Part shown: positions 1 to 64,000 of the stretch, piece after piece
Position numbering within the stretch: the first letter of the stretch is position 1
Layout: every line of letters begins with the position of its first letter
From: a virus
Length of the DNA stretch: 64,000 bases
IMG/VR virus record: IMGVR_UViG_3300003690_003472
Span: 96,001-160,000 of that record
Strand: one strand, 5' to 3'
The notes under the pieces: model-generated
What the model saw: only the letters and a program-made list of their open reading frames with translations
Told to the model about the DNA's origin: nothing
Database searches by the model: none
Program-made: the position numbers and the translations under genes

Positions 1-300
1 TACGGCCTTACTCAAATATTAATTTTTGGTTCAATATTTAATAATATTCGCCCTTCAAGAAATTGGATGTGTGGATTTGGAAAATTATTTCATTGCCCCA
101 TGTGTATGGGCTTTTGGGTAGGCATCTTTTTATTCGGAATTAACAAATACACTGAACTATTTACATATGACTATAATATAGCCAATGCGTTTATATTGGG
201 TTGTTTGGCTTCTGGGTCAAGCTATTTATTAAGCGTTTTGATTAATGACTATGGGCTTAAAATAACTTATAAAGACGAAGGAGATTGTCATGTTAATTAA
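1..300 (+). CDS. Small membrane protein, DUF1360-like (5'-truncated)
   Basis: Frame is open from base 1 (YGLTQILIFGSIF...). Contains LFHCPMCMGFW (CxxC-W) and hydrophobic helices. Confidence 0.55.
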   Translation, partial: YGLTQILIFGSIFNNIRPSRNWMCGFGKLFHCPMCMGFWVGIFLFGINKYTELFTYDYNIANAFILGCLASGSSYLLSVLINDYGLKITYKDEGDCHVN

Positions 301-370
301 AAAGTGGAAATTGCAACCGGTACGTCGTTGCTGCAGTGGCTCCAGTATCGCGCGGCTGACGGCCGCTTGA
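290..370 (+). CDS. 26-aa peptide MLIKKWKLQPVRRCCSGSSIARLTAA (not in ORF track)
   Basis: AAGGAG at 278-283, ATG 290, TGA 368-370. Fills the gap before the protease gene. Confidence 0.5.
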   Translation: MLIKKWKLQPVRRCCSGSSIARLTAA

Positions 371-380
371 GGTGGTAAAA

Positions 381-1022
381 ATGTCTAAAGTGCTTTTACG
401 AGAATTTTTTGAATTAAAATGTGATGAACGTGGATGTCAAGATTTACTAACCGAAGGTGAAAAAAGATTAGTTACTGAAGGATTTTGTATTTTTCCTGCG
501 AAACTACAGCAATGCGATGTACAGAATGGTAATGGTAGAATATATGAAAGAAGCCTTTTAGAAAGAGAAATAGATAACTATGCAAAGTTAGTTGAAGAAG
601 GCCGCGCCATTGGTGAATGTGACCACCCAGACGATAGCGTAATTAATCTTAGAAACGCATCCCACAAAGTTATTAGAATTTGGTGGGATGGCGATGATGT
701 TGTCGGCACAATACAGTGTTTAAAAACACCTTCAGGTGAAATCTTAAAAGGTCTTTATGATAGTGGTGTTAAATTTGGGTTTTCTTCTAGAGCGCTTGGT
801 TCGTTGCGACCTTGCTCAGAGGGTACAGGCGCTCAAGTAGTTCAAGAAGATCTTCAATTAATTTGTTTTGATGCTGTTTCAGAACCTTCTGCTCCTAACG
901 CCTATATTCTAAATCAACCCGGAGGAGCAATCAACATGAATGAAAATGCAGAAAAAAACTTAACAAAAATATTTACAAAAGGCGATAGGATTAATCGTGC
1001 TATAAATAGTATTTTAAGGTAA
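381..1022 (+). CDS. gp21: Prohead core protease (T4 gp21 family)
   Basis: NGNGRIY, AIGECDHP (catalytic His) and GFSSRALG (catalytic Ser). GAGGTGG RBS before ATG 381. Confidence 0.9.
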   Translation: MSKVLLREFFELKCDERGCQDLLTEGEKRLVTEGFCIFPAKLQQCDVQNGNGRIYERSLLEREIDNYAKLVEEGRAIGECDHPDDSVINLRNASHKVIRIWWDGDDVVGTIQCLKTPSGEILKGLYDSGVKFGFSSRALGSLRPCSEGTGAQVVQEDLQLICFDAVSEPSAPNAYILNQPGGAINMNENAEKNLTKIFTKGDRINRAINSILR

Positions 1023-1025
1023 AAG

Positions 1026-1466
1026 ATGAAAAAAACAGATTTAAAAAAAATATTAAAACCTCTGGTAAAACAATGTGTTAAAGAGGTTTTATTAGAAGAG
1101 GGTGTTTTATCTAGTGTTGTCTCTGAGGTAGTTGTTGGCCTTTCCCCGCTGTTGGTTGAAAACAAAAACAACAGCATGAAACCAACAAATGAAATTTCCT
1201 TAAAGCAGCAAAAGCTTTTGGAACAACAAAGACAAGAACTTGAAGAAGAAAAGACGCAGACAATTAAAGAACAAAAAATAAAAATTTTAAATGCTACCGG
1301 ATTTGGAAGTGAAGTGTTCGATGGCGTAGAACCTTTAGCTTTTGCCGGAACACCAGACAGCAACCCTCCCACGAGCGCGTTAGCGGGAACTGCCCCTAGC
1401 GATGCAGGTATAGACATATCTGGTATTATAGCTTTGGGTGGCAATAGATGGAATAAATTAGTTTAA
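1026..1466 (+). CDS. Hypothetical head-module protein
   Basis: Position in the head module. N-terminus MKKTDLKKILKPLVKQCVKEVLLEE resembles the MKxTxxxLxxIIKEE leaders at 31.3-32.2 kb. Confidence 0.55.
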   Translation: MKKTDLKKILKPLVKQCVKEVLLEEGVLSSVVSEVVVGLSPLLVENKNNSMKPTNEISLKQQKLLEQQRQELEEEKTQTIKEQKIKILNATGFGSEVFDGVEPLAFAGTPDSNPPTSALAGTAPSDAGIDISGIIALGGNRWNKLV

Positions 1467-1480
1467 GGAAAATAATTAAA

Positions 1481-1708
1481 ATGTCAAAAAGGCCCATTAA
1501 TGTAGAAGTAAGACCACGAGATAAAAATGAAAATATAGAACGTATGATTCGCCGTTTTACAAAAAAAGTTAAAAAAGAGCGCATTATTGAAAACTTTAGA
1601 GAGCGTATGTATTATGAAAAGGAATCCGACAAAAGAAAAAGATTAAAAGCACGACGCAAAAAAGTGTTAGATAAATTAAGGATCGAGAGAGAAAATAGAT
1701 TAAAATAA
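1481..1708 (+). CDS. rpsU: Ribosomal protein bS21 homolog
   Basis: 75 aa, basic. ENIERMIRRFTKKVKKERII...RERMYYEKESDKRKR matches the bS21 pattern E..LRRFK....R...YEKPS..R. Confidence 0.85.
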   Translation: MSKRPINVEVRPRDKNENIERMIRRFTKKVKKERIIENFRERMYYEKESDKRKRLKARRKKVLDKLRIERENRLK

Positions 1709-1715
1709 CTATTTA
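1708..1715 (+). promoter_or_regulatory. Candidate late promoter ACTATTTA
   Basis: Recurrent motif, 19 nt before ATG 1735. Confidence 0.6.
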
Positions 1716-1734
1716 ATTAAAAAGGAGAATTAAA

Positions 1735-2148
1735 ATGGTATTCAACCCAGGACATGGTGTCGGATTAAGAAATGTAGGATCATATCAGATTTCTGGGCAC
1801 CCTTATATTACAGGCTCTTTATTGGCCACCGGCGAAGAAAAAGCAGTTATATTTCCACAGGTAACAAGAGAATTTACAGTAATCAACTCTGGAAGCACTG
1901 GCGGGGCAGGCCCAGTATTAAGAATACATTTTAATTCCACTTCATCTGGTGATGTGTATGCTGGGCATCACTATATTACACTAGAAAGCGACGATCAATC
2001 AATAACCTTCCACACTAAATGTAAAGAGCTTTATATTAGTTGTGTTGGTAATGGCGGCGGCGACAGTGGGTTTGAAGTACTTGCAAACTTAACCAACATT
2101 GGCGACAGTCATATGTATGAATTAACAGGTGCTGGCCTAACCGACTAG
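1735..2148 (+). CDS. Hypothetical virion protein
   Basis: Strong RBS (AAGGAG), late motif upstream, beta-rich G/S/T composition. Confidence 0.55.
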   Translation: MVFNPGHGVGLRNVGSYQISGHPYITGSLLATGEEKAVIFPQVTREFTVINSGSTGGAGPVLRIHFNSTSSGDVYAGHHYITLESDDQSITFHTKCKELYISCVGNGGGDSGFEVLANLTNIGDSHMYELTGAGLTD

Positions 2149-2163
2149 AGGAAAACAAACACT

Positions 2164-4749
2164 ATGTCAGATTTTTTTGCAGGCGATAAAACAACTAAAG
2201 GCTCAACAATTGCATCAGGCGATGCCAGCACTGTTCACCAATTTACAGGCAGTGTCCGCGTCCAAGGCCTTGTGTCATCCTCTTTGGGCATCTCGGCCAG
2301 TAGTTTTGTCGGAGATGGTTCCGGACTAACAAACCTTCCTGGAGGCGGCGGTGGATCCCCCGGCGGGTCTGATACTCAAATACAATATAATAATGGTGGA
2401 TCTTTTGGTGGTATATCCGCCCTTACTTGGGACGATACAAACATAAAGGTAGCAGACGATACAAAGCTTTTCTTTGGTACCAATAGCGATGCCTCTATAG
2501 AATACGATGAAGATGGAACCAATAGGCTAATCATTTCAGGATCCGCAGACGGTATTGAAGTTACTGGAACTCTTAATGTTAGTGACGATATTGATTGTGC
2601 GGGAGGTCTTTCAACCGGTGGCAACAATACGCTCGGCGGCTTCCTTACTACAGTTAACTCGCTCACCACTCTCATAAATGGCAACATTGAGCTTGGCAAC
2701 GGCTCCAGCGACCAACTCGATATTAATGCGAGCTTTGTTTCGGACCTCGTTCCGCTCACCACAGACATCTATGATTTAGGTACTACCGCGCTTCAGTGGG
2801 GAGATATTTATGTTGGAGACGATAAAAAGCTTTATTTTGGATCCAACCAAAGTGGCTCTATTGAGTTCACAGGGAGTACTAACACATTAATTCTTAGTTG
2901 TTCGTCAGGCCTAGACATTTCGTCTGGAGATGGCATGGACATTACTATTGCTGCTGGCGACGAGGAAGCTCTTGTACTTCAAGACGAGAGTGGTTCAAAT
3001 ATCATTACAATTGAAACCAGCGAAGGTGGCAGTGATAATGAAGTTCATTTTCATTCTATAACAGTAATAAGAGATTCACTTACATTCTCAGGAAGTGATG
3101 GCTACGAGTCTGCAATGATTGAGACTGATAATACTGGGGATTATTTAATGATTTCTGGCACTGCAGATGGTATTCAAATTACTGGTAGTATTTTTGCAGA
3201 TGATATCGATGCTGGCACTGCTGCTAGCGCAGCAAGTTACATTGCTCTTGATGCTAATAATCAATTAGTTTTAGACGAACCTGCAGGCGGCGGAGGTGGA
3301 TCTCCCGGCGGATCTGATACTCAAATACAATATAATAATGGTGGATCTTTTGGTGGTATATCCGCTTTTACTTGGGATGATACAAATATAACGATAGCAG
3401 ATGATACAAAGCTTTTCTTTGGCACCAATAGCGATGCCTCTATAGAATATGATGAAAATGGAACCAATAGGCTAATCATTTCAGGATCCGCAGCTGGTAC
3501 TGAAATTACTGGTACTCTTGGTGTTAGTGATGATGTAACAATAGATGCTTTGCTAGTAATGAAAGATTCAATTTGGTTTTCTGGTAGCGCACACGATGAT
3601 GCCGCAATAATTGAAATGACCGATGACGGGAATTCTTTAATTATTTCCGGTTCTTCAGATTTCAACGTCGGCGGCCTTGTCATAAGCGGAAGCTCTGTCG
3701 TAATGGCCCTCCTGGACGCGCCCATGGCGCCTGGTCTGCAAATGAAAGACGACGTTAAACTCAGCTTTAGCCATACAGACATGAATGCGCCATATATTAA
3801 ATATGATAGTGACGGAGAATATTTAGTTATTTCAGGATCTTCAGATGGCATTATCATAAGTGGAAGTTCTGTCACTTTTGCTCTCGAAGACGAACGGGAA
3901 ATTATACTCAAAGATGATAATATTATTGTCTGGGCCGACGATGGGCCCGCCGACGCAGAGATTGGATATGATAGTGACGAGGGCGCCCTAGTTATTTCAG
4001 GATCGGCAGGAGGATCTGGTGGTACCATTATAAGCGGAAGCCACCTTACTTTTGCTCAAGGCGGCGCGCTCACATCAAGGGTAATGGTTAAAGATGATCT
4101 TCCTCTTGTCTTTGGTGCAGGATCCGGACTCGGTGCATCCCTGATTTATTATGATAGTGGCGACGAACAGCTAATCATTTCAGGAACTGCAGAAGGTGGC
4201 CTTGAAATACAAGGGGCTGGTCTAACCATTGGAGAACTCGGTATTGCCACAAGCTTCGGCACCACGCTTCAGCTAGGCAACGAAACCTCACTCAAATATG
4301 GCGATCCAACAGGCGAACAACAAGGGGGAGATCCTTTGGATGCTAATAAAGGCACTGGCGAAGTGGTTAATTTTGGAACTGCAAGCGCGGCCCTCACCGT
4401 TGGCGCTCTCTATTATTTAAATTCAGACGGAGGCTGGGCCAGCGCATCCGCAGAGACAACCGGCTCTGGCAACAGTTCAATGCTAGGAATAGCTCTGAGC
4501 GACGGAGATCCAGGCGCCGGTGGTATCCAAATGTTGACTCGCGGATATTTTAATGCAGCTACATATCTTTCTGGAGCTTTCGCCACAGGTTCAGTTTTAT
4601 ATGTGTGTTCCACCGCTAATGGTTATATGACAGCTTCAGCACCAGACGAATCAGATAACTATGTTAGAACAGTTGGCTATGCCACGGTGGGATACTCCGG
4701 AAGTATCATATATTTTAATCCTTCAAATGATTGGGTAGAAATCGCATAA
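2164..4749 (+). CDS. Repetitive fibre/decoration-like virion protein
   Basis: 861 aa, acidic G/S/T-rich. Has an 83-aa duplication plus degenerate ~45-aa LxISGS repeats. C-terminal domain (LGIAL...GYF...LYV...TAP...VRTVGYA...FNPSNDW) is of a type common in phage surface proteins. Confidence 0.6.
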   Translation: MSDFFAGDKTTKGSTIASGDASTVHQFTGSVRVQGLVSSSLGISASSFVGDGSGLTNLPGGGGGSPGGSDTQIQYNNGGSFGGISALTWDDTNIKVADDTKLFFGTNSDASIEYDEDGTNRLIISGSADGIEVTGTLNVSDDIDCAGGLSTGGNNTLGGFLTTVNSLTTLINGNIELGNGSSDQLDINASFVSDLVPLTTDIYDLGTTALQWGDIYVGDDKKLYFGSNQSGSIEFTGSTNTLILSCSSGLDISSGDGMDITIAAGDEEALVLQDESGSNIITIETSEGGSDNEVHFHSITVIRDSLTFSGSDGYESAMIETDNTGDYLMISGTADGIQITGSIFADDIDAGTAASAASYIALDANNQLVLDEPAGGGGGSPGGSDTQIQYNNGGSFGGISAFTWDDTNITIADDTKLFFGTNSDASIEYDENGTNRLIISGSAAGTEITGTLGVSDDVTIDALLVMKDSIWFSGSAHDDAAIIEMTDDGNSLIISGSSDFNVGGLVISGSSVVMALLDAPMAPGLQMKDDVKLSFSHTDMNAPYIKYDSDGEYLVISGSSDGIIISGSSVTFALEDEREIILKDDNIIVWADDGPADAEIGYDSDEGALVISGSAGGSGGTIISGSHLTFAQGGALTSRVMVKDDLPLVFGAGSGLGASLIYYDSGDEQLIISGTAEGGLEIQGAGLTIGELGIATSFGTTLQLGNETSLKYGDPTGEQQGGDPLDANKGTGEVVNFGTASAALTVGALYYLNSDGGWASASAETTGSGNSSMLGIALSDGDPGAGGIQMLTRGYFNAATYLSGAFATGSVLYVCSTANGYMTASAPDESDNYVRTVGYATVGYSGSIIYFNPSNDWVEIA
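2341..2589 (+). repeat. Direct repeat copy 1 (249 nt, 83 codons)
   Basis: GGGGGSPGGSDTQIQYNNGGSFGGISA...VSDD, near-identical at DNA level to 3286-3534. Confidence 0.95.
3286..3534 (+). repeat. Direct repeat copy 2
   Basis: 945 nt downstream of copy 1, same frame. Many differences are synonymous. Confidence 0.95.
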
Positions 4750-4766
4750 AGGAGGCTTAATTAATA

Positions 4767-7157
4767 ATGGCAATAGGATCTTCCAAACCAGTTTTATACT
4801 ATACATTTGAAAATGGTACTGGCACTGAAGTCGTTGACCGGTCTAATGCTGGCAATGATCTAGATGGTGGTCGCACAGTAGATGAATGGGATGGCACAAA
4901 CAAAATACGTGGGTCATATGCTTATCTTGCGGATAGCAATGCACAAGCAGTTGGAGATGGCAAGCAAACCCCGACTTCACTTTCTATTGGTGATCTAACT
5001 TCATTTAATTTTATACACCAAACACGCATTTATACTATAAGTATGTGGGTGCGAATGGTAGCGCGCGCAGGAACTGGGGATACTCTTTGCGGCAACATTG
5101 CTGGTACTGAGAAAGGTATATTTTTTGGCTATAATAGCAGCAATCAGTTTTCAATATATGGTGGCGATGGTTCATCACAAGTAAATGTGCTTATTTCTGG
5201 GCATACCTTTACTCTTGATCAGTGGTATCATGTTCTTTTAGTATCTAAAGGAAATAGCACTGACGATCTTGCTGTGTACGTGGATGGTTCTCAAGTGGGG
5301 AGCGACGAAGACGGCCATGCGACTGCCACCGGAAATGCAACAAACACTTTTGCTATTGGAGATGCCGCTTATGCCAATGGATTACACAGCTCTGGGTTCC
5401 CTTTGTACGCTTGGCGAGGCCAGATTGATGAAGTTAGCATATGGGATGCTGATTTCGATGCAAATGAAATAGCAAGCATTTATAATGGTGGCGCACCATA
5501 CGATTTAAGCGACGGACTTAAAGTTAACTATCTTCCTGCTGATATTAAAAGGATAGGCCCCACTGAAGCTCTATTTGTTAAAAAACTTTTTACCACCCTT
5601 GCAGACGACATAAAAAAAGTCACCGGTGGTCCACCATATTCCCCGCCACCACTACCGCCATGGTCTAATGATTATTCCGTTTTGTTGGATGGTGTCAACG
5701 AGTATTTTGAGATAGATGATCACGCCGATTTCGATTTCGATTTCGATGATGCATTTAGTTTATCCGCCTGGATGAAAACTGATAATGCCTCTGACGCTAT
5801 GGGAGTCTTTGGCAAATTTGGCGCCGGTCCCACATATACCGGATATGGCATGCAGATAAAGAGCATATCTGGGAGAACTATCGAGCCTTATTTTTACCTA
5901 GTTAATAGCTGGGGCAGCGTGTATACGCTGTGTAGAGCCAACGTTGATATGACTGCTGCAGAGTGGCATCATGTTGTGTGTACAACCAACGGAAATAGCC
6001 GAGTATCAGGCATGAACATTTATATAGATGGCGTTGCCGCAACCGTTGTCGAGTATCTTGCAGATAACTTAGCCACCTCAATGACCAACAATGAGCCGCT
6101 TTGGTTAGGTACCGATGATGACGGCGCGGAGTTTGATGGAAGGTTGGACGAAATGTCGGTTTGGGATAAAGAACTAACAAGCGCCGAAGTTACTGAGATA
6201 TATAACAGCGGATCGGCAACCGATTTATCAGAACATTCTGCAGAAAGTAATTTGGTTAGTTGGTGGACTATGGGCGATGACTCAAGAGACAGCACAAACT
6301 CAAGCGATCCAGATGCATATATTTACGATCAAAAAGGAGCCCACAATGCAGCACCCGAAAACACGGAAACCTCAGATACCATTAAGGATGTACCGGGTCA
6401 CGTATGGCCTGTTGTATATTATAATATGGAGACTGGAACTGGTACAAGTTTAGTTGATCGATCCGCTGGGCCTAGTGATATAAACGGTACCCTTACTGAC
6501 TCTGGAATGTGGAGCACTAGCTCACCCGCAGCCGGTACTTATTCGTTAGAGTTTGATGCGCTTTCTGATTATGTAACAATTGCACTACCTGCGGACGGTA
6601 CTGTTGGCGCGCCAGCTACAAAAGGCGATTTTGAATATAATAGATCCTTTTCATTTTCTTTATGGTGCAAAATTGCCAGTTTCAGTGGCTGGAAAATTCT
6701 TCTTGCTAACGATAGCGGAGCGAGCGCGCCGAGCTATAGAGGCATCACTCTTGCTGTACAAAACAATTATGTATACTGGATGCTACAGAATTTATGGAAT
6801 ACTGGCACTCATCAAATTGCTCGTTATGGAAATACCCAAATCGGTACTGGTGCTTGGGTTCATGTTATAGTTACATATAACGGCAATGGCGCCAATGATG
6901 GATTAAAAATCTATATCAACGGCTCCGAGGAAAGTAGTTACGGCAATTATCCACCCGGCGCCGGTACCCTGATCGATACTATAGTACCATCTACTGATTT
7001 TAGAATTGCCACCGGCTTTGGCGTCGGTTCTTACGGGTTTGTAAATGGGTACATAGATGAAGTGTCAATGTGGAATATTGAACTTACCTCTGCTCAAGTA
7101 ACAGAACTTTATAATAGTGGCACGCCATTGGACGTTACAAACGGAATAGAGAACTAA
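4767..7157 (+). CDS. Protein with three LamG/concanavalin-A-like domains
   Basis: Three repeats of (T/S)(I/F/L)S.W...W.HV..T......YIDG/NG...G.IDE(V/M)S.W...L...E(I/V)..(I/L)YN.G. Confidence 0.85.
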   Translation: MAIGSSKPVLYYTFENGTGTEVVDRSNAGNDLDGGRTVDEWDGTNKIRGSYAYLADSNAQAVGDGKQTPTSLSIGDLTSFNFIHQTRIYTISMWVRMVARAGTGDTLCGNIAGTEKGIFFGYNSSNQFSIYGGDGSSQVNVLISGHTFTLDQWYHVLLVSKGNSTDDLAVYVDGSQVGSDEDGHATATGNATNTFAIGDAAYANGLHSSGFPLYAWRGQIDEVSIWDADFDANEIASIYNGGAPYDLSDGLKVNYLPADIKRIGPTEALFVKKLFTTLADDIKKVTGGPPYSPPPLPPWSNDYSVLLDGVNEYFEIDDHADFDFDFDDAFSLSAWMKTDNASDAMGVFGKFGAGPTYTGYGMQIKSISGRTIEPYFYLVNSWGSVYTLCRANVDMTAAEWHHVVCTTNGNSRVSGMNIYIDGVAATVVEYLADNLATSMTNNEPLWLGTDDDGAEFDGRLDEMSVWDKELTSAEVTEIYNSGSATDLSEHSAESNLVSWWTMGDDSRDSTNSSDPDAYIYDQKGAHNAAPENTETSDTIKDVPGHVWPVVYYNMETGTGTSLVDRSAGPSDINGTLTDSGMWSTSSPAAGTYSLEFDALSDYVTIALPADGTVGAPATKGDFEYNRSFSFSLWCKIASFSGWKILLANDSGASAPSYRGITLAVQNNYVYWMLQNLWNTGTHQIARYGNTQIGTGAWVHVIVTYNGNGANDGLKIYINGSEESSYGNYPPGAGTLIDTIVPSTDFRIATGFGVGSYGFVNGYIDEVSMWNIELTSAQVTELYNSGTPLDVTNGIEN

Positions 7158-7224
7158 AATATAAAATCTTATTACTTTTATCAGTTTAGCTTAAACAATA
7201 AAAGGTCATTTTAATGTTTATCTT

Positions 7225-7232
7225 ACTAATTA
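7225..7232 (+). promoter_or_regulatory. Candidate late promoter ACTAATTA
   Basis: Recurrent motif upstream of the scaffold gene. Confidence 0.6.
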
Positions 7233-7270
7233 TTCTTGAAAAACTGTTTTAAGGACTAAAGGAGCAGAAT

Positions 7271-8338
7271 ATGTCTAACATGTTGGAACAAGCTATTATT
7301 GATGCAGAGGATCTCAAAGAAGCTGCCAAAAAAAGCGCTGAAGAAAAAATTGTTGAACATTTTTCTAGAGATATTAAAGATGCAATCAATACAATTTTAG
7401 AACAAGAGGAGTTGACCGCAGTAGATCCCACACTTGGACTGGTCGAAGATCCTATGCTCGCACCCCCTGCGCCTGCACCAACTATTGATATAGAAGCCGA
7501 AGGTGGAATTCAAATAGGTGACTCTGTTGTTGAACAAGCACCATATGCAGCCACCACTTCAAATGATGAATTTGTAAGCATCGACTTAGATAAATTAGAA
7601 GAATCTATTGCTAACGCTTTGACTGAAGAGGAATTAGATGAAGATCTTGAACTGGAAGAAGTATATGAGCTAGATGAAGATCTTGAGAGTAATGAGCCCT
7701 CCGAGGTATGCCCATCCGGCATGGATCAGGAAACAGCAGATAAACACGGGTGTGAAAAGCTTGACGAAAATAGTGACTCTTTAGAAGAAATGATTCGAAG
7801 CGCGTTAGCTGAAGAATTTTTAGCCGAAGATGAAGAAAAAGAAACAAAAGAAACAAAAGAAGCAGAAGAAGCAGAAAAAGAAACAAAAGAAGAAACTCAA
7901 AATGAATCTATTGTTCATGAAAGAAACTTATTAAAACTTATGTACAGTGAACAAGTTGATGTCGCTGATGAGTTAACAGAAAAAAATAAAAAATACCGAA
8001 CATTTATTCAGCAATTGAAAGAAGAGGTTCAAAAAGTTAATCTTTCAAATGCTAAATTATTATATCAAAATCGTGTTTTAAAGAGTGTCTCGTTGAATGA
8101 GCGACAAAAAGATAGAATTGTCGAAACTATTACAAATGCGGATACTGTTGAAGAAGCAAAAATTATATATGAAACACTTCAAAGTGCAGTGGGTACTCGT
8201 GTACAATCACACCAGCCAAAATCACTGAACGAAGTCGTGACAAAAAGCTCTTCAGCTTTTGTTCCTCGTAAAGAGGATAAAAGGGAAGACCCCTTTATGG
8301 TAAGGATGAAAACTCTTGCCGGAATAACTGATAAATAA
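7271..8338 (+). CDS. gp22: Prohead core scaffold protein (gp22-like)
   Basis: Very acidic coiled-coil protein with many LxE sites, directly upstream of the MCP. C-terminus RMKTLAGITDK. Confidence 0.8.
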   Translation: MSNMLEQAIIDAEDLKEAAKKSAEEKIVEHFSRDIKDAINTILEQEELTAVDPTLGLVEDPMLAPPAPAPTIDIEAEGGIQIGDSVVEQAPYAATTSNDEFVSIDLDKLEESIANALTEEELDEDLELEEVYELDEDLESNEPSEVCPSGMDQETADKHGCEKLDENSDSLEEMIRSALAEEFLAEDEEKETKETKEAEEAEKETKEETQNESIVHERNLLKLMYSEQVDVADELTEKNKKYRTFIQQLKEEVQKVNLSNAKLLYQNRVLKSVSLNERQKDRIVETITNADTVEEAKIIYETLQSAVGTRVQSHQPKSLNEVVTKSSSAFVPRKEDKREDPFMVRMKTLAGITDK

Positions 8339-8353
8339 AGGAGGAAAGTTAAA

Positions 8354-10159
8354 ATGTCAGTACTTCAAAAATTAACAGAAGGGATTGTTAATCGCGATCT
8401 CAAGAAAGAAGGCGCGGCACTACTTAACAAGTGGGGCAAAACGGGCCTTTTAGAGGGTTTGGGAGGAGAGCAACACAAGCAAAATATGGCTTGCTTGCTT
8501 GAAAATCAAGCCAAAGAGCTTCTTCGCGAAGCTTCAGCCATGTCTCAAGGTGACGTGGAAGGGTTTGCCGCTGTTGCATTCCCAATTGTCCGTCGTGTAT
8601 TCGGTGGACTTATTGCTAACGATCTTGTTAGTGTTCAGCCAATGAGTCTCCCTTCGGGACTCATTTTCTTTATGGACTTTCAGTTCAATGGTGAACGTTT
8701 AGCAGAAGTTGCTAATGCATCATTGTACGGAGGCGGCGTAGTTGGTCAACAGCTTACTGGTGGTGTCGACTTAACTGGTGCAAATCTAGAAAAGAGTTTT
8801 TATAGCTTAAATAATGGTTATTCATCTCCAACTGGTTCTGAAGTTGCATCCGTTATCTCGGTTTGCAGCGGCACTTATCCCCCGGAAAACGTGTGGACAG
8901 GCACCGGCGGTGCTGCTGACCTCTTCGATACTAATTTAATCAATGAACTTCTTGAATTTGATACTGCATTTGTTTCAGGTACGTCCACTGTTGCTATTGG
9001 AACCTTAAACATTACAGGTACCGTCTCGGGGCTTAGCTCCTTGAACAGAGACGATTTAATTGCTGTTGTTGTTTCTGCATCTACTGGTGGACCTTCATCA
9101 TATAATGCTAATTCACTTCAAATTCGTCGTTTGACTAAATATTCTGGTTCAGATGGTTCAGGTAATTATCGAAATGATCGAGCTAGCAACACACTGTATG
9201 TTGTCGGCGCATCATTAGCTGGTGCGACTACTGCAAACGATCTCAGACTGGCTATGCTTCATGGTAGCAATAATACCTATTCATTCCCACAGGCTGATAG
9301 TTTTGCTGGATCTGCCGCGGCAGGTAATGCAAATGCACTTGGTTCTGTTGTCGGTACAAGTCCTTGGGGCTTGGAAAATGACGCAGGAATTCCTGAAATT
9401 GATCTCAAGGTAGATTCAGTGTCCGTCACTGCAGTTACCAAAAAGCTCAAAGCAAAATGGACTCCTGAACTTGGTCAGGATCTGAATGCTTATCATAATT
9501 TGGATGCCGAGGTTGAACTTACATCAATTCTTTCGGAGCAGATTGCTCTGGAGATTGATCGAGAGATCATGACAGACCTCATTAAAGGCGCCACGGCTGA
9601 TACTTTGTATTGGGCACGTTCCCCTGGTCTCTTCGTAAACCGTACAACCGGTGCCGAAGTAGGGGCTAGTGCTAAAGCTCCCGACTTTACGGGTACTGTT
9701 TCTGAGTGGTATGAAACACTTATTGAAACAGTTAATGATGTTTCTGCACAGATTCATCGTAAGACGCTTCGAGGTGGTGCAAACTTCCTTGTCACGTCTC
9801 CTGAAGTTGCTAATATCCTTGAGTTCACGGCTGGTTTCCGCGCAAGCGTTACTGCCGATGATAACAAGGGTGTCGCAGGCGCATCAAAGGTTGGCGCTCT
9901 TAGTAAGAAATTCGATATATATGTCGATCCTTACTTCCCGCGCAATCTTATACTTGTTGGTCGTAAGGGCAATAGCTTCCTTGAAAGTGGCTATGTATAT
10001 GCCCCTTATGTGCCGCTACAAGTTACGCCTACCATTTTTGGTACAGAAGATTTTGTACCTCGTAAGGGTGTCATGACCCGTTACGCTAAGAAAATGGTCC
10101 GTCCCGATATGTACGGTTTAGTTATCGTTCGAGGACTTCTTGGCGAAAGTGGTACTTGA
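8354..10159 (+). CDS. gp23: Major capsid protein (T4 gp23 family) with a central insertion
   Basis: FPIVRRVFG, VSVQPMSLPSGLIF, KKLKAKWTPELGQDL, LSEQIALEIDREI, YAPYVPLQ, PRKGVMTRY. Confidence 0.95.
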   Translation: MSVLQKLTEGIVNRDLKKEGAALLNKWGKTGLLEGLGGEQHKQNMACLLENQAKELLREASAMSQGDVEGFAAVAFPIVRRVFGGLIANDLVSVQPMSLPSGLIFFMDFQFNGERLAEVANASLYGGGVVGQQLTGGVDLTGANLEKSFYSLNNGYSSPTGSEVASVISVCSGTYPPENVWTGTGGAADLFDTNLINELLEFDTAFVSGTSTVAIGTLNITGTVSGLSSLNRDDLIAVVVSASTGGPSSYNANSLQIRRLTKYSGSDGSGNYRNDRASNTLYVVGASLAGATTANDLRLAMLHGSNNTYSFPQADSFAGSAAAGNANALGSVVGTSPWGLENDAGIPEIDLKVDSVSVTAVTKKLKAKWTPELGQDLNAYHNLDAEVELTSILSEQIALEIDREIMTDLIKGATADTLYWARSPGLFVNRTTGAEVGASAKAPDFTGTVSEWYETLIETVNDVSAQIHRKTLRGGANFLVTSPEVANILEFTAGFRASVTADDNKGVAGASKVGALSKKFDIYVDPYFPRNLILVGRKGNSFLESGYVYAPYVPLQVTPTIFGTEDFVPRKGVMTRYAKKMVRPDMYGLVIVRGLLGESGT

Positions 10160-10186
10160 TGAGATAGATTGAGTTTCAATCTAAGT

Positions 10187-10220
10187 AAGCCCCCACTCGT
10201 AAAAAGGTGGGGGCTTTTTT
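10187..10220 (+). terminator. Intrinsic terminator after MCP
   Basis: AAGCCCCCAC-10 nt-GTGGGGGCTT then a T run. A second hairpin TAGATTGA-GTT-TCAATCTA lies at 10165-10183. Confidence 0.85.
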
Positions 10221-10285
10221 ACTTTAAAACTGCATATACGTTAAAATTTTGCGGGACCAATTTTTTGAGATTTTAAATTCTAGAA

Positions 10286-10293
10286 ACTATTTA
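10286..10293 (+). promoter_or_regulatory. Candidate late promoter ACTATTTA
   Basis: Recurrent motif before ATG 10312. Confidence 0.55.
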
Positions 10294-10311
10294 ATTAAAA
10301 GGAGGTTTATC

Positions 10312-10479
10312 ATGGGAAAAAAATGGAAAAAACTTTGGTTAATAAAAAAGAATGCAGCCAAACAAGCAGTAGTTGAAGAGGACACAACCAAGCCAACAAC
10401 TGCATCGAAACCTGAAAAAACACAAGTTAAAACTAAAAAACAGTGGTTTACAAGCAGCACGAAGAAATCTAATAAATAA
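10312..10479 (+). CDS. Small basic hypothetical protein
   Basis: AAGGAGG RBS before ATG 10312. Lys-rich, 55 aa. Confidence 0.55.
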   Translation: MGKKWKKLWLIKKNAAKQAVVEEDTTKPTTASKPEKTQVKTKKQWFTSSTKKSNK

Positions 10480-10504
10480 CATTTATCCTTTTATATCACT
10501 CATA

Positions 10505-10512
10505 ACTATTTA
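10505..10512 (+). promoter_or_regulatory. Candidate late promoter ACTATTTA
   Basis: Recurrent motif before the neck gene. Confidence 0.6.
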
Positions 10513-10533
10513 TAGGTGAGGAGGCTTAAATGA

Positions 10534-11832
10534 ATGGCTGTACCCACTTTATCACCAGTATCACAAGTCAGTGCAGTTACTCTTCCTTCCGGCAGTGTTC
10601 CCAGCGCCGTTGAAGATAGTACGAGTCTTCCACTTGGACTTTATTCAAACACATCATCTGACAGATTTTCTCAATATTTTTGTTCTGGAGCCGCAGATCA
10701 AGTTGCTTATACTTATAAAAAATTAGGGGGTGATGTATTAGACATTGAACTAACTAACGGGAGCATATTTGCAGCTTATGAAGAGTCCGTATTAGAATAT
10801 TCTTATATCCTAAACATTCATCAAGCCAAAAATGCACTTTCTGACGTTTTGGGAGCCACCACTGGTACATTTGATCACGAAGGACAACTTCAAAGCTCTG
10901 ATTCATTAGCGGGTAAAAATATAAATCTTAAATATCCTCGTTTTGAGTTTTCATATGCACGCCGGGTAGGATTTGGTGTTTCAACCGAAATTGGTTTCGG
11001 AGGAGAGGTAACAATATATTCTGCATCTTTCACTGGATCCGCTGGCCGACAAGATTTTGACTTACAACAAATTCTTTCTTCTTCTGCTAATTCCGATAGT
11101 AGTTTATCATATTATGGAAAAATAGATGGCAAAAGAATTAATATAACTAAAGTCTATTACAAAACCCCTTCTTCTATGTGGAGATTTTATGGATATTATG
11201 GAGGTTTAAATACGGTTGGTAATTTAGCCAGCTACGGCCAGTGGGCCGACGATACAACGTGGGAGTTAATACCAGCTTGGCAAAATAAAGCACAAGCCAT
11301 GGCGTTTGAAGATGCAATATATACTAGGAATTCTCATTATTCATATGAAATTAAAAATAATCGAATAAGAATATATCCAGATATGACAACATCGGGCCCA
11401 ACTCAATATTGGATAGATTTTTTCGTAGATCCAGATCCATGGGATGCTGGAGACACAGACGGTAGAGGCGGCGGCGCAGGTGTAGAAGGTGTTAATAATT
11501 TAAACACAATTCCTTTTGAAAATCTTCCATATGATAACATTAATGCCATTGGAAAACAATGGATTCGAAGGTTTGCACTTGCTTTATCTAAAGAAACACT
11601 TGGCAATATTCGTAGTAAGTTTACTACTATTCCAATTCCAGGAGAATCTGTTACTCTAAATGGTCCTGCACTTTTATCGCAAGCACAAGCAGAACAAGAA
11701 AAACTTAAAGAAAACCTTAAAACAATATTGGACGAATTAACTTATTCAAAATTAATGATAGAAGATGCCACCATGATGGATGCTGTTAATAATATTCAAA
11801 AAAGAATCCCGCTAAAGGTCTTCGTGGGGTAA
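10534..11832 (+). CDS. Neck protein (gp13-like)
   Basis: Synteny after the MCP. YKKLGGDVLDIEL...YEESV, KQWIRRFALALSKETLGNIRSKF...G..VTLNGPALLSQAQAEQEKL. Confidence 0.8.
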   Translation: MAVPTLSPVSQVSAVTLPSGSVPSAVEDSTSLPLGLYSNTSSDRFSQYFCSGAADQVAYTYKKLGGDVLDIELTNGSIFAAYEESVLEYSYILNIHQAKNALSDVLGATTGTFDHEGQLQSSDSLAGKNINLKYPRFEFSYARRVGFGVSTEIGFGGEVTIYSASFTGSAGRQDFDLQQILSSSANSDSSLSYYGKIDGKRINITKVYYKTPSSMWRFYGYYGGLNTVGNLASYGQWADDTTWELIPAWQNKAQAMAFEDAIYTRNSHYSYEIKNNRIRIYPDMTTSGPTQYWIDFFVDPDPWDAGDTDGRGGGAGVEGVNNLNTIPFENLPYDNINAIGKQWIRRFALALSKETLGNIRSKFTTIPIPGESVTLNGPALLSQAQAEQEKLKENLKTILDELTYSKLMIEDATMMDAVNNIQKRIPLKVFVG

Positions 11833-11837
11833 AATGA

Positions 11838-12350
11838 ATGGGTGATGCAACAGATAAAAATAAATGGACTCAACCAGCTTCTCCGCCTCCCCCTTTGTTT
11901 CTGGGAAAAAAAGAAAGAGATCTAGTAAAACAAGTTAATGATGAATTAATTGAGAGAGTTGTCGGCCAAGAGATAATTTATTATCCAATAAGCACAGAAC
12001 ATACAAATTTTCATCCTTTATATGGTGAAGCTATCAAAAAAAGTTTTTTAGCACCCATACGTGTACATGCTTTAATTACGTGGGAAGGATATACCACCAC
12101 GGTAACAAGTACTGGTATCGACAAAAGATTATCCATTATGGTGAAATTTCATAGAAGAAGACTCACAGAAGATCAAGATTTATATATTCGTGAGGGTGAT
12201 TTTATTTTGTATGGTCAAGATCATTTTGAAATATTAACTATTAACTATCCTAAACAAATATTTGGCCAAGGATGGGCAGGATGGGAACGTATTTTTGAAG
12301 CCGAAGCTAAATGTACAAAGGCAAGGGAGGGTACTTTCGATGGCAGCTGA
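11838..12350 (+). CDS. Neck/head-closure protein (gp14-like)
   Basis: Synteny. GQEIIYYP...LYGEA.KK.F..P, EGDFILYG..HFEI. Confidence 0.7.
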   Translation: MGDATDKNKWTQPASPPPPLFLGKKERDLVKQVNDELIERVVGQEIIYYPISTEHTNFHPLYGEAIKKSFLAPIRVHALITWEGYTTTVTSTGIDKRLSIMVKFHRRRLTEDQDLYIREGDFILYGQDHFEILTINYPKQIFGQGWAGWERIFEAEAKCTKAREGTFDGS

Positions 12351-13245
12351 TATTGATTCTAAAACAATTGAAGAACAAAATGAACATTTACCAGAATCGT
12401 TGCTAAATCCCTCTGATTTAGAGACAATTGACTTTGCATTATTTAAACTTGTTGATGAAAAAATGAATATCAGAGCAAAAACTAACAAAGGGTGGAAAAA
12501 AGTACCCATCATTTGGGCTTCTCCGGAGAGATCATTTTTCTCAAAAGAAAAAAAGGAATTATTTGACATAGATGGAACATTAATTTATCCGATTATTAGT
12601 ATTGAGAGAGTGTCAATGACTAAAGATTTAGGAAGAAAAGGTAAATTTTTTGGAGCGCCCACTATTTTTACAGATTCACTCCGCGGCGGCAGAATTGAAG
12701 TAAAAAAGAGGATAGTAGGCGATAAAACAAACAATTTTGCTATAGCTCAAAATAGAAAAAAATTTAACAATGTAAGGCGCACACCTAGCAGGCAATCATA
12801 TTATCCATTAATTGAAAAGAAAAATAACAAAATTGTTATTGAAACTTTGAGCGTTCCAATGCCGGTATACGTAAGTATGAATTATACAGTTACATTAAAA
12901 TCAAATTATCAACAACACATGAATCAAATGTTGCAGCCTTTTATAACATTGGGAGGTCACATTAATTCATTTACAATTGAACACGAAGGTCACACCTATG
13001 AAACATTTTTAAAATCTGATTTAGGACAAAATAATAATATTGCTTCTTATGAGCAAGAAGAAAGAATATATCAAACACAAGTTTCTTTTGAAGTGCTCGG
13101 ATACGTAGTAGGAGAAGGAGATAGTCAAAATAGATCAAGAGTCACGCGTCGCGAAAACGCAGTCGAAGTTAAAATACCAAGAGAGCGTGTAATAATTGAA
13201 ACTGGGCAAGAATTTGACCCAAAAAGTGGTTTTTATAAAGATTGA
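12340..13245 (+). CDS. Tail terminator/sheath-stabiliser-like protein (gp15-like)
   Basis: Synteny before the sheath. VPIIWASPER, YPIISIER, PMPVYV.MNY.V. GGGAGG RBS before ATG 12340. Confidence 0.6.
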   Translation: MAADIDSKTIEEQNEHLPESLLNPSDLETIDFALFKLVDEKMNIRAKTNKGWKKVPIIWASPERSFFSKEKKELFDIDGTLIYPIISIERVSMTKDLGRKGKFFGAPTIFTDSLRGGRIEVKKRIVGDKTNNFAIAQNRKKFNNVRRTPSRQSYYPLIEKKNNKIVIETLSVPMPVYVSMNYTVTLKSNYQQHMNQMLQPFITLGGHINSFTIEHEGHTYETFLKSDLGQNNNIASYEQEERIYQTQVSFEVLGYVVGEGDSQNRSRVTRRENAVEVKIPRERVIIETGQEFDPKSGFYKD

Positions 13246-13276
13246 AAATCTAAAAAGGTTTTTGCCATGGTTCACT

Positions 13277-13284
13277 ACTATTTA
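13277..13284 (+). promoter_or_regulatory. Candidate late promoter ACTATTTA
   Basis: Recurrent motif before the sheath gene. Confidence 0.6.
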
Positions 13285-13321
13285 TTACAGAAATAGAACC
13301 GCCTTTAAAGGAGAAACATAG

Positions 13322-16300
13322 ATGTCTTACAAAAAATTTAAATTCATATCACCAGGAATTTTCATTAACGAGATTGACAATTCACAAGTACCTGCCCTAC
13401 CATCAGCAATGGGACCGGCAGTTATTGGTAGATTTGAAAAAGGCCCCGCTTTAAAACCGATTTCAGTTAATTCATTTTCAGAATTCATTGACATATTTGG
13501 CAATCCATCTCCTGGTGGCCAAGGCGGCGATGTTTTTCGTTATGGAAATTTTACTTCTCCCACTTATGCTGCTTACGCAGTCCAAGCTTGGTTCAGAAAT
13601 AACGCTCCCGTAACAGTCGTACGATTGTTGGGACAAACACATTCAGATGCAACACAATATGCAGGATTTGCTGGCTGGTCGACAGAGGCATCTGTAGCGG
13701 CAACGACTAATATGAGCACCAATAACGGTGCATATGGTCTTTTCATTTGTGAGGGCACCGGCTCGACCGGACCTGTGATCGTCGCTGATGCCGAAGGCAC
13801 ATTTGGCGGTTCTGGGGCGCTGACTGGTACCTTAGCGGCTGTGTGGTATTTAACACAAGGTGCAATTGCGCTTACTGGCGCTGTTGCCAACACCGCCAGC
13901 GCTGAAGAATATACAGCTTCATTATCACAATTTTTTAAAGCAGCAGATTCCGGCCCATCATTTAAAGTGACTATTCTTAGCGGCTCTACTACTTCAGTTG
14001 CTACATCTACTGCATTTACTTTCGATCCGGATTCTCCCAAGTTTATTAGAAAGGTTTTTAATACGAATCCTATTTTAACAAACTCAAGCATGGTGCCAAC
14101 TGGAGATACTGTTCAGACTTATTGGCTGGGTGAAACATATGAAGGTTGGGTTAGAAATGCTTTTGAACACGCTGGCTCTATTGGTATTAGTGGAAGCAAT
14201 GTGAATTCTTGCTTTGGAGTTATGATGAGATTATCAACTCCCAATGGCAGCACCGATCATGGTGACTTTAGAATGAGTACCACTAAAAGTCCAAGTAAAC
14301 AATTTGCAAAAACTGGCTGGTTTATTTCTCAAGACATGTCTAGTAATACTGCAAGTTACAGTCCTGAAAGTATGCAAAAACTATTCCGTTTCGCGTCGCG
14401 CGAATTGGGAGAAGACACACAACGCAAGATTAAAATTTCAATTCAAGATATTAAACCTAGTCAAGATACAGAGAATCCATATGGTTCTTTCAGTGTGGTT
14501 ATCAGGAATATAAAAGACACAGACGATGACCCACAGATACTTGAACAATATAATAATTGCAATATAAATCCTGCATCCGATAATTATGTAGCCAAAAAGA
14601 TTGGAAACAAATATGAACGATGGGACGATCTAGATCGTAGATATAGGGCATATGGTGATTATGTAAATATTTCTGATTATATTTATGCAGAAGTAAATGA
14701 ATCTGTGGATCGCGGTAATACTACTGCAGAATATCTTCCTTTTGGTGTTTATGGTCCTCCTCGCTATGTTGGCTTTGCAGTATCAGGAACACAATTAGCG
14801 ACATATGATGACATAACCAGCAAACCATCCGGCGATGCAGATGCCTTTGTCGCATCCGGAAGTACTAGTCCATTGGGATTGATACATGGCCACGTTGGAA
14901 GTTTCTTTTCGTCATCTGTTGACGGTGTAATTGTCAATTCAAAATTTAAGTTTCCTGCACTAAGGATGCGTAAAAGTTCATCTGAAGGTGCACTAACAGA
15001 TTCTAGAGATGCTTATTTTGGTGTTGATACAACCTACAGTACAGACGGTTCAAGATTTGACGTTAGTACGTGGGATGTCTTGCGCACTAGATGTGAAGAT
15101 CTCAATAGCTGGGTAGCAACATCTGGGAAGACTGAAACTTCATTTATCTTTTCTTTAGATGATGTGCACAACGCTAACATTACAAGTTCAGTTGATGCAG
15201 ATTCTTATAGTACTCAGGCTGTTTATCAGTCCGGATCTCGCGAGGCGGGATATTCTTATACTGCGCATACTGCATCTGCAAATGCCACCACCCCTGGCCC
15301 GGGAACCGTATCTTATCTAAATGTAATTAGTGATGAATCTCAAGATGGTGGCACCACGGCAGGTTGGAATCGATTTACTACTTGTCTACATGGTGGTACC
15401 GATGGAGTGAATATTAAAGAAAGTGATTATTTTAATAATAGTGATCTTGAAGGTGTTACAGGCGCTGGGCCCAAAGGTTGGAATAGTGCAGCATATAACT
15501 CAATTGAGGTTGCAGTAGATTCACTCCGAGACCCAGAAGTTGTTGAATATAATATACTTACAATGCCTGGATTAACGGATAACACACTTAACAGAAAAAT
15601 AGTAGATATGTGTTCTCTACGCGGCGATGCTTTGGCAATTATCGACCTTAAGAACGGCTATCAGCCAGAACATGAAAGCAGCGGAGATCGTATCTCTCGC
15701 AAGGGAGATCTCAAAGCGGTTGTAAACAATAAAAAATACACCCTCAAACTTAATAGTAGTTATGGTTGTGCTTATTATCCATGGGTACAAATTCGTGATA
15801 CCATTAATGGCGCAACACTTTGGGCACCCCCTTCGATTGTTGCTTTGGGCGCAATGTCATACGGAGAAGCGAATTCACAGCTTTGGTTCGCGCCTGCAGG
15901 CTTTACGCGCGGCGGTTTAAGCGCTAATCAAGCAGGTGGAATTCCCGTTGTCGGCGTAGAAGAAAGATTGACAGTTAAACAGCGAGACAGGCTTTATGAT
16001 GCTCAAATTAATCCAATTGCTTCATTCCCAGCAGAAGGTATTGTAATCTTTGGTCAAAAGACTTTACAAGTATCTGCTTCTGCTCTCGATAGAATTAATG
16101 TTCGGCGTTTAGTAATTTTCTTGAAAAAGCAAATTTCAAGATTCGCTGCTACAATACTTTTTGATCAGAATGTTGCTGTAACGTGGGCTCGATTTAAATC
16201 TAAGGTTGAGCCATTCTTGTTAAGCGTTAAATCTGGTTTGGGTATTACTGAATATAGAGTTATCTTGGATGAAACCACGACGACTCCTGATCTTATTGAT

Positions 16301-16405
16301 AGAAACATTTTGTATGCGAAGATTTATGTTAAACCAGCAAGAGCAATTGAATATATTGCTATTGATTTCATAATTACAGATTCGGGTGCTTCTTTTGAGG
16401 ATTAA
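13322..16405 (+). CDS. gp18: Tail sheath protein
   Basis: FISPGIFINEID N-terminus. C-terminal YYPWV, APAGFTRG, INPIASFP, FGQKTLQ, DRINVRRL, KPARAIEYIAIDF. Confidence 0.95.
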   Translation: MSYKKFKFISPGIFINEIDNSQVPALPSAMGPAVIGRFEKGPALKPISVNSFSEFIDIFGNPSPGGQGGDVFRYGNFTSPTYAAYAVQAWFRNNAPVTVVRLLGQTHSDATQYAGFAGWSTEASVAATTNMSTNNGAYGLFICEGTGSTGPVIVADAEGTFGGSGALTGTLAAVWYLTQGAIALTGAVANTASAEEYTASLSQFFKAADSGPSFKVTILSGSTTSVATSTAFTFDPDSPKFIRKVFNTNPILTNSSMVPTGDTVQTYWLGETYEGWVRNAFEHAGSIGISGSNVNSCFGVMMRLSTPNGSTDHGDFRMSTTKSPSKQFAKTGWFISQDMSSNTASYSPESMQKLFRFASRELGEDTQRKIKISIQDIKPSQDTENPYGSFSVVIRNIKDTDDDPQILEQYNNCNINPASDNYVAKKIGNKYERWDDLDRRYRAYGDYVNISDYIYAEVNESVDRGNTTAEYLPFGVYGPPRYVGFAVSGTQLATYDDITSKPSGDADAFVASGSTSPLGLIHGHVGSFFSSSVDGVIVNSKFKFPALRMRKSSSEGALTDSRDAYFGVDTTYSTDGSRFDVSTWDVLRTRCEDLNSWVATSGKTETSFIFSLDDVHNANITSSVDADSYSTQAVYQSGSREAGYSYTAHTASANATTPGPGTVSYLNVISDESQDGGTTAGWNRFTTCLHGGTDGVNIKESDYFNNSDLEGVTGAGPKGWNSAAYNSIEVAVDSLRDPEVVEYNILTMPGLTDNTLNRKIVDMCSLRGDALAIIDLKNGYQPEHESSGDRISRKGDLKAVVNNKKYTLKLNSSYGCAYYPWVQIRDTINGATLWAPPSIVALGAMSYGEANSQLWFAPAGFTRGGLSANQAGGIPVVGVEERLTVKQRDRLYDAQINPIASFPAEGIVIFGQKTLQVSASALDRINVRRLVIFLKKQISRFAATILFDQNVAVTWARFKSKVEPFLLSVKSGLGITEYRVILDETTTTPDLIDRNILYAKIYVKPARAIEYIAIDFIITDSGASFED

Positions 16406-16419
16406 AAATATAATTTAGC

Positions 16420-16427
16420 TCTATTTA
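16420..16427 (+). promoter_or_regulatory. Candidate late promoter TCTATTTA
   Basis: Motif variant before the tube gene. Confidence 0.5.
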
Positions 16428-16452
16428 CTTAATAGAAAGGGAGAAAAAAGAA

Positions 16453-17055
16453 ATGGGAGAATTTTGGAGTTCAAAAAAGATAGACCCTAAGCGAAGTTTT
16501 CGCTGGGCATTATATTTGACAAATCTGGATCCATATATTATTAAAACAGTTGCGAAACCAAGTTTCACAATTAATAATATTACTCACAACTATGCGGCTC
16601 ATACATTTAATTATCCGGGTAGAATAACATGGAATCCTGTATCCGTTACTCTAGTAGATCCTGTTGATCCAGACGCTTCCTCTAAATTAGTTAAAATCTT
16701 ACAAGCTTCCGGCTATGCTATACCTGTAATAGATAAAGCTGCACAAATTTCATTTACCAAAGATCAAGCCAATGTGGTGATTGGTTCTCCAACAATCGCT
16801 CAACTTGATGCATCTGGTAAGACGATTGAAGAGTGGGTTCTTAAAAATGCTTGGATTGAAAGCGTTAATTTTGGTAGCTTAAGTTACGAATCTGATGAAA
16901 TGGTAAATATCGAACTTTCTTTCCGTTATGATTGGGCTGAATATCACGGTGGCGACAAAGGCGTTGTTAAGCCTGTATTAACCCCCCAGAACGAAAGCGC
17001 TGGACAGCACATTGCAGACTTAAGGACCGAACTTGGTCAAGTTGCTGGTGAATAG
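16453..17055 (+). CDS. gp19: Tail tube protein
   Basis: Follows the sheath. PKRSFRW, TWNPVSVTL.DP, EEWVLKNAWIESVNFGSLSYESDE...LSFRYDWA. Confidence 0.9.
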   Translation: MGEFWSSKKIDPKRSFRWALYLTNLDPYIIKTVAKPSFTINNITHNYAAHTFNYPGRITWNPVSVTLVDPVDPDASSKLVKILQASGYAIPVIDKAAQISFTKDQANVVIGSPTIAQLDASGKTIEEWVLKNAWIESVNFGSLSYESDEMVNIELSFRYDWAEYHGGDKGVVKPVLTPQNESAGQHIADLRTELGQVAGE

Positions 17056-17097
17056 TCAACAATTTAGAAACAAGAAATTATTAAGGTTTTTATATAA

Positions 17098-17847
17098 ATG
17101 AGTTTTATTGGACATCCAGCACGGTCATTTCAGTTTTGGTCAAATACAAAAATGCGCCCCAAGCGCAATTTTGAAGGAATATTAATTTTTCCAGATCTTA
17201 TATATGGTGGCGACGGCTTAAATAATTTAGAGCCTTTTTTAGTTAAAAGTTTTAGCAGACCAGGATATAATCAAATAGAGACACAAACGTCTGAATATCA
17301 ACTTAGATCAGGAGATTTTGCTAAAATAGATTATCCCACACAAAAATTTAGTACAAAGCCGCTTAAAGTAAAACTTATTGATATGTCGACAGGCAACAAG
17401 CGAGGCCCTGATACAGCAGCTGCTATACATGGATCACTAGTACTACAACAAAAAACAGCTACTTTTGAACACGAGGCAGGCGCACACCAACCTGGCAGTA
17501 CTAAAGACTCTAAATATCTTCAAATGGTAGAAGCATGTAGAGAATATCCATCGATATTTTTTATAATAGAGATGAATGGGGCGGGAGAGGAACTAGGCAC
17601 ATGGGAAATATGGAATCCTGTTTTAACGGCAGTTAATTTTTCTGATATAAATTATGAAGGTGCATCATTCGCAACTATTGATTTATCTTTTCAATATTCG
17701 AATTTTAAACTTAATCATGGCTGGGGCCAAAGAATTCTAAAGAATAAATTAAAACAAATTAAACAAGGAAGGAAAACGCCAATTGCTGATGCGCTGCGTG
17801 AAGGCGCAGATTGGTGGACTAATACAGCAACGACACCCTGGCATTAA
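17098..17847 (+). CDS. Tail-tube paralog (tube initiator, gp54-like)
   Basis: FWSNTKMRPKRNF...VKSFSRPGY and WEIWNPVLTAVNFSDINYE parallel the gp19 motifs. Confidence 0.65.
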   Translation: MSFIGHPARSFQFWSNTKMRPKRNFEGILIFPDLIYGGDGLNNLEPFLVKSFSRPGYNQIETQTSEYQLRSGDFAKIDYPTQKFSTKPLKVKLIDMSTGNKRGPDTAAAIHGSLVLQQKTATFEHEAGAHQPGSTKDSKYLQMVEACREYPSIFFIIEMNGAGEELGTWEIWNPVLTAVNFSDINYEGASFATIDLSFQYSNFKLNHGWGQRILKNKLKQIKQGRKTPIADALREGADWWTNTATTPWH

Positions 17848-17885
17848 TATAAAAACAAAACACTTAATTTAAAAGAGAGGTAAAT

Positions 17886-18740
17886 ATGAGTTCAAGATCC
17901 AATGAAGATCGACTTGGAATCGATGTAGATCTTCCGAAGGAAGCCAAAGATTTAGATGGTTCTTCCTTAAAATTTATTACTCCAACTGAATTTGTTGAGT
18001 TACCAAGTCGAGGAAAATTTTATTTTCCCGATCACCCACTCCACAATCAAGAAGTAGTAGAAATAAAACACATGACAACAAAAGAAGAGGATATTTTAAC
18101 CTCAACTGCACTATTGAAAAATGGCTTAGCACTTGATCGGATGCTTGAAAGCATTATTGTAGATAAAAGAATAAATATTGGTAGCCTACTTTTAGGGGAT
18201 AAAAACGCTCTTATCATTTCAGCACGTGCACATGCGTATGGTACACAATATGATACTAGTGTAATTTGCCCATCGTGTTCAGAATCACAAGAATATTCCT
18301 TCGATCTCGAATCACTAGGTTATGATTTTCCATCCAAGGAAAAACTTGAAGATTTAAATATAACACTCACAAACAATGGAACATTCTTGGTTTCACTTCC
18401 TAAGTCTGATTATACCATCGAACTTAAGCTTTTAATTGCCGATGATGAAAAACGCATGAGTCGTTTAAGCGAACGAAAGAAAAAGAGAAATTTTCCTGAA
18501 ACGCCAGTTAGTGATCTTCTTAAAAACATTATTGTTTCTATTAACGATATCTACGAAGAAGAAACAATAAATAATTTTATTAATACACTGCCAGCAATGC
18601 AAACGAGATATATTCGCCGCGTTTACAATAAACTAGTTCCTAGCTTAGACCTAGAACATTCTTTTTTATGCACCTATTGCAACCACGAGGGGGCTTTGGA
18701 GGTCCCCCTCAATGCTGACTTTTTTTGGCCTAACGAATGA
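17886..18740 (+). CDS. Tail/baseplate assembly chaperone (gp26-like)
   Basis: VELPSRGKFY, KHMTTKEEDILT, two CxxC motifs, ends FFWPNE. Confidence 0.75.
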   Translation: MSSRSNEDRLGIDVDLPKEAKDLDGSSLKFITPTEFVELPSRGKFYFPDHPLHNQEVVEIKHMTTKEEDILTSTALLKNGLALDRMLESIIVDKRINIGSLLLGDKNALIISARAHAYGTQYDTSVICPSCSESQEYSFDLESLGYDFPSKEKLEDLNITLTNNGTFLVSLPKSDYTIELKLLIADDEKRMSRLSERKKKRNFPETPVSDLLKNIIVSINDIYEEETINNFINTLPAMQTRYIRRVYNKLVPSLDLEHSFLCTYCNHEGALEVPLNADFFWPNE

Positions 18741-18912
18741 TTATATTCAAGCAGTATATGAACAGTTTTTTTATATGAAATACTATAGTTTTTGGGGCTT
18801 AGCCGAGCTTTATAGCTTGCCCGTTGGTTTACGAAAATGGTTTTTTCAAAGATTAACAGCACAAAAAGAAAAAGAATTAGAAGCACAAAAACAAGCAAAC
18901 AATCGTAGATAG
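18712..18912 (+). CDS. Downstream segment of the tail chaperone, probably reached by frameshift
   Basis: Overlaps the gp26-like 3' end in the +1 frame across a T7 run. YSLPVGLRKWFFQRL helix. Directly precedes the tape measure. Confidence 0.65.
   Translation: MLTFFGLTNDYIQAVYEQFFYMKYYSFWGLAELYSLPVGLRKWFFQRLTAQKEKELEAQKQANNRR
18717..18729 (+). other. Candidate programmed frameshift site GAC-TTT-TTT-TGG-C
   Basis: Seven consecutive T (18720-18726) shared by FFW (frame 0) and FFG (+1 frame). Confidence 0.6.
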
Positions 18913-18930
18913 CTAAAATTTTGCTTTTTT

Positions 18931-18938
18931 ACTAATTA
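18931..18938 (+). promoter_or_regulatory. Candidate late promoter ACTAATTA
   Basis: Recurrent motif before the tape measure. Confidence 0.6.
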
Positions 18939-18961
18939 TATTAGAACGGGAGCAACATTAA

Positions 18962-21304
18962 ATGGCCGATGATTTTAGTAAAAAACTAGCTAAATTACAA
19001 AAGGAAGCACCCGAAGCTGCAAAAGCGATTGAATTAGCTCTTGAAAAAGCAGATAAAAAATTTGGCTCGACAACAGAGGCCGCCTTGCGCTTGGCAGATG
19101 CTTTAATAAAAGGCGCAGATGCCCAAAAAGCCCTAAATACAGCCCTTGATAAAACCTATCAGAATTATTTAAAAGTTGCAACTGAAACAGAAAAAATAAA
19201 ACTTGCCGAGGATGCTCGCGTCGAAGCATACAAGCGCTTAAATACCCTTGTGGAACAAAGCAAGCAATTAGGCGCAGAAGAAAAAGAAAAATTTAGAACA
19301 ATTCTTGAAAGCCAGGAACTTCAGCTTAAAAATGCTGAAAAACAGGCAAAAACTATTCAAACCACCACAAAAGATTTAAAAAAACAGACAAAAGAAGTAG
19401 AAGACCAATACGGATGGTGGGAAAAGACTAAAGACGCTGTTCTCGGCATCGGCCTCGCTTTTGCAGCTATTAAAGCTGGTGGCGCTGCAGTAAAATTAAT
19501 TAAAGGCGCCAAAGGCTCATCAAAAGCTCTCAACGTTACATCAAAAAGTGCAAAAGCTGCTTCAAGTGCTCTTCATGGCGCCGACGATGCCGCAAGAAAT
19601 CTCTCTAAATCTACTAAAGGAGTTACCATGAGTGGCAAAGGCCTCGCCGCTAGCATTGCTGGGGGCGGCCTTTTGGGTGCAGGTGCTATATGGGGCGTTT
19701 ATAAGTTGGGGGATGCCATGGCGGCTGCCGGTCGAAAAATGAAAGAACTTATAACCTTTGCAGAAACAACGTATATGAGTCTTAGTGATTTAACCACCGG
19801 CTTCGCATCACTAACAGGACAAGTTCTAAATAGTGATTCCGCAGTCAGAAGAGGCGGAAAAGGAATGGCCAGTTTTGCTTCTAGGGTGATTCAACTTCAA
19901 AGAAGAAATCAGATGCTAGGCGCGTCCATAGAAAAGATCACCGAATCTTATAAGGAAATGTTTACAGCATCTCGTACTTTTGGAAAAGCAATGACTAGCA
20001 CTAGCGCAGGAAGCAGAAGAACAGCAGATAGTTTAGCGGAAATGGCTTTTAGATTTACAAAAGTTGGATTAACAACACAGAATTTTGCGGCCGCAGTAGA
20101 CGTTTTAGGAAAGACATATCGTAAATCTAAAATTATTGACGAGAGTAAATCTCTAGGTACTGAGCTTGTAAATATTGCTCGCGTTACTGGTCAACTTCCT
20201 GATATGGTTGCTAAAGACTTTGGTGGCGCAATGAATACGTTGGCTGCTTATTCTTTGCCAAAAGCACGAGAAATATTTAAGAAACTTTCCGCAACTGTTG
20301 CAGAGACAGGAATGGAAATGTCAGATCTTTTGGGCATTGCTGCAAAATTTGATGATATTGATGCTGCAGCCGAGTCAGTTGGCGAATTAAATGCAATGAT
20401 GGGAGGTCCGTACTTAAATACTCTTGACCTAGTTAATGCAAATGAAATAGAAAGAATTGAGCTTCTTAAAGAAGCCATGGACCAGACGGGAAAGAACTTT
20501 AATCAACAAGATCGATTTATGCAAAAGGCAATTGCGCAACAACTGGGCGTTGATGTACAGAAAGCTTCACGAATGTTTGCTGGAGATCAGGAAGCAATTA
20601 ATGAATCTACAAAAGCTATTGATACCCAAGGAGCTAGCTTTCAAAAGTTAGTTGGCAATGTTAGAGATGGCGCCGCTCGAAACGCTACTTCTATTAAAGA
20701 TCAAATGGCTGCCGTAAAAGAAAGTACAGTACTTATGGAAGGCGCCTTTGCTGCGATTGATAAAATGTCTCGCAAAGCTATGGGAACATTTCGCAGGTTG
20801 GGACATCGATTTCGGCAGGATATTGGCCAAAGTGTTGTTGGGGCGTTGCAGGATATTGAAAAGATGGTTCAATCCATGGCAGAAAGCGTAGAATCAGGAG
20901 GTAGCGCAATAACGGCGCTTGGTTCTGGAATAGGTTTGGCGTTGATGTCTCAAAAGCCGGGCCTCGCCTTGGCAGGTAGTTTAGCAAATAAGGCGCTGGG
21001 TAATCCTCTCGGCGGAGGCGCCGCAGCTGCTGGCCCCGGCGGCACCGTAGGATCTCAAGCCGAAGCAGCAAGCTTTACGGCCAGCCCTGCGACACAAACG
21101 CCAATTAGTATTGCAGAAATGGATCGAGCCACGCAGAGTGCTGTTGCTCAAAACGCAGGAATATCTAGAGAAGAATTGTTGGAAGTTATAGATAGACTAA
21201 GATCCGGCGAAATTGTTCTGAACGTTGATGGTCAAACGCTGGCAAGAGCATCTTCGCCGTTTATGCCAACAGCTACTGGAAATCCCGGAGGTAGAGGTTT
21301 ATGA
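18962..21304 (+). CDS. Tape measure protein
   Basis: 780 aa, Ala/Lys-rich and helical, downstream of the chaperone pair. C-terminal IVLNVDGQTLARA. Confidence 0.8.
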   Translation: MADDFSKKLAKLQKEAPEAAKAIELALEKADKKFGSTTEAALRLADALIKGADAQKALNTALDKTYQNYLKVATETEKIKLAEDARVEAYKRLNTLVEQSKQLGAEEKEKFRTILESQELQLKNAEKQAKTIQTTTKDLKKQTKEVEDQYGWWEKTKDAVLGIGLAFAAIKAGGAAVKLIKGAKGSSKALNVTSKSAKAASSALHGADDAARNLSKSTKGVTMSGKGLAASIAGGGLLGAGAIWGVYKLGDAMAAAGRKMKELITFAETTYMSLSDLTTGFASLTGQVLNSDSAVRRGGKGMASFASRVIQLQRRNQMLGASIEKITESYKEMFTASRTFGKAMTSTSAGSRRTADSLAEMAFRFTKVGLTTQNFAAAVDVLGKTYRKSKIIDESKSLGTELVNIARVTGQLPDMVAKDFGGAMNTLAAYSLPKAREIFKKLSATVAETGMEMSDLLGIAAKFDDIDAAAESVGELNAMMGGPYLNTLDLVNANEIERIELLKEAMDQTGKNFNQQDRFMQKAIAQQLGVDVQKASRMFAGDQEAINESTKAIDTQGASFQKLVGNVRDGAARNATSIKDQMAAVKESTVLMEGAFAAIDKMSRKAMGTFRRLGHRFRQDIGQSVVGALQDIEKMVQSMAESVESGGSAITALGSGIGLALMSQKPGLALAGSLANKALGNPLGGGAAAAGPGGTVGSQAEAASFTASPATQTPISIAEMDRATQSAVAQNAGISREELLEVIDRLRSGEIVLNVDGQTLARASSPFMPTATGNPGGRGL

Positions 21305-22302
21305 GTTTAGATAATAGATCAGCGGCAATGGCTTCGGGAAAAAATCAGAAGACAATACCGCCAAGAAAAAAGGCATATGCAAAATTCATTTTTGAACCAC
21401 TACACATTAGTGTTGGAGCACTAGAACTTCCTGTGGAAAATTTAACAATTAGTCAAAATTTTTCTCCTAACTATAACACAGAAGAAGCATATGGTCGAAT
21501 GGATCCAATTACTACTTATAAAAACACTACAAGAAAATTAAACATACAATTTAGTTGTCAATCTCATCAAATTTTTGACGGAGAAAGGGGTGTTGTTAGC
21601 AACATTCATCAAGTTAATGTTTTGACACAATTTTTATATCCTTCATATGAAGATATAGGCGCAGCGGATCAATTAGCTATATTAAAAGCGCCTCCATTTT
21701 TTAGGATAACATATGGAAATTATATAGGAAGCTTTAATGAGTTGGGCAGCATATTAGGAAACGATTCTGGTATAACTGGATTTATTACAAATTTCTCTCA
21801 TCAACTAGGCCCTGTTGCACGAAATGTTGCCCATGGGCGGTGGATGTCTAGAACACCAGAAGGAAAAAACTTCCCTGAACCGATTCGCGCTCTTCCAAGA
21901 GAAATCAAAATTAGTTTTAATTTTACTGTTGTACACGATAAAAGTGTGGGTTGGACTAAAGTAGGCGGAAACTATATATTTAGCCATCAAGGCTATGGAG
22001 GAAACTTTCCTTATAATGTAGGCAACTTTCAAGTTCAAGAGGCTGCTATGGAGCAAACAGCTGCATATCTTGCGGCTGAAAAAAATGCTGCTACACAAGA
22101 CAGTTGGTGGAGTAGCGACAAAGCAAAAGCAAAATCAGCGACAGACACAAAAAAGGCTGTTGAGAAGGCAGAGTCATCTCAAGGCGCATTACAACAGGTA
22201 AGCCAAGCTCAAGCTGATGCAGCTGTGGGCCTTGGTGCTAAAGAATTCCTGAAAACACAAACAAGCTGGGGTAAATCATCAACACCGTCCGGATGGGAAT
22301 AA
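21301..22302 (+). CDS. Baseplate/tube-initiator protein
   Basis: YGRMDPITTYKNTTRKLNIQF, LYPSY, APPFFRITYG, GFIT.FS motifs. Follows the TMP. Confidence 0.6.
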   Translation: MSLDNRSAAMASGKNQKTIPPRKKAYAKFIFEPLHISVGALELPVENLTISQNFSPNYNTEEAYGRMDPITTYKNTTRKLNIQFSCQSHQIFDGERGVVSNIHQVNVLTQFLYPSYEDIGAADQLAILKAPPFFRITYGNYIGSFNELGSILGNDSGITGFITNFSHQLGPVARNVAHGRWMSRTPEGKNFPEPIRALPREIKISFNFTVVHDKSVGWTKVGGNYIFSHQGYGGNFPYNVGNFQVQEAAMEQTAAYLAAEKNAATQDSWWSSDKAKAKSATDTKKAVEKAESSQGALQQVSQAQADAAVGLGAKEFLKTQTSWGKSSTPSGWE

Positions 22303-22323
22303 GGTCAATAGGGAGAAACACAT

Positions 22324-22665
22324 ATGCCATTTAGCAGATATAATCGAAACACTGTAATCCGCACACAGACACAAGAATACTCAAAACAGCTTTCAGAAAG
22401 AAAGGTGTCTCATATTGATCATTTTAGCACTGTAGAGTTTAAATATCCTCCTGCAAACGTCCTAGGTTCTTTAAAAATTGATAAAGAATATTGGGGAGTT
22501 GGCACTCGCTTTTATAAATTAGCTAATAAGTACTATGGAGATCCTACGTTGTGGTGGGTAATACCATGGTTTAATAAAGTTCCTTTAGAATCCGATTATT
22601 CTGCTGGAGATGTAATTATGATCCCACACCCAATAGAGATTGTATTAGAATATTTTAGGAAATAA
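22324..22665 (+). CDS. LysM-like baseplate protein (gp53/GpX-like)
   Basis: RFYKLANKYYGDPTLWWVI..FN.....GDVIMIP. Confidence 0.8.
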   Translation: MPFSRYNRNTVIRTQTQEYSKQLSERKVSHIDHFSTVEFKYPPANVLGSLKIDKEYWGVGTRFYKLANKYYGDPTLWWVIPWFNKVPLESDYSAGDVIMIPHPIEIVLEYFRK

Positions 22666-22671
22666 AAACCT

Positions 22672-25600
22672 ATGGGAAACCCAAGAAAAAGAAGGGGCAC
22701 ACAAAAAAATTGTGGCAAAGGAGCCTCAAGACAACTAACGGGTGCCAAAGCAAAACATGCATGGATGAGGCAAGCCTTTTTAATGTGTTTTGTACACCCC
22801 TTGGTGGATCCAATCAAATATGCGCCACTTACTGCAACAAAACCATCTCCAGATGATTCTTCTAAATATATTAAAAAAGTAGAGTCGACTAAAAAAAATG
22901 AATCTCTTGTCAACCTCTTAACGACAAGCGCTGACGTTATGACATTCCTCAATGGACGCCCAATTGATTATAGTCAGTTAGTTCCACAGATACAAATATA
23001 TAAAGTTTATGTAAAAAACAAAAAAGAAGTGGGAGAGGTTTTATTGCCGTTTCAATCAACAACAGACTTTCAACAATGGAAGGATAATGCAGGCGCCGAC
23101 GGCAGCTTATTTAGAGGCCGAGAGGCTGGTATACAAGATGTTCAAATAAAAATGGATGGGCGCGGACGCAATCCCGTTTCTGCAAACGTTATGCACCTTA
23201 CAATTAAATATTTCTTTAATGACGTAAAAACCTTGTTTGCTCCATTGGATATTGATCCTTTTTCGGCTAAGAGTCAAAATGCTAAACTCAATGCTGTTAC
23301 TTATTCAGATTTAATAAGATATCCACCAAGCACCCTCGATGTTGATTCAAGTCCCACTTCGTTGGATGCATCTTTTAGAATAAGGCTTATAATGGGGTGG
23401 TCCGTCAATGAAGAAAATTCAATTTTAGATCCCGCTTTCAGTAAGGCAGCAAAAGATGCTAAAATTAATTTTATTGGAGATTTATTTACCCATCAATTAG
23501 ATTTCAGGGAAGATGGGTCATTAGTTATTACAGCTGAATATAAAGGCGCCCTAGAAACCGCTTTTGCATCTACGGCTGCGAATATATTACATAATATAAA
23601 TCTTGACGAAAGCAACACTCTCGCAGGAATCAAAGCTGAGTTAAACAAGGTTGAAGCAACAGAATGGGCTAGCGTGAAAATAACGGGTGCAGGAAAAAGA
23701 AAGAAGATAAGTGAAATTACAACGGCACTAGAAACTTTGAAGCGGTATAGTGATGCTCGCGACGCATTTAAACAAATACTTAAAAAATCACCATATCCAG
23801 CTGAAATAGTAAAAAATTATAATAAAGCTTTGGGAGGCTATCAAAAAGCATTTTCTAATGCGTCGTTTCTCAAAGGAAAAGCCGGAAAAAAACTATTAGA
23901 TGCTGCAAAAAGTTTAAAAATTGATGTATATCCTAAGAAAAATGAAAAACTTGACAAACAAACAAAGATTGCGCTAGAGAAGGAAAGAAAAGCACAAGTA
24001 GGAAATAAACAAAAGCTGAAGAAGATTTTAGATAAAATTAATAAACGAAAACAACAATTAGGAGCACAAATAAACGCAGTTGAAGCGAGTATAAAATCTG
24101 GACATCTTTTTGGATATGTTCTTGATTTAATGGATAAAAACATGGTAGCATATGTCTATACCGACAAAAAAAGCGCATATGCTAATTGGGTAAGACTTCG
24201 AACATATTACGAATCTGGCGAATTTACTAAGGAAGGAGCATTAGAAAAAACAAACAAACTTTTAGGCGTTTTACGAAAAGAAAAATCAAAAACCACAGAA
24301 CCGCCTGCGAAGGGAGACCCCAAAGCCACCGCACAAGGTAAAAAAGGCAAAAAAAGCGGTTCTTCATCTCAGCAAGCCACACAACTGTTGAGAACCGGCG
24401 AATATAAGGGCGGCGATAAGATATTTTTCTTTAGATTAGGTGATTTATTAAGTGTGATATTCGATAAAGGACAATTTGGAGCAAATTTAGAGAATTTGTG
24501 TCCTGATTTTAAAATTCTTTTAGGACAATATTATTTTTACAACATAGATGCATCAGACAGAGGCGGAACTGAATCAACAAGTTTATATGATTTGCCTATT
24601 TCTTTGGAAATATTTAATGCATTTATATCTCAAAGAGTTGTTGGCAGTGGCAGATCAAACTATCCCTTGATAGCGTTTATTTGGGATTTAATCAAGTTTG
24701 TTATGGATAAAACTATGAGTAGCTTTGGAAAAGCTAGATCTGGTGCCGATAATCCATTTATAGACCCAATAAATTTTAAATTAGACATGACAGCTGTTGA
24801 TTTGCTTAAAGTAGATTTAGAGGGCGGAGGCGCCCTTTCAGTGAGCGACAATAAGAACATAAATACAGTAAAAATTCAAAAAACCCCTATAAACCAAATA
24901 TCAAATACTTTTTTATTTCATGCGCATGGAGGCCCCTTTAATAAAAGAATACAAATTGAACGAAGGGCTAATATAGCAGAAGATGCAAATGACGGTATAG
25001 TACATTTTTATGTTGGAGGCCCAAACAGAGGAATATTAAAAAGTATTAAATTTCAGGAAACCAAAAATACTCTTTTTAGCACAGCATTAATGAGAAATGG
25101 ACAAAATGGAGGACTTGACTCGGGCCGCGGAGTTATTAGGCCTACTAAATTTAATTGCGAGGTAGTATTAGTTGGAAATCCATATTTTTATATTGGTCAA
25201 ATGTTTTATGTTAACAGTGAATTAATTAGTTCTGGTCATTTCCGCGCAGAAAAAATAATGAATGGAGGTTATTATATAGTTACAGCTGTTGAAAGTCGCC
25301 TTTCAGCAAATGGGTGGGAAACAAGAATTAGAGGAGTTATGAATATACCAGACACTAATCTTAAATTTTCTCAAATACATATGCCCGTGAGACCTTTAAG
25401 AACTTTATCGGGTGAAAATATGCAAAAAATCTTAGATATGCAACCTAGTTTAAATCAAGCTAGCAACGCTACAAGTAATGTTCCCAAAACAGCAACAACA
25501 ACCAATCCGCCGCCCAAAACAAAAACTGATAAAAAGGGAAAAGCAGCCCCATCTAAATCCGAGAAAGATCCAAAGGCACACGCTGCAGAAATTCCCATTA

Positions 25601-25731
25601 CAGTGGATCATTTTGCGCGCGGCGCCGGGGGGCACGACGCGCGCGGTGCCGGGGCATATGGAGAAGAGACCGACTGGGAAGAAACTGGTATTCCTGAACG
25701 TTGGAAGAAATATTTTTCCAAACAACAATAA
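22672..25731 (+). CDS. Baseplate hub protein (gp27/VgrG-like) with a large insertion
   Basis: C-terminal CEVVLVGNPYFYIGQMFYV...GGYYIVTAVESRLSANGWETRI, typical of hub proteins. Follows the LysM gene. Confidence 0.65.
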   Translation: MGNPRKRRGTQKNCGKGASRQLTGAKAKHAWMRQAFLMCFVHPLVDPIKYAPLTATKPSPDDSSKYIKKVESTKKNESLVNLLTTSADVMTFLNGRPIDYSQLVPQIQIYKVYVKNKKEVGEVLLPFQSTTDFQQWKDNAGADGSLFRGREAGIQDVQIKMDGRGRNPVSANVMHLTIKYFFNDVKTLFAPLDIDPFSAKSQNAKLNAVTYSDLIRYPPSTLDVDSSPTSLDASFRIRLIMGWSVNEENSILDPAFSKAAKDAKINFIGDLFTHQLDFREDGSLVITAEYKGALETAFASTAANILHNINLDESNTLAGIKAELNKVEATEWASVKITGAGKRKKISEITTALETLKRYSDARDAFKQILKKSPYPAEIVKNYNKALGGYQKAFSNASFLKGKAGKKLLDAAKSLKIDVYPKKNEKLDKQTKIALEKERKAQVGNKQKLKKILDKINKRKQQLGAQINAVEASIKSGHLFGYVLDLMDKNMVAYVYTDKKSAYANWVRLRTYYESGEFTKEGALEKTNKLLGVLRKEKSKTTEPPAKGDPKATAQGKKGKKSGSSSQQATQLLRTGEYKGGDKIFFFRLGDLLSVIFDKGQFGANLENLCPDFKILLGQYYFYNIDASDRGGTESTSLYDLPISLEIFNAFISQRVVGSGRSNYPLIAFIWDLIKFVMDKTMSSFGKARSGADNPFIDPINFKLDMTAVDLLKVDLEGGGALSVSDNKNINTVKIQKTPINQISNTFLFHAHGGPFNKRIQIERRANIAEDANDGIVHFYVGGPNRGILKSIKFQETKNTLFSTALMRNGQNGGLDSGRGVIRPTKFNCEVVLVGNPYFYIGQMFYVNSELISSGHFRAEKIMNGGYYIVTAVESRLSANGWETRIRGVMNIPDTNLKFSQIHMPVRPLRTLSGENMQKILDMQPSLNQASNATSNVPKTATTTNPPPKTKTDKKGKAAPSKSEKDPKAHAAEIPITVDHFARGAGGHDARGAGAYGEETDWEETGIPERWKKYFSKQQ

Positions 25732-25763
25732 GATATATATCTTAAATTAAATTTTTTAATCTT

Positions 25764-25771
25764 TCTATTTA
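25764..25771 (+). promoter_or_regulatory. Candidate late promoter TCTATTTA
   Basis: Motif variant before ATG 25791. Confidence 0.5.
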
Positions 25772-25790
25772 TAAAGAGAGGAAAAAGTAA

Positions 25791-27188
25791 ATGGCTTTTA
25801 TTGATCCACCACCAGAAGGTTCTAACGAAATAACAAATCCAGATTTATTTAGAGAGCGCCTCCTGTATAAGCAACAAACATTTTTACGACCCACAAAAAC
25901 TTCGTATGATCCAGTTCCGATTGATATGATTCATGAAAAACCTTTTTATGGAAAAGTTGATATATATGGAAATACCGTTTATCCTTCTGAGGGGGGCCGA
26001 TATCGTGGCATGAAGCAATTACCTGGCCCGGGCCTTATATTGGTACACGATTTTGTGGCCTATCAGTTTAAACAGCTTAAGAATTTTTTACTTCCCTCTC
26101 TCCTCTCCAAAGAACGCGTTCTTTCTAGCATGTTCGGTGATTATGTTCCAAAATCTGCTACTATAAATTTTCATCAACTTTATCAAAAACATTTCAAAAC
26201 AGAAGTTTATCCTGTTTTTGCCAACGATTATATAACTAGGCCCGAAATTAATAGAAATATTAAAACTTTTGATGACTTGGTGGATAAGTTTGTTAAATTT
26301 TCCATTGTAATGAGAGATCATTTTCCAATAACAAAGACTGCATTTATCATGTCTCCTTCTTGTCCTAATGCAGTTAGTGGGTTAATAATTAACCTACGTA
26401 ACAAATTGGCAGCTGATGATGATGGTCTTAAATATGAACAATTTATTTCAGATCCATGTTTTCGTAAATATGTAAGGGTTGTATCATCTTATGGTTTTTA
26501 TGTTGACAAAAATGTCCCATGGCGCATTGTAGCCAATTTAGATCATCCATCTTGGGAATCAGCATATGCTTCAGTAGGATCAACCGGCCTTGTTGATAAT
26601 CACATATTTTCTGAATATTTTTACAAATCTGAATATTTTTCATATGAAACACTTAAGTCAAATTTGTGGTGGATTTATTTGAAATTATCTAGAAACCCAG
26701 ACACAGAAGATTGGGGACACACATATGTCACAAAAAATTGTATGAGAGCTTTATGGTCGGATGCTGCTAGTCATAATTTTAAAACAATTACCGCCCGGGG
26801 TAAGAGAAAGCCAATATCCGAAAATTATGACACTTTTCAAGAAACGTACCCAGATGCCTTCTTTTTACCTATTTACCTTAAAATAAGAGCTAGTGAAAGC
26901 AGACTTAGATGGAAACCTCGTACCTTTCGTTCAACTTTGAAAAGGGTTTTACATGTTTATGACACACGAGGCATCACAAAAGCTCTTGAATTAATTGGCG
27001 ATATAACAAAACAATCGAAAGTATATCTTTATAATCCTTTGACAAAAGAGAGTCTAATACGTTATTTTGGATTTTCTACAAGTTCGGGCTTGCATTCTTA
27101 TTTAAGAGATGATATTATACAAATTGACTTAGAAGAACGCGCCGCTGAAATGGCAGAAGAAGATAAATTATTAGATGAGATGCTTTAA
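25791..27188 (+). CDS. Hypothetical protein (probably late/virion)
   Basis: 465-aa ORF with RBS and late motif. No family recognised. Confidence 0.6.
   Translation: MAFIDPPPEGSNEITNPDLFRERLLYKQQTFLRPTKTSYDPVPIDMIHEKPFYGKVDIYGNTVYPSEGGRYRGMKQLPGPGLILVHDFVAYQFKQLKNFLLPSLLSKERVLSSMFGDYVPKSATINFHQLYQKHFKTEVYPVFANDYITRPEINRNIKTFDDLVDKFVKFSIVMRDHFPITKTAFIMSPSCPNAVSGLIINLRNKLAADDDGLKYEQFISDPCFRKYVRVVSSYGFYVDKNVPWRIVANLDHPSWESAYASVGSTGLVDNHIFSEYFYKSEYFSYETLKSNLWWIYLKLSRNPDTEDWGHTYVTKNCMRALWSDAASHNFKTITARGKRKPISENYDTFQETYPDAFFLPIYLKIRASESRLRWKPRTFRSTLKRVLHVYDTRGITKALELIGDITKQSKVYLYNPLTKESLIRYFGFSTSSGLHSYLRDDIIQIDLEERAAEMAEEDKLLDEML
27090..27118 (+). promoter_or_regulatory. sigma70-type promoter for the replication operon
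   Basis: TTGCAT-N17-TATTAT with TG extension, inside the upstream ORF. Confidence 0.5.
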
Positions 27189-27229
27189 ATACATTTTACT
27201 AGCGCTGTATACAGTATATTATATTTAAA

Positions 27230-28420
27230 ATGATTTTTCAAACGTTTGATGATAAAAAAAATTGTTATGCCATTTATGCAAATAATAAGATTTACTCAAA
27301 AGGCGCACCCTCACGACTGAACCTAACATCGACTTGGGATTATTCTGAATTTCTGAGAGACAAGGATATTTTATATGCAAAATATTATTGTGGTGGAAAG
27401 CCCCTTTCAGAAATATGCCCAGAACATCTTAAGGGAGAGTGGAAAAGTGTTTTTAATAAATTAAAAGCCTTTTATAGATCTATTAACGAGACAAAATTAA
27501 ATTTAAGTGAGCATTGTTTTTATGATATGCTTCCTTCTTATATCTTGTTAGAGTATGGAAAGATTAAAAACAAAATTTGTTCTTATATATTTGAAAATTA
27601 TGAAAAACCATTAGATTATAAATTTAAAGTTGAGCTGACAAAAGTTTTAACTGAAATGAAGAATAAAAAGTTGAATATTGATCTCTTGGCTATGAAAAGT
27701 CGTCGGCATGAGTTTAAAGTTCGTCAGTTCATTAAGAAAATAAAAGAAACACCACCTTTTGTTGTTTATGATGCATGCGGCACAAAAACAGGAAGATTGA
27801 CATCAAAGAAGTTTCCCATATTAACTATGGACAAAAGTTTTCGAAAAATATTAAAACCGAACAATAGCTGGTTTTTAGAACTTGACTATAATGCAGCAGA
27901 ACTTCGTGTGTTGCTTGGCTTATTGGACACAGAACAACCAAAAGAAGATATACATACTTGGAATCTACAAAATGTTTATAAAGGAATTGGAACAAGAGAA
28001 AAAGCTAAAAAAAGAATATTTGCATGGCTATATAATCCCAAATCAAAAGATTACATTTCTAGTCGAGTATATAATCGAGAAGAACTTTTAGAAAAGTATT
28101 GGGATGGCGAATATGTAAAAACATACTTTAATAGAGAAATCAAAGCAGACGAAAAACATGCCTTGAATTATATTGTACAATCAACTGCTGCAGATTTGTT
28201 TTTGCGCCAAATGATCAAAGTGTGGGAATATTTAAAAGATAAAAAATCTTACATTGCTTTTTGCTTGCATGATTCTTTGGTGATTGATTTGCACACAGAA
28301 GACGAGATGCAAATAAATGACATAAAAGAAATTTTTGAAGATACTGAACTAGGTAAATTTAAAGTTAATTCGTATGGTGGAAAAAACTTTAAGGATATGA
28401 AGAGGTTAAACGTAAAATAG
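27230..28420 (+). CDS. polA: Minimal family-A DNA polymerase (polymerase domain only)
   Basis: KTGRLTS. Motif A LDYNAAELR, motif B REKAKKRIFAWLY, motif C LHDSLVID. No exonuclease motifs recognised. Confidence 0.85.
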   Translation: MIFQTFDDKKNCYAIYANNKIYSKGAPSRLNLTSTWDYSEFLRDKDILYAKYYCGGKPLSEICPEHLKGEWKSVFNKLKAFYRSINETKLNLSEHCFYDMLPSYILLEYGKIKNKICSYIFENYEKPLDYKFKVELTKVLTEMKNKKLNIDLLAMKSRRHEFKVRQFIKKIKETPPFVVYDACGTKTGRLTSKKFPILTMDKSFRKILKPNNSWFLELDYNAAELRVLLGLLDTEQPKEDIHTWNLQNVYKGIGTREKAKKRIFAWLYNPKSKDYISSRVYNREELLEKYWDGEYVKTYFNREIKADEKHALNYIVQSTAADLFLRQMIKVWEYLKDKKSYIAFCLHDSLVIDLHTEDEMQINDIKEIFEDTELGKFKVNSYGGKNFKDMKRLNVK

Positions 28421-29286
28421 TGAAAACAATTATTGGACTCGGGCACGCAGGCTGTAGTATTGTGGACAAGCTCTCATCATATCCACAATACAAAACATAT
28501 AAAATAGACACTAATTTAGAAAAAGCACCTCGTTGTTATCCTTTTCCTAAATATAATCATCCCGAAGAATATGAAAAAAAGTGTCCTAGTTTAAAGGGTT
28601 TTTTTAAAAGTGTAAAAGGAAATGTGCTGTTCATAACTAGTTGCGGTTTTATATCTGCAGCATCCTTAAAAATCTTAGAACAAATTAAAGATAAGTGTAA
28701 TATAAGTGTTTTATATATACAACCTAATAGAACTTTGTTGTCTGAATTAAAATTGTTGAATGACAATACAATTTTTCACATTTTACAAGAATATGCTCGT
28801 TCTGGCTTGTTTCAAAGGGTTTATTTAGTTAGCAACGTCGAGTTGAGTAAAATTATTGGAGATGTTCCTCTTAGAGAATACTATGACAAGTTAAATGAAT
28901 TGATTGCAACAACAATTCATATGATAAATGTTTTCGATAATTCAGACTCAGAGATTAGTACTTTTACACAACTATTTGATTCTGCTAGAATTTCGACTTT
29001 TAGCATAGTTGATTATGAAAAAAATGAAGAAAAAATGTTTTTTGATCTTGACATTCCTCGCGATAAGAGATATTATTATGCTGTGCCTGAAACAATACTT
29101 CAAACAGACAAAACGTTGTTAAAAAAGATTACAGAACAGCTTAAAAGATTGAAGAAAAATGATAAAATAAAGGTTAGCTATGGAATCTTTTCAACAAGTT
29201 ATGAAGATATATACGTTTATGGTCTGTTAAATAGTTCTGTGGTGCAAAATAATAATTTTAGACTTGACAAAGATCTAGATATATAG
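28420..29286 (+). CDS. Divergent tubulin/FtsZ-like protein
   Basis: IIGLGHAGCSIVD N-terminal loop and FtsZ-like strand pattern. GGGTGS/TG signature is degenerate (SCGFISA). GTG start overlaps the polA stop. Confidence 0.65.
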   Translation: MKTIIGLGHAGCSIVDKLSSYPQYKTYKIDTNLEKAPRCYPFPKYNHPEEYEKKCPSLKGFFKSVKGNVLFITSCGFISAASLKILEQIKDKCNISVLYIQPNRTLLSELKLLNDNTIFHILQEYARSGLFQRVYLVSNVELSKIIGDVPLREYYDKLNELIATTIHMINVFDNSDSEISTFTQLFDSARISTFSIVDYEKNEEKMFFDLDIPRDKRYYYAVPETILQTDKTLLKKITEQLKRLKKNDKIKVSYGIFSTSYEDIYVYGLLNSSVVQNNNFRLDKDLDI

Positions 29287-29292
29287 TAATAT
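29264..29292 (+). promoter_or_regulatory. sigma70-type promoter for SSB
   Basis: TTGACA-N17-TAATAT. Confidence 0.7.
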
Positions 29293-29301
29293 ATTAACCA
29301 G

Positions 29302-29325
29302 CAACGTGAGAGAGTTATCACGTTG
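29302..29325 (+). promoter_or_regulatory. Leader hairpin of the SSB mRNA
   Basis: CAACGTGA-8 nt-TCACGTTG followed by an A-rich unstructured stretch to the ATG. Confidence 0.5.
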
Positions 29326-29353
29326 ACTATAACAAAAAGGAAAAAAAATAATT

Positions 29354-30112
29354 ATGTCAATTGATATGAAAAAAATGCGAGAGCGCAAAATCTCTCTAGA
29401 CAACAAAGGTAATGGAAACAATCGTTTCTGGCGCCCTCAAGACGGTGAACAAACTATTCGAATTGTTCCCACTTCAGACGGTGATCCTTTCAAGGATTAC
29501 TGGTTCCATTATAATGTAGGAGACAATCCCGGCTTTTTAAGTCCCAAAAGAAATTTTGGAGAAGATTGCCCTTTGGATTCTTTTGTTCGCAACCTTTGGA
29601 AGGAAGGAACTGAAGACAGCAAGCGCATGGCAAAAAAGCTTTCTGCACGTCAACGCTTTTTCGCGCCCGTATTAGTACGCGGCGAAGAAGATCAAGGTGT
29701 ACGTGTTTGGGGTTTTGGCAAACAAGTTTATGAAAAGCTTCTTAATCTTGTTCTAAATCCGGAATATGGAGATATTACAGACGCCGAAGCGGGTACAGAT
29801 CTTGTGCTTACATATGGAAAGCCAGCAGGAGCAAGTTTTCCTGTAACGCAACTTACTCCGCGCCGACGAAGTTCCCCGCTTTGTTCTGATGGCCCCGAAA
29901 AGTGTACTGAATATTTGGACAACATTCCAGATTTTGAGGAGCTTTTTGCAGGTAGTCGTAAGACTTTTGAAGAGGTTCAAAATATGCTGGACGAGTTTCT
30001 TCTTGGAGATGTAAATCCAGAAGAGAACTCTAGTGAAACTACCAAATATGGAAAAGGTGATGAACCAGCCAGTTCGGTTGATAAGGCTTTTGAAGACCTT
30101 CTAGGTAGTTGA
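29354..30112 (+). CDS. Single-stranded DNA-binding protein (gp32-like)
   Basis: FWRPQDG..TIRIVP, FHY, CP, RFFAPVLVRG, VWGFGK.V, DITD...GTDL, acidic tail ending FEDLLGS. Confidence 0.85.
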   Translation: MSIDMKKMRERKISLDNKGNGNNRFWRPQDGEQTIRIVPTSDGDPFKDYWFHYNVGDNPGFLSPKRNFGEDCPLDSFVRNLWKEGTEDSKRMAKKLSARQRFFAPVLVRGEEDQGVRVWGFGKQVYEKLLNLVLNPEYGDITDAEAGTDLVLTYGKPAGASFPVTQLTPRRRSSPLCSDGPEKCTEYLDNIPDFEELFAGSRKTFEEVQNMLDEFLLGDVNPEENSSETTKYGKGDEPASSVDKAFEDLLGS

Positions 30113-30116
30113 ATTT

Positions 30117-30144
30117 ATGGGGAGTCATTGACTCCCCATTTTTA
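30117..30144 (+). terminator. Intrinsic terminator after SSB
   Basis: ATGGGGAGTC-ATT-GACTCCCCAT perfect 10-bp stem followed by a T run. Confidence 0.8.
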
Positions 30145-30165
30145 ATTTTAACAAAAGGGGAAAAC

Positions 30166-31269
30166 ATGGCGAGAGCTAAAACAAAAACAGGAAAACTTTC
30201 TATAGCTGATATGAGGCAGCTTATTAATAAAAAAGCTGGCATGAATGTTGCGCATAATTTAAATGACGATAGCCCAACAATTGTAAAAGATTGGATATCA
30301 ACTGGTTCGCGTTGGCTTGATTCAATTATTTGTCGAGGAAAATTAGCGGGAATTCCAGTAGGAAAAATTGTCGAGATTGCCGGTCTTGAATCAACAGGAA
30401 AATCATTTTTAGGTGCTCAAGTAGCAGCAAACGCACAACAGCGGGGAATCGATGTTGTTTATTTCGATTCAGAATCTGCAATTGATCCAAACTTTTTAGA
30501 AAAAGCTGGCTGTAACGTTGATGATCTTTTATATGTTCAAGCAACATCTGTAGAGTTTGTATTAGAAACGATTGAAGAATTGCTTGGTTCAAATGAAAAC
30601 CGAATGCTCTTCATCTGGGATTCATTAGCACTAACACCAGCAATTTCAGATATTGAGGGAGATTTTAATCCTCTTTCTTCGATGGCAGTTAAAGCACGAA
30701 TTCTTGCAAAAGGAATGTCAAAGCTAACAGTTCCAATTGCAAATAGCCAATCAACATTTCTGGTATTAAACCAACTTAAAACAAACATCACTAGGAGCCC
30801 TTCAGAGGCTCTTACAACGCCCTTTATGACTCCCGGGGGTAAAGCCATGATTTACGCTTATTCGTTGCGTATATGGCTCACAGGGCGCAAAGCAAAGGCT
30901 TCTTTTGTTACGGATGACAAAGGCTTTAGAATTGGCTCCGAAGTCAAAGTAAAACTAGAGAAAAGTCGCTTTGGAACACAAGGACGACAATGTAATTTTA
31001 AGATTTTATGGGGAGATGAAGTAGGTGTACAAGACGAAGAAAGCTGGTTGGATGCGATCAAAAGTTCACAACATTTATCAAACAGTGGTGCATGGTTTGC
31101 GCTTAATTATAGTGATGGCACGTCCGACAAATTTCAAAGTTCGGGTTGGAAAGAGAAACTTGAAGAACCTAAATTTAAACAAAGAGTTCTAGAAATTATG
31201 GATGAAGAAATTATTATGAAGTTTGATAAAAGAATTGGCGATGCTGAAAGTTTTTATGAAGAGGAATAA
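30166..31269 (+). CDS. uvsX: RecA/UvsX recombinase
   Basis: Walker A GLESTGKS, Walker B LFIWDSL, NQLK...TPGGKAMIYAYSLRI. ATG 30166 follows a GGGG RBS. Confidence 0.92.
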   Translation: MARAKTKTGKLSIADMRQLINKKAGMNVAHNLNDDSPTIVKDWISTGSRWLDSIICRGKLAGIPVGKIVEIAGLESTGKSFLGAQVAANAQQRGIDVVYFDSESAIDPNFLEKAGCNVDDLLYVQATSVEFVLETIEELLGSNENRMLFIWDSLALTPAISDIEGDFNPLSSMAVKARILAKGMSKLTVPIANSQSTFLVLNQLKTNITRSPSEALTTPFMTPGGKAMIYAYSLRIWLTGRKAKASFVTDDKGFRIGSEVKVKLEKSRFGTQGRQCNFKILWGDEVGVQDEESWLDAIKSSQHLSNSGAWFALNYSDGTSDKFQSSGWKEKLEEPKFKQRVLEIMDEEIIMKFDKRIGDAESFYEEE

Positions 31270-31282
31270 TACTCTTTTAAAT

Positions 31283-31290
31283 ACTATTTA
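31283..31290 (+). promoter_or_regulatory. Candidate late promoter ACTATTTA
   Basis: Precedes three small genes with a shared leader peptide. Confidence 0.6.
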
Positions 31291-31313
31291 ATATAGTTAA
31301 GGGAGATCATTCC

Positions 31314-31538
31314 ATGAAAATTACCAAAACTAAATTACAACAAATTATCAAAGAAGAGCTAGAGGATGAATGGTTGCATGATCCGGAAGCAGAAAAAGAT
31401 GCAAAAATTAAATGGCTCGAAGAGCGCGTCGGAGAGCTTTTCGAAAGAGTTGTTGGCCTAGAGCAAGAAGCTGGTATCGAATGGCGCGGCGGGGGCCGCC
31501 TGCCGCCGCCTGGCGGATGGCGCGGAGGCGGTGAATAA
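31314..31538 (+). CDS. Small protein with MKITKTKLQQIIKEEL leader (putative internal head protein)
   Basis: Leader shared with the next two ORFs. C-terminal WRGGG repeat. Confidence 0.6.
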   Translation: MKITKTKLQQIIKEELEDEWLHDPEAEKDAKIKWLEERVGELFERVVGLEQEAGIEWRGGGRLPPPGGWRGGGE

Positions 31539-31539
31539 T

Positions 31540-31956
31540 ATGAAACTTACCAGAACACAACTTACACAACTTATTAAAGAAGAGATTGTTCAAGCAATAA
31601 AAGAAGGTGACGTCGTTCAGGGCCCATGGGGAAAGACCGAAGAAGATCCTGGCATTGTTGGAGGAGAAGAACTTCCGGAAGAATATCAATATGAATATGT
31701 TTTAGATGAATTGGTTAATGCAGCTAGAGATGGTATAATGCCTATTGCCATAGATAAGCTTAAGGCAGCAAACGCATACCGCGAGGGATCCCGGTCTAAT
31801 ACACCGGGCGACATACGCATAGATGCTCCTGGCTTTACTTATAATGATATTGAACTAGAAATTGAAGAGCCTCTATTAGATGCCCTTAAGCCACTAGCTA
31901 AATTAATTCAAGCTAAAACGGATCGCGCGTCGGAGGACAACGACGATGACTGGTAA
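31540..31956 (+). CDS. Acidic protein with MKLTRTQLTQLIKEEI leader (putative internal head protein)
   Basis: Shared leader. GGAGG RBS before ATG 31540. Confidence 0.6.
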   Translation: MKLTRTQLTQLIKEEIVQAIKEGDVVQGPWGKTEEDPGIVGGEELPEEYQYEYVLDELVNAARDGIMPIAIDKLKAANAYREGSRSNTPGDIRIDAPGFTYNDIELEIEEPLLDALKPLAKLIQAKTDRASEDNDDDW

Positions 31957-31964
31957 ACAATAAT

Positions 31965-32180
31965 ATGAAGCTAACCAAGACAAAACTTAAAGAAATTATT
32001 AAAGAAGAAATAGAGAACATTTTAGATGAAGCAGAAGAAGGCAATGTTTATGCCATATGTACAGCTTCAATAGCAAAAACTGCTGGCACCTCGGAAAGAA
32101 GCAAGTGGTCAAAAGCAGATCTCGCGCGTTATGAGAAGTGTGTTAAAGGCGTTGCTAAAGAGCCTGGAATGCACAAATAA
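31965..32180 (+). CDS. Small protein with MKLTKTKLKEIIKEEI leader (putative internal head protein)
   Basis: Shared leader. C-terminal part has a Cys pair (AICTAS...EKCV). Confidence 0.6.
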   Translation: MKLTKTKLKEIIKEEIENILDEAEEGNVYAICTASIAKTAGTSERSKWSKADLARYEKCVKGVAKEPGMHK

Positions 32181-32185
32181 AACCC

Positions 32186-32214
32186 TTGACATTCCTTTTA
32201 TAATTTGATATTAT
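32186..32214 (+). promoter_or_regulatory. sigma70-type promoter
   Basis: TTGACA-N17-TATTAT. Confidence 0.7.
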
Positions 32215-32221
32215 AACACCA

Positions 32222-32626
32222 ATGGCAGTCTATATTCCAAGTAACAAAACAAAAAAGTTTCTAGATTTAGCTGGCAATGTTGCCAATCAGGGCGGTTATC
32301 CACGTTTTAAACATGGAGCAGCCTTAGTTAAAGGATCATCTGTTATCAACACTGCATATAATAAAAATGGTTATTGCAGTTTTGGTGCACGATTCTACGA
32401 AGGCAACCCAAACAACGTCACACTTCACGCAGAACTGGCCTCAATTCTAAATATTGAACGCGAAAACACTGAAAACTCAGTAGTATATGTAGTTCGTGTG
32501 AATACCGCTGGCGAATACCGTCTAAGTAAACCATGCAAAATGTGCGAAAGTGCCATGAGATTTTGTGGTATCAAGAAAGTGATTTATTCAACAAACGATG
32601 GTTTTGAAGTAATGAGGTTAAAATGA
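32222..32626 (+). CDS. Zinc-dependent cytidine/dCMP deaminase family protein
   Basis: HGAALV, HAE and PCKMC motifs. Confidence 0.85.
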   Translation: MAVYIPSNKTKKFLDLAGNVANQGGYPRFKHGAALVKGSSVINTAYNKNGYCSFGARFYEGNPNNVTLHAELASILNIERENTENSVVYVVRVNTAGEYRLSKPCKMCESAMRFCGIKKVIYSTNDGFEVMRLK

Positions 32627-33576
32627 AAAGAGTAATGATTATTGATGCTCTCAATCAATTTTTGAGAGCGTATATTGTAAACCCAACTTTGTCTCCAAAT
32701 GGAAATCCAATTGGCGGCACAGTTGGTTTTCTTAAAATTTTACAGAAACTTTGTCGAGAAGTTAAACCTGATAGAATTGTTATTTGTTGGGATGGTCAAG
32801 GGGGCAGCAGAAAGCGCAAACTTGTAAATAAAAACTACAAGGAAGGCCGCAAGCCCATTCGCTTAAATCGCGATATTAAAAATCTTACAGAAGATCAGGA
32901 GCTTCAAAATAAAGCTTGGCAACAATTACAATTAATTAAGTACTTGAATAACTTTCCGATTACTCAATTGATGTTTGATGAAGTAGAAGCAGATGATGTT
33001 ATTTCTTTCGTTGCACAAATGCCATATTTTTCTGGTTGGCAGAAAATAATTGTTTCAAGCGATAAAGATTTTTTTCAATTACTCGATGATGAAACTATTA
33101 TTTATCGTCCAACTCAGCATGAAGTACTAAACAAAAACATGATTGTAGAAAAGTTTGGGATTCATCCAACCAATTTCGCATTGGCACGTGCAATAGTCGG
33201 AGATAAAAGCGACAATCTCGAAGGCGTTAAAGGCGTTGGCTTACCAACGGTCGCAAATCGTCTTCCTTTCTTATCAGAAGAAAAATCTTATACAATTCAA
33301 GAAGTTAAAGAATTCTGCGAAAGTGCCAATTCACCCTTGAAAGCTTATCAAAGCATTATAGAAAACCAAAAAGTAATTAAAGAAAACTATAAATTAATGC
33401 AACTATATAGTCCTAGCATTTCAATACAAAATAAACAAAAAATCAAATATATTGTTGAAGAAACTGAGTTAACATTTAACAAAACTTCTACAGATGGCAT
33501 GATGCTAGAAGATGGAATTGGAAAAACTAGTTGGCTAGATTTATATATAGCTTTTAAAAAGATTGCAGCAAAATAA
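32623..33576 (+). CDS. 5'-3' exonuclease (Pol I N-terminal/FEN family)
   Basis: IID, WDG, YKEGR, EADDVI, SSDKDFFQL, GDKSDNLEGVKGVG. Confidence 0.92.
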   Translation: MKRVMIIDALNQFLRAYIVNPTLSPNGNPIGGTVGFLKILQKLCREVKPDRIVICWDGQGGSRKRKLVNKNYKEGRKPIRLNRDIKNLTEDQELQNKAWQQLQLIKYLNNFPITQLMFDEVEADDVISFVAQMPYFSGWQKIIVSSDKDFFQLLDDETIIYRPTQHEVLNKNMIVEKFGIHPTNFALARAIVGDKSDNLEGVKGVGLPTVANRLPFLSEEKSYTIQEVKEFCESANSPLKAYQSIIENQKVIKENYKLMQLYSPSISIQNKQKIKYIVEETELTFNKTSTDGMMLEDGIGKTSWLDLYIAFKKIAAK

Positions 33577-33601
33577 AACTTTTCACAATTCAGCAATTAA
33601 G

Positions 33602-33630
33602 TTGACCTTTAAAGAAAAGTGTGACATAAT
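33602..33630 (+). promoter_or_regulatory. sigma70-type promoter
   Basis: TTGACC-N17-CATAAT with TG extension. Confidence 0.6.
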
Positions 33631-33650
33631 ATATTGGAGGTAAATAAAAA

Positions 33651-34445
33651 ATGAAAGAATTAGATATTTCTAGATTAGAAGGCAAAAAACTATTTGTTGC
33701 AACACCAATGTATGGTAATCAATGCAATGGAGGATATATGCAATCTTGCATGCGTTTACAAAAAATGTGTTTTGAATTAAACGTTCCAATAGAACTTTAT
33801 ATTGTTTTTAATGAAAGTTTAGTAACACGCGCAAGAAATATATGTGTACATGAATTTTTAAAAACAGACTACACACATATGATGTTTATTGATTCTGATA
33901 TTGTTTTTGATCCCATTGATGCATTAAAACTATTGGCATATGATCGTGACATTATATGCGGTGCTTACTCTAAAAAAACAATCAGATGGGACAGGGCACT
34001 ACAAGCTCTTTCTACCGGTGATTTAAATCTTGGTTCTAGTGCTTCTGAAGTAGAGAGCTTTACTGGAGATTTTATTTTTGATCCTTCTAATAGGGGCAGA
34101 ATGTCTCTTTATAATCCAATAGAGGTCACAGATACAGGAACTGGTTTTATGATGATTAGAAGAGACTGTTTTGAAAAGTTCGAAAAGGCCTATCCTGAAT
34201 TAAAATATATTTCCGACTCATCAGGAGATAATGAAGTATATTATAAAAAAGAAATGGTGGCCTATTTTGATACTGTGATTGATGCTGATTCAAAACGATA
34301 TCTCTCAGAAGATTACATGTTTTGTAGATATGCAAAAAAAATAGGATTAAAAGTATGGCTATGTCCATGGGTAAAACTACAACACATTGGAAACTATACG
34401 TACAAAGGAAATTTTCTTTCTACAATAAAGCTACTTACGAGCTAG
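33651..34445 (+). CDS. GT-A fold glycosyltransferase-like protein
   Basis: VATPMYG, SLVTRARN, MFIDSDI (DxD), GTGFMMIRR, SEDYMFC. Confidence 0.75.
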   Translation: MKELDISRLEGKKLFVATPMYGNQCNGGYMQSCMRLQKMCFELNVPIELYIVFNESLVTRARNICVHEFLKTDYTHMMFIDSDIVFDPIDALKLLAYDRDIICGAYSKKTIRWDRALQALSTGDLNLGSSASEVESFTGDFIFDPSNRGRMSLYNPIEVTDTGTGFMMIRRDCFEKFEKAYPELKYISDSSGDNEVYYKKEMVAYFDTVIDADSKRYLSEDYMFCRYAKKIGLKVWLCPWVKLQHIGNYTYKGNFLSTIKLLTS

Positions 34446-34464
34446 CATAAAAGGATATATTAAA

Positions 34465-34689
34465 ATGAACGACGAAGTAAAAGAAATATTAATTGACCTA
34501 ATCGATTATTATAATAACACAGGAACAGAAGATGATCCCGGCTTTGGGGTGTTTGAGAATATTGCGCAACGCGCATCAAAAGCATTAGAAAAATACGCAC
34601 AAAGCAAAAGGTTTAATTCTGCTGACGTTGATCCATATGCCATAGATGTCGTGGGATATAGAAAAACTAAACACGAAAATGATTTATAA
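34465..34689 (+). CDS. Hypothetical protein
   Basis: 74-aa ORF with AAGGA RBS. Confidence 0.5.
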   Translation: MNDEVKEILIDLIDYYNNTGTEDDPGFGVFENIAQRASKALEKYAQSKRFNSADVDPYAIDVVGYRKTKHENDL

Positions 34690-34931
34690 TGATGAGAATA
34701 TTTTTAATTTTATTGTTTTTAACGGGATGTACTGTACACATTGAGGAAGAACATGTTCTTTGTGGATACTATGAAACGCCTTATTATGAAACGCCCTATG
34801 CTTGTGATCACCAATGTTGTGCTTGGCATGTTGATGATATCTATTTTTACAGCGAGTGTGCTGAAATTTGGTGTTATAATGAATATGCCTGCGCATGGCA
34901 ACTTTATGATTATTCTTGTTATCCAATTTAA
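34689..34931 (+). CDS. Cys/Tyr-rich lipoprotein
   Basis: Signal peptide with lipobox LTGC, seven further Cys, YYETP tandem repeat. Confidence 0.6.
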   Translation: MMRIFLILLFLTGCTVHIEEEHVLCGYYETPYYETPYACDHQCCAWHVDDIYFYSECAEIWCYNEYACAWQLYDYSCYPI

Positions 34932-34934
34932 GGA

Positions 34935-34963
34935 TTGACATATGTTATCATTGGTGATATAGT
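34935..34963 (+). promoter_or_regulatory. sigma70-type promoter for tRNA-Leu/Val
   Basis: TTGACA-N17-TATAGT with TG extension. Confidence 0.75.
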
Positions 34964-34976
34964 GTATAGAGTATTT

Positions 34977-35061
34977 GGCCGAATGGCGGAATTGGTAGAC
35001 GCAACGGACTTAAAATCCGTTATCCGTAACGGGTGTGGGGGTTCAAGTCCCTCTTCGGCTA
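34977..35061 (+). tRNA. tRNA-Leu(UAA)
   Basis: Acceptor GGCCGAA/TTCGGCT. Anticodon arm ACGGA-CTTAAAA-TCCGT. Long variable arm, TTCAAGT T-loop, A73. No encoded CCA. Confidence 0.95.
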
Positions 35062-35071
35062 CATAAAATAT

Positions 35072-35264
35072 GCCCGGGTAGCTCAGTCTGGTTAAGAGCG
35101 CTATCCAGTAGGACACTAAGGTCTGCAAGCGCATGACAAACACGGGAGTGATCATCTCGCTGCAGCTTGATTGATCCTAGCCGAAGTTAAAACACTGCAA
35201 GGGTTTTGAGCAGTGGATCTACGTTACGAGATGGAGGTCGGTAGTTCAAATCTATCCCTGGGTA
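35072..35264 (+). tRNA. tRNA-Val(UAC) interrupted by a 117-nt insert at 32/33
   Basis: 5' half 35072-35106 (GCCCGGG, GCTC/GAGC D-stem, CTATC-C). 3' half 35224-35264 (TTACGA-GATGG, AGGTC, GGTAG-TTCAAAT-CTATC, CCTGGGT-A). Joining the halves gives loop CT-TAC-GA. Confidence 0.8.
35107..35223 (+). ncRNA. Structured intervening sequence (putative tRNA intron of unknown class)
   Basis: Ends pair (GTAGG/TCTAC and CACT/AGTG). Internal hairpins at 35121-35137 and 35143-35159. Last nt is G. Confidence 0.65.
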
Positions 35265-35282
35265 CTAAAATGTGTGAGGACA

Positions 35283-35984
35283 ATGGAAAATAATATATAC
35301 CTATTTGATGTTGATGGAACGCTAACATCAGCAAGACAAAAAATGACTGATGAATTTTGTTCCTTTTTTAAGGAATGGATTAAAGATAAAAAAGTTTACT
35401 TCGTTTCTGGTAGTGATTATGAAAAACTTCAAGAACAAGTACCAAAAAACATTTTAGAATCTGTTGCTGGAGTTTTTGATTGTATGGGAAGTTCTTTTTA
35501 TAATAATGGTAAAAATATATTTAAACGCACTTTCAAGCCCACTGAAGATCTTTTGTACTTTTTAATTGAATGTTTAGCTAAGTCGCCTTATTATATTAGA
35601 ACAGGCAATCACATAGAAAAAAGAATAGGAATGATCAATTTTTCTATAGTGGGTCGAAACGCTTCTTTAATCGAAAGAAGGCACTATTTTTCAACGGATC
35701 GCTTATCTAAAGAGCGAGAAAAAATAGCCGCCCAAATTAATGAAAATTTTGAAGGAATTTCTGCGTCTGTTGGTGGAGAGATAAGCATTGATATATATCC
35801 AACTGGATGGGACAAATCACAAATACTAAAAGAATTACCAAAAGGAAACTATTTTTTCTTTGGAGATCGAACACTTCCAGGCGGTAATGATTTTTCTTTA
35901 GCAAAAGCCTTGACGGATGCTGGTCATATAGTGTATGATATATCTGATTATAAAGAAACATGGAAAATTATTGCAAATCGGTGA
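35283..35984 (+). CDS. HAD-IIB phosphomannomutase (eukaryote-type PMM family)
   Basis: FDVDGTLT, IEKRIGMINFSIVGR, GGEISIDIYPTGWDK, FFGD...GGND. Confidence 0.85.
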   Translation: MENNIYLFDVDGTLTSARQKMTDEFCSFFKEWIKDKKVYFVSGSDYEKLQEQVPKNILESVAGVFDCMGSSFYNNGKNIFKRTFKPTEDLLYFLIECLAKSPYYIRTGNHIEKRIGMINFSIVGRNASLIERRHYFSTDRLSKEREKIAAQINENFEGISASVGGEISIDIYPTGWDKSQILKELPKGNYFFFGDRTLPGGNDFSLAKALTDAGHIVYDISDYKETWKIIANR

Positions 35985-36135
35985 TTTAGTAACTGTAAGG
36001 CCTGCCAAAACTGGCTTATACATAGTAGTTGCAGAGAAATCAAAAGACACTGTTGTCCTTTATGGGAAAATAAATGATGATTATTTATCGTTACCAATGG
36101 ATAAAAAATGGATAGATGTTATAAGTAAAGGATAA
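35971..36135 (+). CDS. Small SH3/KOW-like protein
   Basis: QIGDLVTV start (TTG 35971 inferred). Confidence 0.45.
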   Translation: MQIGDLVTVRPAKTGLYIVVAEKSKDTVVLYGKINDDYLSLPMDKKWIDVISKG

Positions 36136-36140
36136 AACAG

Positions 36141-36169
36141 TTGACATTTAAAACTAAATAGGATAATAT
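36141..36169 (+). promoter_or_regulatory. sigma70-type promoter
   Basis: TTGACA-N17-TAATAT. Nearly identical to the promoter at 37255. Confidence 0.75.
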
Positions 36170-36194
36170 TTGTATAGAAAACATTGGAGGAAAT

Positions 36195-36494
36195 ATGCCA
36201 AAAATTTATCAAGCCCACTATAAAGATCAAGACAAAGCTTGGAGGATTCACAACGCCTCTAAAACGCTTATTCTTGTAGAGGCCAAGAAAGTGGCTAAAG
36301 CTTTTGGTAAAGAAGTAAAAGTGGATGTATTAGAAATGGATAAGCCTTCAATAAAATATCTTATTGAATTAATGAATGGTCGCAAACCCAATTCTAGAAA
36401 ACGAATATGTTCTTTTATCCCAAAAGGCAGACCAACTGTAAAAACAATTAATGGCGAAATTAAAAAAACATGGAAAGTAAAGAAGAAAAAGTAA
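36195..36494 (+). CDS. Basic hypothetical protein
   Basis: GGAGG RBS and its own promoter. Confidence 0.6.
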   Translation: MPKIYQAHYKDQDKAWRIHNASKTLILVEAKKVAKAFGKEVKVDVLEMDKPSIKYLIELMNGRKPNSRKRICSFIPKGRPTVKTINGEIKKTWKVKKKK

Positions 36495-36655
36495 TAATAT
36501 TATATTCTCGTAACGCAAATAGGCGCAGAACTTGAAGATGAGAAACGTCTGTAAGGTAATAAAGATATCAACAATTGGGCTAATATTAGTTTCAACTGTT
36601 GTTACTATAATGGTGGCAGCAGCACCATTTTTACTTTGGGATTGTATAAAGAAAA

Positions 36656-36663
36656 ACTACTTA
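36656..36663 (+). promoter_or_regulatory. Candidate late promoter ACTACTTA
   Basis: 7 nt before ATG 36671, no SD. Confidence 0.45.
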
Positions 36664-36670
36664 TAATAAG

Positions 36671-36991
36671 ATGAACATCACAATAAAAGCAATTAAAAAA
36701 ATACAAGAAATGGCCACTAAACAAAATTTAACAAACTATGGTCTACGAATTATGGTAGTGGGCGGCGGTTGTTCCGGTTTTAGTTATAATCTAGACTTTG
36801 ATGACACTAGGCAACCCAACGACTTTGTTTTAGAAGAAGATGGACTCAATATTTTTGTTGATCCTATGAGTTTTCAATATCTTGATGGTACAAAAATTGA
36901 TTATGTCGAGTCTTTTATGGATACTGGGTTTCATTTTGAGAACCCTAACGCCACAACCACTTGTGGTTGCGGCTCCTCTTTTGCTATATAA
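36671..36991 (+). CDS. iscA: A-type Fe-S carrier protein (IscA/ErpA/HesB)
   Basis: VVGGGCSGFSY, YLDGTKIDY, F.NPN...CGCGSSF. Confidence 0.92.
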   Translation: MNITIKAIKKIQEMATKQNLTNYGLRIMVVGGGCSGFSYNLDFDDTRQPNDFVLEEDGLNIFVDPMSFQYLDGTKIDYVESFMDTGFHFENPNATTTCGCGSSFAI

Positions 36992-36998
36992 TAAACTA

Positions 36999-37265
36999 AT
37001 GCTAAAAATACACCATCGAATGTTTCCTTGTTATTTTATTTGGAAAGATCCAGAAAAGAGCTTCGAGACCTTAAAGTCACACATTCTTAAAGATATTAAA
37101 GAAAATAATTTTGATAGTTATGTTTTTGAAGAATATCATGATGAAAAAAAGCACTTAGAAACAAAAAACAAGCAGCTTCAAAAACATATTGAATTATTAA
37201 CTCTAGAGTTAGACACTCTTAAAAAGAAAAAGAAAAAAAAGAAAGACAAAAAGGTTGACACTTAA
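36999..37265 (+). CDS. Hypothetical coiled-coil protein
   Basis: 88-aa ORF from ATG 36999. Confidence 0.45.
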   Translation: MLKIHHRMFPCYFIWKDPEKSFETLKSHILKDIKENNFDSYVFEEYHDEKKHLETKNKQLQKHIELLTLELDTLKKKKKKKKDKKVDT

Positions 37266-37283
37266 ATCTAAATAGGGTAATAT
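37255..37283 (+). promoter_or_regulatory. sigma70-type promoter for the two CAU tRNAs
   Basis: TTGACA-N17-TAATAT. Confidence 0.75.
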
Positions 37284-37296
37284 ATTACTATGATTT

Positions 37297-37369
37297 ACTC
37301 TCGTAGCTCAGTTGGTAGAGCAAGCGGCTCATAACCGCCCGGTCGTAGGTTCAAGTCCTACCGGGAGTA
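37297..37369 (+). tRNA. tRNA with CAU anticodon, probably Ile2 (lysidine), otherwise elongator Met
   Basis: ACTCTCG/CGGGAGT acceptor with C4-G69. AGCGG-CTCATAA-CCGCC anticodon arm. GTAGG-TTCAAGT-CCTAC T arm. Confidence 0.88.
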
Positions 37370-37374
37370 CTTAT

Positions 37375-37446
37375 TGCGGGTTAGAGTAGTGGTTACTCAC
37401 AAGTTTCATAAGCTTGTTTAGGTGGGTTCGATTCCCACACCCGCGA
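37375..37446 (+). tRNA. Initiator-like tRNA-Met(CAU)
   Basis: TGCGGGT/ACCCGCG acceptor (U1-G72), A11-U24, CAAGT-TTCATAA-GCTTG, GTGGG-TTCGATT-CCCAC. Confidence 0.82.
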
Positions 37447-37461
37447 CTTTAAAAGGACTAA

Positions 37462-37803
37462 ATGAAAATTTTAATAGGAGTCGTACTTTTCACCATTGGA
37501 AACATTCTTGCATGGTTTCAATTTAATTCTCAGTTTGTTTGGGGATGGTGGAAAGATAAGCCAATACTACCTAATCTTATTTTTGCCATTCCTATGGGCC
37601 TTTGTTTTTGGTATGCTATTAAATATATCATGGAAGATACAAATCTTTTATGGACTTCTAAGCTTATAGGTTTTGGTGTTTCTAATATTGTATTTGCTAT
37701 TTTGACCTACCTTCTTTTAAAAGAAAGTATATTTGCTCCCAAGACTTTGATTTGTTTACTTTTGTCTGTTGTTATTGTTGGAATACAAGTAGCGTGGAAA
37801 TAA
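37462..37803 (+). CDS. Four-helix membrane protein (SMR/DMT-like)
   Basis: 113 aa with four hydrophobic segments. Confidence 0.5.
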   Translation: MKILIGVVLFTIGNILAWFQFNSQFVWGWWKDKPILPNLIFAIPMGLCFWYAIKYIMEDTNLLWTSKLIGFGVSNIVFAILTYLLLKESIFAPKTLICLLLSVVIVGIQVAWK

Positions 37804-37818
37804 ACAATGAAATCACCC

Positions 37819-37848
37819 TTGACATATCCACTTTAAAAATGATAGAAT
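37819..37848 (+). promoter_or_regulatory. sigma70-type promoter for the helicase operon
   Basis: TTGACA-N18-TAGAAT with TG extension. Confidence 0.65.
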
Positions 37849-37870
37849 ATAATTCTGGAGAATTATAATA

Positions 37871-39232
37871 TTGAATTATAATGAACAAGAAGATTTTTCT
37901 CAATTTGGAAAATCTTTTCAAGAAAATATGTGTCAACTAATTCTTTATGATCGTGCTTTTGCTGATCAAATAAAAGAAGTGCTTAATATAAACTTTCTTG
38001 AATTAAAATACCTTCAAGTGTTTGTCAGGCGTGTTTTTTCTTATAAAGAAAAGTATGGAATTCAGCCTTCCAATTCTATAATGACTACAATTCTTCGAAC
38101 AGAAATTTTAGAAGAAAACGAATTAGTCCAAAAACAAGTGCGTGATTTTTTTGCACGCCTAGTCAAAACAGAGGTACAAGATGCTGAATACATAAAAGAA
38201 ACTTCAATTGATTTTTGTAAAAAACAAGTACTAAAAGAGGCTATTTTAAAATCAGTTTCTTTGCTTAAAAAATCATCTTTTGAAGACATTCAAAAGTTAA
38301 TTAATGAAGCAATGAAGCTTGGGAACGATTCTGATTATGGCTATCACTATATTAAAGACTTTGAGCGCAGATTTGAGATAAAAGCTAGAAATCCAATAGC
38401 CACTGGTTGGAAGGTTATTGATGACCTGAACAAGGGTGGCCTTGGAAGGGGTGAGCTTGGTGTAGTAATTGCTCCTACGGGTGCTGGTAAATCCATGGCC
38501 TTAGTACATATAGGAGCACACGCAGTTAAAGAAAATAAAACAGTTATTCATTATACTTTAGAATTGGCGGATACAATAGTTGCATCTAGATATGATAGTT
38601 GTATTACCGGAATTCCCTTGAGAGAAATTTTCAATAAAAAAGATGAAGTTTATGAAGAAATTAAAGACTTCGAAGGGCAATTAATCATAAAAGAATATCC
38701 TACTAAATCTGCAAGCGTAGACACACTTCGTAATCATTTAGAGAGGTTGCAACAACGTGATATTTTTCCTGAAATAATTATTGTAGATTATGCAGATTTA
38801 TTACGTTCAAAAGACAAAAAAGATGAGAAAAGACACCAATTAGAATCTATTTATGAAGAGCTAAGAGCAATTGCTCAAGAGTTCAAATGTCCTATTTGGA
38901 CAGCATCTCAAACAAACAGATCTGGTCTAAATGCAGAAGTTATTACAATGGAATCAATATCGGAAGCTTTCAATAAGTGCTTTGTGGCAGACTTTATATT
39001 TTCAATTTCACGCACTATTCAACACAAGAATAGTAATAGTGGAAGAGTTTTTATCGCTAAAAATAGAAATGGACCAGATGGCATAGTGTATCCCATTTTT
39101 ATGGATCCTGCTAATGTTAAGATAGATGTGCTTCCTCAAATTGAAACATTTGATGAGGTTAAACAAAATGAAATTAAAAAACAAGAAGAAAGATTAAAAG
39201 AAAAGTACAAATATTACAGGAAACAAAGGTGA
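37871..39232 (+). CDS. Replicative helicase (DnaB/gp41 family)
   Basis: IAPTGAGKS, YTLEL, IIKEYP, IIVDYADLL, WTASQTNR, KNRNGPDG. TTG start with GGAG. Confidence 0.92.
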   Translation: MNYNEQEDFSQFGKSFQENMCQLILYDRAFADQIKEVLNINFLELKYLQVFVRRVFSYKEKYGIQPSNSIMTTILRTEILEENELVQKQVRDFFARLVKTEVQDAEYIKETSIDFCKKQVLKEAILKSVSLLKKSSFEDIQKLINEAMKLGNDSDYGYHYIKDFERRFEIKARNPIATGWKVIDDLNKGGLGRGELGVVIAPTGAGKSMALVHIGAHAVKENKTVIHYTLELADTIVASRYDSCITGIPLREIFNKKDEVYEEIKDFEGQLIIKEYPTKSASVDTLRNHLERLQQRDIFPEIIIVDYADLLRSKDKKDEKRHQLESIYEELRAIAQEFKCPIWTASQTNRSGLNAEVITMESISEAFNKCFVADFIFSISRTIQHKNSNSGRVFIAKNRNGPDGIVYPIFMDPANVKIDVLPQIETFDEVKQNEIKKQEERLKEKYKYYRKQR

Positions 39233-39236
39233 TTAA

Positions 39237-41096
39237 ATGACAGAAGTGGCAACACAAATATTATCTGATATTACTGTTCATATGAAATATGCGCGCTACC
39301 TTCCAAGAAAAAAGAGACGCGAAACTTGGTATGAATTAGTTACGCGAAATAAAAACATGCACATTAAAACATACCCTCAATTAAAAGAAGAAATTGAAAA
39401 AGCTTATAAATTCGTGTATAATAAAAAGGTGCTTCCATCGATGAGGTCGATGCAGTTTGGAGGAAAGCCAATTGAAGTTGCACCAAATAGAATATTTAAT
39501 TGTGCTTATTTACCAGTTGACGACTGGAGAGCATTTAGTGAAATAATGTTTTTATTACTTGGAGGCACTGGTGTGGGATATAGTGTTCAGAGGCACAATG
39601 TCGAAGCGCTTCCAGAAATACAAAGACCCAACGAAAAACGAAGTCGCAGATTTTTAATTGCAGATTCTATTGAAGGGTGGGCAGATGCTATAAAAGCTTT
39701 AGTAGGGAGTTATTTTAAAGGAGGCTCCAAAGTTAGATTTGACTACAGCGATATTCGAGAAAAAGGGGCACCTCTTTTAACTTCTGGTGGCAAAGCCCCG
39801 GGCCCACAACCATTACGCGAATGTTTGGTTAAGGTTGAGGGAATTTTAAATGAAAAAGAAGACGGCGATCAATTAACATCCATTGAAGTGCATGATATTG
39901 TTTGTTATATAGCAGATGCTGTATTGGCTGGAGGGATTCGAAGAGCCGCACTAATTGCACTATTTAGCGCCGATGATGAAGAAATGTTGGCAGCAAAAAC
40001 TGGAAATTGGTGGGAAAAGAATCCGCAAAGAGGCCGAGCAAACAATTCTGTTGTTTTGATGCGTCATAGAATTACAAAAGAATATTTTGATGAATTATGG
40101 GAAAGAGTAAGAGCTAGCGGCTCAGGAGAACCGGGCTTTTATTTTACAAATGATAAAGATTGGGGCACGAATCCCTGTTGCGAAATTGCTTTACGCCCTT
40201 TTCAATTTTGTAATTTAACAGAAATCAATACTAGTGATCTTTCTTCTCAACAAGAATATGAAGAAAGAACCCGCGCTGCAGCTTTCATTGGCACTCTCCA
40301 AGCTGGATATACAGATTTTCATTATCTTCGCGATGTTTGGCGCAGAAACACAGAAAGAGATGCTTTAGTCGGTGTTAGCATGACAGGAATAGCGTCTGGT
40401 AAAGTATTAAAATTAGATATGAAACAAGCTGCAAAAATTGTGAAGGAAGAAAACAAACGAGTAGCAGAAGCAATTGGCATTAAACAAGCAACAAGAACTA
40501 CATGTGTTAAGCCAGCAGGCACAACCTCTTTAACTCTTGGCACCTCTAGCGGAATTCATGCTTGGCATAATAAATATTATATTAGACGTGTTCGTGTTGG
40601 AAAAAATGAAGCTATTTATAAACACTTAAAGAAGCATCATTTAGATCTAATAGAAGATGAATTTTTCAGACCACACGACACAGCAGTAATTGGCGTGCCA
40701 CAAATGGCACCATATGGAGCTATTACTCGCCATGAACGAGCTACCGATTTGTTGGCAAGAATTAAAAAAGTGAGCGAAGAGTGGGTTAAACCAGGACATA
40801 GGCGAGGTCAAAATACTCATAATGTTTCCGCCACTATTAGTATTAAAAATCGTGAATGGGATGAAGTAAGAGAGTGGATGTGGGAAAATCGTGCTTGCTA
40901 TAATGGTTTAAGTGTGTTACCATATGATGGGGGCAGTTATAAGCAAGCTCCCTTTGAAGATTGCAGCCGCGAAGATCATGAGCGATTAAGCGAAACCCTA
41001 AAAGAGGTGGATTTAACTCGCGTAATTGAAACGAGCGACGAAACAGATTTAACTGGTGAATTAGCATGCGCAGGTGGCGCGTGTGAAATTACATAG
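39237..41096 (+). CDS. nrdJ: Class II (B12-dependent) ribonucleotide reductase
   Basis: FNCAY, GGIRRAALI, TNPCCEI, CNLTEIN, VKPAGTTS, C-terminal CAGGACEI. Confidence 0.92.
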   Translation: MTEVATQILSDITVHMKYARYLPRKKRRETWYELVTRNKNMHIKTYPQLKEEIEKAYKFVYNKKVLPSMRSMQFGGKPIEVAPNRIFNCAYLPVDDWRAFSEIMFLLLGGTGVGYSVQRHNVEALPEIQRPNEKRSRRFLIADSIEGWADAIKALVGSYFKGGSKVRFDYSDIREKGAPLLTSGGKAPGPQPLRECLVKVEGILNEKEDGDQLTSIEVHDIVCYIADAVLAGGIRRAALIALFSADDEEMLAAKTGNWWEKNPQRGRANNSVVLMRHRITKEYFDELWERVRASGSGEPGFYFTNDKDWGTNPCCEIALRPFQFCNLTEINTSDLSSQQEYEERTRAAAFIGTLQAGYTDFHYLRDVWRRNTERDALVGVSMTGIASGKVLKLDMKQAAKIVKEENKRVAEAIGIKQATRTTCVKPAGTTSLTLGTSSGIHAWHNKYYIRRVRVGKNEAIYKHLKKHHLDLIEDEFFRPHDTAVIGVPQMAPYGAITRHERATDLLARIKKVSEEWVKPGHRRGQNTHNVSATISIKNREWDEVREWMWENRACYNGLSVLPYDGGSYKQAPFEDCSREDHERLSETLKEVDLTRVIETSDETDLTGELACAGGACEIT

Positions 41097-41106
41097 GAGG
41101 AAAATT

Positions 41107-41412
41107 ATGAACGCCAAAAATGTTATTTTAAGAGAAGTAAAAGAAACCGAACAGACAGAAGAAGAAAAGAAAGAACAATATGTTGTTAATTATCTTAAAT
41201 CGATGATTGCGCTTGAAGAGGCTATGGAGCCATTTAAAGAGCAGAAAAAGGATTTGCGACGAGAATACATTGAAAATGGATGGCTTTCAAAAGATGAAAT
41301 TTGGTCAGTCATAAAGGCTTTTCGTTTATATGAAAAAGGTGCAGACATGGATGATTTAAATGATATGTTTGATGCGATTGAACGAAGATTTGGAGAAAAA
41401 GATGTCTCTTGA
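41107..41412 (+). CDS. GapR/DUF2312- or T4 DsbA-like helical DNA-binding protein
   Basis: YLKSMIALEEAMEPFKEQKKDLRREY.ENG.L...VIKAFRL resembles the GapR helix pattern. Confidence 0.45.
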   Translation: MNAKNVILREVKETEQTEEEKKEQYVVNYLKSMIALEEAMEPFKEQKKDLRREYIENGWLSKDEIWSVIKAFRLYEKGADMDDLNDMFDAIERRFGEKDVS

Positions 41413-41695
41413 TCCCGGTTTACAGCCAATGAACCGGCACTTGTTAGTAGAAAAAATAGAAGAAAACATCAAAGAAGAAGAAGAAGATTCTTTAGTTTTG
41501 GTGCCAGATGATTATAAAATTGATAATCAATATGGCTTATATAAAATACTTAAGTGTGCAAAAGATTGTGAAAAATTTAATGAAGATTTTATTAGCCGTA
41601 GAGTTATAGTAGAAAATAGCATGGTTCAAAATATACCCCTTTGGGGTAAAACATACTATTTAATACTGGAGAACTATGTTTATGGAATTTATTGA
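41402..41695 (+). CDS. Divergent GroES/Cpn10-like co-chaperonin
   Basis: LQPMNRHLLVEKI ~ IRPLHDRVIVKR. SLVLVPD mobile-loop equivalent. C-terminal TYYLILENYVYGI ~ EVLIMSESDILAI. Confidence 0.65.
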   Translation: MSLDPGLQPMNRHLLVEKIEENIKEEEEDSLVLVPDDYKIDNQYGLYKILKCAKDCEKFNEDFISRRVIVENSMVQNIPLWGKTYYLILENYVYGIY

Positions 41696-41771
41696 AAAAA
41701 TACAAAAAAGCATAACAATCTTAAAGAAAAGCTTGACGAAAGAAAAATTTCATGGTTTTATTATAGAGGCA

Positions 41772-42419
41772 ATGAAAGAATATGAACTCATCAAAGAGAT
41801 GAGTTCATATAATAGGGTTCGAAGTCATATTGAAGAAGGCGAACCGTTTGTTATAATGTCGTCTGACAGACACGAGCGTACGCCTTCTGAAAACAGAGAG
41901 GCTTATAAACAATTTAAGTCAGATTTCCAGAGTGCTGGCTTTCCCTTCACAGAATTAAAAGGCGGTTTTAAGGAAACTACTCGATTTGAAACAGATCCAG
42001 AAACTGGCGAAGAAGTAGAAGTAGAACTAGAAGAGCCGGAATATGTTATTGAAAATAGCATACTTATAACTACACACGCTCGGGAAGATATTCCTGCAGA
42101 TAATACTGCCGAGGATTTATTTGATATTGCGATAGAAATATCTCAAAAATATGATCAGGAAGCTTTTATATTTGGCGAGACTGCTCAAACTGCACGAGGC
42201 ACAAAAACAAAAATTATTAATGCTTTTGATAAGACCGGTGCTGAGATACAGGAAAGTTGGGCCGGTCCATGGACCAGCGTTGAAACTGTTTCTAATGACG
42301 CTGATTTTTGGTCGAGAATAAAAGGAAAACACTTTCAATTGAAAGAGAATAAAAAAACGTCTCAACCAAAATCATGGATTGAAGCTATGAAAAAAAGTCG
42401 AAGTGGCTTAAAGTGGTAA
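41772..42419 (+). CDS. DUF3293-like phage protein with a short leader
   Basis: SSYNRV..H, IMSSDR...EN, AGF....GGFKE, ENSIL, KYDQEAFIFG. GAGG RBS before ATG 41772. Confidence 0.5.
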   Translation: MKEYELIKEMSSYNRVRSHIEEGEPFVIMSSDRHERTPSENREAYKQFKSDFQSAGFPFTELKGGFKETTRFETDPETGEEVEVELEEPEYVIENSILITTHAREDIPADNTAEDLFDIAIEISQKYDQEAFIFGETAQTARGTKTKIINAFDKTGAEIQESWAGPWTSVETVSNDADFWSRIKGKHFQLKENKKTSQPKSWIEAMKKSRSGLKW

Positions 42420-42455
42420 TAATTTATCTCTTAAGAATAAAGGAAAAATAAAATT

Positions 42456-42815
42456 ATGACAAATTTATTAGTTAATACAATAATTTCCACGTTTATAATG
42501 TGCGCACCCCAAGGTGACGTCGATGACAATTTTATTGACGAGGCATTTATGAACCATCCATTTGTTGAAGAATTTTTAAGCGCCAAGCATTGGCCAGAAG
42601 TACCAAATGTGTGGATAATTAAACAACGAAATATAATTGAAGAAAGAAATACATGTAATGATGTATCTGAAAAAGAAAAATGGGCTTCATTATGGTTAGA
42701 AGCATATTCATCAAAATCAAGCTTTAATAATAAATGTATACAAAAAAACTCTAGTTATAAGTTATTAAATATGTGGTACCGACATATTAAAGAAGCTGTA
42801 AGAGAGTGGCGATAA
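42456..42815 (+). CDS. Hypothetical protein
   Basis: 119-aa ORF with RBS. Confidence 0.5.
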   Translation: MTNLLVNTIISTFIMCAPQGDVDDNFIDEAFMNHPFVEEFLSAKHWPEVPNVWIIKQRNIIEERNTCNDVSEKEKWASLWLEAYSSKSSFNNKCIQKNSSYKLLNMWYRHIKEAVREWR

Positions 42816-43603
42816 AATTATTAAAATATCATTACGATGAAATTGTCATCGGCGGCAACTTAAACGCCCTCAGTTACTCCTATTTAAACGATACTCCGAT
42901 CATAATTAATAAATCAGAACCGCCTCATCGGTTTGAAGTATGCGATTCTAAAAGTTCGTTAGCACTCTGGAATAAGCTTTTTTTTGTTTTATCTTTGAAG
43001 GGGCTTAATTTAGTAGGTAATAAATCGAATTCAGTTAGAATTAAAGATGAAGAGATTGTAGTTTCCACCAAGGATGCAAGAGTGGTGAAATTTACTTATA
43101 AAAAAATTACAGTTTTTGATAATGAAAATACAACAGGACTTCCGCCAATTAAAGAAGAAAATGATCAATTTATTGTTTTAGATTGGATAACGGCTTACTC
43201 GTGTGAATTACATAGCCACAACTATATTAAAACTGATGATAATTTAGTAAATGAAATATACTTTTATCCCACGGAAAGAATGGATGGAAATCATTCAAAA
43301 ATAAAAGATATGGTAGCTCTATCTCACCTAAGTAAAAAACAATTAGAAGATTTTGAATATTCTGATACATATGTTAAGTTTAAAACTAAAAGTATTTTAA
43401 AAAATTTAGGTTTGCGCGGTATAAAGTGCGGCGGAGGAAAACGGCGCGCCCTATTGCTAGAAATAGAAAAAAGAGAAATTCGAAAGAAAAAGATGGATTT
43501 TTATGAAAACGCGCCAAATATCAAATTTCAATATAAAGCGCCAAAAGAAATAAATTATGATTTGTTTTTGGAGGATAAATGGTTGAAACCGGCCTCCAGT
43601 TAA
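42806..43603 (+). CDS. Protein with a degenerate Rossmann/FAD-binding N-terminus
   Basis: YDEIVIGGNLNAL ~ YDVIVIGGGPAGL. Confidence 0.45.
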   Translation: MAIKLLKYHYDEIVIGGNLNALSYSYLNDTPIIINKSEPPHRFEVCDSKSSLALWNKLFFVLSLKGLNLVGNKSNSVRIKDEEIVVSTKDARVVKFTYKKITVFDNENTTGLPPIKEENDQFIVLDWITAYSCELHSHNYIKTDDNLVNEIYFYPTERMDGNHSKIKDMVALSHLSKKQLEDFEYSDTYVKFKTKSILKNLGLRGIKCGGGKRRALLLEIEKREIRKKKMDFYENAPNIKFQYKAPKEINYDLFLEDKWLKPASS

Positions 43604-44463
43604 TTAATAGTTTTCACTTAGCTGGTATAGTTCCAGTTGCTGGTCAAAAATTAGATTTTGATTTTCCGTGGCACGATTGTTTACAGCCAATTGGTAAGGA
43701 TTATTTAGCTGTTGAGCGCGCCGTTTGGGAGTGCGCTTGTGCTGGGTGCGAAACAGTGTGGATCATTTGTCACGATGACATGCAACCTCTTATAAGATAT
43801 CGTCTAGGTGATTATGTTCAAGACCCCAAACAACACAACCTCACTAGAAAAACGTTTCCCAAGGAGCACGAGAGAACTATTCCTATTTATTATGTACCAA
43901 TTCACCCACGAGATAGAGATAAGAGAGATTGTTTGGGGTGGAGTATACTTTATGGTGCACTTACAGCTTATTGGTTAAGCAAAACACTCAGCAAGTGGGT
44001 AGTACCCAATAAATTTTATGCTGCATTTCCATATGGAATCTACGATCCAGAACTATTATTAACTTGGAGGTCCAAAATATCAAGCAAAAAACCATTTCAT
44101 GTTTCTTATGAAAATAAAACTATTAAAAATAATGAATATCTGGGATTTACTTTTGATGCAGAAGATTTCAAAGAAGCCCGCAGAATTATTAGAAAAGAAG
44201 GAACAGGAGAGTTTCCAGATTATAATGCAAGTAAAAGAATTCCAATAGAAAAAAGATGGTCGGCGCGGTTTTTTGAACTTGACAAAATATTTAAGTATGT
44301 TACAATGGGTGATATAAAACTTGAACTACCATGGTATTATAAAATAGACAATTGGGAAGGCTTGCAAGCTTATTTTAAAAGTGAGAAAAAGCTTGAGAGA
44401 CCACCCCGGGATATATTGGGATATCATGAGTGGAATTTAATTGGAGTAGATAATGAAAAGTAA
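43579..44463 (+). CDS. Degenerate sugar-phosphate nucleotidyltransferase-like protein
   Basis: LAGIVPVAG, LQPIG, AVWECACAGCETVWII, IRYRLGD follow the NTP_transferase N-terminal pattern. GxGTR and PK are replaced. Confidence 0.6.
   Translation: MVETGLQLINSFHLAGIVPVAGQKLDFDFPWHDCLQPIGKDYLAVERAVWECACAGCETVWIICHDDMQPLIRYRLGDYVQDPKQHNLTRKTFPKEHERTIPIYYVPIHPRDRDKRDCLGWSILYGALTAYWLSKTLSKWVVPNKFYAAFPYGIYDPELLLTWRSKISSKKPFHVSYENKTIKNNEYLGFTFDAEDFKEARRIIRKEGTGEFPDYNASKRIPIEKRWSARFFELDKIFKYVTMGDIKLELPWYYKIDNWEGLQAYFKSEKKLERPPRDILGYHEWNLIGVDNEK
44279..44306 (+). promoter_or_regulatory. sigma70-type promoter for dnaE (inside upstream ORF)
   Basis: TTGACA-N16-TACAAT with TG extension. Confidence 0.5.
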
Positions 44464-47400
44464 AATACCTTTTGTTGGATTGCATGCACATAGCGGCGTC
44501 GGTTCACCGTTTGATGGGTTGGGATATCCACAGGAACACATGGACTTTGCTTATGAAAATGGCTGTGACGCATTAGCGCTGACAGATCACGGAAACATGA
44601 ATGGTTTAGCATATCAAGTGTTGCATGCTAAAAAAATGCAAGAGGAAAACAAGAACTTTAAACCAATTTTTGGAGTAGAAGCTTATTTCCTTCCAAGCCT
44701 TTCCACGTGGAAAAAAGAATATGATAAAGCAAAAGAAAATAAAAAATCCAAACGTACCTTAGACAACTCTAGGTCTGCTACAACAATTGAAGACGAAGGC
44801 TCATCTAAGAAAGCAGTTAAAAATATTTTAAATCGAAGACGACATTTAATTCTTTTAGCTCAGAATCAAACAGGGCTCAACAATATCTTTAAAATGGTTT
44901 CTAAATCTTTTTCTAAAGCTAGCTTTTATCGTTTTCCGAGAGTAGACTATAAAATATTAAAAAAGCACAATGAAGGCGTTATCGCAGCAAGTGCATGTCT
45001 CGGCGGCATATACGCTGGAGATTATTGGGAAAACAGAGAAAAAGGAATAGAAGCTGTTGTTTGTGCAATGCAAACGACTACACAAAAAATGATGGACATT
45101 TTTGGTGATAGATGGTATGGAGAACTTCAATGGAACAACATTCCAGAACAGCACGAATTAAACAAATATATTATTCAAATGTCAGAAAAATATGGTTTTA
45201 ATTTAATCTCTACTGCCGACAGCCACTACCCTTCACAAACTGCATGGAAAGATAGAGAATTATATAGACGCTTGGGGTGGCTTGGAAAAGGTTCTGCGCC
45301 TTCATGGTTATCTTCCGAACTTCCAATTGGAATTGAAGAGATCGGATATGAACTTTATCCAAAGAATGGCGATCAAATGTGGGAGTCATATAAGACCTAT
45401 TCAGAAGAATGTAAAGTTGAATATGATGATGATCTGGTTTTGGCCTCAATGGAAGAGACATATTATATCGCTCACAGCCGCATAGAGGCGTTTTTACCGG
45501 ACAATACAGTGCGCCTCCCAGACTTTGTAGTCCCACCCGGGTTTACGGCCTCACAAACGCTCTCACAGCTTTGTTTTGAGGGCTTGCGAACATTAAAACT
45601 TCATACAAATGAAGAATATACTGATAGACTTAAGAAAGAACTAGTTGTTATTGATGATAGAGGGTTTAGTAAATACTTCCTTACAATGAACGCAATTGTA
45701 GATAAAGCGAATTCAGTACAATTAACTGGTCCTGGTCGAGGTTCTGCGGCGGGCTCATTGGTGGCATACGTGCTTGGAATTACACAAATTAATCCTATCA
45801 AATATAACCTTCTATTTTCTCGCTTTTTGCGTAAAGATGCAAAAGATTATCCCGATATTGATTATGATGTATCAGACCCAATGGAACTTAAAGAAATGTT
45901 AATTGAAGAATGGGGCGGCGATAAAGTTGTTCCTATTTCAAACTTTAACACATTACAGCTTCGTTCACTAGTAAAGGATATTTCAAAATTTTATGAAATT
46001 CCATTTACAGAAGTTAACACTGTAACTTCTAGAATGTTAAAAGAGGCAACACCGCTAGCTAAGAAAAAACACGGTATTAAGTCGGGAGTTTACAGTCCAA
46101 CATTTGAAGAAGTAATGGAGTTTTCAGAATCTCTCAAGAATTTTCTTGATAAATATCCGCATGTTGCAAACCACATTAATGTTTTGTATGGGCAAATGCG
46201 CTCCGTTTCTCGCCATGCTGGTGGAGTTGTCATTGGTAAGGAACTGAATAAGTATATGCCATTGATTAATAGCGGAGGTGTTACACAAACTCCATGGTCT
46301 GAAGGCCAAAACGTTAGGCACTTAGAATTGATGGGTTTCATTAAATTTGATATTCTTGGGCTGTCGACATTAAAGATGATTGAGGGTGCGATTGGACACA
46401 TTCTTAAGCGACATCATAATATTCCGAATCCTACTTTTAAGGATGTTAAAAATTATTATGATGAAAACCTTCACCCAGAAAAGATTGATTTAAATGACCA
46501 AAAAGTTTATGAGAATATTTTTCATAAAGGTAAGTGGGCAGGAATATTTCAGTTTACAGAAGAAGGCTCTCAAAAATTTTGTAGAAAAGCAAAGCCTCGA
46601 AACATAATTGATGTTGCAGCAATTACTTCTATTTATAGACCTGGGCCTTTAGGAGCAGATGTTGATAAGCTTTATGTAAGGTCCAAGAAAAACCCTGAAG
46701 ACATAGTTTATGAACATGAGCTAGTAAAAGAACTTACAAAAGAAACTTATGGTTTTCTCATTTTTCAAGAACAGATTGCATTGCTCGCTCATAAGCTAGG
46801 TAAAGATATTAGTTTGGACGAGGGCAATAAACTTCGCAAGCTTTTAACTAAAAAGGGAACTGGAGAAGTAGCAAAAGAAAAGTTAAAAATTAAAGAAAAG
46901 TTTATTACTGGGTGCATTGAAAAAGATTTGACAAAAGATTGGGCAAATAAAATGTGGAAAAAGTTTGAATACTTTTCAGGATATGGTTTTAATAAATCGC
47001 ATGCTGTTTCTTATTCTATTATTTCATATCAATGTGCGTGGTTGTTCAACTATTATCCTGCCGAATGGATGGCAGCATTTCTGGACAAAGAACCGGAAAC
47101 TAGAAAAGAAAAAGCAATTAACTTAGCAAAAAAGTTTAAGTTTAAAATTAAACCTGTTAATGTTAATAATTCTGGTGTTGTGTGGGAAATCGCACAAGAC
47201 AATAAGACTTTAATCCAACCCCTGACTTCATTAAAGGGTTTGGGAGAGAAAGCAATCGAACAAATTATTAACAATAGACCTTTTGATATTATTGAAGATT
47301 TTCTCTTTAATGATAATATTATATATAGCAAATTAAACAAAAAGGCTTTGGATGTTTTAGTAAGAAGTGGCGCCCTGAATGACCTAGTAGACGATAGATT

Positions 47401-47878
47401 CACGGGCCTTAAACATTTTTGGTCTGCTACTGTTGTAGATAGGCCAAAAAGCTTAAAGAAACTTGAAGAGAATATTGAATTATATTTACCCGAAGAAGAG
47501 TTTAATGATGAAGAAAAAATTAATAATCTTGTTTCTCTCACTGGTATCTTTCCAATGGATTTAGTTTTGGATAGCTCTGTTATGAATAGACTTGATTTTT
47601 ATAAGGTTCCTCCAATTGGAGAGTGGGACGATGATTTGGGAGTAGCATGGTTTATTCCAAGAGAAATTATTTCAAAGAAAACTAAGAATGGTAAAACGTA
47701 TTGGATTCTCAAAGTAATTGATAATACCTCAACCGTAACTTCAATTAAATGCTGGGGCGTTAATCCAGAGCGAGATGAAATATATGTAAATCGCCCTTAC
47801 ATGAGTAAATTAGACTATGATGAACAGTGGGGATTTAGTACTCGATCTATAAAGTATAACTTTAGAATGTTAGCATAA
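44453..47878 (+). CDS. dnaE: DNA polymerase III alpha subunit (family C)
   Basis: PHP motifs LHAHS, LTDHG, GVEAY, TADSHY. GPGRGSAAGSLVAY, catalytic PDIDYD, SRHAGG, FIKFDILGL, YGFNKSHA. Confidence 0.95.
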   Translation: MKSKIPFVGLHAHSGVGSPFDGLGYPQEHMDFAYENGCDALALTDHGNMNGLAYQVLHAKKMQEENKNFKPIFGVEAYFLPSLSTWKKEYDKAKENKKSKRTLDNSRSATTIEDEGSSKKAVKNILNRRRHLILLAQNQTGLNNIFKMVSKSFSKASFYRFPRVDYKILKKHNEGVIAASACLGGIYAGDYWENREKGIEAVVCAMQTTTQKMMDIFGDRWYGELQWNNIPEQHELNKYIIQMSEKYGFNLISTADSHYPSQTAWKDRELYRRLGWLGKGSAPSWLSSELPIGIEEIGYELYPKNGDQMWESYKTYSEECKVEYDDDLVLASMEETYYIAHSRIEAFLPDNTVRLPDFVVPPGFTASQTLSQLCFEGLRTLKLHTNEEYTDRLKKELVVIDDRGFSKYFLTMNAIVDKANSVQLTGPGRGSAAGSLVAYVLGITQINPIKYNLLFSRFLRKDAKDYPDIDYDVSDPMELKEMLIEEWGGDKVVPISNFNTLQLRSLVKDISKFYEIPFTEVNTVTSRMLKEATPLAKKKHGIKSGVYSPTFEEVMEFSESLKNFLDKYPHVANHINVLYGQMRSVSRHAGGVVIGKELNKYMPLINSGGVTQTPWSEGQNVRHLELMGFIKFDILGLSTLKMIEGAIGHILKRHHNIPNPTFKDVKNYYDENLHPEKIDLNDQKVYENIFHKGKWAGIFQFTEEGSQKFCRKAKPRNIIDVAAITSIYRPGPLGADVDKLYVRSKKNPEDIVYEHELVKELTKETYGFLIFQEQIALLAHKLGKDISLDEGNKLRKLLTKKGTGEVAKEKLKIKEKFITGCIEKDLTKDWANKMWKKFEYFSGYGFNKSHAVSYSIISYQCAWLFNYYPAEWMAAFLDKEPETRKEKAINLAKKFKFKIKPVNVNNSGVVWEIAQDNKTLIQPLTSLKGLGEKAIEQIINNRPFDIIEDFLFNDNIIYSKLNKKALDVLVRSGALNDLVDDRFTGLKHFWSATVVDRPKSLKKLEENIELYLPEEEFNDEEKINNLVSLTGIFPMDLVLDSSVMNRLDFYKVPPIGEWDDDLGVAWFIPREIISKKTKNGKTYWILKVIDNTSTVTSIKCWGVNPERDEIYVNRPYMSKLDYDEQWGFSTRSIKYNFRMLA

Positions 47879-47881
47879 AAG

Positions 47882-48346
47882 ATGAATTTAAAAGTATTTA
47901 AAATACGTCCAGATGCAAAGTTGCCAGTACGAGCACACAAAACTGATGCTGGAATTGATCTGTTTTATTGTCCAAATGAAGAAAGGAAACTTTATGACAC
48001 GAAAAGCTTTTTCATTCCCCCTAGAGAATCTAGAATACTTCCCACTGGGATAAAAATAGAAGTACCACACGGGCATATGTTAGAGATTAAAAATAAATCA
48101 GGAATTGCTTTAAAAAAACAACTTTTAGTGGGAGCATGCGTGGTTGATTCTGGATATAATGGAGAAATATATATAAATCTTCACAATGTTGGAAGCGAAA
48201 CACAAGTATTTATACCGGGCGATAAAATTGCGCAAGCAGTTTTAATCCCTGTTGTTTCTTGTGGAATAGAAGAAACATATGAAGATAACTTAAACAAAGG
48301 AACAATCCGCGGTGATGGCGGTTTTGGTTCTACAGGAGATAAATAA
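47882..48346 (+). CDS. dut: dUTPase
   Basis: AGIDL, KSG, VVDSGYNGEI, GDKIAQ, RGDGGFGSTG. Confidence 0.95.
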   Translation: MNLKVFKIRPDAKLPVRAHKTDAGIDLFYCPNEERKLYDTKSFFIPPRESRILPTGIKIEVPHGHMLEIKNKSGIALKKQLLVGACVVDSGYNGEIYINLHNVGSETQVFIPGDKIAQAVLIPVVSCGIEETYEDNLNKGTIRGDGGFGSTGDK

Positions 48347-49206
48347 TGAGTTTATTATATAAAAATGGAGATAAAGGCCAAGAAGTAAAAAGGGTTCAAA
48401 GAGCTATTGGCGGCATTGCTATTGATGGTGATTTTGGACCAAAAACAGAAAAAGCTGTACGAGATTATCAGCAAACTAATTCGTTAGGAGTTGATGGTGT
48501 AGTTGGACCAGCCACTAGAAAGTCTTTAGAAATTAATATTTATGCTGGTATAGATGTCAGTGGTTGGAACGGCAATGTTCCATGGGGAAATGTTGATAAA
48601 AAACAAGTAGAATTTGTTTGGGCAAAAATGTCGCAAGGTCGAGATTGGTACGATAAAACCAGATTTCACAACTTAGAAGGTTGCCGATCTAATGATATTC
48701 CCATTGGTGGCTACCACTTTCCTTCACCTCATTTGGGAGCTAGAAGCACAGATCCTCAGAAAGAAGTACAATGTTTTATTAAGGCTTTGGGAAAAATTGA
48801 AGAAGGAGATATGATTCCTGTGCTTGATCTAGAGGCGGGAAAGAAAAAGGATCCTGAATTTAATCGTCAATGGGCTTTAGAGTGGCTACGAGAGTTTGAA
48901 AACGAAACTGGAATTCGATGTGCCATTTATACTGCGCGCTGGTTTGTGCGCGGATATTTAGGTCGCAATGTAAAGGGACTAACTGACTATCCTTTGTGGG
49001 TAGCAGACTATACAAAACCTTATAATAAAGGTGGACGCAACGAACCAGATGATTTGTGCGGCTGGGATGAGTGGGCAGTTTGGCAGTGGACTAGTAAAGG
49101 TCAAATTAAAGGTTTAGATCAAACTGGAATCCGCAAATGTGATCGCAATTGGCTTGTTGGTGGCGCTGAAAGTTTCAAAAAAATGCAAGTCTGTAAAAAT
49201 CATTAA
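48346..49206 (+). CDS. Endolysin: PG_binding_1 plus GH25 muramidase
   Basis: DGDFGPKTEKAV...DGVVGPAT, then GIDVSGWNG, YHF, PVLDLE, LWVADY, WQWTSKG. Confidence 0.92.
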   Translation: MSLLYKNGDKGQEVKRVQRAIGGIAIDGDFGPKTEKAVRDYQQTNSLGVDGVVGPATRKSLEINIYAGIDVSGWNGNVPWGNVDKKQVEFVWAKMSQGRDWYDKTRFHNLEGCRSNDIPIGGYHFPSPHLGARSTDPQKEVQCFIKALGKIEEGDMIPVLDLEAGKKKDPEFNRQWALEWLREFENETGIRCAIYTARWFVRGYLGRNVKGLTDYPLWVADYTKPYNKGGRNEPDDLCGWDEWAVWQWTSKGQIKGLDQTGIRKCDRNWLVGGAESFKKMQVCKNH

Positions 49207-49215
49207 AGAGGATTT

Positions 49216-49506
49216 ATGAGTAGTTTAGAAAGAAAACTTAAAAGAAAAAATAAAAAATCTGTTAAAAAAGAATTAGCTAAAAAAGTTAAATTAATGGGTT
49301 CCCTCTCAGATAAGTGCTTGACATGTGAAAAGTCATTTGATAAAATGAACAAAGAACAGGTTAAAACTTGGAATGTAGTTGTACGCCAAGAAGAAGGCAT
49401 CGTTCGTCTTTACTGCCCCCTTTGTTGGGATAAAGCAATAAATGTTTTACAAGACTTTAGAAAGCACATAGAAGAAAGGGGAACAAGAAAAGAAACAGAT
49501 GACTGA
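49216..49506 (+). CDS. Hypothetical Zn-finger-like protein
   Basis: CLTC and CPLC pairs. Confidence 0.55.
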   Translation: MSSLERKLKRKNKKSVKKELAKKVKLMGSLSDKCLTCEKSFDKMNKEQVKTWNVVVRQEEGIVRLYCPLCWDKAINVLQDFRKHIEERGTRKETDD

Positions 49507-49744
49507 TGAAATTAATCGTCCAAAACATTACAATATAAATTGGGCGGGCGAACAAGCTATAGAAACGTTTGAATATATTAAGTCTTGGAAGATGGGCTAT
49601 GCAGAGGGAAATGTAATTAAGTATGTTTCTAGACATAAATATAAAGGGAAAGCCCTTCAAGATCTTAAAAAGGCCAGTTGGTACATAAATAAAATGATTG
49701 AAGAATTGGAGAAAGATGAAACTAAAAGAAACACTAACATATGA
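49499..49744 (+). CDS. DUF3310 family protein
   Basis: INRPKHY, EGNVIKYVSR...KG...DLKKASWY. Confidence 0.85.
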   Translation: MTDEINRPKHYNINWAGEQAIETFEYIKSWKMGYAEGNVIKYVSRHKYKGKALQDLKKASWYINKMIEELEKDETKRNTNI

Positions 49745-50738
49745 CGACGTACTGCTCGTCCCACAGTATTCAGATATTGAAAGCAGAAAAGAAATTAATT
49801 TGTCAGTAAAGCTTAGTAATGATATTGTTTTAAATTATCCAATAATCTCAAGCCCAATGGATACCGTTACAGGATTAGCTATGGCCGTAGCAATGTGTCA
49901 AACGGGCGGATTAGGGATTATACACAGATATAATTCAATTGAAGAACAATTTCGTTTGGTTCTTGACGCAGATGACCGTGGAGCGCATAATATTGGCGCT
50001 GCAGTTGGAGTTGTAGGAGATTTCGAAGAACGTGCTTGTGCTTTGCATGATGCTGGTGCTAATGTTATTTGCATTGATGTTGCACACGGTCATCACACAT
50101 TAGTAAAACACGCCATTGAAAAGTTAAAAAACATTTTTGATAACGAGGTACATGTTATGGCAGGAAACATAGCAACAAAAGAAGGTTATATTGCTCTTTC
50201 TCAATGGGGGGCCGATTCCATACGTTGTAATGTCGGCGGCGGTTCAATATGTTCCACCAGAATTCAAACGGGCCATGGTGTACCTGGCTTACATACCATA
50301 TTTGAATGTGCTTCTGTAAAAAATGGACGTGCAAAAATAATTGCTGATGGAGGGATCAGAAGTTCCGGCGATGCAGTAAAAGCGTTAGCTGCTGGTGCTG
50401 ATTTTGTTATGTTGGGTTCGTTGTTGGCCGGTACAAACGAAGCTCCAGGAGAAAAGATAATTACTCTTGGAGGAATCAAAAAACAATATAGAGGAATGGC
50501 CAGCAAAGACGCACAGATTGACTGGAAAGGAGATTACTCTTCAAACGAAGGTGTCTCTACGACAATTCCATATAAGGGTGCACTTGAGCACGTAATGGAT
50601 GATTTACTTCGCGGCCTAAGATCGGGACTTTCTTATTCTGGAGTTAGAAACATTAAAGAACTTCAAGAAAATGCAATTTTTATAAAACAAACTGCTGCGG
50701 CCAATATAGAAAGTGGCACACATATATTAAAGAAATAA
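49716..50738 (+). CDS. IMP dehydrogenase/GMP reductase family protein (no CBS domains)
   Basis: LTYDDVLLVP, SSPMDTV, IDVAHGH, AGNIAT, GGSICSTR (catalytic Cys), IADGGI, YRGMAS, EGVS. Confidence 0.9.
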   Translation: MKLKETLTYDDVLLVPQYSDIESRKEINLSVKLSNDIVLNYPIISSPMDTVTGLAMAVAMCQTGGLGIIHRYNSIEEQFRLVLDADDRGAHNIGAAVGVVGDFEERACALHDAGANVICIDVAHGHHTLVKHAIEKLKNIFDNEVHVMAGNIATKEGYIALSQWGADSIRCNVGGGSICSTRIQTGHGVPGLHTIFECASVKNGRAKIIADGGIRSSGDAVKALAAGADFVMLGSLLAGTNEAPGEKIITLGGIKKQYRGMASKDAQIDWKGDYSSNEGVSTTIPYKGALEHVMDDLLRGLRSGLSYSGVRNIKELQENAIFIKQTAAANIESGTHILKK

Positions 50739-50741
50739 ATT

Positions 50742-51068
50742 ATGTCTGATTATGGAATAAATAAAAAACAAATATGCTTTGATAGTACAGCCAAACTGCA
50801 TGCAGAATTAAAAATACGTTTACATTACGATGAAATTAAAATTAGAGATTTTTTCAATGAAACCATAAAAGCCTATCTTGAAAAGGATGAAAATATAATT
50901 AATTTTATTGAAAAAATAAAAGAAAAAAAGAATATATCTAAAACTCGTCGTAATAAAATTAAAAAAGCAAATAAAAAACAAAAAAATACGATCAAAAAAT
51001 TCAGCTTAGATAAAGGCGACATTGAAGATATTTTTGATATTTTACAAAAGGAGCATCCAGATTTATGA
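50742..51068 (+). CDS. Putative ribbon-helix-helix DNA-binding protein
   Basis: KQICFDSTAKLHAELKIRL...IRDFFNETIKAYL strand-helix-helix pattern. Confidence 0.45.
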   Translation: MSDYGINKKQICFDSTAKLHAELKIRLHYDEIKIRDFFNETIKAYLEKDENIINFIEKIKEKKNISKTRRNKIKKANKKQKNTIKKFSLDKGDIEDIFDILQKEHPDL

Positions 51069-51304
51069 AAAAATGTTTAAAAAAGTGTATATTAAAAGAT
51101 GAAAATTGTAACGAGAAAGAGTGTAGATCTTGGATTGATTATGGAGAAGACTTTAATTGTGCTTTGTGTTCTGTACACAAACATGGAAACCTAACCTTAA
51201 ACCAAGTTGCAAATCGGCTTGGCTTAAGTATTGTGCGTATTAAGCAAATACAAGACAAAGCCATAGAAAAATTACAAAAAAAGAGACGTTTAAAGGCTTT
51301 ATAA
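51065..51304 (+). CDS. Stand-alone sigma70 region-4 HTH protein with a Cys-rich N-terminus
   Basis: LTLNQVANRLGLSIVRIKQIQDKAIEKL aligns without gaps to sigma70 572-598. Six Cys in the first 35 aa. Confidence 0.8.
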   Translation: MKKCLKKCILKDENCNEKECRSWIDYGEDFNCALCSVHKHGNLTLNQVANRLGLSIVRIKQIQDKAIEKLQKKRRLKAL

Positions 51305-51311
51305 CTATTTA
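51304..51311 (+). promoter_or_regulatory. Candidate late promoter ACTATTTA
   Basis: Recurrent motif before ATG 51367. Confidence 0.55.
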
Positions 51312-51366
51312 CTATAAGAAGCGCCAGGAGTGCTGGCCATAGCTTATTAAATCAAGGAGAAAGATA

Positions 51367-52044
51367 ATGAGTAAAAAAAACTTATTGAATGAAGGTACCA
51401 TCCGTCGTTTCATGAAGTTGGCCGGTACAGATGTATTAGTTAGTGATTTTTTGGCCGAAGAAAATAAAGGCCATGGACCTGGCAAAGAGGTTAAACCTGG
51501 AGCAAATGTTGTTCCCTCTTCAGGCCAACTAAAAGAAACAGAAGAATTAGAAGAAGGCGAAGAAGTTGTAACAGAACAAGAAGAAGAACTTGCAGCTGGC
51601 CCTGAAGAATTGGGCGCCGAAGAAGATCTAGGTCTTGATTTAGAAGTACCCGAGGATGAAGAAGCAGAGCCCGAGGAAGAGACTTCTGTTGAAGAGTTTG
51701 CACGTGACGTACTCGACGCTATTAAGGATGTTGCCGGGGAACACGGTGTTGATATGGAAGTAGAAGAGATGCCGCCAGAAGAATTAGATGTTGGCGAACT
51801 GGAGCCCGAAGAAGAAGGTGAAGGCTTGGAACTTGGCGGAGAGGAAACCGGAGAAATTGGCGGCGAAGAAGCACCTGAAGAACTTGAAGAACTTGAAGAA
51901 GTTAATTATATTGATGATGCCGCACTCATGCAAGAAGTTTATAATCGAGTAACAAAACGAATTCTTCGCAAAAAAAAGACAGATGATATGGCAGCTACTT
52001 TGGCAGAGAAAATTAGCCAACGTCTCAGTAAAACAAAACAATAA
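51367..52044 (+). CDS. Highly acidic protein (putative internal head/scaffold-like)
   Basis: LLNE followed by RRFMKLAG, Glu-rich body, late motif upstream. Confidence 0.6.
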   Translation: MSKKNLLNEGTIRRFMKLAGTDVLVSDFLAEENKGHGPGKEVKPGANVVPSSGQLKETEELEEGEEVVTEQEEELAAGPEELGAEEDLGLDLEVPEDEEAEPEEETSVEEFARDVLDAIKDVAGEHGVDMEVEEMPPEELDVGELEPEEEGEGLELGGEETGEIGGEEAPEELEELEEVNYIDDAALMQEVYNRVTKRILRKKKTDDMAATLAEKISQRLSKTKQ

Positions 52045-52059
52045 CCTCAAGAGGCTTAA

Positions 52060-52446
52060 ATGTATGAATTCGCATGGTTTGTCGGCGGCGCGCTAGCCTA
52101 TAGGCTCCTTTCTAAAATATTTGGTATTAGTCAAGTTGCAATTGTTTTTCAAAATTTACAATATAATATTTTAACACTTCTAGCTACAGTAACAGAAGAT
52201 GTTTCTTATATTAAAGCTTTAAAATACAAAACAATGGCAGAATCCCAAATAGATCCAAACATAATCAAACAAAGTAAACTAACTGATGAGCAATTTTTCG
52301 AAGAATGGCAGAAAAATTGTCTTAGCAATATTTGTTCTTCTATGCCTATTTATGTTAAGCTTTCTTTCGATAGTTGGAAAGAAGGAATGGATCTTTTAAG
52401 TAAACACTACAGGGATCGCCTGCATGAACAAGAAAAAGAAAAATAA
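52060..52446 (+). CDS. Hypothetical protein with an N-terminal hydrophobic segment
   Basis: GAGG RBS, 128 aa. Confidence 0.5.
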   Translation: MYEFAWFVGGALAYRLLSKIFGISQVAIVFQNLQYNILTLLATVTEDVSYIKALKYKTMAESQIDPNIIKQSKLTDEQFFEEWQKNCLSNICSSMPIYVKLSFDSWKEGMDLLSKHYRDRLHEQEKEK

Positions 52447-52741
52447 TTTATTAAACTGGCTCTTTCATGAGGGTGCAATACAAAAAAAAGAAAATGTTTA
52501 TATTGCTGATCGCGCATTTTTAGCTAATGCATTTATAAACTGGATTAGAGATGAAGTAAAAAATAAAAACTTAAATCCTGAAGATATAGAAAAAAAAATG
52601 AATATATTAAGGCTTTTTTTAAAAAAAGAAATTGATTTGAAATGGAACGATAATGCAACCCAGATTATTGAGACACCTTCTTCTAAAAAAAGAAAAAATA
52701 GAGAAATAGAAAACTATAAAACAAACAAGGACGTTGTATGA
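52424..52741 (+). CDS. Hypothetical protein
   Basis: Overlapping operon-style ORF. Confidence 0.45.
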   Translation: MNKKKKNNLLNWLFHEGAIQKKENVYIADRAFLANAFINWIRDEVKNKNLNPEDIEKKMNILRLFLKKEIDLKWNDNATQIIETPSSKKRKNREIENYKTNKDVV

Positions 52742-53394
52742 AGTTTATAAAAAAAAACAAATCAAGCAACAAGGAAAAAGAAGAAGAAGTTACATCATTA
52801 ATATTTGTTGACAGTACTAAAGAAGAATGTAAAGTTCGTTTAATAAACCTTTTTGGTACCATTGATGATGAAAAAGCCGAAGAATTAATCCAATCATTAT
52901 TTATTTTACATAAATGTGGTAAAGAAAATATCTTAGAAGATCCCGAAGATTACAATTCTGCAATTAAAGAAACTATTTATAAACCAATTGATTTTTATAT
53001 ATCTACTTGGGGTGGATGTGCGCGCGGCATGTTCGCTATTTATGATGCGATGAGGGCAGTAAGACAAGATTGTGAGATAATCACATATGGTTTGGGAAAA
53101 GTAATGTCTGCTGGTATTTTACTTCTTGCAGCCGGTACAAAAGGAAAAAGAAAGATTGGCAAAAATTGCCGCATTATGCTTCACAGTGTACGAGCAGAGC
53201 AATGGGGAGCCATCCACAACCTTGAAAACGAAATGGAAGAAACACAATGGCTACAAAAACAGCATATTAATGCTCTTATACAAGAGTCGGATATGACGCA
53301 AAGACATTTAAAAAAATTACTCGATAGAAAAGTAAATGTTTACTTGAACGCACAACAAGCGGTTGAATATGGAATCGCAGATATAATAGTTTAA
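52738..53394 (+). CDS. clpP: ClpP-family protease subunit (catalytic Asp replaced by Asn)
   Basis: YISTWGG, AIYDAM, GKVMSAG (Ser), KGKR, IMLHS (His), AQQAVEYGIAD. Confidence 0.88.
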   Translation: MKFIKKNKSSNKEKEEEVTSLIFVDSTKEECKVRLINLFGTIDDEKAEELIQSLFILHKCGKENILEDPEDYNSAIKETIYKPIDFYISTWGGCARGMFAIYDAMRAVRQDCEIITYGLGKVMSAGILLLAAGTKGKRKIGKNCRIMLHSVRAEQWGAIHNLENEMEETQWLQKQHINALIQESDMTQRHLKKLLDRKVNVYLNAQQAVEYGIADIIV

Positions 53395-53437
53395 AAGCCA
53401 AAATGTGGATTAGGATAGGTATTGTAAGAGTTTAAGG

Positions 53438-53445
53438 ACTAATTA
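53438..53445 (+). promoter_or_regulatory. Candidate late promoter ACTAATTA (leaderless context)
   Basis: 5 nt before ATG 53451. Confidence 0.55.
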
Positions 53446-53450
53446 TAAAT

Positions 53451-54941
53451 ATGGTAGATTTAAACAAAATAGTAGACAATTATTATAATTCCAACAACGT
53501 AACATTTGAAAACATACTTCAACTAATTGAAGAAGTCGTAAATCAAAAAACACTTTTTGAAAAGATGCAACTTGATCCCGGCGAAGAAAAAGATATAACA
53601 ATTCACTTTCCTAAAATTCGAATTACTGAAGACTTTGGTAAAATTGGTACCGAAGATCGCACAATGATCGAAAAATTCACTAAAAATGTTGTTGGCAATA
53701 CATTGGAAGAAAAATTAACTGCACTTAATAATATATTAACAACAAAAAAAGAAGACGCAACCATAGCAGAAATTCTTTCAACCATGGTGACTTGCGAAAT
53801 TCTTTATGCAATTGTTACAAATTTTACTGAATCTGCTGGTGGTTTTATTTTCGAGGGGTTTCTCGCTGGTTTGTTTGGAGGCCAATCAATTCAAATTCAA
53901 TCAGCCGCAGATATTCCTGCAACTTCAGGCGAAGATGAGTCTGGTGTGACTGGAAAACCAATCACCGATGTAATATTGGGAGATAAACACTATTCTTTGA
54001 AGCTCCTAGGTGAAGCCACAGAAGTTAAAGGCTCTTTTAGAAATATGGTTGAACACTTTAGAAAATATGATCACGTAATTTATTTAGATGCAAGACGAAT
54101 AGGGCACAACGAAGGGCTTCAATTTGGTGAATTTATAATTACTTTAGGTAATTTCATAGAGGTTTTTGTTGACCCATTTTTAAAGCAAGTTTACAGAAAA
54201 GAAGCAGATCACTTTGAAGATGCCACTAAATTTAAACAGAAAGTTGCAGAACTAGCTGCAAACAACTTAGCTATTAAAAAGATTTCTTTTGGCACCCCAG
54301 GATTTTTTGCAGCCAAATCAGATTCAAGATCTTTTAAATTTGCCCCGGGGCTAGAGCCCGACGTTATAAAAGAACAAACCGGATTGGGAAATACACAATT
54401 AAGCGAGCTTGTTCATCAAATAATTAATTCACCCGAAGATGAGTTACAGCAGTACGCAAATTTTTCCATAATATATGCTGAAAGTAAGTTTGAAGGTACA
54501 AAAGCAGAAAAATTATTTGGATCATATGCAATTGTTGAACAACTACAAAGAGCTATTGAAAGCGGAGACAAGGAAGATATACTTAAATCTTTAGAAATGA
54601 CCCCTGGCTATGCTTCTGGAGCCGGTCAAAGTCCCCAGCAATTTATATTTACGAGAGACCAAGCAGAAAACATTAAAAGCTATAGAGAAATTGGCACCTT
54701 AATGGTTGGCGAAGAACATATGAAAGCAACGTTTGCTATATATGCCGACCTACTTAAAGAAACTATTTCTCCCGTATATGAACAATTACAGTTTTTTACA
54801 AACAATATAAATGATTATTTCTTAGGTGTAAGCAATGAAGAGGTAGAACAAGATAGAAAACAATATGCACTAAGTGCAATTAATAATGCTCAAAATCTTG
54901 AAAAGGCCACGCACAATGCTGTAGAAAAAATTGAAAAATAG
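53451..54941 (+). CDS. Hypothetical late protein, possible PD-(D/E)xK-like domain
   Basis: GFIFEGFLAGLFGG...ITDVILG..HYSLKL. Confidence 0.5.
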   Translation: MVDLNKIVDNYYNSNNVTFENILQLIEEVVNQKTLFEKMQLDPGEEKDITIHFPKIRITEDFGKIGTEDRTMIEKFTKNVVGNTLEEKLTALNNILTTKKEDATIAEILSTMVTCEILYAIVTNFTESAGGFIFEGFLAGLFGGQSIQIQSAADIPATSGEDESGVTGKPITDVILGDKHYSLKLLGEATEVKGSFRNMVEHFRKYDHVIYLDARRIGHNEGLQFGEFIITLGNFIEVFVDPFLKQVYRKEADHFEDATKFKQKVAELAANNLAIKKISFGTPGFFAAKSDSRSFKFAPGLEPDVIKEQTGLGNTQLSELVHQIINSPEDELQQYANFSIIYAESKFEGTKAEKLFGSYAIVEQLQRAIESGDKEDILKSLEMTPGYASGAGQSPQQFIFTRDQAENIKSYREIGTLMVGEEHMKATFAIYADLLKETISPVYEQLQFFTNNINDYFLGVSNEEVEQDRKQYALSAINNAQNLEKATHNAVEKIEK

Positions 54942-54942
54942 C

Positions 54943-54971
54943 TTGACATTTCATGTATAATATATTATAGT
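54943..54971 (+). promoter_or_regulatory. sigma70-type promoter for groEL
   Basis: TTGACA-N17-TATAGT. Confidence 0.7.
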
Positions 54972-54996
54972 TTAAAGCAAGACAATTGGAGGATAC

Positions 54997-56571
54997 ATGC
55001 CACGAAAATATGAATCTGGAACAAGCTTACAACAGAAAATTTTAAAAGGTGTTAATGTGTTAGCAGATAATGTTGCTTCAACACTAGGTCCGCGAGGACG
55101 CAACGTTATTTTACATCATCCAGAACAAAATCCTGTAATTACAAAAGATGGAGTAGCCGTCGCTAGATTTATAGAACTTGAAGATCCATTTGAAAATGTT
55201 GGCATACAAATAATTAAACAAGCCGCTTCCCAAACTAGCATCGAAGCTGGCGACGGCACCACAACTTCTACTGTTTTAGCTAGAGCAATTCTCACACAAG
55301 CACAGCGATATTTAATGGCTGGCGCCGCGCCCATTGAACTTAAAAAAGGTATTGATAAGGCTGTAAAAGTTATTGTACAAAATTTAAAAGAAATTGCACA
55401 ACCCATTGCTTCCATGGAAGATGTCACACATATTGCAACAATATCAGCAAACAATGATAGTACTATAGGAAAATTAATTGCTAAAGCAGTAGAATTGGCA
55501 GGTAAAGATGGCGCAATTAGTATTGAAGAAGCACGATCAGCTGAGACAAGCCTAGATTTATTAGAAGGTTTTCGCTTTGATTCTGGATATATAGCAAATG
55601 CTTTTGTAACAGATGAAAAAAGGGGAATAGTAAGGTATGATGATCCGTTAATTTTAATTACAGATGAAAAAATCGACTCCGTTGAAGAATTGATGCCTGT
55701 TTTAGAATTAGCTGCAAGAGAAGGGCGCCCATTTATTATTGTAGCTGAAAACATTGAAGGACAAGCGTTGGCTGCATTAATAATGAATGCTGTGCGCGGC
55801 ACCATGCGCATTGTTGCTATAAAAGCACCACGATATGGTGAAGAAAGACGTAATATCCTCCAAGATTTATCTTTATCAGTAGGTGCAACTTTTGTTTCAA
55901 GACAAAACAATTTAAGACTACGTGATATAAAATTGAATCATTTTGGAAAAGCAAAATCTTTTGAAAGCAGCAAAAGTTTTACAACAATTGTTGGTGGAAA
56001 AGGCAGCATGGAAGACATAGAAAAAAGAATAGATTTACTAAAGGCACAGGTGAGGGAAACAGACAGCTTAAAAGATTGTGAAAAAATTCAAGAAAGAATT
56101 ACGAGACTCGCTAGTGGCATAGCTGTTATTCGAGTCGGCGCTGCAACAGAAGTAGAAATGGTAGAGAAAAAGCATCGAATTGAAGATGCGCTCGAAGCTG
56201 TTAATGCAGCCCAACTTGAAGGAATTGTTCCTGGAGGAGGAGTTGCATTAATTCGAGCAAGCAAAAACATAAAAGTAGAAACCAACAGCGAAGATCAAAA
56301 GCTTGGAGTAAAAATAGTTTGCGAAGCAGTTAAAGAGCCTTTAAGACAAATGGCACTAAATGGTGGATATTCTCCTGATATTTTTATTTCACTAGTTTCT
56401 AAAGCTAGTGGAAATAAAGGAATTAATTTTAATACAGGGAAATTAATAGATCTTTTAGAAGCTGGGATTGTTGATCCAGTAAAAGTTACTCGATGCGCAT
56501 TGCAAAACGCGGCATCAGTTTCTTCAACTTTAATCACAACCAATCACGCCATTATAGAGTCTTCTAACTAA
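54997..56571 (+). CDS. groEL: Chaperonin GroEL
   Basis: LGPRGRNV, ITKDGV, GDGTTT, EKKHRIEDAL, GIVPGGG, GIVDPVKV. No GGM tail. Confidence 0.95.
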   Translation: MPRKYESGTSLQQKILKGVNVLADNVASTLGPRGRNVILHHPEQNPVITKDGVAVARFIELEDPFENVGIQIIKQAASQTSIEAGDGTTTSTVLARAILTQAQRYLMAGAAPIELKKGIDKAVKVIVQNLKEIAQPIASMEDVTHIATISANNDSTIGKLIAKAVELAGKDGAISIEEARSAETSLDLLEGFRFDSGYIANAFVTDEKRGIVRYDDPLILITDEKIDSVEELMPVLELAAREGRPFIIVAENIEGQALAALIMNAVRGTMRIVAIKAPRYGEERRNILQDLSLSVGATFVSRQNNLRLRDIKLNHFGKAKSFESSKSFTTIVGGKGSMEDIEKRIDLLKAQVRETDSLKDCEKIQERITRLASGIAVIRVGAATEVEMVEKKHRIEDALEAVNAAQLEGIVPGGGVALIRASKNIKVETNSEDQKLGVKIVCEAVKEPLRQMALNGGYSPDIFISLVSKASGNKGINFNTGKLIDLLEAGIVDPVKVTRCALQNAASVSSTLITTNHAIIESSN

Positions 56572-56574
56572 TTA
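56567..56574 (+). promoter_or_regulatory. Candidate late promoter ACTAATTA
   Basis: Before ATG 56596. Confidence 0.55.
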
Positions 56575-56595
56575 TAGACACAGGGGGACTTTCTA

Positions 56596-56865
56596 ATGCC
56601 AAACGATTCTGCGGTTGCATTTGCTGAAATTTCTGGAAAGTTTGATCAAATGATTGACAAAATAGAAACAGTAAAAGAAAAACAAGATGAAATGGCTGCG
56701 GATATAGTTCAAATTAAAGAAGCCGTTTATAATCCAGATCAAGGATTATATGCGCGCTTAAGAGAATTAGAGTCCTGGAAAGAAACCTCTGCACACCTTC
56801 TTTGGATTATAACTACTGCTGTTGTAGGTCTTATTGCTGCAACCATATATAAATCTTTTTTTTAA
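56596..56865 (+). CDS. Coiled-coil protein with a C-terminal TM helix (holin/XhlA-like topology)
   Basis: Coiled coil followed by LLWIITTAVVGLIAATIY. Late motif upstream. Confidence 0.45.
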   Translation: MPNDSAVAFAEISGKFDQMIDKIETVKEKQDEMAADIVQIKEAVYNPDQGLYARLRELESWKETSAHLLWIITTAVVGLIAATIYKSFF

Positions 56866-56866
56866 C

Positions 56867-56894
56867 TTGACAAATAATTAACATGTTGTATAAT
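56867..56894 (+). promoter_or_regulatory. sigma70-type promoter
   Basis: TTGACA-N16-TATAAT. Confidence 0.7.
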
Positions 56895-56916
56895 TAATAC
56901 TATAAAGGAGGCGTTT

Positions 56917-57249
56917 ATGCGCGTAAATGTAACTTATTCAATAGAACTTGATGAAATAAAACAGCTTGTTAGAGAGCTTCTCTTGAAAGCAGAGGATGAT
57001 TTGCAAGAATTGCAAGAATTGTTTTTAAAAGTAAAAGTTGACATTGAAAAGGATAAAGATCAAAATGTTGCGACACTATTAAAAGAATGTAGGTCAAGCT
57101 TATCATCTTTAGATCACAATATATTTGATGCTGGAAACATTCTATCTGGATATCAACAAACCTCTCTTCGCATAGAAAGAGAACAACAAAAGACACCAAC
57201 AAACTTTGAGGAAATCACAGGTGGGGAGCAAAGCAATGAAAGCGGGTGA
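56917..57249 (+). CDS. Hypothetical helical protein
   Basis: AAGGAGG RBS. Confidence 0.6.
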   Translation: MRVNVTYSIELDEIKQLVRELLLKAEDDLQELQELFLKVKVDIEKDKDQNVATLLKECRSSLSSLDHNIFDAGNILSGYQQTSLRIEREQQKTPTNFEEITGGEQSNESG

Positions 57250-57511
57250 TTTAGTTTATGTGCCAGCACATATCACCTTAATGGAATTCGATGAGACTAT
57301 AAAGGATGTTGACCCAGAAAAAACCTATGTTGGTCCTTCTCCTTTGCGCTTTCATAAATTGGAAAAGCCCACAAATCTTCTTTTATTAGAAGTCACGGCT
57401 GAATGGCAAAACGACAACGACCAGTGGCTTCCAGTTTTATATCATGGAAAAAGGTTTTATATCGACAAACATGATATTTTACCTTATCAGGAGGAAAGAT
57501 GGTTAGATTAG
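57236..57511 (+). CDS. SH3/KOW-like hypothetical protein
   Basis: MKAGDLVYV start with GGGGAG RBS. Confidence 0.5.
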   Translation: MKAGDLVYVPAHITLMEFDETIKDVDPEKTYVGPSPLRFHKLEKPTNLLLLEVTAEWQNDNDQWLPVLYHGKRFYIDKHDILPYQEERWLD

Positions 57512-57777
57512 TAGAAGTATATAGAAACTCAACTCAAACATATACTTTGAGAGAAGTATATATTAATCCAAAACATGTTGTTTCTTTAAGAGAAGACGAT
57601 AGCATTAAAAAAAAGTTAAACGAAGGTACTCTTCCAGCTGGCTTAGATGATTCTCATCGTTTCACGAGACTTGTATTAGACAAAGGCCGAACAGGCGCTG
57701 AATTAATTATAGTTGGTGAACCCAAAACCATACAAGAAAAAATGAAGGAGAAAAAAAATGAACTTCTCCTTGGATGA
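57499..57777 (+). CDS. Hypothetical protein (weak FlbD-like pattern)
   Basis: YINPKHVVSLRE...TRLVL...IIVGEPKTIQEKM. Confidence 0.45.
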   Translation: MVRLVEVYRNSTQTYTLREVYINPKHVVSLREDDSIKKKLNEGTLPAGLDDSHRFTRLVLDKGRTGAELIIVGEPKTIQEKMKEKKNELLLG

Positions 57778-58033
57778 TAAACATTACATTTTGTGGATTA
57801 AATCTCATTGTCCGTGGTGTCAAAAAGCAGTTGATATTTTATCTAACAAACTCTTGTCTTATAAAGTGTTTGATATGGAAGAGCGCTTAGAGGAACTAGA
57901 GTTGTTGAAGAACAAGCTTGATTGGCAAACCGTACCAATTGTTTTTGAAGTTAACGTAAAAGGCGACTTTAAATTAGTTGGAGGCTACACTGACTTAGAA
58001 AAATATCTAGGCGAGACAAATGATTCCATGTAA
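57758..58033 (+). CDS. Glutaredoxin
   Basis: CPWC, TVPIVF, VGGYTDL. Confidence 0.9.
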   Translation: MNFSLDDKHYILWIKSHCPWCQKAVDILSNKLLSYKVFDMEERLEELELLKNKLDWQTVPIVFEVNVKGDFKLVGGYTDLEKYLGETNDSM

Positions 58034-58424
58034 ATTGTTGGCAACTATAAAAAACAAATATATGGAAAACGACTCTCTAGAAAGAAGATTTGGTCACTAC
58101 TTAAATTCTTTTTATCCGATAAAAGGATTTGGACGTGATTGTTGGGTGGTCGTTGTTAACATTTTGGTTGACTATGAACAATATTTAAAAGAAGGTTTAA
58201 ACGAAGAAAAGATTACATTGGAATGTATTAAATATTTAAATCATAGACCAAAAAGTAAATATGGCAAAAGGCGCAGACGTAAAGCAACTTATGGTATTTT
58301 TCGAAACATTCCTTATTCTTTTAAACCGAAAGAAAAAGACGGTAAAAAAATCATACAAACACTGTTAGTTGTAGAAGAACGAAAAAACAAAAACTTCTGG
58401 GGAGAAGGAAGAAAAGATATATAA
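58020..58424 (+). CDS. Hypothetical protein
   Basis: Operon-style overlap, 134 aa. Confidence 0.5.
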   Translation: MIPCKLLATIKNKYMENDSLERRFGHYLNSFYPIKGFGRDCWVVVVNILVDYEQYLKEGLNEEKITLECIKYLNHRPKSKYGKRRRRKATYGIFRNIPYSFKPKEKDGKKIIQTLLVVEERKNKNFWGEGRKDI

Positions 58425-58429
58425 CACCT

Positions 58430-58774
58430 ATGTCAAAAGAAGAAAAAATAATTTTATACACACTAGACGAAGAATCCATGTATAATTATTTTTTAAAAAT
58501 AGAACTAGATAGAAAAATTATATCTGATTTTTTATTTAAAGAAGAATCCTCAATAACTCGGAACAACAGGAGTGCAATGTGTGAATATTTTACTCTTCTG
58601 GATGGTCTTGAAAACGTTTTAGAAGAAATATTAGATGATGATTGTAAAGACGAGACCACCGACTCTTATATTACCACAACACAACAAGCCGCGCGCATTT
58701 CCATATACATGGAAGGTATTGTTCATGCTAAACAAATTTTAAATAGTCAAAACATTTCTCTTTATTTACATTAG
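58430..58774 (+). CDS. Hypothetical protein
   Basis: 114-aa ORF. Confidence 0.5.
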   Translation: MSKEEKIILYTLDEESMYNYFLKIELDRKIISDFLFKEESSITRNNRSAMCEYFTLLDGLENVLEEILDDDCKDETTDSYITTTQQAARISIYMEGIVHAKQILNSQNISLYLH

Positions 58775-58780
58775 TGGCCT

Positions 58781-58788
58781 ACTATTTA
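58781..58788 (+). promoter_or_regulatory. Candidate late promoter ACTATTTA (leaderless context)
   Basis: 4 nt before ATG 58793. Confidence 0.55.
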
Positions 58789-58792
58789 TTTT

Positions 58793-59251
58793 ATGACCAT
58801 TCTCGCTTCTTTTTTGATCGCCTATTTATATGGTGGCGTCGCAGAATGGATTTTTCATAAATATATTCTCCACGGCCGCGGAAAAAACAAAAAAAGTATT
58901 TTTTCTTTTCACTGGCACTCTCACCATAAAGCATGTAGAAAAAACAACAATATTGATAAAAATTATAAATTTCCCCTTGCTACCCCAGTAAGAAGAGAAA
59001 TTTTATTTTTATCTTTGCTTAGTTTAATTCATTTTCCAATTTATTTTATTGCACCATATTTTTTTATTGGAATTGTTTTGTATCTCTGTAGATATTTTTA
59101 TTTTCATAGGCGCGCCCACCTAGATGTACAATGGGGACGAAGAAAAATGCCATGGCATTATGATCACCACATGGGAAAAAATCAGGATTTAAACTGGGGA
59201 GTTACCGTTCAGTGGATTGATAAACTATTTAATACAAGAAGGAAATATTAG
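58793..59251 (+). CDS. Fatty acid hydroxylase/sterol desaturase superfamily membrane enzyme
   Basis: His boxes HKYILH, HWHSHH, HRRAH and HYDHH plus TM segments. Confidence 0.85.
   Translation: MTILASFLIAYLYGGVAEWIFHKYILHGRGKNKKSIFSFHWHSHHKACRKNNNIDKNYKFPLATPVRREILFLSLLSLIHFPIYFIAPYFFIGIVLYLCRYFYFHRRAHLDVQWGRRKMPWHYDHHMGKNQDLNWGVTVQWIDKLFNTRRKY
59224..59231 (+). promoter_or_regulatory. Candidate late promoter ACTATTTA
   Basis: Before the GGAGG RBS and GTG 59263. Confidence 0.55.
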
Positions 59252-59262
59252 GAGGCTTTATT

Positions 59263-59547
59263 GTGAAACAAATGAAAAATACTTTATTTTGGTCAACAAC
59301 TCTCATAATAACGGCCTTAATATATATTTATACACTTAGTAGCTTCCCATTAGCACACGCAAAACCACCTCCAACGAAATCAAAATTTTATGACTTTAAT
59401 GAGCAAATAATTGATGGTGAAATTCGCAAACCAACCGCAACATATATAGATTCACGCGAAAAAGCAAAATTTGAAAGGCTCTTGAAATTGAAAAAATCTT
59501 TCATGCCTGAGCTTTTTAAAACTCACAAAAACAAAGTATTTAAATAG
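59263..59547 (+). CDS. GltF/CglF-like gliding-motility protein with signal peptide
   Basis: Signal peptide ending AHA, then YDFNEQIIDGEIRKPTATYIDSREKAKFERLLKLKKSF, matching my recollection of the GltF core DF.D..IEG.L.KP.G.Y...R.......LI..R..F. Confidence 0.7.
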   Translation: MKQMKNTLFWSTTLIITALIYIYTLSSFPLAHAKPPPTKSKFYDFNEQIIDGEIRKPTATYIDSREKAKFERLLKLKKSFMPELFKTHKNKVFK

Positions 59548-59727
59548 TAAAACATATCCTTAATTATTAAAAAATAAATAAATTTGTTCATAATGATGCT
59601 TTTTATTATTCATAAGCATATGTATTTATAGAGGTGTGAATCTTTTTTCACACTTTCCCAACCAATATATTTTTATTTTTCTCTTTCTTTATAAAAAAGA
59701 ACGAGTTTTATGTGGAGGTCTGTTTAG

Positions 59728-60399
59728 GTGTCAATAAATGTGAAGGCTCGGTATCTTTTTTTAGCTCTTGTACCATACTTCGCATTCTATTTTTTAATTC
59801 AATCATTAATTCAAACAGGTAGTTATAATTTGTTAACAGAAATGGATTTAAAAATACCTTTTATACCTTATTTCATTTGGATATATCACACAATTTTACC
59901 GGTGATTCTTGTGACAAGCTTTCTTATATTACAAAAAAAAGATATATTTTTAGCGTTAATGTTTTCAAATATTTTTGCTGGTATTGTATTATGTTTGTTT
60001 TATGTATTATTTCCAGCATTTTACCCAAGAGAAATGTTTGTTGATACAGCTACGATATCGGGATGGCTCATTGAAATGACACAATCTATCGATGGCCCCC
60101 ACAACACTTTCCCATCAAGCCATGTAACTTTTGCATGGCTTTTGGTGTTTTTTGCAAACCTTTCCCAATATGTAAAAGGACATCGATGGCTTCGTCTTGT
60201 TTATTTTTATTGGGCTATCCTGATATCAATTTCCACTCTCATGCTTAAACAACACTATATAGTGGATGTAATTTCTGGTTTTGCACTAGCTATACTCATG
60301 TATTTCTTGTGTAAGCGTTTATTTGTGAGAGAGGCCGCCCCCAAACAACTAATTACTTTAGATGTTAAATTCGTTTCCTCAAGAAGCCTTGCAGAATGA
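59728..60399 (+). CDS. PAP2-superfamily membrane enzyme (AUR1/IPC-synthase-like type)
   Basis: NTFPSSH and STLMLKQHYIVDV motifs, about six TM helices. Lacks the KxxxxxxRP motif of true phosphatases. Confidence 0.8.
   Translation: MSINVKARYLFLALVPYFAFYFLIQSLIQTGSYNLLTEMDLKIPFIPYFIWIYHTILPVILVTSFLILQKKDIFLALMFSNIFAGIVLCLFYVLFPAFYPREMFVDTATISGWLIEMTQSIDGPHNTFPSSHVTFAWLLVFFANLSQYVKGHRWLRLVYFYWAILISISTLMLKQHYIVDVISGFALAILMYFLCKRLFVREAAPKQLITLDVKFVSSRSLAE
60348..60355 (+). promoter_or_regulatory. Candidate late promoter ACTAATTA (leaderless context)
   Basis: 6 nt before ATG 60362. Confidence 0.5.
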
Positions 60400-60964
60400 A
60401 TGCCACTTAATTATACAAGAGGTTTTGGGGGATTCTTATATTAGAGTGTTCATTGGAGATTTCTCTCTTGTAGAAGATGACAAGAAAAAAATTACACATG
60501 TAAACTGTAAAATATTTTTTTCAAACAACCGAGAAGAAACAATAGAAGGAAAAGGGCACGGAATCGTTGATGCTTTATTTAATTCTATTATACAGAAATA
60601 TTCCAGCGAATATACTTCCTTAACTCAAGTAAGGTTTGATGACTTTATCATGAAAGTTAATTTTAAGAGCGCCAACAGCAGAAGTACAGACTCACCAGTT
60701 GAAATAAAATTAGCTTTGAAAACTATTACTAGGAGAGAGCAAAATATATTTTTTTCTGCAACGGCGCGCTCAATGGTGGTTGCTGCAATATCAGTCATTA
60801 GAAAAGCGTTTGAATATTTTATAAATGCGGAAGCTGCCGTATTAGTGCTACAAGAAAGCATAAAAGACGCGCGCGCGCGCAACAGGAGAGATTTAAACAA
60901 TAAATATGTTTCTCAAATGGCACAGTTGGTACAAATAGTTTCTTATGAAGATGTGCTCTTATAA
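60362..60964 (+). CDS. Stand-alone LeuA-type allosteric (regulatory) domain protein
   Basis: EGKGHGIVDALFNSI ~ GNGPVDAVYQAI. STDSPVEI ~ GKDALGQV. RSMVVAAISVIRKAF ~ DIVESSAKAMVHVL. Confidence 0.7.
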   Translation: MLNSFPQEALQNECHLIIQEVLGDSYIRVFIGDFSLVEDDKKKITHVNCKIFFSNNREETIEGKGHGIVDALFNSIIQKYSSEYTSLTQVRFDDFIMKVNFKSANSRSTDSPVEIKLALKTITRREQNIFFSATARSMVVAAISVIRKAFEYFINAEAAVLVLQESIKDARARNRRDLNNKYVSQMAQLVQIVSYEDVLL

Positions 60965-60985
60965 AACTGAAATATATTTATTTTT

Positions 60986-61186
60986 GTGAAGATAGGTGAT
61001 ATAGTTCAATGGACGCCCGTTTATGCACAGCATAAATATATGCCGAGGTGGATGGGTATAATTATTGAAATCAAAGAAGCAAAAGATAAAACGCAAGTAA
61101 AAGTTTATTGGTTCAGCAACAACGAAAATTATTACATGGCAGATTGGACTTCAGTTGAACAGCTAAAAAGAATTTCTAGTTCTTAA
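60986..61186 (+). CDS. Small SH3/KOW-like protein
   Basis: MKIGDIVQW...GIIIEI...VKVYW. Confidence 0.55.
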   Translation: MKIGDIVQWTPVYAQHKYMPRWMGIIIEIKEAKDKTQVKVYWFSNNENYYMADWTSVEQLKRISSS

Positions 61187-61196
61187 TATTTTTTTA

Positions 61197-61226
61197 TTGA
61201 CAAATATGTATTTTTTTTGTTACACT
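61197..61226 (+). promoter_or_regulatory. sigma70-type promoter
   Basis: TTGACA-N18-TACACT with TG extension. Confidence 0.6.
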
Positions 61227-61264
61227 TCTAATAGGAATATTTTTATTTTTGTGGGAGGAACAAA

Positions 61265-61453
61265 ATGATTAAAATTGGAGATACTGTTAAAGTAATTGCC
61301 AAAGAAAACGAAAAATACGGGAAAGTTGGCACCGTAACTAATATATTAGATTATGAAAGATATCAAACTGCTCGCGTATCCTTTAGTTCAAGCTTGTTTG
61401 ATTATATTGATGTTAATGATTGGAGCCTGAAAAAAATATGCTCAAATTCATAA
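61265..61453 (+). CDS. Small KOW-like protein
   Basis: IKIGDTVKVI.....YGKVGTVTNI. Confidence 0.65.
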   Translation: MIKIGDTVKVIAKENEKYGKVGTVTNILDYERYQTARVSFSSSLFDYIDVNDWSLKKICSNS

Positions 61454-61629
61454 AAACAGGTGATTTAGTAAGAGTCCATGGACACAATGGACCCACCATT
61501 AATGTAATAACTAAAATAGAAAAGCGTCGTAATCATTATGGAACTCATGATATTTATGCCAACGTTTTTGGCTGTGACTCAGAGTTTTTTCATGAAAAAG
61601 ACATGGTACTAATCAGTGCAAGTCGGTGA
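61438..61629 (+). CDS. Small SH3/KOW-like protein
   Basis: IKTGDLVRV. GGAG RBS before ATG 61438. Confidence 0.55.
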   Translation: MLKFIKTGDLVRVHGHNGPTINVITKIEKRRNHYGTHDIYANVFGCDSEFFHEKDMVLISASR

Positions 61630-61789
61630 TTTGGTTGAGCATGAAAAGTTTGGCATAGGAATCGTAACTGAAATCAGCGAACCTACTCCTCTTTTTGCAT
61701 ATCAAATCGCGTCAGTTAATTTTAACAATGGTCAATTGGAGCAACTAGTAACGACAGTTTTACATCAAATAAAAAAAGAAAAAAATTGA
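61616..61789 (+). CDS. Tudor-like miniprotein resembling the UvrD/PcrA C-terminal domain (not in ORF track)
   Basis: GTG 61616 opens MQVGDLVEHEKFGIGIVTEI...VNF..G (57 aa), stop 61787-61789. Confidence 0.6.
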   Translation: MQVGDLVEHEKFGIGIVTEISEPTPLFAYQIASVNFNNGQLEQLVTTVLHQIKKEKN

Positions 61790-61797
61790 AATTTCTC

Positions 61798-61826
61798 TTG
61801 ACTTTTTCTTGGTGATGCAGTATAAT
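61798..61826 (+). promoter_or_regulatory. Strong sigma70-type early promoter with A-rich UP element
   Basis: TTGACT-N17-TATAAT preceded by A tracts. Confidence 0.8.
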
Positions 61827-61853
61827 TATAATGAACAGTCGAGGAGAGGATAA

Positions 61854-62513
61854 TTGACGACGCAAATCACAGCTCGTATTCAAAAAGTTATTGATTTTAA
61901 TAAACAACATTCTGTTTTGAGCGCGTGGGAAAATGGATTCTTGGAATCTGTTTTTAGCCAAGCGCAGCGAAAAGGGCAACTATCTATAAAGCAAATAGAA
62001 ATATTTGAAAAAGCTGAAATAAAATGCACCTCCGAGGCACTTGAAGAAGCAAAAGCTTGGACGAAGTTGTATCGAATTCAGCATCAAGAAACTGCTAAGA
62101 TTTGCGCGCGCTATTACAAGATTACTGGCTATTTCAGCGATTTGTCAGCTAATATACTTGGCGACTCCGAATTCGTCCCCAGTGAGCGCCAATATAAGAA
62201 AATGTGCGAGAACAAGTACGCCCAGAAAGTGCTTGCCATGGCCAATGCAAAGCCATTGTATACCATTGGTACCACCATTGTCATACGACGTCCAGCACTC
62301 AAATATAATAATCGCCATCTAGAACTGGTGCCGTGTTTGGTGCTGGAAGTTTTAGATGAAATAAAATCTGCTGCAAAAGGCGCAAAACAATACAGAGTTT
62401 TACCATATGGTGAAGCTGCCCCACTAGTGCTCGAAGAACGACAAATCAAAAAATGCAAACCCGGCGCTAAAAAAAAGTCAAAGAAAAAATCTTTTGACGA
62501 CATACCATTTTAA
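61854..62513 (+). CDS. Early hypothetical protein
   Basis: GAGGAGAGG RBS, TTG start. LSAWENGFLESV...LSIKQ N-domain and SH3-like C-domain. Confidence 0.65.
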   Translation: MTTQITARIQKVIDFNKQHSVLSAWENGFLESVFSQAQRKGQLSIKQIEIFEKAEIKCTSEALEEAKAWTKLYRIQHQETAKICARYYKITGYFSDLSANILGDSEFVPSERQYKKMCENKYAQKVLAMANAKPLYTIGTTIVIRRPALKYNNRHLELVPCLVLEVLDEIKSAAKGAKQYRVLPYGEAAPLVLEERQIKKCKPGAKKKSKKKSFDDIPF

Positions 62514-62525
62514 TCAAAAAACTTC

Positions 62526-62554
62526 TTGACATTTCCTCAAATATTTGAGATAAT
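62526..62554 (+). promoter_or_regulatory. sigma70-type early promoter with a 14-bp palindrome in the spacer
   Basis: TTGACA-N17-GATAAT. CTCAAATATTTGAG at 62536-62549. Confidence 0.75.
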
Positions 62555-62586
62555 ACATAAGTACCTAGCAAAAAAGGAGAAAAATT

Positions 62587-63225
62587 TTGAGCTGGAACAA
62601 TACGGTAACTTGCAGTTGGTGTTATACCACAGGACACAACAGGAGTAGCTGTTCTGAGAGAAAACAACATATTGCTGACCGGCCCGATTCATATGAGGCC
62701 CAACGCGACCATGAGCGTAGAAATAGAGGTCGCAGATGTAGTTATTGTGAGGGTCATGGTCACACACGTCGCACATGTGCTAACAAGAAAGAAGATCGCA
62801 AGAATCTTCTCATAAAAAACAAACAGTTGCGAGCTGAAGCATACGAGCACTTTTGCACTGAAGGGTTAGCCCCCGGTACATTGTTTACTATGAATCATTG
62901 GAATCGAGGCAAGGTGGCAGCAATGGTTAACCGTTTGCAATGGGAAAGAATTCGTGTTGACAATGGATTTACAATAAGTAGTTTCCGAACAGGCCATGGC
63001 GCTTTTATTGTATATACACAACTCAGCACGGGTGACAACGGTCACATAGTAGGAATGGGCGAAATTGAACAAATTGTTAGCCCTGTTTCTTCCGATGCTG
63101 TTTCCATAGGCATGCCCAAAGGTTGGTTGGATAGCACAGACGAGCAAACAATCTATGCGCTGGATGAGCTTCAAAAAGAGCGCACTTCAGGGTACGTACG
63201 CCAACATTATCTTGAAGACGCTTAA
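62587..63225 (+). CDS. Protein with two CCHC zinc knuckles
   Basis: CSWCYTTGHNRSSC and CSYCEGHGHTRRTC. Confidence 0.8.
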   Translation: MSWNNTVTCSWCYTTGHNRSSCSERKQHIADRPDSYEAQRDHERRNRGRRCSYCEGHGHTRRTCANKKEDRKNLLIKNKQLRAEAYEHFCTEGLAPGTLFTMNHWNRGKVAAMVNRLQWERIRVDNGFTISSFRTGHGAFIVYTQLSTGDNGHIVGMGEIEQIVSPVSSDAVSIGMPKGWLDSTDEQTIYALDELQKERTSGYVRQHYLEDA

Positions 63226-63252
63226 AAAAAACAAAAAAAAACAAAAAAACTC

Positions 63253-63281
63253 TTGACAAAATCCTCTTCATATGAGATAAT
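63253..63281 (+). promoter_or_regulatory. sigma70-type early promoter with a long A-tract UP element
   Basis: TTGACA-N17-GATAAT preceded by A tracts at about 63224-63249. Confidence 0.8.
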
Positions 63282-63320
63282 TATAATCAAGAAGGGTCGA
63301 AAAACAAAGGAGCTTAAAAC

Positions 63321-64000
63321 ATGGCAATCGACTTCAAAACATTTCTTTCCTGCGCACCCCACGTCATCGCAGTTCGCAAACCCATTCTCCTTCGTGGTCG
63401 TCACGGTGTCGGTAAATCCGAGGTCGTCTATCAAGTAGCTGAGAGCATAAATCTGCCTGTCGTAGAGCGACGCGCTTCTCAGATGACAGAAGGCGACTTG
63501 CTAGGCATGCCTTCCCCTGAGTTTGTCGAAATTAACGGTGAACAAGCTTCCGTTTTCCGGCCCTTCTCTTGGTTCATTCAAGCTTGTACGGAGCCTGTCG
63601 TCCTGTTTTTGGACGAAGTTGACCGCGCAACCCAAGAGGTACGCCAAGGCATCTTTGAATTGACGGATAGTCGGAAACTTGCAGGTTGGACCTTGCACAA
63701 GGATACCATCGTTGTTGCTGCTGTTAATGGCGGCGAGCATGGTGACCAATACCAAGTCAACGAAATGGACCCAGCGGAATTAGACCGCTATACTGTTTTT
63801 GACATTGAGCCCTCTATTGAAGACTGGCTTGTGTGGGCAAAAGAAAATACTCACGGCATCATTTGGGATTTCATTAATCAGAATCGTAACCATCTTGACC
63901 ATAAAGATGATTTTGAGCCGAACAAGGTATATCCTTCGCGTCGTTCATGGAAGCGACTAAACGATTGTTTGGTTGAAGCAAGCGCAATAGAAGAAGCTTC
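63321..64000 (+). CDS. MoxR-like AAA+ ATPase (3'-truncated, not in ORF track)
   Basis: AAGGAG RBS. Walker A GRHGVGKS, Walker B LFLDEVDR, AAVN, MDPAELDRY. Confidence 0.88.
   Translation, partial: MAIDFKTFLSCAPHVIAVRKPILLRGRHGVGKSEVVYQVAESINLPVVERRASQMTEGDLLGMPSPEFVEINGEQASVFRPFSWFIQACTEPVVLFLDEVDRATQEVRQGIFELTDSRKLAGWTLHKDTIVVAAVNGGEHGDQYQVNEMDPAELDRYTVFDIEPSIEDWLVWAKENTHGIIWDFINQNRNHLDHKDDFEPNKVYPSRRSWKRLNDCLVEASAIEEA

What the first reader, a model, noticed from the sequence alone, without database searches (positions are those of the whole stretch)
35072..35264. tRNA-Val(UAC) split at 32/33 by a 117-nt structured insert of no recognisable intron class
Seen: both tRNA halves are intact and mutually complementary (7-bp acceptor, D, T and 5-bp anticodon stems). 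Only removal of exactly 35107-35223 gives a canonical loop C32-U33-UAC-G37-A38. The insert ends base-pair (35108-35117 with 35212-35222). It has hairpins at 35121-35137 and 35143-35159 and a competing CACTGC/GCAGTG pairing (35193-35198 with 35210-35215). Known: bacterial tRNA introns are group I or II ribozymes, and the smallest group I introns are about 200 nt. Archaeal ones need a bulge-helix-bulge. This insert ends in G like group I, but follows C rather than U, is too short, shows no P7/Q/R/S core, no GUGYG/domain V, and forms no BHB. Inference: a new mini self-splicing RNA, a trans-spliced or enzyme-excised intron, or an anticodon-masking precursor that evades anticodon nucleases.
Basis: partly seen in the sequence, partly recalled or inferred. 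Interest (0 to 1): 0.85.

Follow-up and report, generated by a model that had tools for sequence, protein, structure and literature searches.

The report
Compact structured intron in phage tRNA-Val
A deep-sea phage's valine tRNA gene is split by a 117-base folded insert that belongs to an undescribed, mobile family of mini-introns; they fit no known intron class, yet carry a guide sequence and a terminal G like self-splicing introns, so they may be a new and very small kind of splicing RNA.

Summary
Window 35072-35264 is a tRNA gene whose halves give a canonical tRNA-Val(UAC) only when 35107-35223 is removed.

The insert is not a one-off. I found 20 distinct variants (109-139 nt) in about 35 marine phage and metagenome contigs, always in the same NAC-anticodon tRNA gene and once per genome.

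- **Shared features:** a 5' segment AGUAGGA, a junction GAAAC and a 3' end GGAUCUAYG.
- **Structure:** six helices are supported by covariation (92% of cells paired against 31-43% in slid controls; 13 of 25 pairs change on both sides).
- **Guide-like pairing:** the 5' segment can pair with the intron's own 3' end, with the 3' exon (UAC) and with the last bases of the 5' exon. With the terminal G this is group I-like logic.
- **No known class fits:** seven members match nothing in Rfam, none forms a bulge-helix-bulge, and the phage genomes encode no RtcB, Rnl2 or splicing endonuclease.
- **Mobility:** introns are 97-98% identical between tRNA bodies only 74-75% identical.

Best reading (about 0.5): a new family of compact, probably self-splicing, mobile introns. 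Splicing itself is untested. A subgroup of alleles would give short anticodon loops, which is unexplained. The scan has noted other unclassified phage tRNA inserts elsewhere, but none shares this sequence.

The parts
34935..34963 (+). promoter-like site (TTGACA, 17-nt spacer, TATAGT, with TG) upstream of the tRNA pair
   Evidence: 11 of 12 matches. It is a consensus match only; the number of such sites in the region equals the shuffle expectation.
34977..35062 (+). tRNA-Leu(UAA), 9 nt upstream of the split gene and probably co-transcribed
   Evidence: Rfam tRNA 59.8 bits
35072..35106 (+). 5' exon of tRNA-Val: acceptor 5' strand, D arm, anticodon-stem 5' strand 35101-05, C32 at 35106
35107..35223 (+). 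117-nt intron, a member of the family modelled by R2
   Evidence: (23.3 bits, E 5.5e-4)
35107..35113 (+). conserved 5' guide-like segment AGUAGGA. Positions 2-6 pair with the intron 3' end, 2-4 with the 3' exon UAC, and 5-7 with the 5' exon UCC.
   Evidence: Identical in all 20 variants, including 7 found without using it as a search pattern.
35115..35117 (+). helix Hf 5' strand, pairing with 35185-35187 (weakest helix)
   Evidence: (helix 2, 69% of cells paired)
35126..35133 (+). helices He (35126-30) and Ha (35131-33), 5' strands, pairing with 35165-69 and 35161-63
   Evidence: covariation (helices 3 and 4, 98-100% paired)
35143..35159 (+). hairpin Hb (35143-46 with 35156-59). Its loop 35150-54 can pair with 35172-76 as a tentative pseudoknot.
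   Evidence: The pseudoknot is not significant per sequence.
35161..35187 (+). 3' strands of Ha, He and Hf, and the tentative loop partner
35193..35215 (+). hairpin Hc (35193-98 with 35210-15)
   Evidence: 4 of 5 pairs change on both sides across the family. Compensatory changes in the pattern-free members L148, L158 and L160.
35215..35223 (+). conserved 3' end GGAUCUACG, ending in the terminal (omega-like) G at 35223
35224..35264 (+). 3' exon: U33, anticodon UAC 35225-27, G37, A38, anticodon-stem 3' strand 35230-34, T arm, acceptor 3' strand, A73. No encoded CCA.

Best explanation
The insert is a bona fide intron of a previously undescribed family: compact (109-139 nt), ORF-less, highly structured and mobile. 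It lives in the anticodon loop (between 32 and 33) of a phage tRNA-Val(NAC) gene.

**Transcription (inferred).** The gene is transcribed together with tRNA-Leu.

**Fold (supported by covariation).** The intron folds into three parts:
- a closing helix made of its own two ends (Hg);
- a long arm (Hf-He-Ha-Hb);
- a short hairpin (Hc).
These meet at a purine-rich three-way junction. Both splice sites lie opposite each other at the foot of the closing helix.

**Splicing (inferred).** The RNA most likely splices itself by group I-like logic.
- The conserved 5' segment acts as an internal guide. It holds the last two or three bases of the 5' exon through G5-G6-A7.
- It then swaps its partner from the intron's own 3' end (CUAY) to the look-alike start of the 3' exon (UAC, followed by G37).
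- That swap brings the bond after the terminal G to the 5' exon's 3'-OH.
The product is tRNA-Val(UAC), which fits the phages' sets of U34 tRNAs.

**Spread.** At the DNA level the element moves between tRNA alleles together with short flanks.
For: **Precise restoration of the tRNA.**
- Exact excision restores a canonical 7-nt loop in the window and in 10 other alleles with five or more different, covarying anticodon stems.
- ARAGORN itself calls tRNA-Val(UAC)+intron in G001, L158 and L160.

**Selection at the RNA level.**
- Across 20 distinct variants, 91.9% of cells are paired against 31-43% in slid controls.
- 13 of 25 pairs change on both sides, and 0 of 500 shuffles reach the observed values.
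- Members found by synteny alone show new compensatory changes in He, Ha and Hc.

**Guide logic.**
- Positions 2-6 pair with the intron 3' end in all variants.
- Positions 2-4 pair with UAC of the 3' exon.
- Positions 5-6 pair with the last two exon bases (CC or UU) in 13 of 15 variants tabulated.
- The last intron base is always G.
- The family occurs only where positions 35-36 are A-C, with one A-U exception.

**No protein route in sight.**
- Neither RtcB, Rnl2-type ligase nor tRNA splicing endonuclease is encoded in G000, G001 or G002 (the last two are complete). A T4 Rnl1-like gene occurs only in G001.
- The phage is bacterial: DnaE, PolA and a tail sheath.

**Mobility.** Intron against exon identity is 98 against 75% (L066/L088), 97 against 74% (L067/L081) and 74 against 91% (L077/L066).

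**Functional context.**
- There is one copy per genome, and it is the only Val tRNA there.
- Of six natural substitutions seen in other samples, five fall in unpaired positions or keep a wobble pair.
Against: - No RNA evidence exists, so splicing has never been observed.
- At 109-139 nt the RNA is well below any known self-splicing intron. It has no recognisable G-binding helix and does not follow group I topology (my mapping attempts failed).
- The P1-like pairing is only 2-3 bp and competes with the anticodon stem. In the window the base before the splice site is C, not U.
- The guide segment never varies, so its pairings cannot be tested by covariation.
- In a second group of alleles (5' exon ending CCGUU; L067, L081, L083 and L086 types), and in L066/L088, simple excision leaves a 4-5-nt loop or an over-long one. 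Those tRNAs cannot decode normally, so tRNA function may be dispensable.
- Covariation counts come from model-fitted alignments, which lean towards the structure.
Confidence: 0.5

Rival explanations
1. It is an intron removed by proteins. A host or unrecognised phage endonuclease cuts both junctions in the internal loop between the anticodon stem and the closing helix, and a host ligase of the RtcB type joins the halves. The conserved ends are protein recognition sites.
For: The size is below that of every known self-splicing intron. Both junctions lie in one accessible loop next to invariant sequence. Other small unclassified phage tRNA inserts are on record: the Lak phages (PMC6784885) and earlier notes of this scan.
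Against: Bacteria have no known tRNA splicing endonuclease. G000, G001 and G002 carry no EndA, RtcB or Rnl2 gene. No bulge-helix-bulge forms. Six covarying helices over about 110 nt are far more structure than a protein substrate needs. No conserved neighbouring gene of suitable kind was found.
Confidence: 0.13
2. It is an intron that cuts itself out by self-cleavage at one or both ends, as small nucleolytic ribozymes do. This would leave 2',3'-cyclic phosphate and 5'-OH ends, which a host RtcB-type ligase joins.
For: The size and the three-way junction with purine-rich joining strands resemble small ribozymes. RtcB is common in bacteria (control panel).
Against: There is no match to hammerhead, twister, pistol, hatchet, HDV or hairpin models. 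The only hit is a chance-level one to Hairpin (11.8 bits, E 5.5), and it falls on a covarying stem. Two different cleavage sites would be needed. The guide pairing with both exons is not explained.
Confidence: 0.1
3. It is not excised. The RNA works as it is, as a structured RNA carried on a tRNA scaffold for processing and stability. Alternatively the element is a selfish DNA insertion that has simply inactivated a dispensable phage tRNA gene.
For: The second group of alleles cannot yield a normal anticodon loop, yet persists in several phage lineages and samples, including a complete genome, G002. Mobility is seen at the DNA level. In one lineage a free-standing HNH-like gene lies beside the element.
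Against: Eleven alleles with different anticodon stems restore exactly C32-U33-NAC-G37-A38, which a non-excised RNA has no reason to keep. A purely DNA-level parasite would not keep RNA helices by compensatory change. The restored UAC anticodon fits the U34-only tRNA sets of these phages.
Confidence: 0.2
4. It is a drastically reduced group I intron that has lost most of its core and depends on a trans-acting RNA or protein to complete the active site.
For: It has group I-like boundaries (a...g), the same order of guide pairings (3'-exon partner 5' of the 5'-exon partner) and the same niche, a tRNA anticodon loop (bioRxiv 10.1101/2020.01.27.920355).
Against: RF00028 gives no match on any member, and none elsewhere in G000, G002, G003 or G005 that could supply a core in trans. 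G001 has only a 15-bit hit. Helix order does not fit P3-P9. Strong covariation shows the present fold is itself under selection.
Confidence: 0.07

Closest known systems
[quoted passage not shown]
   Same: Same niche, the anticodon loop. Intron starts with A and ends with G. A 5' guide segment can pair with both exons in the group I order. ORF-less and mobile between alleles. A C at -1 has a reported precedent (Leu.3Cg).
   Different: 109-139 nt against about 200 nt or more. No match to the group I covariance model. Helix connectivity does not fit P3-P9, and no identifiable G-binding helix. Position 32/33 in tRNA-Val; I do not know whether that setting is listed, because the table is an image that is not held.
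'Enigmatic' tRNA introns of Lak megaphages (Devoto et al. 2019, PMC6784885)
   Same: Inserts in phage tRNA genes that Rfam does not classify and that are conserved between genomes.
   Different: Gut Prevotella megaphages, other tRNAs (Thr, Tyr and others). One of them looks like a tRNA itself. No structure model or guide pairing was described. Sequences were not at hand, so relatedness is untested.
Archaeal and eukaryal tRNA introns cut at a bulge-helix-bulge by EndA/TSEN and joined by RtcB or Trl1
   Same: Short tRNA introns, sometimes at non-canonical loop positions.
   Different: No bulge-helix-bulge at the junctions. Bacterial phage. No EndA or RtcB genes. Much more conserved internal structure and invariant end sequences.
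Small self-cleaving ribozymes (hammerhead, hairpin, twister, hatchet, pistol, HDV-like)
   Same: Similar size, and a multi-helix junction with conserved purine-rich linkers.
   Different: No model match. Two distinct junctions must be processed and the exons joined. Guide pairing to both exons is not a feature of these classes.
Collaborative homing of ORF-less phage introns with free-standing homing endonucleases (my own knowledge of T-even and related phage systems)
   Same: An ORF-less intron that spreads between alleles with co-converted flanks. In one lineage an HNH-like free-standing gene lies about 190 nt downstream.
   Different: The window and most members have no endonuclease gene nearby. 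Cleavage specificity is untested.

Membership tests
Group I intron | Terminal G (omega G) immediately before the 3' splice site | tested here: met
   G at 35223 and in all 20 variants
Group I intron | U at -1 forming a G-U wobble in P1 | tested here: not met
   C at 35106 in the window and in all alleles that restore a canonical loop. U occurs only in the second allele group.
Group I intron | Internal guide sequence pairing with the 5' exon (P1) and the 3' exon (P10) | tested here: inconclusive
   3 + 3 bp can be drawn, and 2-3 bp in most variants. The guide is invariant, so no covariation test is possible.
Group I intron | Conserved catalytic core P3-P9 with the G-binding site in P7 (match to RF00028) | tested here: not met
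   No hit at E<=10 on the window or on L067, L074, L077, L087, L088, L092. My manual mapping failed.
Group II intron | 5' GUGYG, domain V, bulged A in domain VI, 3' AY | tested here: not met
   The intron starts AGUAGG and ends UAYG. No Rfam group II hit.
Bulge-helix-bulge (archaeal-type) tRNA intron | Two 3-nt bulges separated by a 4-bp helix, carrying the two cleavage sites | tested here: not met
   0 of 15 variants have such a motif at the junctions
Bulge-helix-bulge (archaeal-type) tRNA intron | Splicing endonuclease (EndA) and ligase available | tested here: not met
   PF01974, PF01139 and PF09414 are absent from G000, G001 and G002. Host genes could not be tested because the host is unknown.
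Known small self-cleaving ribozymes | Match to the class consensus (Rfam models) | tested here: not met
   Only a chance-level Hairpin hit (E 5.5).
   ARAGORN finds no tmRNA. A full D arm and anticodon stem are present. The stretch in question is the covarying Ha/Hb helices, and no start codon is conserved in relatives.
Self-splicing intron (any class) | Protein-free excision and exon ligation | not testable with these tools
   Needs in vitro transcription and splicing assays

The most novel reading that the evidence does not exclude
These 109-139-nt RNAs are a new class of self-splicing ribozyme, about half the size of the smallest group I introns. They would have an unrelated core but a convergent guide-plus-terminal-G strategy, and they spread as mobile elements among marine phage tRNA-Val genes.
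Probability: 0.35. Interest if true: 0.95.

Novelty: categorically new. Interest (0 to 1): 0.82.

Why it matters
Only two classes of self-splicing intron are known, and the smallest natural ones are about 200 nt. A roughly 110-nt RNA that excises itself precisely and joins its exons would be a new catalytic RNA class, and a compact tool for making circular or scarless RNAs.

If proteins remove it instead, bacteria or their phages have a tRNA-splicing route that nobody has described.

Either way the family shows three things:
- standard tRNA finders miss functional phage tRNAs;
- ORF-less introns move between phage tRNA alleles in the ocean;
- the question is directly testable with a 193-nt transcript.

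Tried and rejected
**Searches that found nothing**
- Rfam at the gathering threshold and at E<=10 on the window and six other members: nothing on the insert.
- INPHARED phages by blastn with four family members: no cultured phage carries it.
- Own genome: no second copy. One copy each in five other viral records.
- Exact 21-23-mers of the window's insert in IMG/VR and JGI metagenomes: none.
- GTDB genomes: one hit, inside an ORF, so false.
- A scan without the guide segment: only known members plus coding-sequence false hits. No sign of the family in other tRNAs.
- An intron-less allele with the same anticodon arm: none in IMG/VR.
- Sequencing runs: no RNA holder listed. The contigs laid were DNA only.
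- Papers: six full-text searches found no description of this family.

**Structural ideas dropped or left tentative**
- Long-range helix Px, preferred by RNAalifold. Its distal 3 bp are not compensated in L158/L160, where Hc is. I therefore dropped it as a core helix. Its proximal part remains possible as an alternative conformer.
- Hb-loop pseudoknot. It is attractive by eye, with G-C, C-G and A-U at one position in three classes. Per sequence, 10-50% of shuffles do as well, and the model alignment misplaces loops in the long variants. It stays tentative.
- Hd' (5' GAUCC with mid GGGUC): inconsistent in L087, the window and the 138-nt class.
- By-eye resemblances to the twister, hairpin and hammerhead cores, and to the group I P/Q/R/S elements: none survived comparison across variants.

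**Other readings**
- tmRNA-like tag (note e1-5856065): rejected.
- Target-site duplication at the insert borders: none.
- The second allele group. I tried shifted splice sites, 4-bp stems and 8- or 9-nt loops. No single rule gives a canonical loop for all of them.

Full report
**1. The observation**

The window is part of a 185.6-kb IMG/VR virus record. The record encodes DnaE, a family A polymerase, a tail sheath, DnaB and a class II RNR, so it is a myovirus of bacteria. Near-identical DNA occurs in hydrothermal-vent and seawater metagenomes.

ARAGORN and Rfam see tRNA-Leu(UAA) at 34977-35062 and two tRNA-Met genes. They see nothing at 35072-35264. After in-silico removal of 35107-35223, ARAGORN calls tRNA-Val(UAC). 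A strong sigma-70-like site lies just upstream of tRNA-Leu.

**2. The insert has relatives**

Blast against cultured phages and exact-word scans found nothing. Contigs from other samples laid on the window carry the insert with 0-8 differences.

I then walked out through homologues of the neighbouring phosphomannomutase-like gene. This gave contigs with the same tRNA split at the same place by inserts of similar length but diverged interior. Their ends were identical, and I used those ends as scan patterns. More synteny-based look-ups gave three further members that owe nothing to the patterns.

In all there are 20 distinct variants of 109-139 nt in about 35 contigs. Each genome has one copy. 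None was found in 185,579 prokaryote genomes by the pattern used.

**3. Structure**

I built a covariance model from six gap-free members and rebuilt it from its hits. It aligns all variants, including the window at 23.3 bits.

On 20 distinct sequences the six-helix model has these properties:
- 91.9% of cells are paired, against 31-43% when partners are slid.
- 13 of 25 pairs change on both sides.
- No shuffle out of 500 reaches the observed values.

The alignment is fitted to the model, which favours it. However, the pattern-free members add fresh compensatory changes that I read directly from sequence:
- Hc changes from C-A-C/G-U-G to C-G-C/G-C-G and to C-G-U/A-C-G.
- He and Ha have wholly different sequences that still pair.

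Unpaired and invariant, even in the unbiased members, are the 5' AGUAGGA, the junction GAAAC and the 3' GGAUCUAYG. Hf is weak (69% paired). A loop-strand pseudoknot and a long-range helix remain tentative.

**4. What the ends can do**

- Positions 2-6 pair with the intron's last bases before the terminal G. This places both splice sites opposite each other at the foot of that helix.
- Positions 2-4 can pair instead with U34-A35-C36 of the 3' exon. That triplet is followed by G37, just as the intron's CUAY is followed by the terminal G.
- Positions 5-7 can pair with the last bases of the 5' exon.

This is the order of P10 and P1 partners on a group I guide. It also explains why the family is found only with NAC anticodons (one variant has UAU, which keeps a wobble pair). 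Because the guide never varies, these pairings are compatible with the data but not proven by them.

**5. What it is not**

- No Rfam family fits, group I included, on seven members.
- No group I intron elsewhere in the genomes could act in trans.
- No bulge-helix-bulge forms at the junctions.
- It is not a tmRNA.
- RtcB, Rnl2-type ligase and EndA are absent from G000 and from two complete relatives. A T4 Rnl1-like gene is present only in one.

**6. Mobility**

Intron and exon identities disagree. Nearly identical introns, with the same few flanking bases, sit in tRNA bodies only 74-75% identical. Conversely, tRNA bodies 91% identical carry introns of different classes. In one seawater contig the match to the window stops inside the 5' exon while the intron stays 93.5% identical.

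So the element moves between alleles with short co-converted flanks. One lineage has a free-standing HNH-like gene next to it. The window has none.

**7. Two kinds of allele**

- **Canonical group.** In the window and ten other variants, exact excision gives C32-U33-NAC-G37-A38 with covarying anticodon stems.
- **Second group.** The 5' exon always ends CCGUU, and the 3' exon supplies only 4-5 loop bases. In L066, L080 and L088 an extra 10 bases precede the intron. I found no splice rule that rescues these alleles.

They may be dead tRNAs made by an invasive element. If so, the phage can do without this tRNA. This is the main caution against a purely 'useful intron' reading.

**8. Context supporting function**

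The complete relatives carry only tRNAs with U at position 34 (Leu-UAA, Arg-UCU, Lys-UUU, Thr-UGU, Gly-UCC, Ser-UGA) plus Met. The split gene is their only Val tRNA. A spliced Val-UAC fits that set.

**9. Verdict**

The best explanation is a new family of compact, structured, mobile introns that are probably self-splicing with a guide and a terminal G (confidence about 0.5). The rivals are protein-dependent excision, self-cleavage plus host ligation, no excision, and a degenerate group I intron. The literature held here describes group I tRNA introns and unclassified Lak-phage tRNA introns, but not this family.

Noticed in passing
L067:96-240, L081:668-812, L083:2000-2134, L086:7100-7234 (and their duplicates): A second group of alleles has a 5' exon that always ends CCGUU and a 3' exon giving only 4-5 loop bases. 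Simple excision cannot give a 7-nt anticodon loop. Yet the tRNA bodies are intact and differ between lineages.
   Followed up: partly
L066:364-498, L080, L088:1060-1194: The same odd 5' flank (10 extra bases before the intron) and the same intron (98% identical) occur in two tRNA bodies only 75% identical. One of them lies in a complete 190-kb genome. This looks like transfer of the intron plus its flanks as a unit.
   Followed up: partly
L075:5787-6227 (- strand); also L076, L084, L085: A free-standing 146-aa ORF with an HNH-like N-terminus (PHROG HNH, E 6e-5) and a recombinase-type C-terminal domain lies about 190 nt downstream of the split tRNA. It is a candidate trans-acting homing endonuclease.
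   Followed up: partly
window 37297-37370 and 37375-37447: Two tandem tRNA genes with anticodon CAU, 4 nt apart. One could be an initiator or a lysidine-type Ile tRNA.
   Followed up: no
window 35094-35217 against run X2, contig record 5: A 5.6-kb seawater contig matches the insert at 93.5% identity but diverges from the window upstream of 35094, inside the 5' exon. This is consistent with the intron sitting in a different tRNA body.
   Followed up: partly
window 44453-47878, 27230-28420, 54997-56571: The phage encodes a full DnaE-type Pol III alpha, a short family A polymerase and a GroEL-like chaperonin.
   Followed up: partly
L074:4531-4566 (- strand): Weak similarity to the hairpin ribozyme model (11.8 bits, E 5.5). 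It falls on the covarying Hb stem and is absent from other classes, so I read it as chance.
   Followed up: yes
window intron: 35120-23, 35150-53, 35173-76, 35216-19: The self-complementary tetranucleotide GAUC (or GGUC) recurs four times in most family members: 5' strand, Hb loop, middle and 3' end. This allows several mutually exclusive pairings and possibly conformational switching.
   Followed up: partly

What the first reader, a model, noticed from the sequence alone, without database searches (positions are those of the whole stretch)
59263..59547. Phage-encoded homolog of the gliding-motility component GltF/CglF
Seen: a signal peptide followed by a ~40-aa core (DF...I.G...KP...Y...R.K.K...L......F) that aligns without gaps to my recollection of GltF, under a late motif with a strong RBS. 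Known: GltF is a small exported part of the Agl-Glt gliding apparatus of Myxococcota and Bdellovibrionota. I know of no described phage carrying a Glt component. Inference: it identifies the host group as predatory or gliding bacteria and suggests the phage jams, boosts or masks the motility/predation complex, possibly its own receptor.
Basis: partly seen in the sequence, partly recalled or inferred. Interest (0 to 1): 0.8.

Follow-up and report, generated by a model that had tools for sequence, protein, structure and literature searches.

The report
Phage copy of gliding-machine adaptor GltF
A large uncultured deep-sea phage carries a conserved, exported copy of GltF, the small periplasmic adaptor of the myxobacterial gliding (Agl-Glt) envelope machine; hundreds of related marine phages carry it too, which points to marine Myxococcota as their hosts and to the phage acting on that machine.

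Summary
ORF 59263-59547 (+) encodes a 94-aa protein. It has a Sec-type signal peptide and a mature part that matches NCBIfam CglF/GltF (E 4.5e-9, gapless, but 36 bits against a cut-off of 90).

The window belongs to a 185-kb T4-like myovirus record from a hydrothermal-vent metagenome.

The gene is not a one-off. At least 519 marine metagenome stretches and 13 IMG/VR contigs carry it, always without other glt genes. It is under strong purifying selection (dN/dS about 0.15).

GenBank phages hold no homologue, and I found no paper describing one.

The nearest cellular relatives are up to 75% identical over the mature part. They form a GltF subtype that is the last gene of gltC-gltD-gltE-gltF operons in uncultured Myxococcota MAGs. 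Phage and bacterial copies share every strongly conserved column, so the phage protein most likely binds the same partners.

Whether it sustains or jams the machine is not settled. The host is inferred, not shown.

Verdict: a real and new variant of phage host-mimic genes. Interest is moderately high.

The parts
59224..59231 (+). Promoter-like motif ACTATTTA (context AAACTATTTAATAC), 31 nt upstream of the start codon
   Evidence: It is the most enriched 8-mer in the 60 nt upstream of genes in this genome. It occurs 26 times on the + strand and 7 on the - strand, and also lies upstream of the sheath (13277) and neck (10505) genes. Late timing is inferred from that company.
59250..59255 (+). Shine-Dalgarno AGGAGG, 7 nt before the GTG start
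   Evidence: Read directly from the sequence.
59263..59547 (+). CDS of the phage GltF-like protein (94 aa plus stop)
   Evidence: ORF list. NF033764 E 4.5e-9. At least 519 marine relatives. dN/dS about 0.15.
59263..59361 (+). Signal peptide, residues 1-33, with predicted cleavage after A-H-A
   Evidence: Sequence features read by eye. AF2 helix at residues 3-26. All relatives carry a hydrophobic N-end followed by A-x-A / K-P-P.
59377..59430 (+). Conserved extended segment KSKFYDF..IDG..RK (residues 39-56). It aligns with the GltF strand that is modelled to pair with the TonB-like C-terminal domain of GltG.
   Evidence: Invariant columns K41 F42 Y43 D44 F45 Q48 I50 G52 P57. hhalign to canonical GltF. 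The published AlphaFold model is in PMC11761067. The mapping of its numbering is my inference.
59452..59538 (+). C-terminal helix, residues 64-92 (..KFERLL.LKKSF.P.LF....VFK). Its end aligns with the GltF helix that is modelled to sit in the GltC TPR crevice.
   Evidence: AF2 helix 64-92. Invariant columns R65 F70 R72 L73 L76 K77 S79 F80 F93. PMC11761067.
58793..59251 (+). Upstream neighbour: 152-aa membrane protein of the fatty-acid hydroxylase superfamily, with its own ACTATTTA at 58781
   Evidence: Pfam PF04116 E 4.6e-10. Syntenic with the GltF-like gene in L002 and L004.
59728..60399 (+). Downstream neighbour: 223-aa PAP2-superfamily membrane protein
   Evidence: Pfam PAP2_3 E 2.7e-16, PAP2, PAP2_C. 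It co-occurs with the GltF-like gene in L002 and L004 and in 10 of 80 metagenome loci.

Best explanation
The gene is a phage-borne, host-derived copy of GltF. GltF is the small, largely unfolded periplasmic adaptor of the Agl-Glt/Nfs class of trans-envelope machines. The phage copy belongs to the subtype that ends gltC-gltD-gltE-gltF operons of uncultured Myxococcota.

Shown:
- It is homologous to GltF.
- It is carried alone, without other glt genes, by many related marine phages.
- It is under strong purifying selection and has the phage's own base composition.
- It keeps every strongly conserved position of its bacterial counterparts.

Inferred:
- It is transcribed with the virion genes from the phage's ACTATTTA promoter.
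- It is exported by Sec and cleaved after residue 33.
- In the periplasm it takes GltF's place in the host machine, using the KFYDF..IDG strand to pair with the TonB-like C-terminal domain of a GltG/GltJ-type protein and its C-terminal helix to bind the TPR protein GltC.

My best guess at the effect: the phage supplies a working adaptor and so controls the coupling between the inner-membrane motor and the outer-membrane part while host gene expression fails. This is comparable to a phage-encoded replacement subunit.

The host is most likely a marine member of Myxococcota.
For: - Family: NF033764 E 4.5e-9. hhalign to canonical GltF 95.5%, E 1.5e-8; to the second bacterial subtype 99.8%, E 1e-29.
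- Nearest relatives: about 45 of 401 genomes of one phylum score at least 100 bits with the phage-family profile. In 21 loci fetched, the gene follows GltC-, GltD- and GltE-like genes and usually ends the operon.
- Identity of the mature part: up to 75% over 56 gapless residues to this subtype, 48-53% to the second subtype, and 31-33% to canonical GltF.
- Names on identical database proteins: Myxococcota bacterium, Deltaproteobacteria bacterium.
- Phage residence: record with T4-type head and sheath. No GltC/D/E/J-like gene in the phage genome, in 13 IMG/VR loci, or in 80 metagenome loci, of which 58 share other genes with this phage. Contexts with gp32, RecA, DnaB, sheath. Nearest Atlas clusters are 79-100% viral. 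Gene GC is 0.31 against 0.46-0.70 in bacteria.
- Selection: 95 of 95 copies have the same 56-codon core. Synonymous sites are saturated, and dN/dS is about 0.15.
- Same constraints as the bacterial protein: 25 of 56 core columns are at least 90% conserved with the same residue in both groups, and no column carries a fixed group-specific difference.
- Partner sites: the published AlphaFold model of GltF bridging GltG's TonB-like domain and GltC (PMC11761067). GltF is required for gliding and for GltD clustering (PMC3169522).
- No globular fold: pTM 0.29, an extended segment plus one long helix. This fits a linear-motif adaptor.
Against:
- The host is not identified. The phage's GC (0.37) is far below that of the bacterial loci that carry the closest homologues (0.51-0.69).
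- The phage's head protein was not found in 401 genomes of that phylum.
- The function of these glt-like operons in uncultured marine Myxococcota is itself unknown. Their proteins all score below NCBI's equivalog cut-offs for the M. xanthus gliding proteins.
- Expression alongside the virion genes is not what one expects of a maintenance gene, and would suit exclusion or release functions as well.
- An intact two-site adaptor made in excess could uncouple rather than sustain the machine.
Confidence: 0.5

Rival explanations
1. Interference or exclusion. The exported phage GltF, made in excess late in infection, saturates the TonB-like domain and GltC separately. This uncouples the motor from the outer-membrane complex. 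Gliding or surface transport stops, and an outer-membrane Glt component that serves as the phage's receptor is hidden or de-energised. That would block superinfection or stop progeny from being lost on debris.
For: The gene sits under the motif shared with virion genes. It lies between two membrane-lipid enzymes, which looks like an envelope-remodelling island conserved in L002 and L004. GltF is a bridge with two separate binding segments in the published model, so an excess could titrate its partners. By general knowledge, phage-encoded receptor blockers exist (T5 Llp; Cor of phi80/N15).
Against: No column of the phage copies differs systematically from the bacterial ones. A dedicated blocker would be expected to lose one of the two binding segments. 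Nothing shows that a Glt component is the receptor.
Confidence: 0.3
2. Lysis helper. The protein loosens the trans-envelope Glt tether late in infection, so that the endolysin and spanin-type functions can rupture the envelope.
For: The gene is probably expressed late and the protein is exported to the periplasm. The Glt complex spans the envelope.
Against: No lysis genes were recognised next to it. The sequence is that of a normal GltF. No precedent is known to me.
Confidence: 0.07
3. Passenger gene. It is a recently captured host gene with no role for the phage, or an assembly chimera between phage and host DNA.
For: It is a short host-like gene in a variable region of small genes.
Against: At least 519 metagenome relatives, and 13 IMG/VR contigs in differing phage contexts. 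Identical pieces occur in runs of other studies. Gene GC is 0.31, matching the phage rather than any bacterial copy. dN/dS is about 0.15 with saturated synonymous sites. It has its own phage promoter motif and a strong RBS.
Confidence: 0.03

Closest known systems
GltF / CglF of Myxococcus xanthus (MXAN_4868), NCBIfam NF033764
   Same: A small exported protein. It shares the core Y-D-F ... G ... K-P ... R ... F-x-P-E-[ML] pattern, aligned without gaps over 50 columns. It lacks a globular fold (PMC11761067).
   Different: Only about 31-33% identical to canonical-type GltF, and 36 bits against a cut-off of 90. It is encoded by a phage, alone, not in a gltD-E-F-G cluster.
GltF subtype that ends gltC-gltD-gltE-gltF operons of uncultured Myxococcota MAGs (unnamed; found here)
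   Same: Up to 75% identical over the whole mature part, with the same length and the same conserved columns, including the C-terminal ..VFK end. It is interleaved with the phage copies in the tree.
   Different: It is bacterial, in high-GC DNA (0.51-0.69), and embedded in the operon. The phage copies have GC of about 0.31-0.45 and no glt neighbours.
NfsF of the M. xanthus Nfs spore-coat machine, and the GltF subtype of single-operon OMP-OMP-GltC-D-E-F-GltJ-like clusters (Lujinxingia, Persicimonas, other Myxococcota)
   Same: Paralogous small adaptors of Glt-class machines (PMC3858216). The second subtype is 48-53% identical to the phage protein.
   Different: It has an acidic ..ETAEE.ALQ C-end and forms a separate, well-supported clade.
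Phage-encoded replacement subunits and receptor blockers (by analogy only; cyanophage PsbA, T5 Llp; my own knowledge)
   Same: A host-like envelope or membrane component expressed by a lytic phage to control a host machine.
   Different: No sequence relation. The target here would be a motility/surface-transport machine, and I found no report of that for phages.

Membership tests
CglF/GltF (NCBIfam NF033764, equivalog) | Whole-protein score at or above the curated cut-off (90 bits) | tested here: not met
   36.2 bits. The closest bacterial subtype also scores only 32-46 bits. Neither is therefore an equivalog of the M. xanthus protein.
GltF family in the broad sense (homologues of CglF) | Statistically significant, collinear similarity to the family profile over the mature protein | tested here: met
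   E 4.5e-9, residues 38-87 on profile positions 35-84. hhalign 95.5% and 99.8% to two bacterial subtypes. 75% identity to the third subtype.
GltF family in the broad sense | Small protein (about 80-110 aa) with a type I signal peptide, and therefore periplasmic | tested here: met
   94 aa. N-terminal basic and hydrophobic stretch with A-H-A, read from the sequence. Helix 3-26 in the model. No dedicated signal-peptide predictor was available.
GltF family in the broad sense | Gene lies in a glt/nfs cluster next to gltE and a GltG/GltJ-type gene | tested here: not met
   No GltC/D/E/J-like gene in the phage genome or in 94 phage or metagenome loci. The feature is met by its bacterial relatives.
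GltF family in the broad sense | Binds the TonB-like C-terminal domain of GltG and the TPR protein GltC; needed for gliding and focal-adhesion clustering | not testable with these tools
For GltF itself these contacts are only modelled (PMC11761067). The genetics are in PMC3169522.
Host-derived auxiliary gene of a phage | Closest relatives are cellular; the gene resides stably in phage genomes, with phage composition and signals, under purifying selection | tested here: met
   (cellular relatives). (phage contexts). (GC 0.31, dN/dS about 0.15). (RBS and promoter motif).

The most novel reading that the evidence does not exclude
A whole, so far hostless clade of large T4-like marine and deep-sea phages infects uncultured marine Myxococcota. 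It uses an exported GltF copy to take control of the host's Agl-Glt-class trans-envelope motor complex, for example to freeze or mask the surface part that serves as its receptor. That would be the first case of a virus targeting a bacterial gliding or surface-transport machine.
Probability: 0.3. Interest if true: 0.8.

Novelty: new variant of a known kind. Interest (0 to 1): 0.62.

Why it matters
GltF is a component of the bacterial focal-adhesion gliding machine, and its role there is known only from genetics and structure models. A natural, highly conserved phage version offers three things:
- a compact probe for the adaptor's binding sites;
- a marker that suggests marine Myxococcota as hosts for a large, abundant group of uncultured marine myoviruses;
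- a first hint that phages manipulate gliding or surface-transport machines.

It also shows that GltF comes in at least three subtypes tied to different operon layouts. That is useful for annotating glt-like systems outside the model organism.

Tried and rejected
- **Phage-specific C-end.** I first thought the basic C-end (..KEKVFK) was phage-specific and marked a dominant-negative decoy, because the first bacterial relatives I found had acidic ends. I rejected this once a phylum-wide search found bacterial copies with the same end.
- **Foldseek** of the AF2 model against the PDB: no match. This is expected for an extended model with pTM 0.29.
- **Pfam and PHROGs:** nothing significant for the protein.
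- **GenBank phages by tblastn:** no match.
- **Closest cultured phages by head, sheath and DnaE:** all distant (about 30-50% identity) with unrelated hosts, so they give no host clue.
- **The phage's major head protein in 401 genomes of the Myxococcota sample:** one distant hit only, so no binned phage contig or prophage links phage and host.
- **The genome-contig scan with strict peptide patterns:** found only 3 loci and missed the closest subtype.
- **Sequencing runs:** no RNA holder listed. The contigs laid were short and of low depth. They confirm identical pieces in other studies but say nothing about expression.
- **ESM Atlas:** could not read the window's own protein or that of G002. 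Stored homologues were used instead.
- **CRISPR-spacer matching** was not attempted.

Full report
**What is there**

Window 59263-59547 (+) is an open frame of 94 codons. It starts with GTG, 7 nt after AGGAGG. Residues 1-33 have the make-up of a Sec signal peptide: lysines, a hydrophobic stretch, and A-H-A before K34. I read this by eye, because no signal-peptide predictor was available.

NCBIfam NF033764 (adventurous gliding motility protein CglF) matches residues 38-87 to profile positions 35-84 of 88, without gaps. The E-value is 4.5e-9 and the score 36.2 bits, below the curated equivalog cut-off of 90. Pfam and PHROGs give nothing.

**Where it lies**

The window is bases 96001-160000 of a 185,564-bp virus record, estimated 84% complete. 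All large genes are on one strand. They include a T4-type major head protein, a 1027-aa tail sheath, neck proteins and a ribonucleotide reductase.

The closest cultured phages by head, sheath and DnaE are distant and have unrelated hosts.

The stretch was assembled from a hydrothermal-vent metagenome. It recurs, partly as identical pieces, in seawater and vent runs of other studies.

The gene is preceded by ACTATTTA (59224-59231). This is the most enriched 8-mer upstream of genes in this genome: 26 copies on the coding strand against 7 on the other. It also precedes the sheath and neck genes. Expression together with virion genes is therefore likely, but it is inferred.

**A phage family, not a one-off**

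- The protein has 648 relatives at 55-80% identity in the metagenome protein collection, many from Tara samples, including a <0.22 µm fraction.
- It has 13 relatives in IMG/VR contigs.
- Contexts examined are phage-like: gp32, RecA, DnaB, RNR, DnaE, sheath, HNH.
- Of the 80 metagenome loci, 58 share at least one further gene with this phage.
- HMMs that I built from bacterial GltC-, GltD-, GltE- and GltJ-like proteins find nothing in the phage genome or in any of these 94 loci. The gene therefore travels alone.
- The nearest ESM Atlas clusters are 79-100% viral.
- 50,697 GenBank phage records hold no homologue.
- All 95 copies recovered have a core of exactly 56 codons. Among 89 distinct DNA versions, synonymous sites are saturated (median pS 0.89). 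For unsaturated pairs, dN/dS is about 0.15.
- The gene's GC is 0.31, like the phage's.

**Bacterial relatives: three subtypes of GltF**

Identical proteins in the protein collection are labelled Myxococcota bacterium, Myxococcales bacterium, Lujinxingia litoralis, L. vulgaris, Persicimonas, Bradymonadaceae, and Deltaproteobacteria bacterium. Two MAGs carry other labels, Planctomycetota and Pseudomonadota. Atlas clusters name Myxococcota as the commonest phylum. Within this one phylum sample I find three subtypes.

| Subtype | NF033764 score | Gene context | Identity to the phage mature part |
|---|---|---|---|
| Canonical | 59-91 bits | between GltD/GltE-like genes and a GltG-like protein (FHA plus AgmX/PglI C-terminal domain) | 31-33% |
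| Second, acidic ..ETAEE.ALQ end | 26-45 bits | conserved operon OMP-OMP-GltC-GltD-GltE-GltF-GltJ-like (zinc ribbon, GYF, TonB-like C-end) | 48-53% |
| Third | 32-46 bits | last gene of gltC-gltD-gltE-gltF operons, in DNA of GC 0.51-0.69 | up to 75% over 56 gapless residues |

The third subtype turned up when I searched 401 genomes of the phylum with the phage-family profile. That search gave 187 genomes with a match, about 45 of them at 100-128 bits. In the 21 loci fetched, this subtype follows the GltC-, GltD- and GltE-like genes. It includes the ..VFK end that I had first taken for a phage peculiarity.

In a tree of the core, the canonical and second subtypes form separate, well-supported clades. 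The phage copies and the third subtype are interleaved on an unresolved backbone of 58 columns. The number and direction of transfers therefore cannot be read from the tree. The restriction of the operon context to bacteria makes bacterium-to-phage the sensible direction.

**What the protein is like**

AlphaFold2, run with 50 relatives, gives the signal-peptide helix, an extended segment (27-63) with a tiny hairpin, and one long helix (64-92). Mean pLDDT is 75.6 and pTM 0.29. There is no structural neighbour in the PDB.

This fits the published description of GltF as mostly disordered. In the AlphaFold model of the Agl-Glt complex, a GltF strand pairs with the TonB-like C-terminal domain of GltG, and the C-terminal helix lies in a crevice of the TPR protein GltC. 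GltF thereby bridges the inner-membrane and outer-membrane sub-complexes (PMC11761067). GltF is essential for gliding, is recruited to focal-adhesion clusters, and is needed for GltD clustering (PMC3169522). NfsF is its paralogue in the spore-coat machine (PMC3858216).

By alignment, the phage segment KSKFYDF..IDG..RK corresponds to the strand, and ..KKSF.P.LF.. to the helix. This mapping of the published numbering is my inference.

**How it most likely works**

In 25 of 56 core columns, at least 90% of both phage and third-subtype sequences carry the same residue. No column has a fixed group-specific difference. The phage copies are therefore under the same constraints as the bacterial adaptor, and most likely bind the same partners.

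I therefore read the gene as a phage-supplied, exported GltF that takes the adaptor's place in the host's Glt-class machine. Whether this keeps the machine coupled, as a replacement subunit would, or uncouples it by excess, cannot be decided from sequence. In the second case the result could be exclusion or receptor masking.

An unaltered two-site adaptor favours replacement. The company of virion-gene promoters and of two membrane-lipid enzymes favours an envelope-remodelling or exclusion role. I put replacement or occupancy at about 0.5, titration or exclusion at 0.3, and other roles at about 0.1.

**Host**

The nearest cellular homologues point to Myxococcota. However, the phage's GC (0.37) is well below that of the loci carrying them. 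Its head protein was not found in the 401 genomes sampled. Bdellovibrionota could not be searched. The host assignment is thus a reasonable inference, not a result.

**Novelty**

The family is known. A phage-borne member is not. I found no paper that reports one. A 2026 preprint surveying 790 myxophages does not mention glt genes.

I class the finding as a new variant of a known kind: a host-derived phage gene aimed at an envelope machine. As by-products it yields the three-subtype picture of GltF and a host lead for a large clade of uncultured marine myoviruses.

Noticed in passing
window 58793-59251 and 59728-60399: The GltF-like gene is flanked by a fatty-acid-hydroxylase-superfamily membrane protein and by a PAP2 protein that hits PAP2_3 and PAP2_C. 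From my own knowledge, those Pfam families include sphingolipid head-group transferases. The trio is syntenic in IMG/VR loci L002 and L004, and it looks like a membrane-lipid or envelope remodelling island.
   Followed up: partly
whole virus record; window 1708, 10286, 10505, 13277, 31283, 41655, 58781, 59224: ACTATTTA(A/T), 20-45 nt upstream of start codons, is the most enriched upstream 8-mer (26 on the + strand, 7 on the -). It precedes the sheath and neck genes, so it is a candidate late promoter of this phage group.
   Followed up: partly
window 60986-61789: Four consecutive small genes (57-69 aa) begin with similar M-x-(I/V)-G-D-(I/T/L)-V motifs.
   Followed up: no
L135 6507-7778; L145 6998-8017 (bacterial loci): Some Myxococcota genomes carry two or three tandem copies of the third GltF subtype behind gltE. 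The extra copies are more divergent.
   Followed up: no
window 60362-60964: A 200-aa protein with a weak LeuA-dimerisation-domain match (E 4.6e-4, below cut-off). It co-occurs with the GltF-like gene in 13 of 80 metagenome loci and in L002, L004 and L007.
   Followed up: no
window 57758-58033: A 91-aa protein with a C-P-W-C motif, glutaredoxin/NrdH-like by eye. It lies in a block of small genes conserved with L002, L004 and L006.
   Followed up: no
L016 55-10179 (bacterial locus, genome G002): A complete single-operon Glt-class cluster: two OMP_myx_plus beta-barrels, then GltC-, GltD-, GltE-, GltF- and GltJ-like genes, with no FHA-type GltG. The D-E-F-J order is conserved in 11-13 genomes, including Lujinxingia.
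   Followed up: partly
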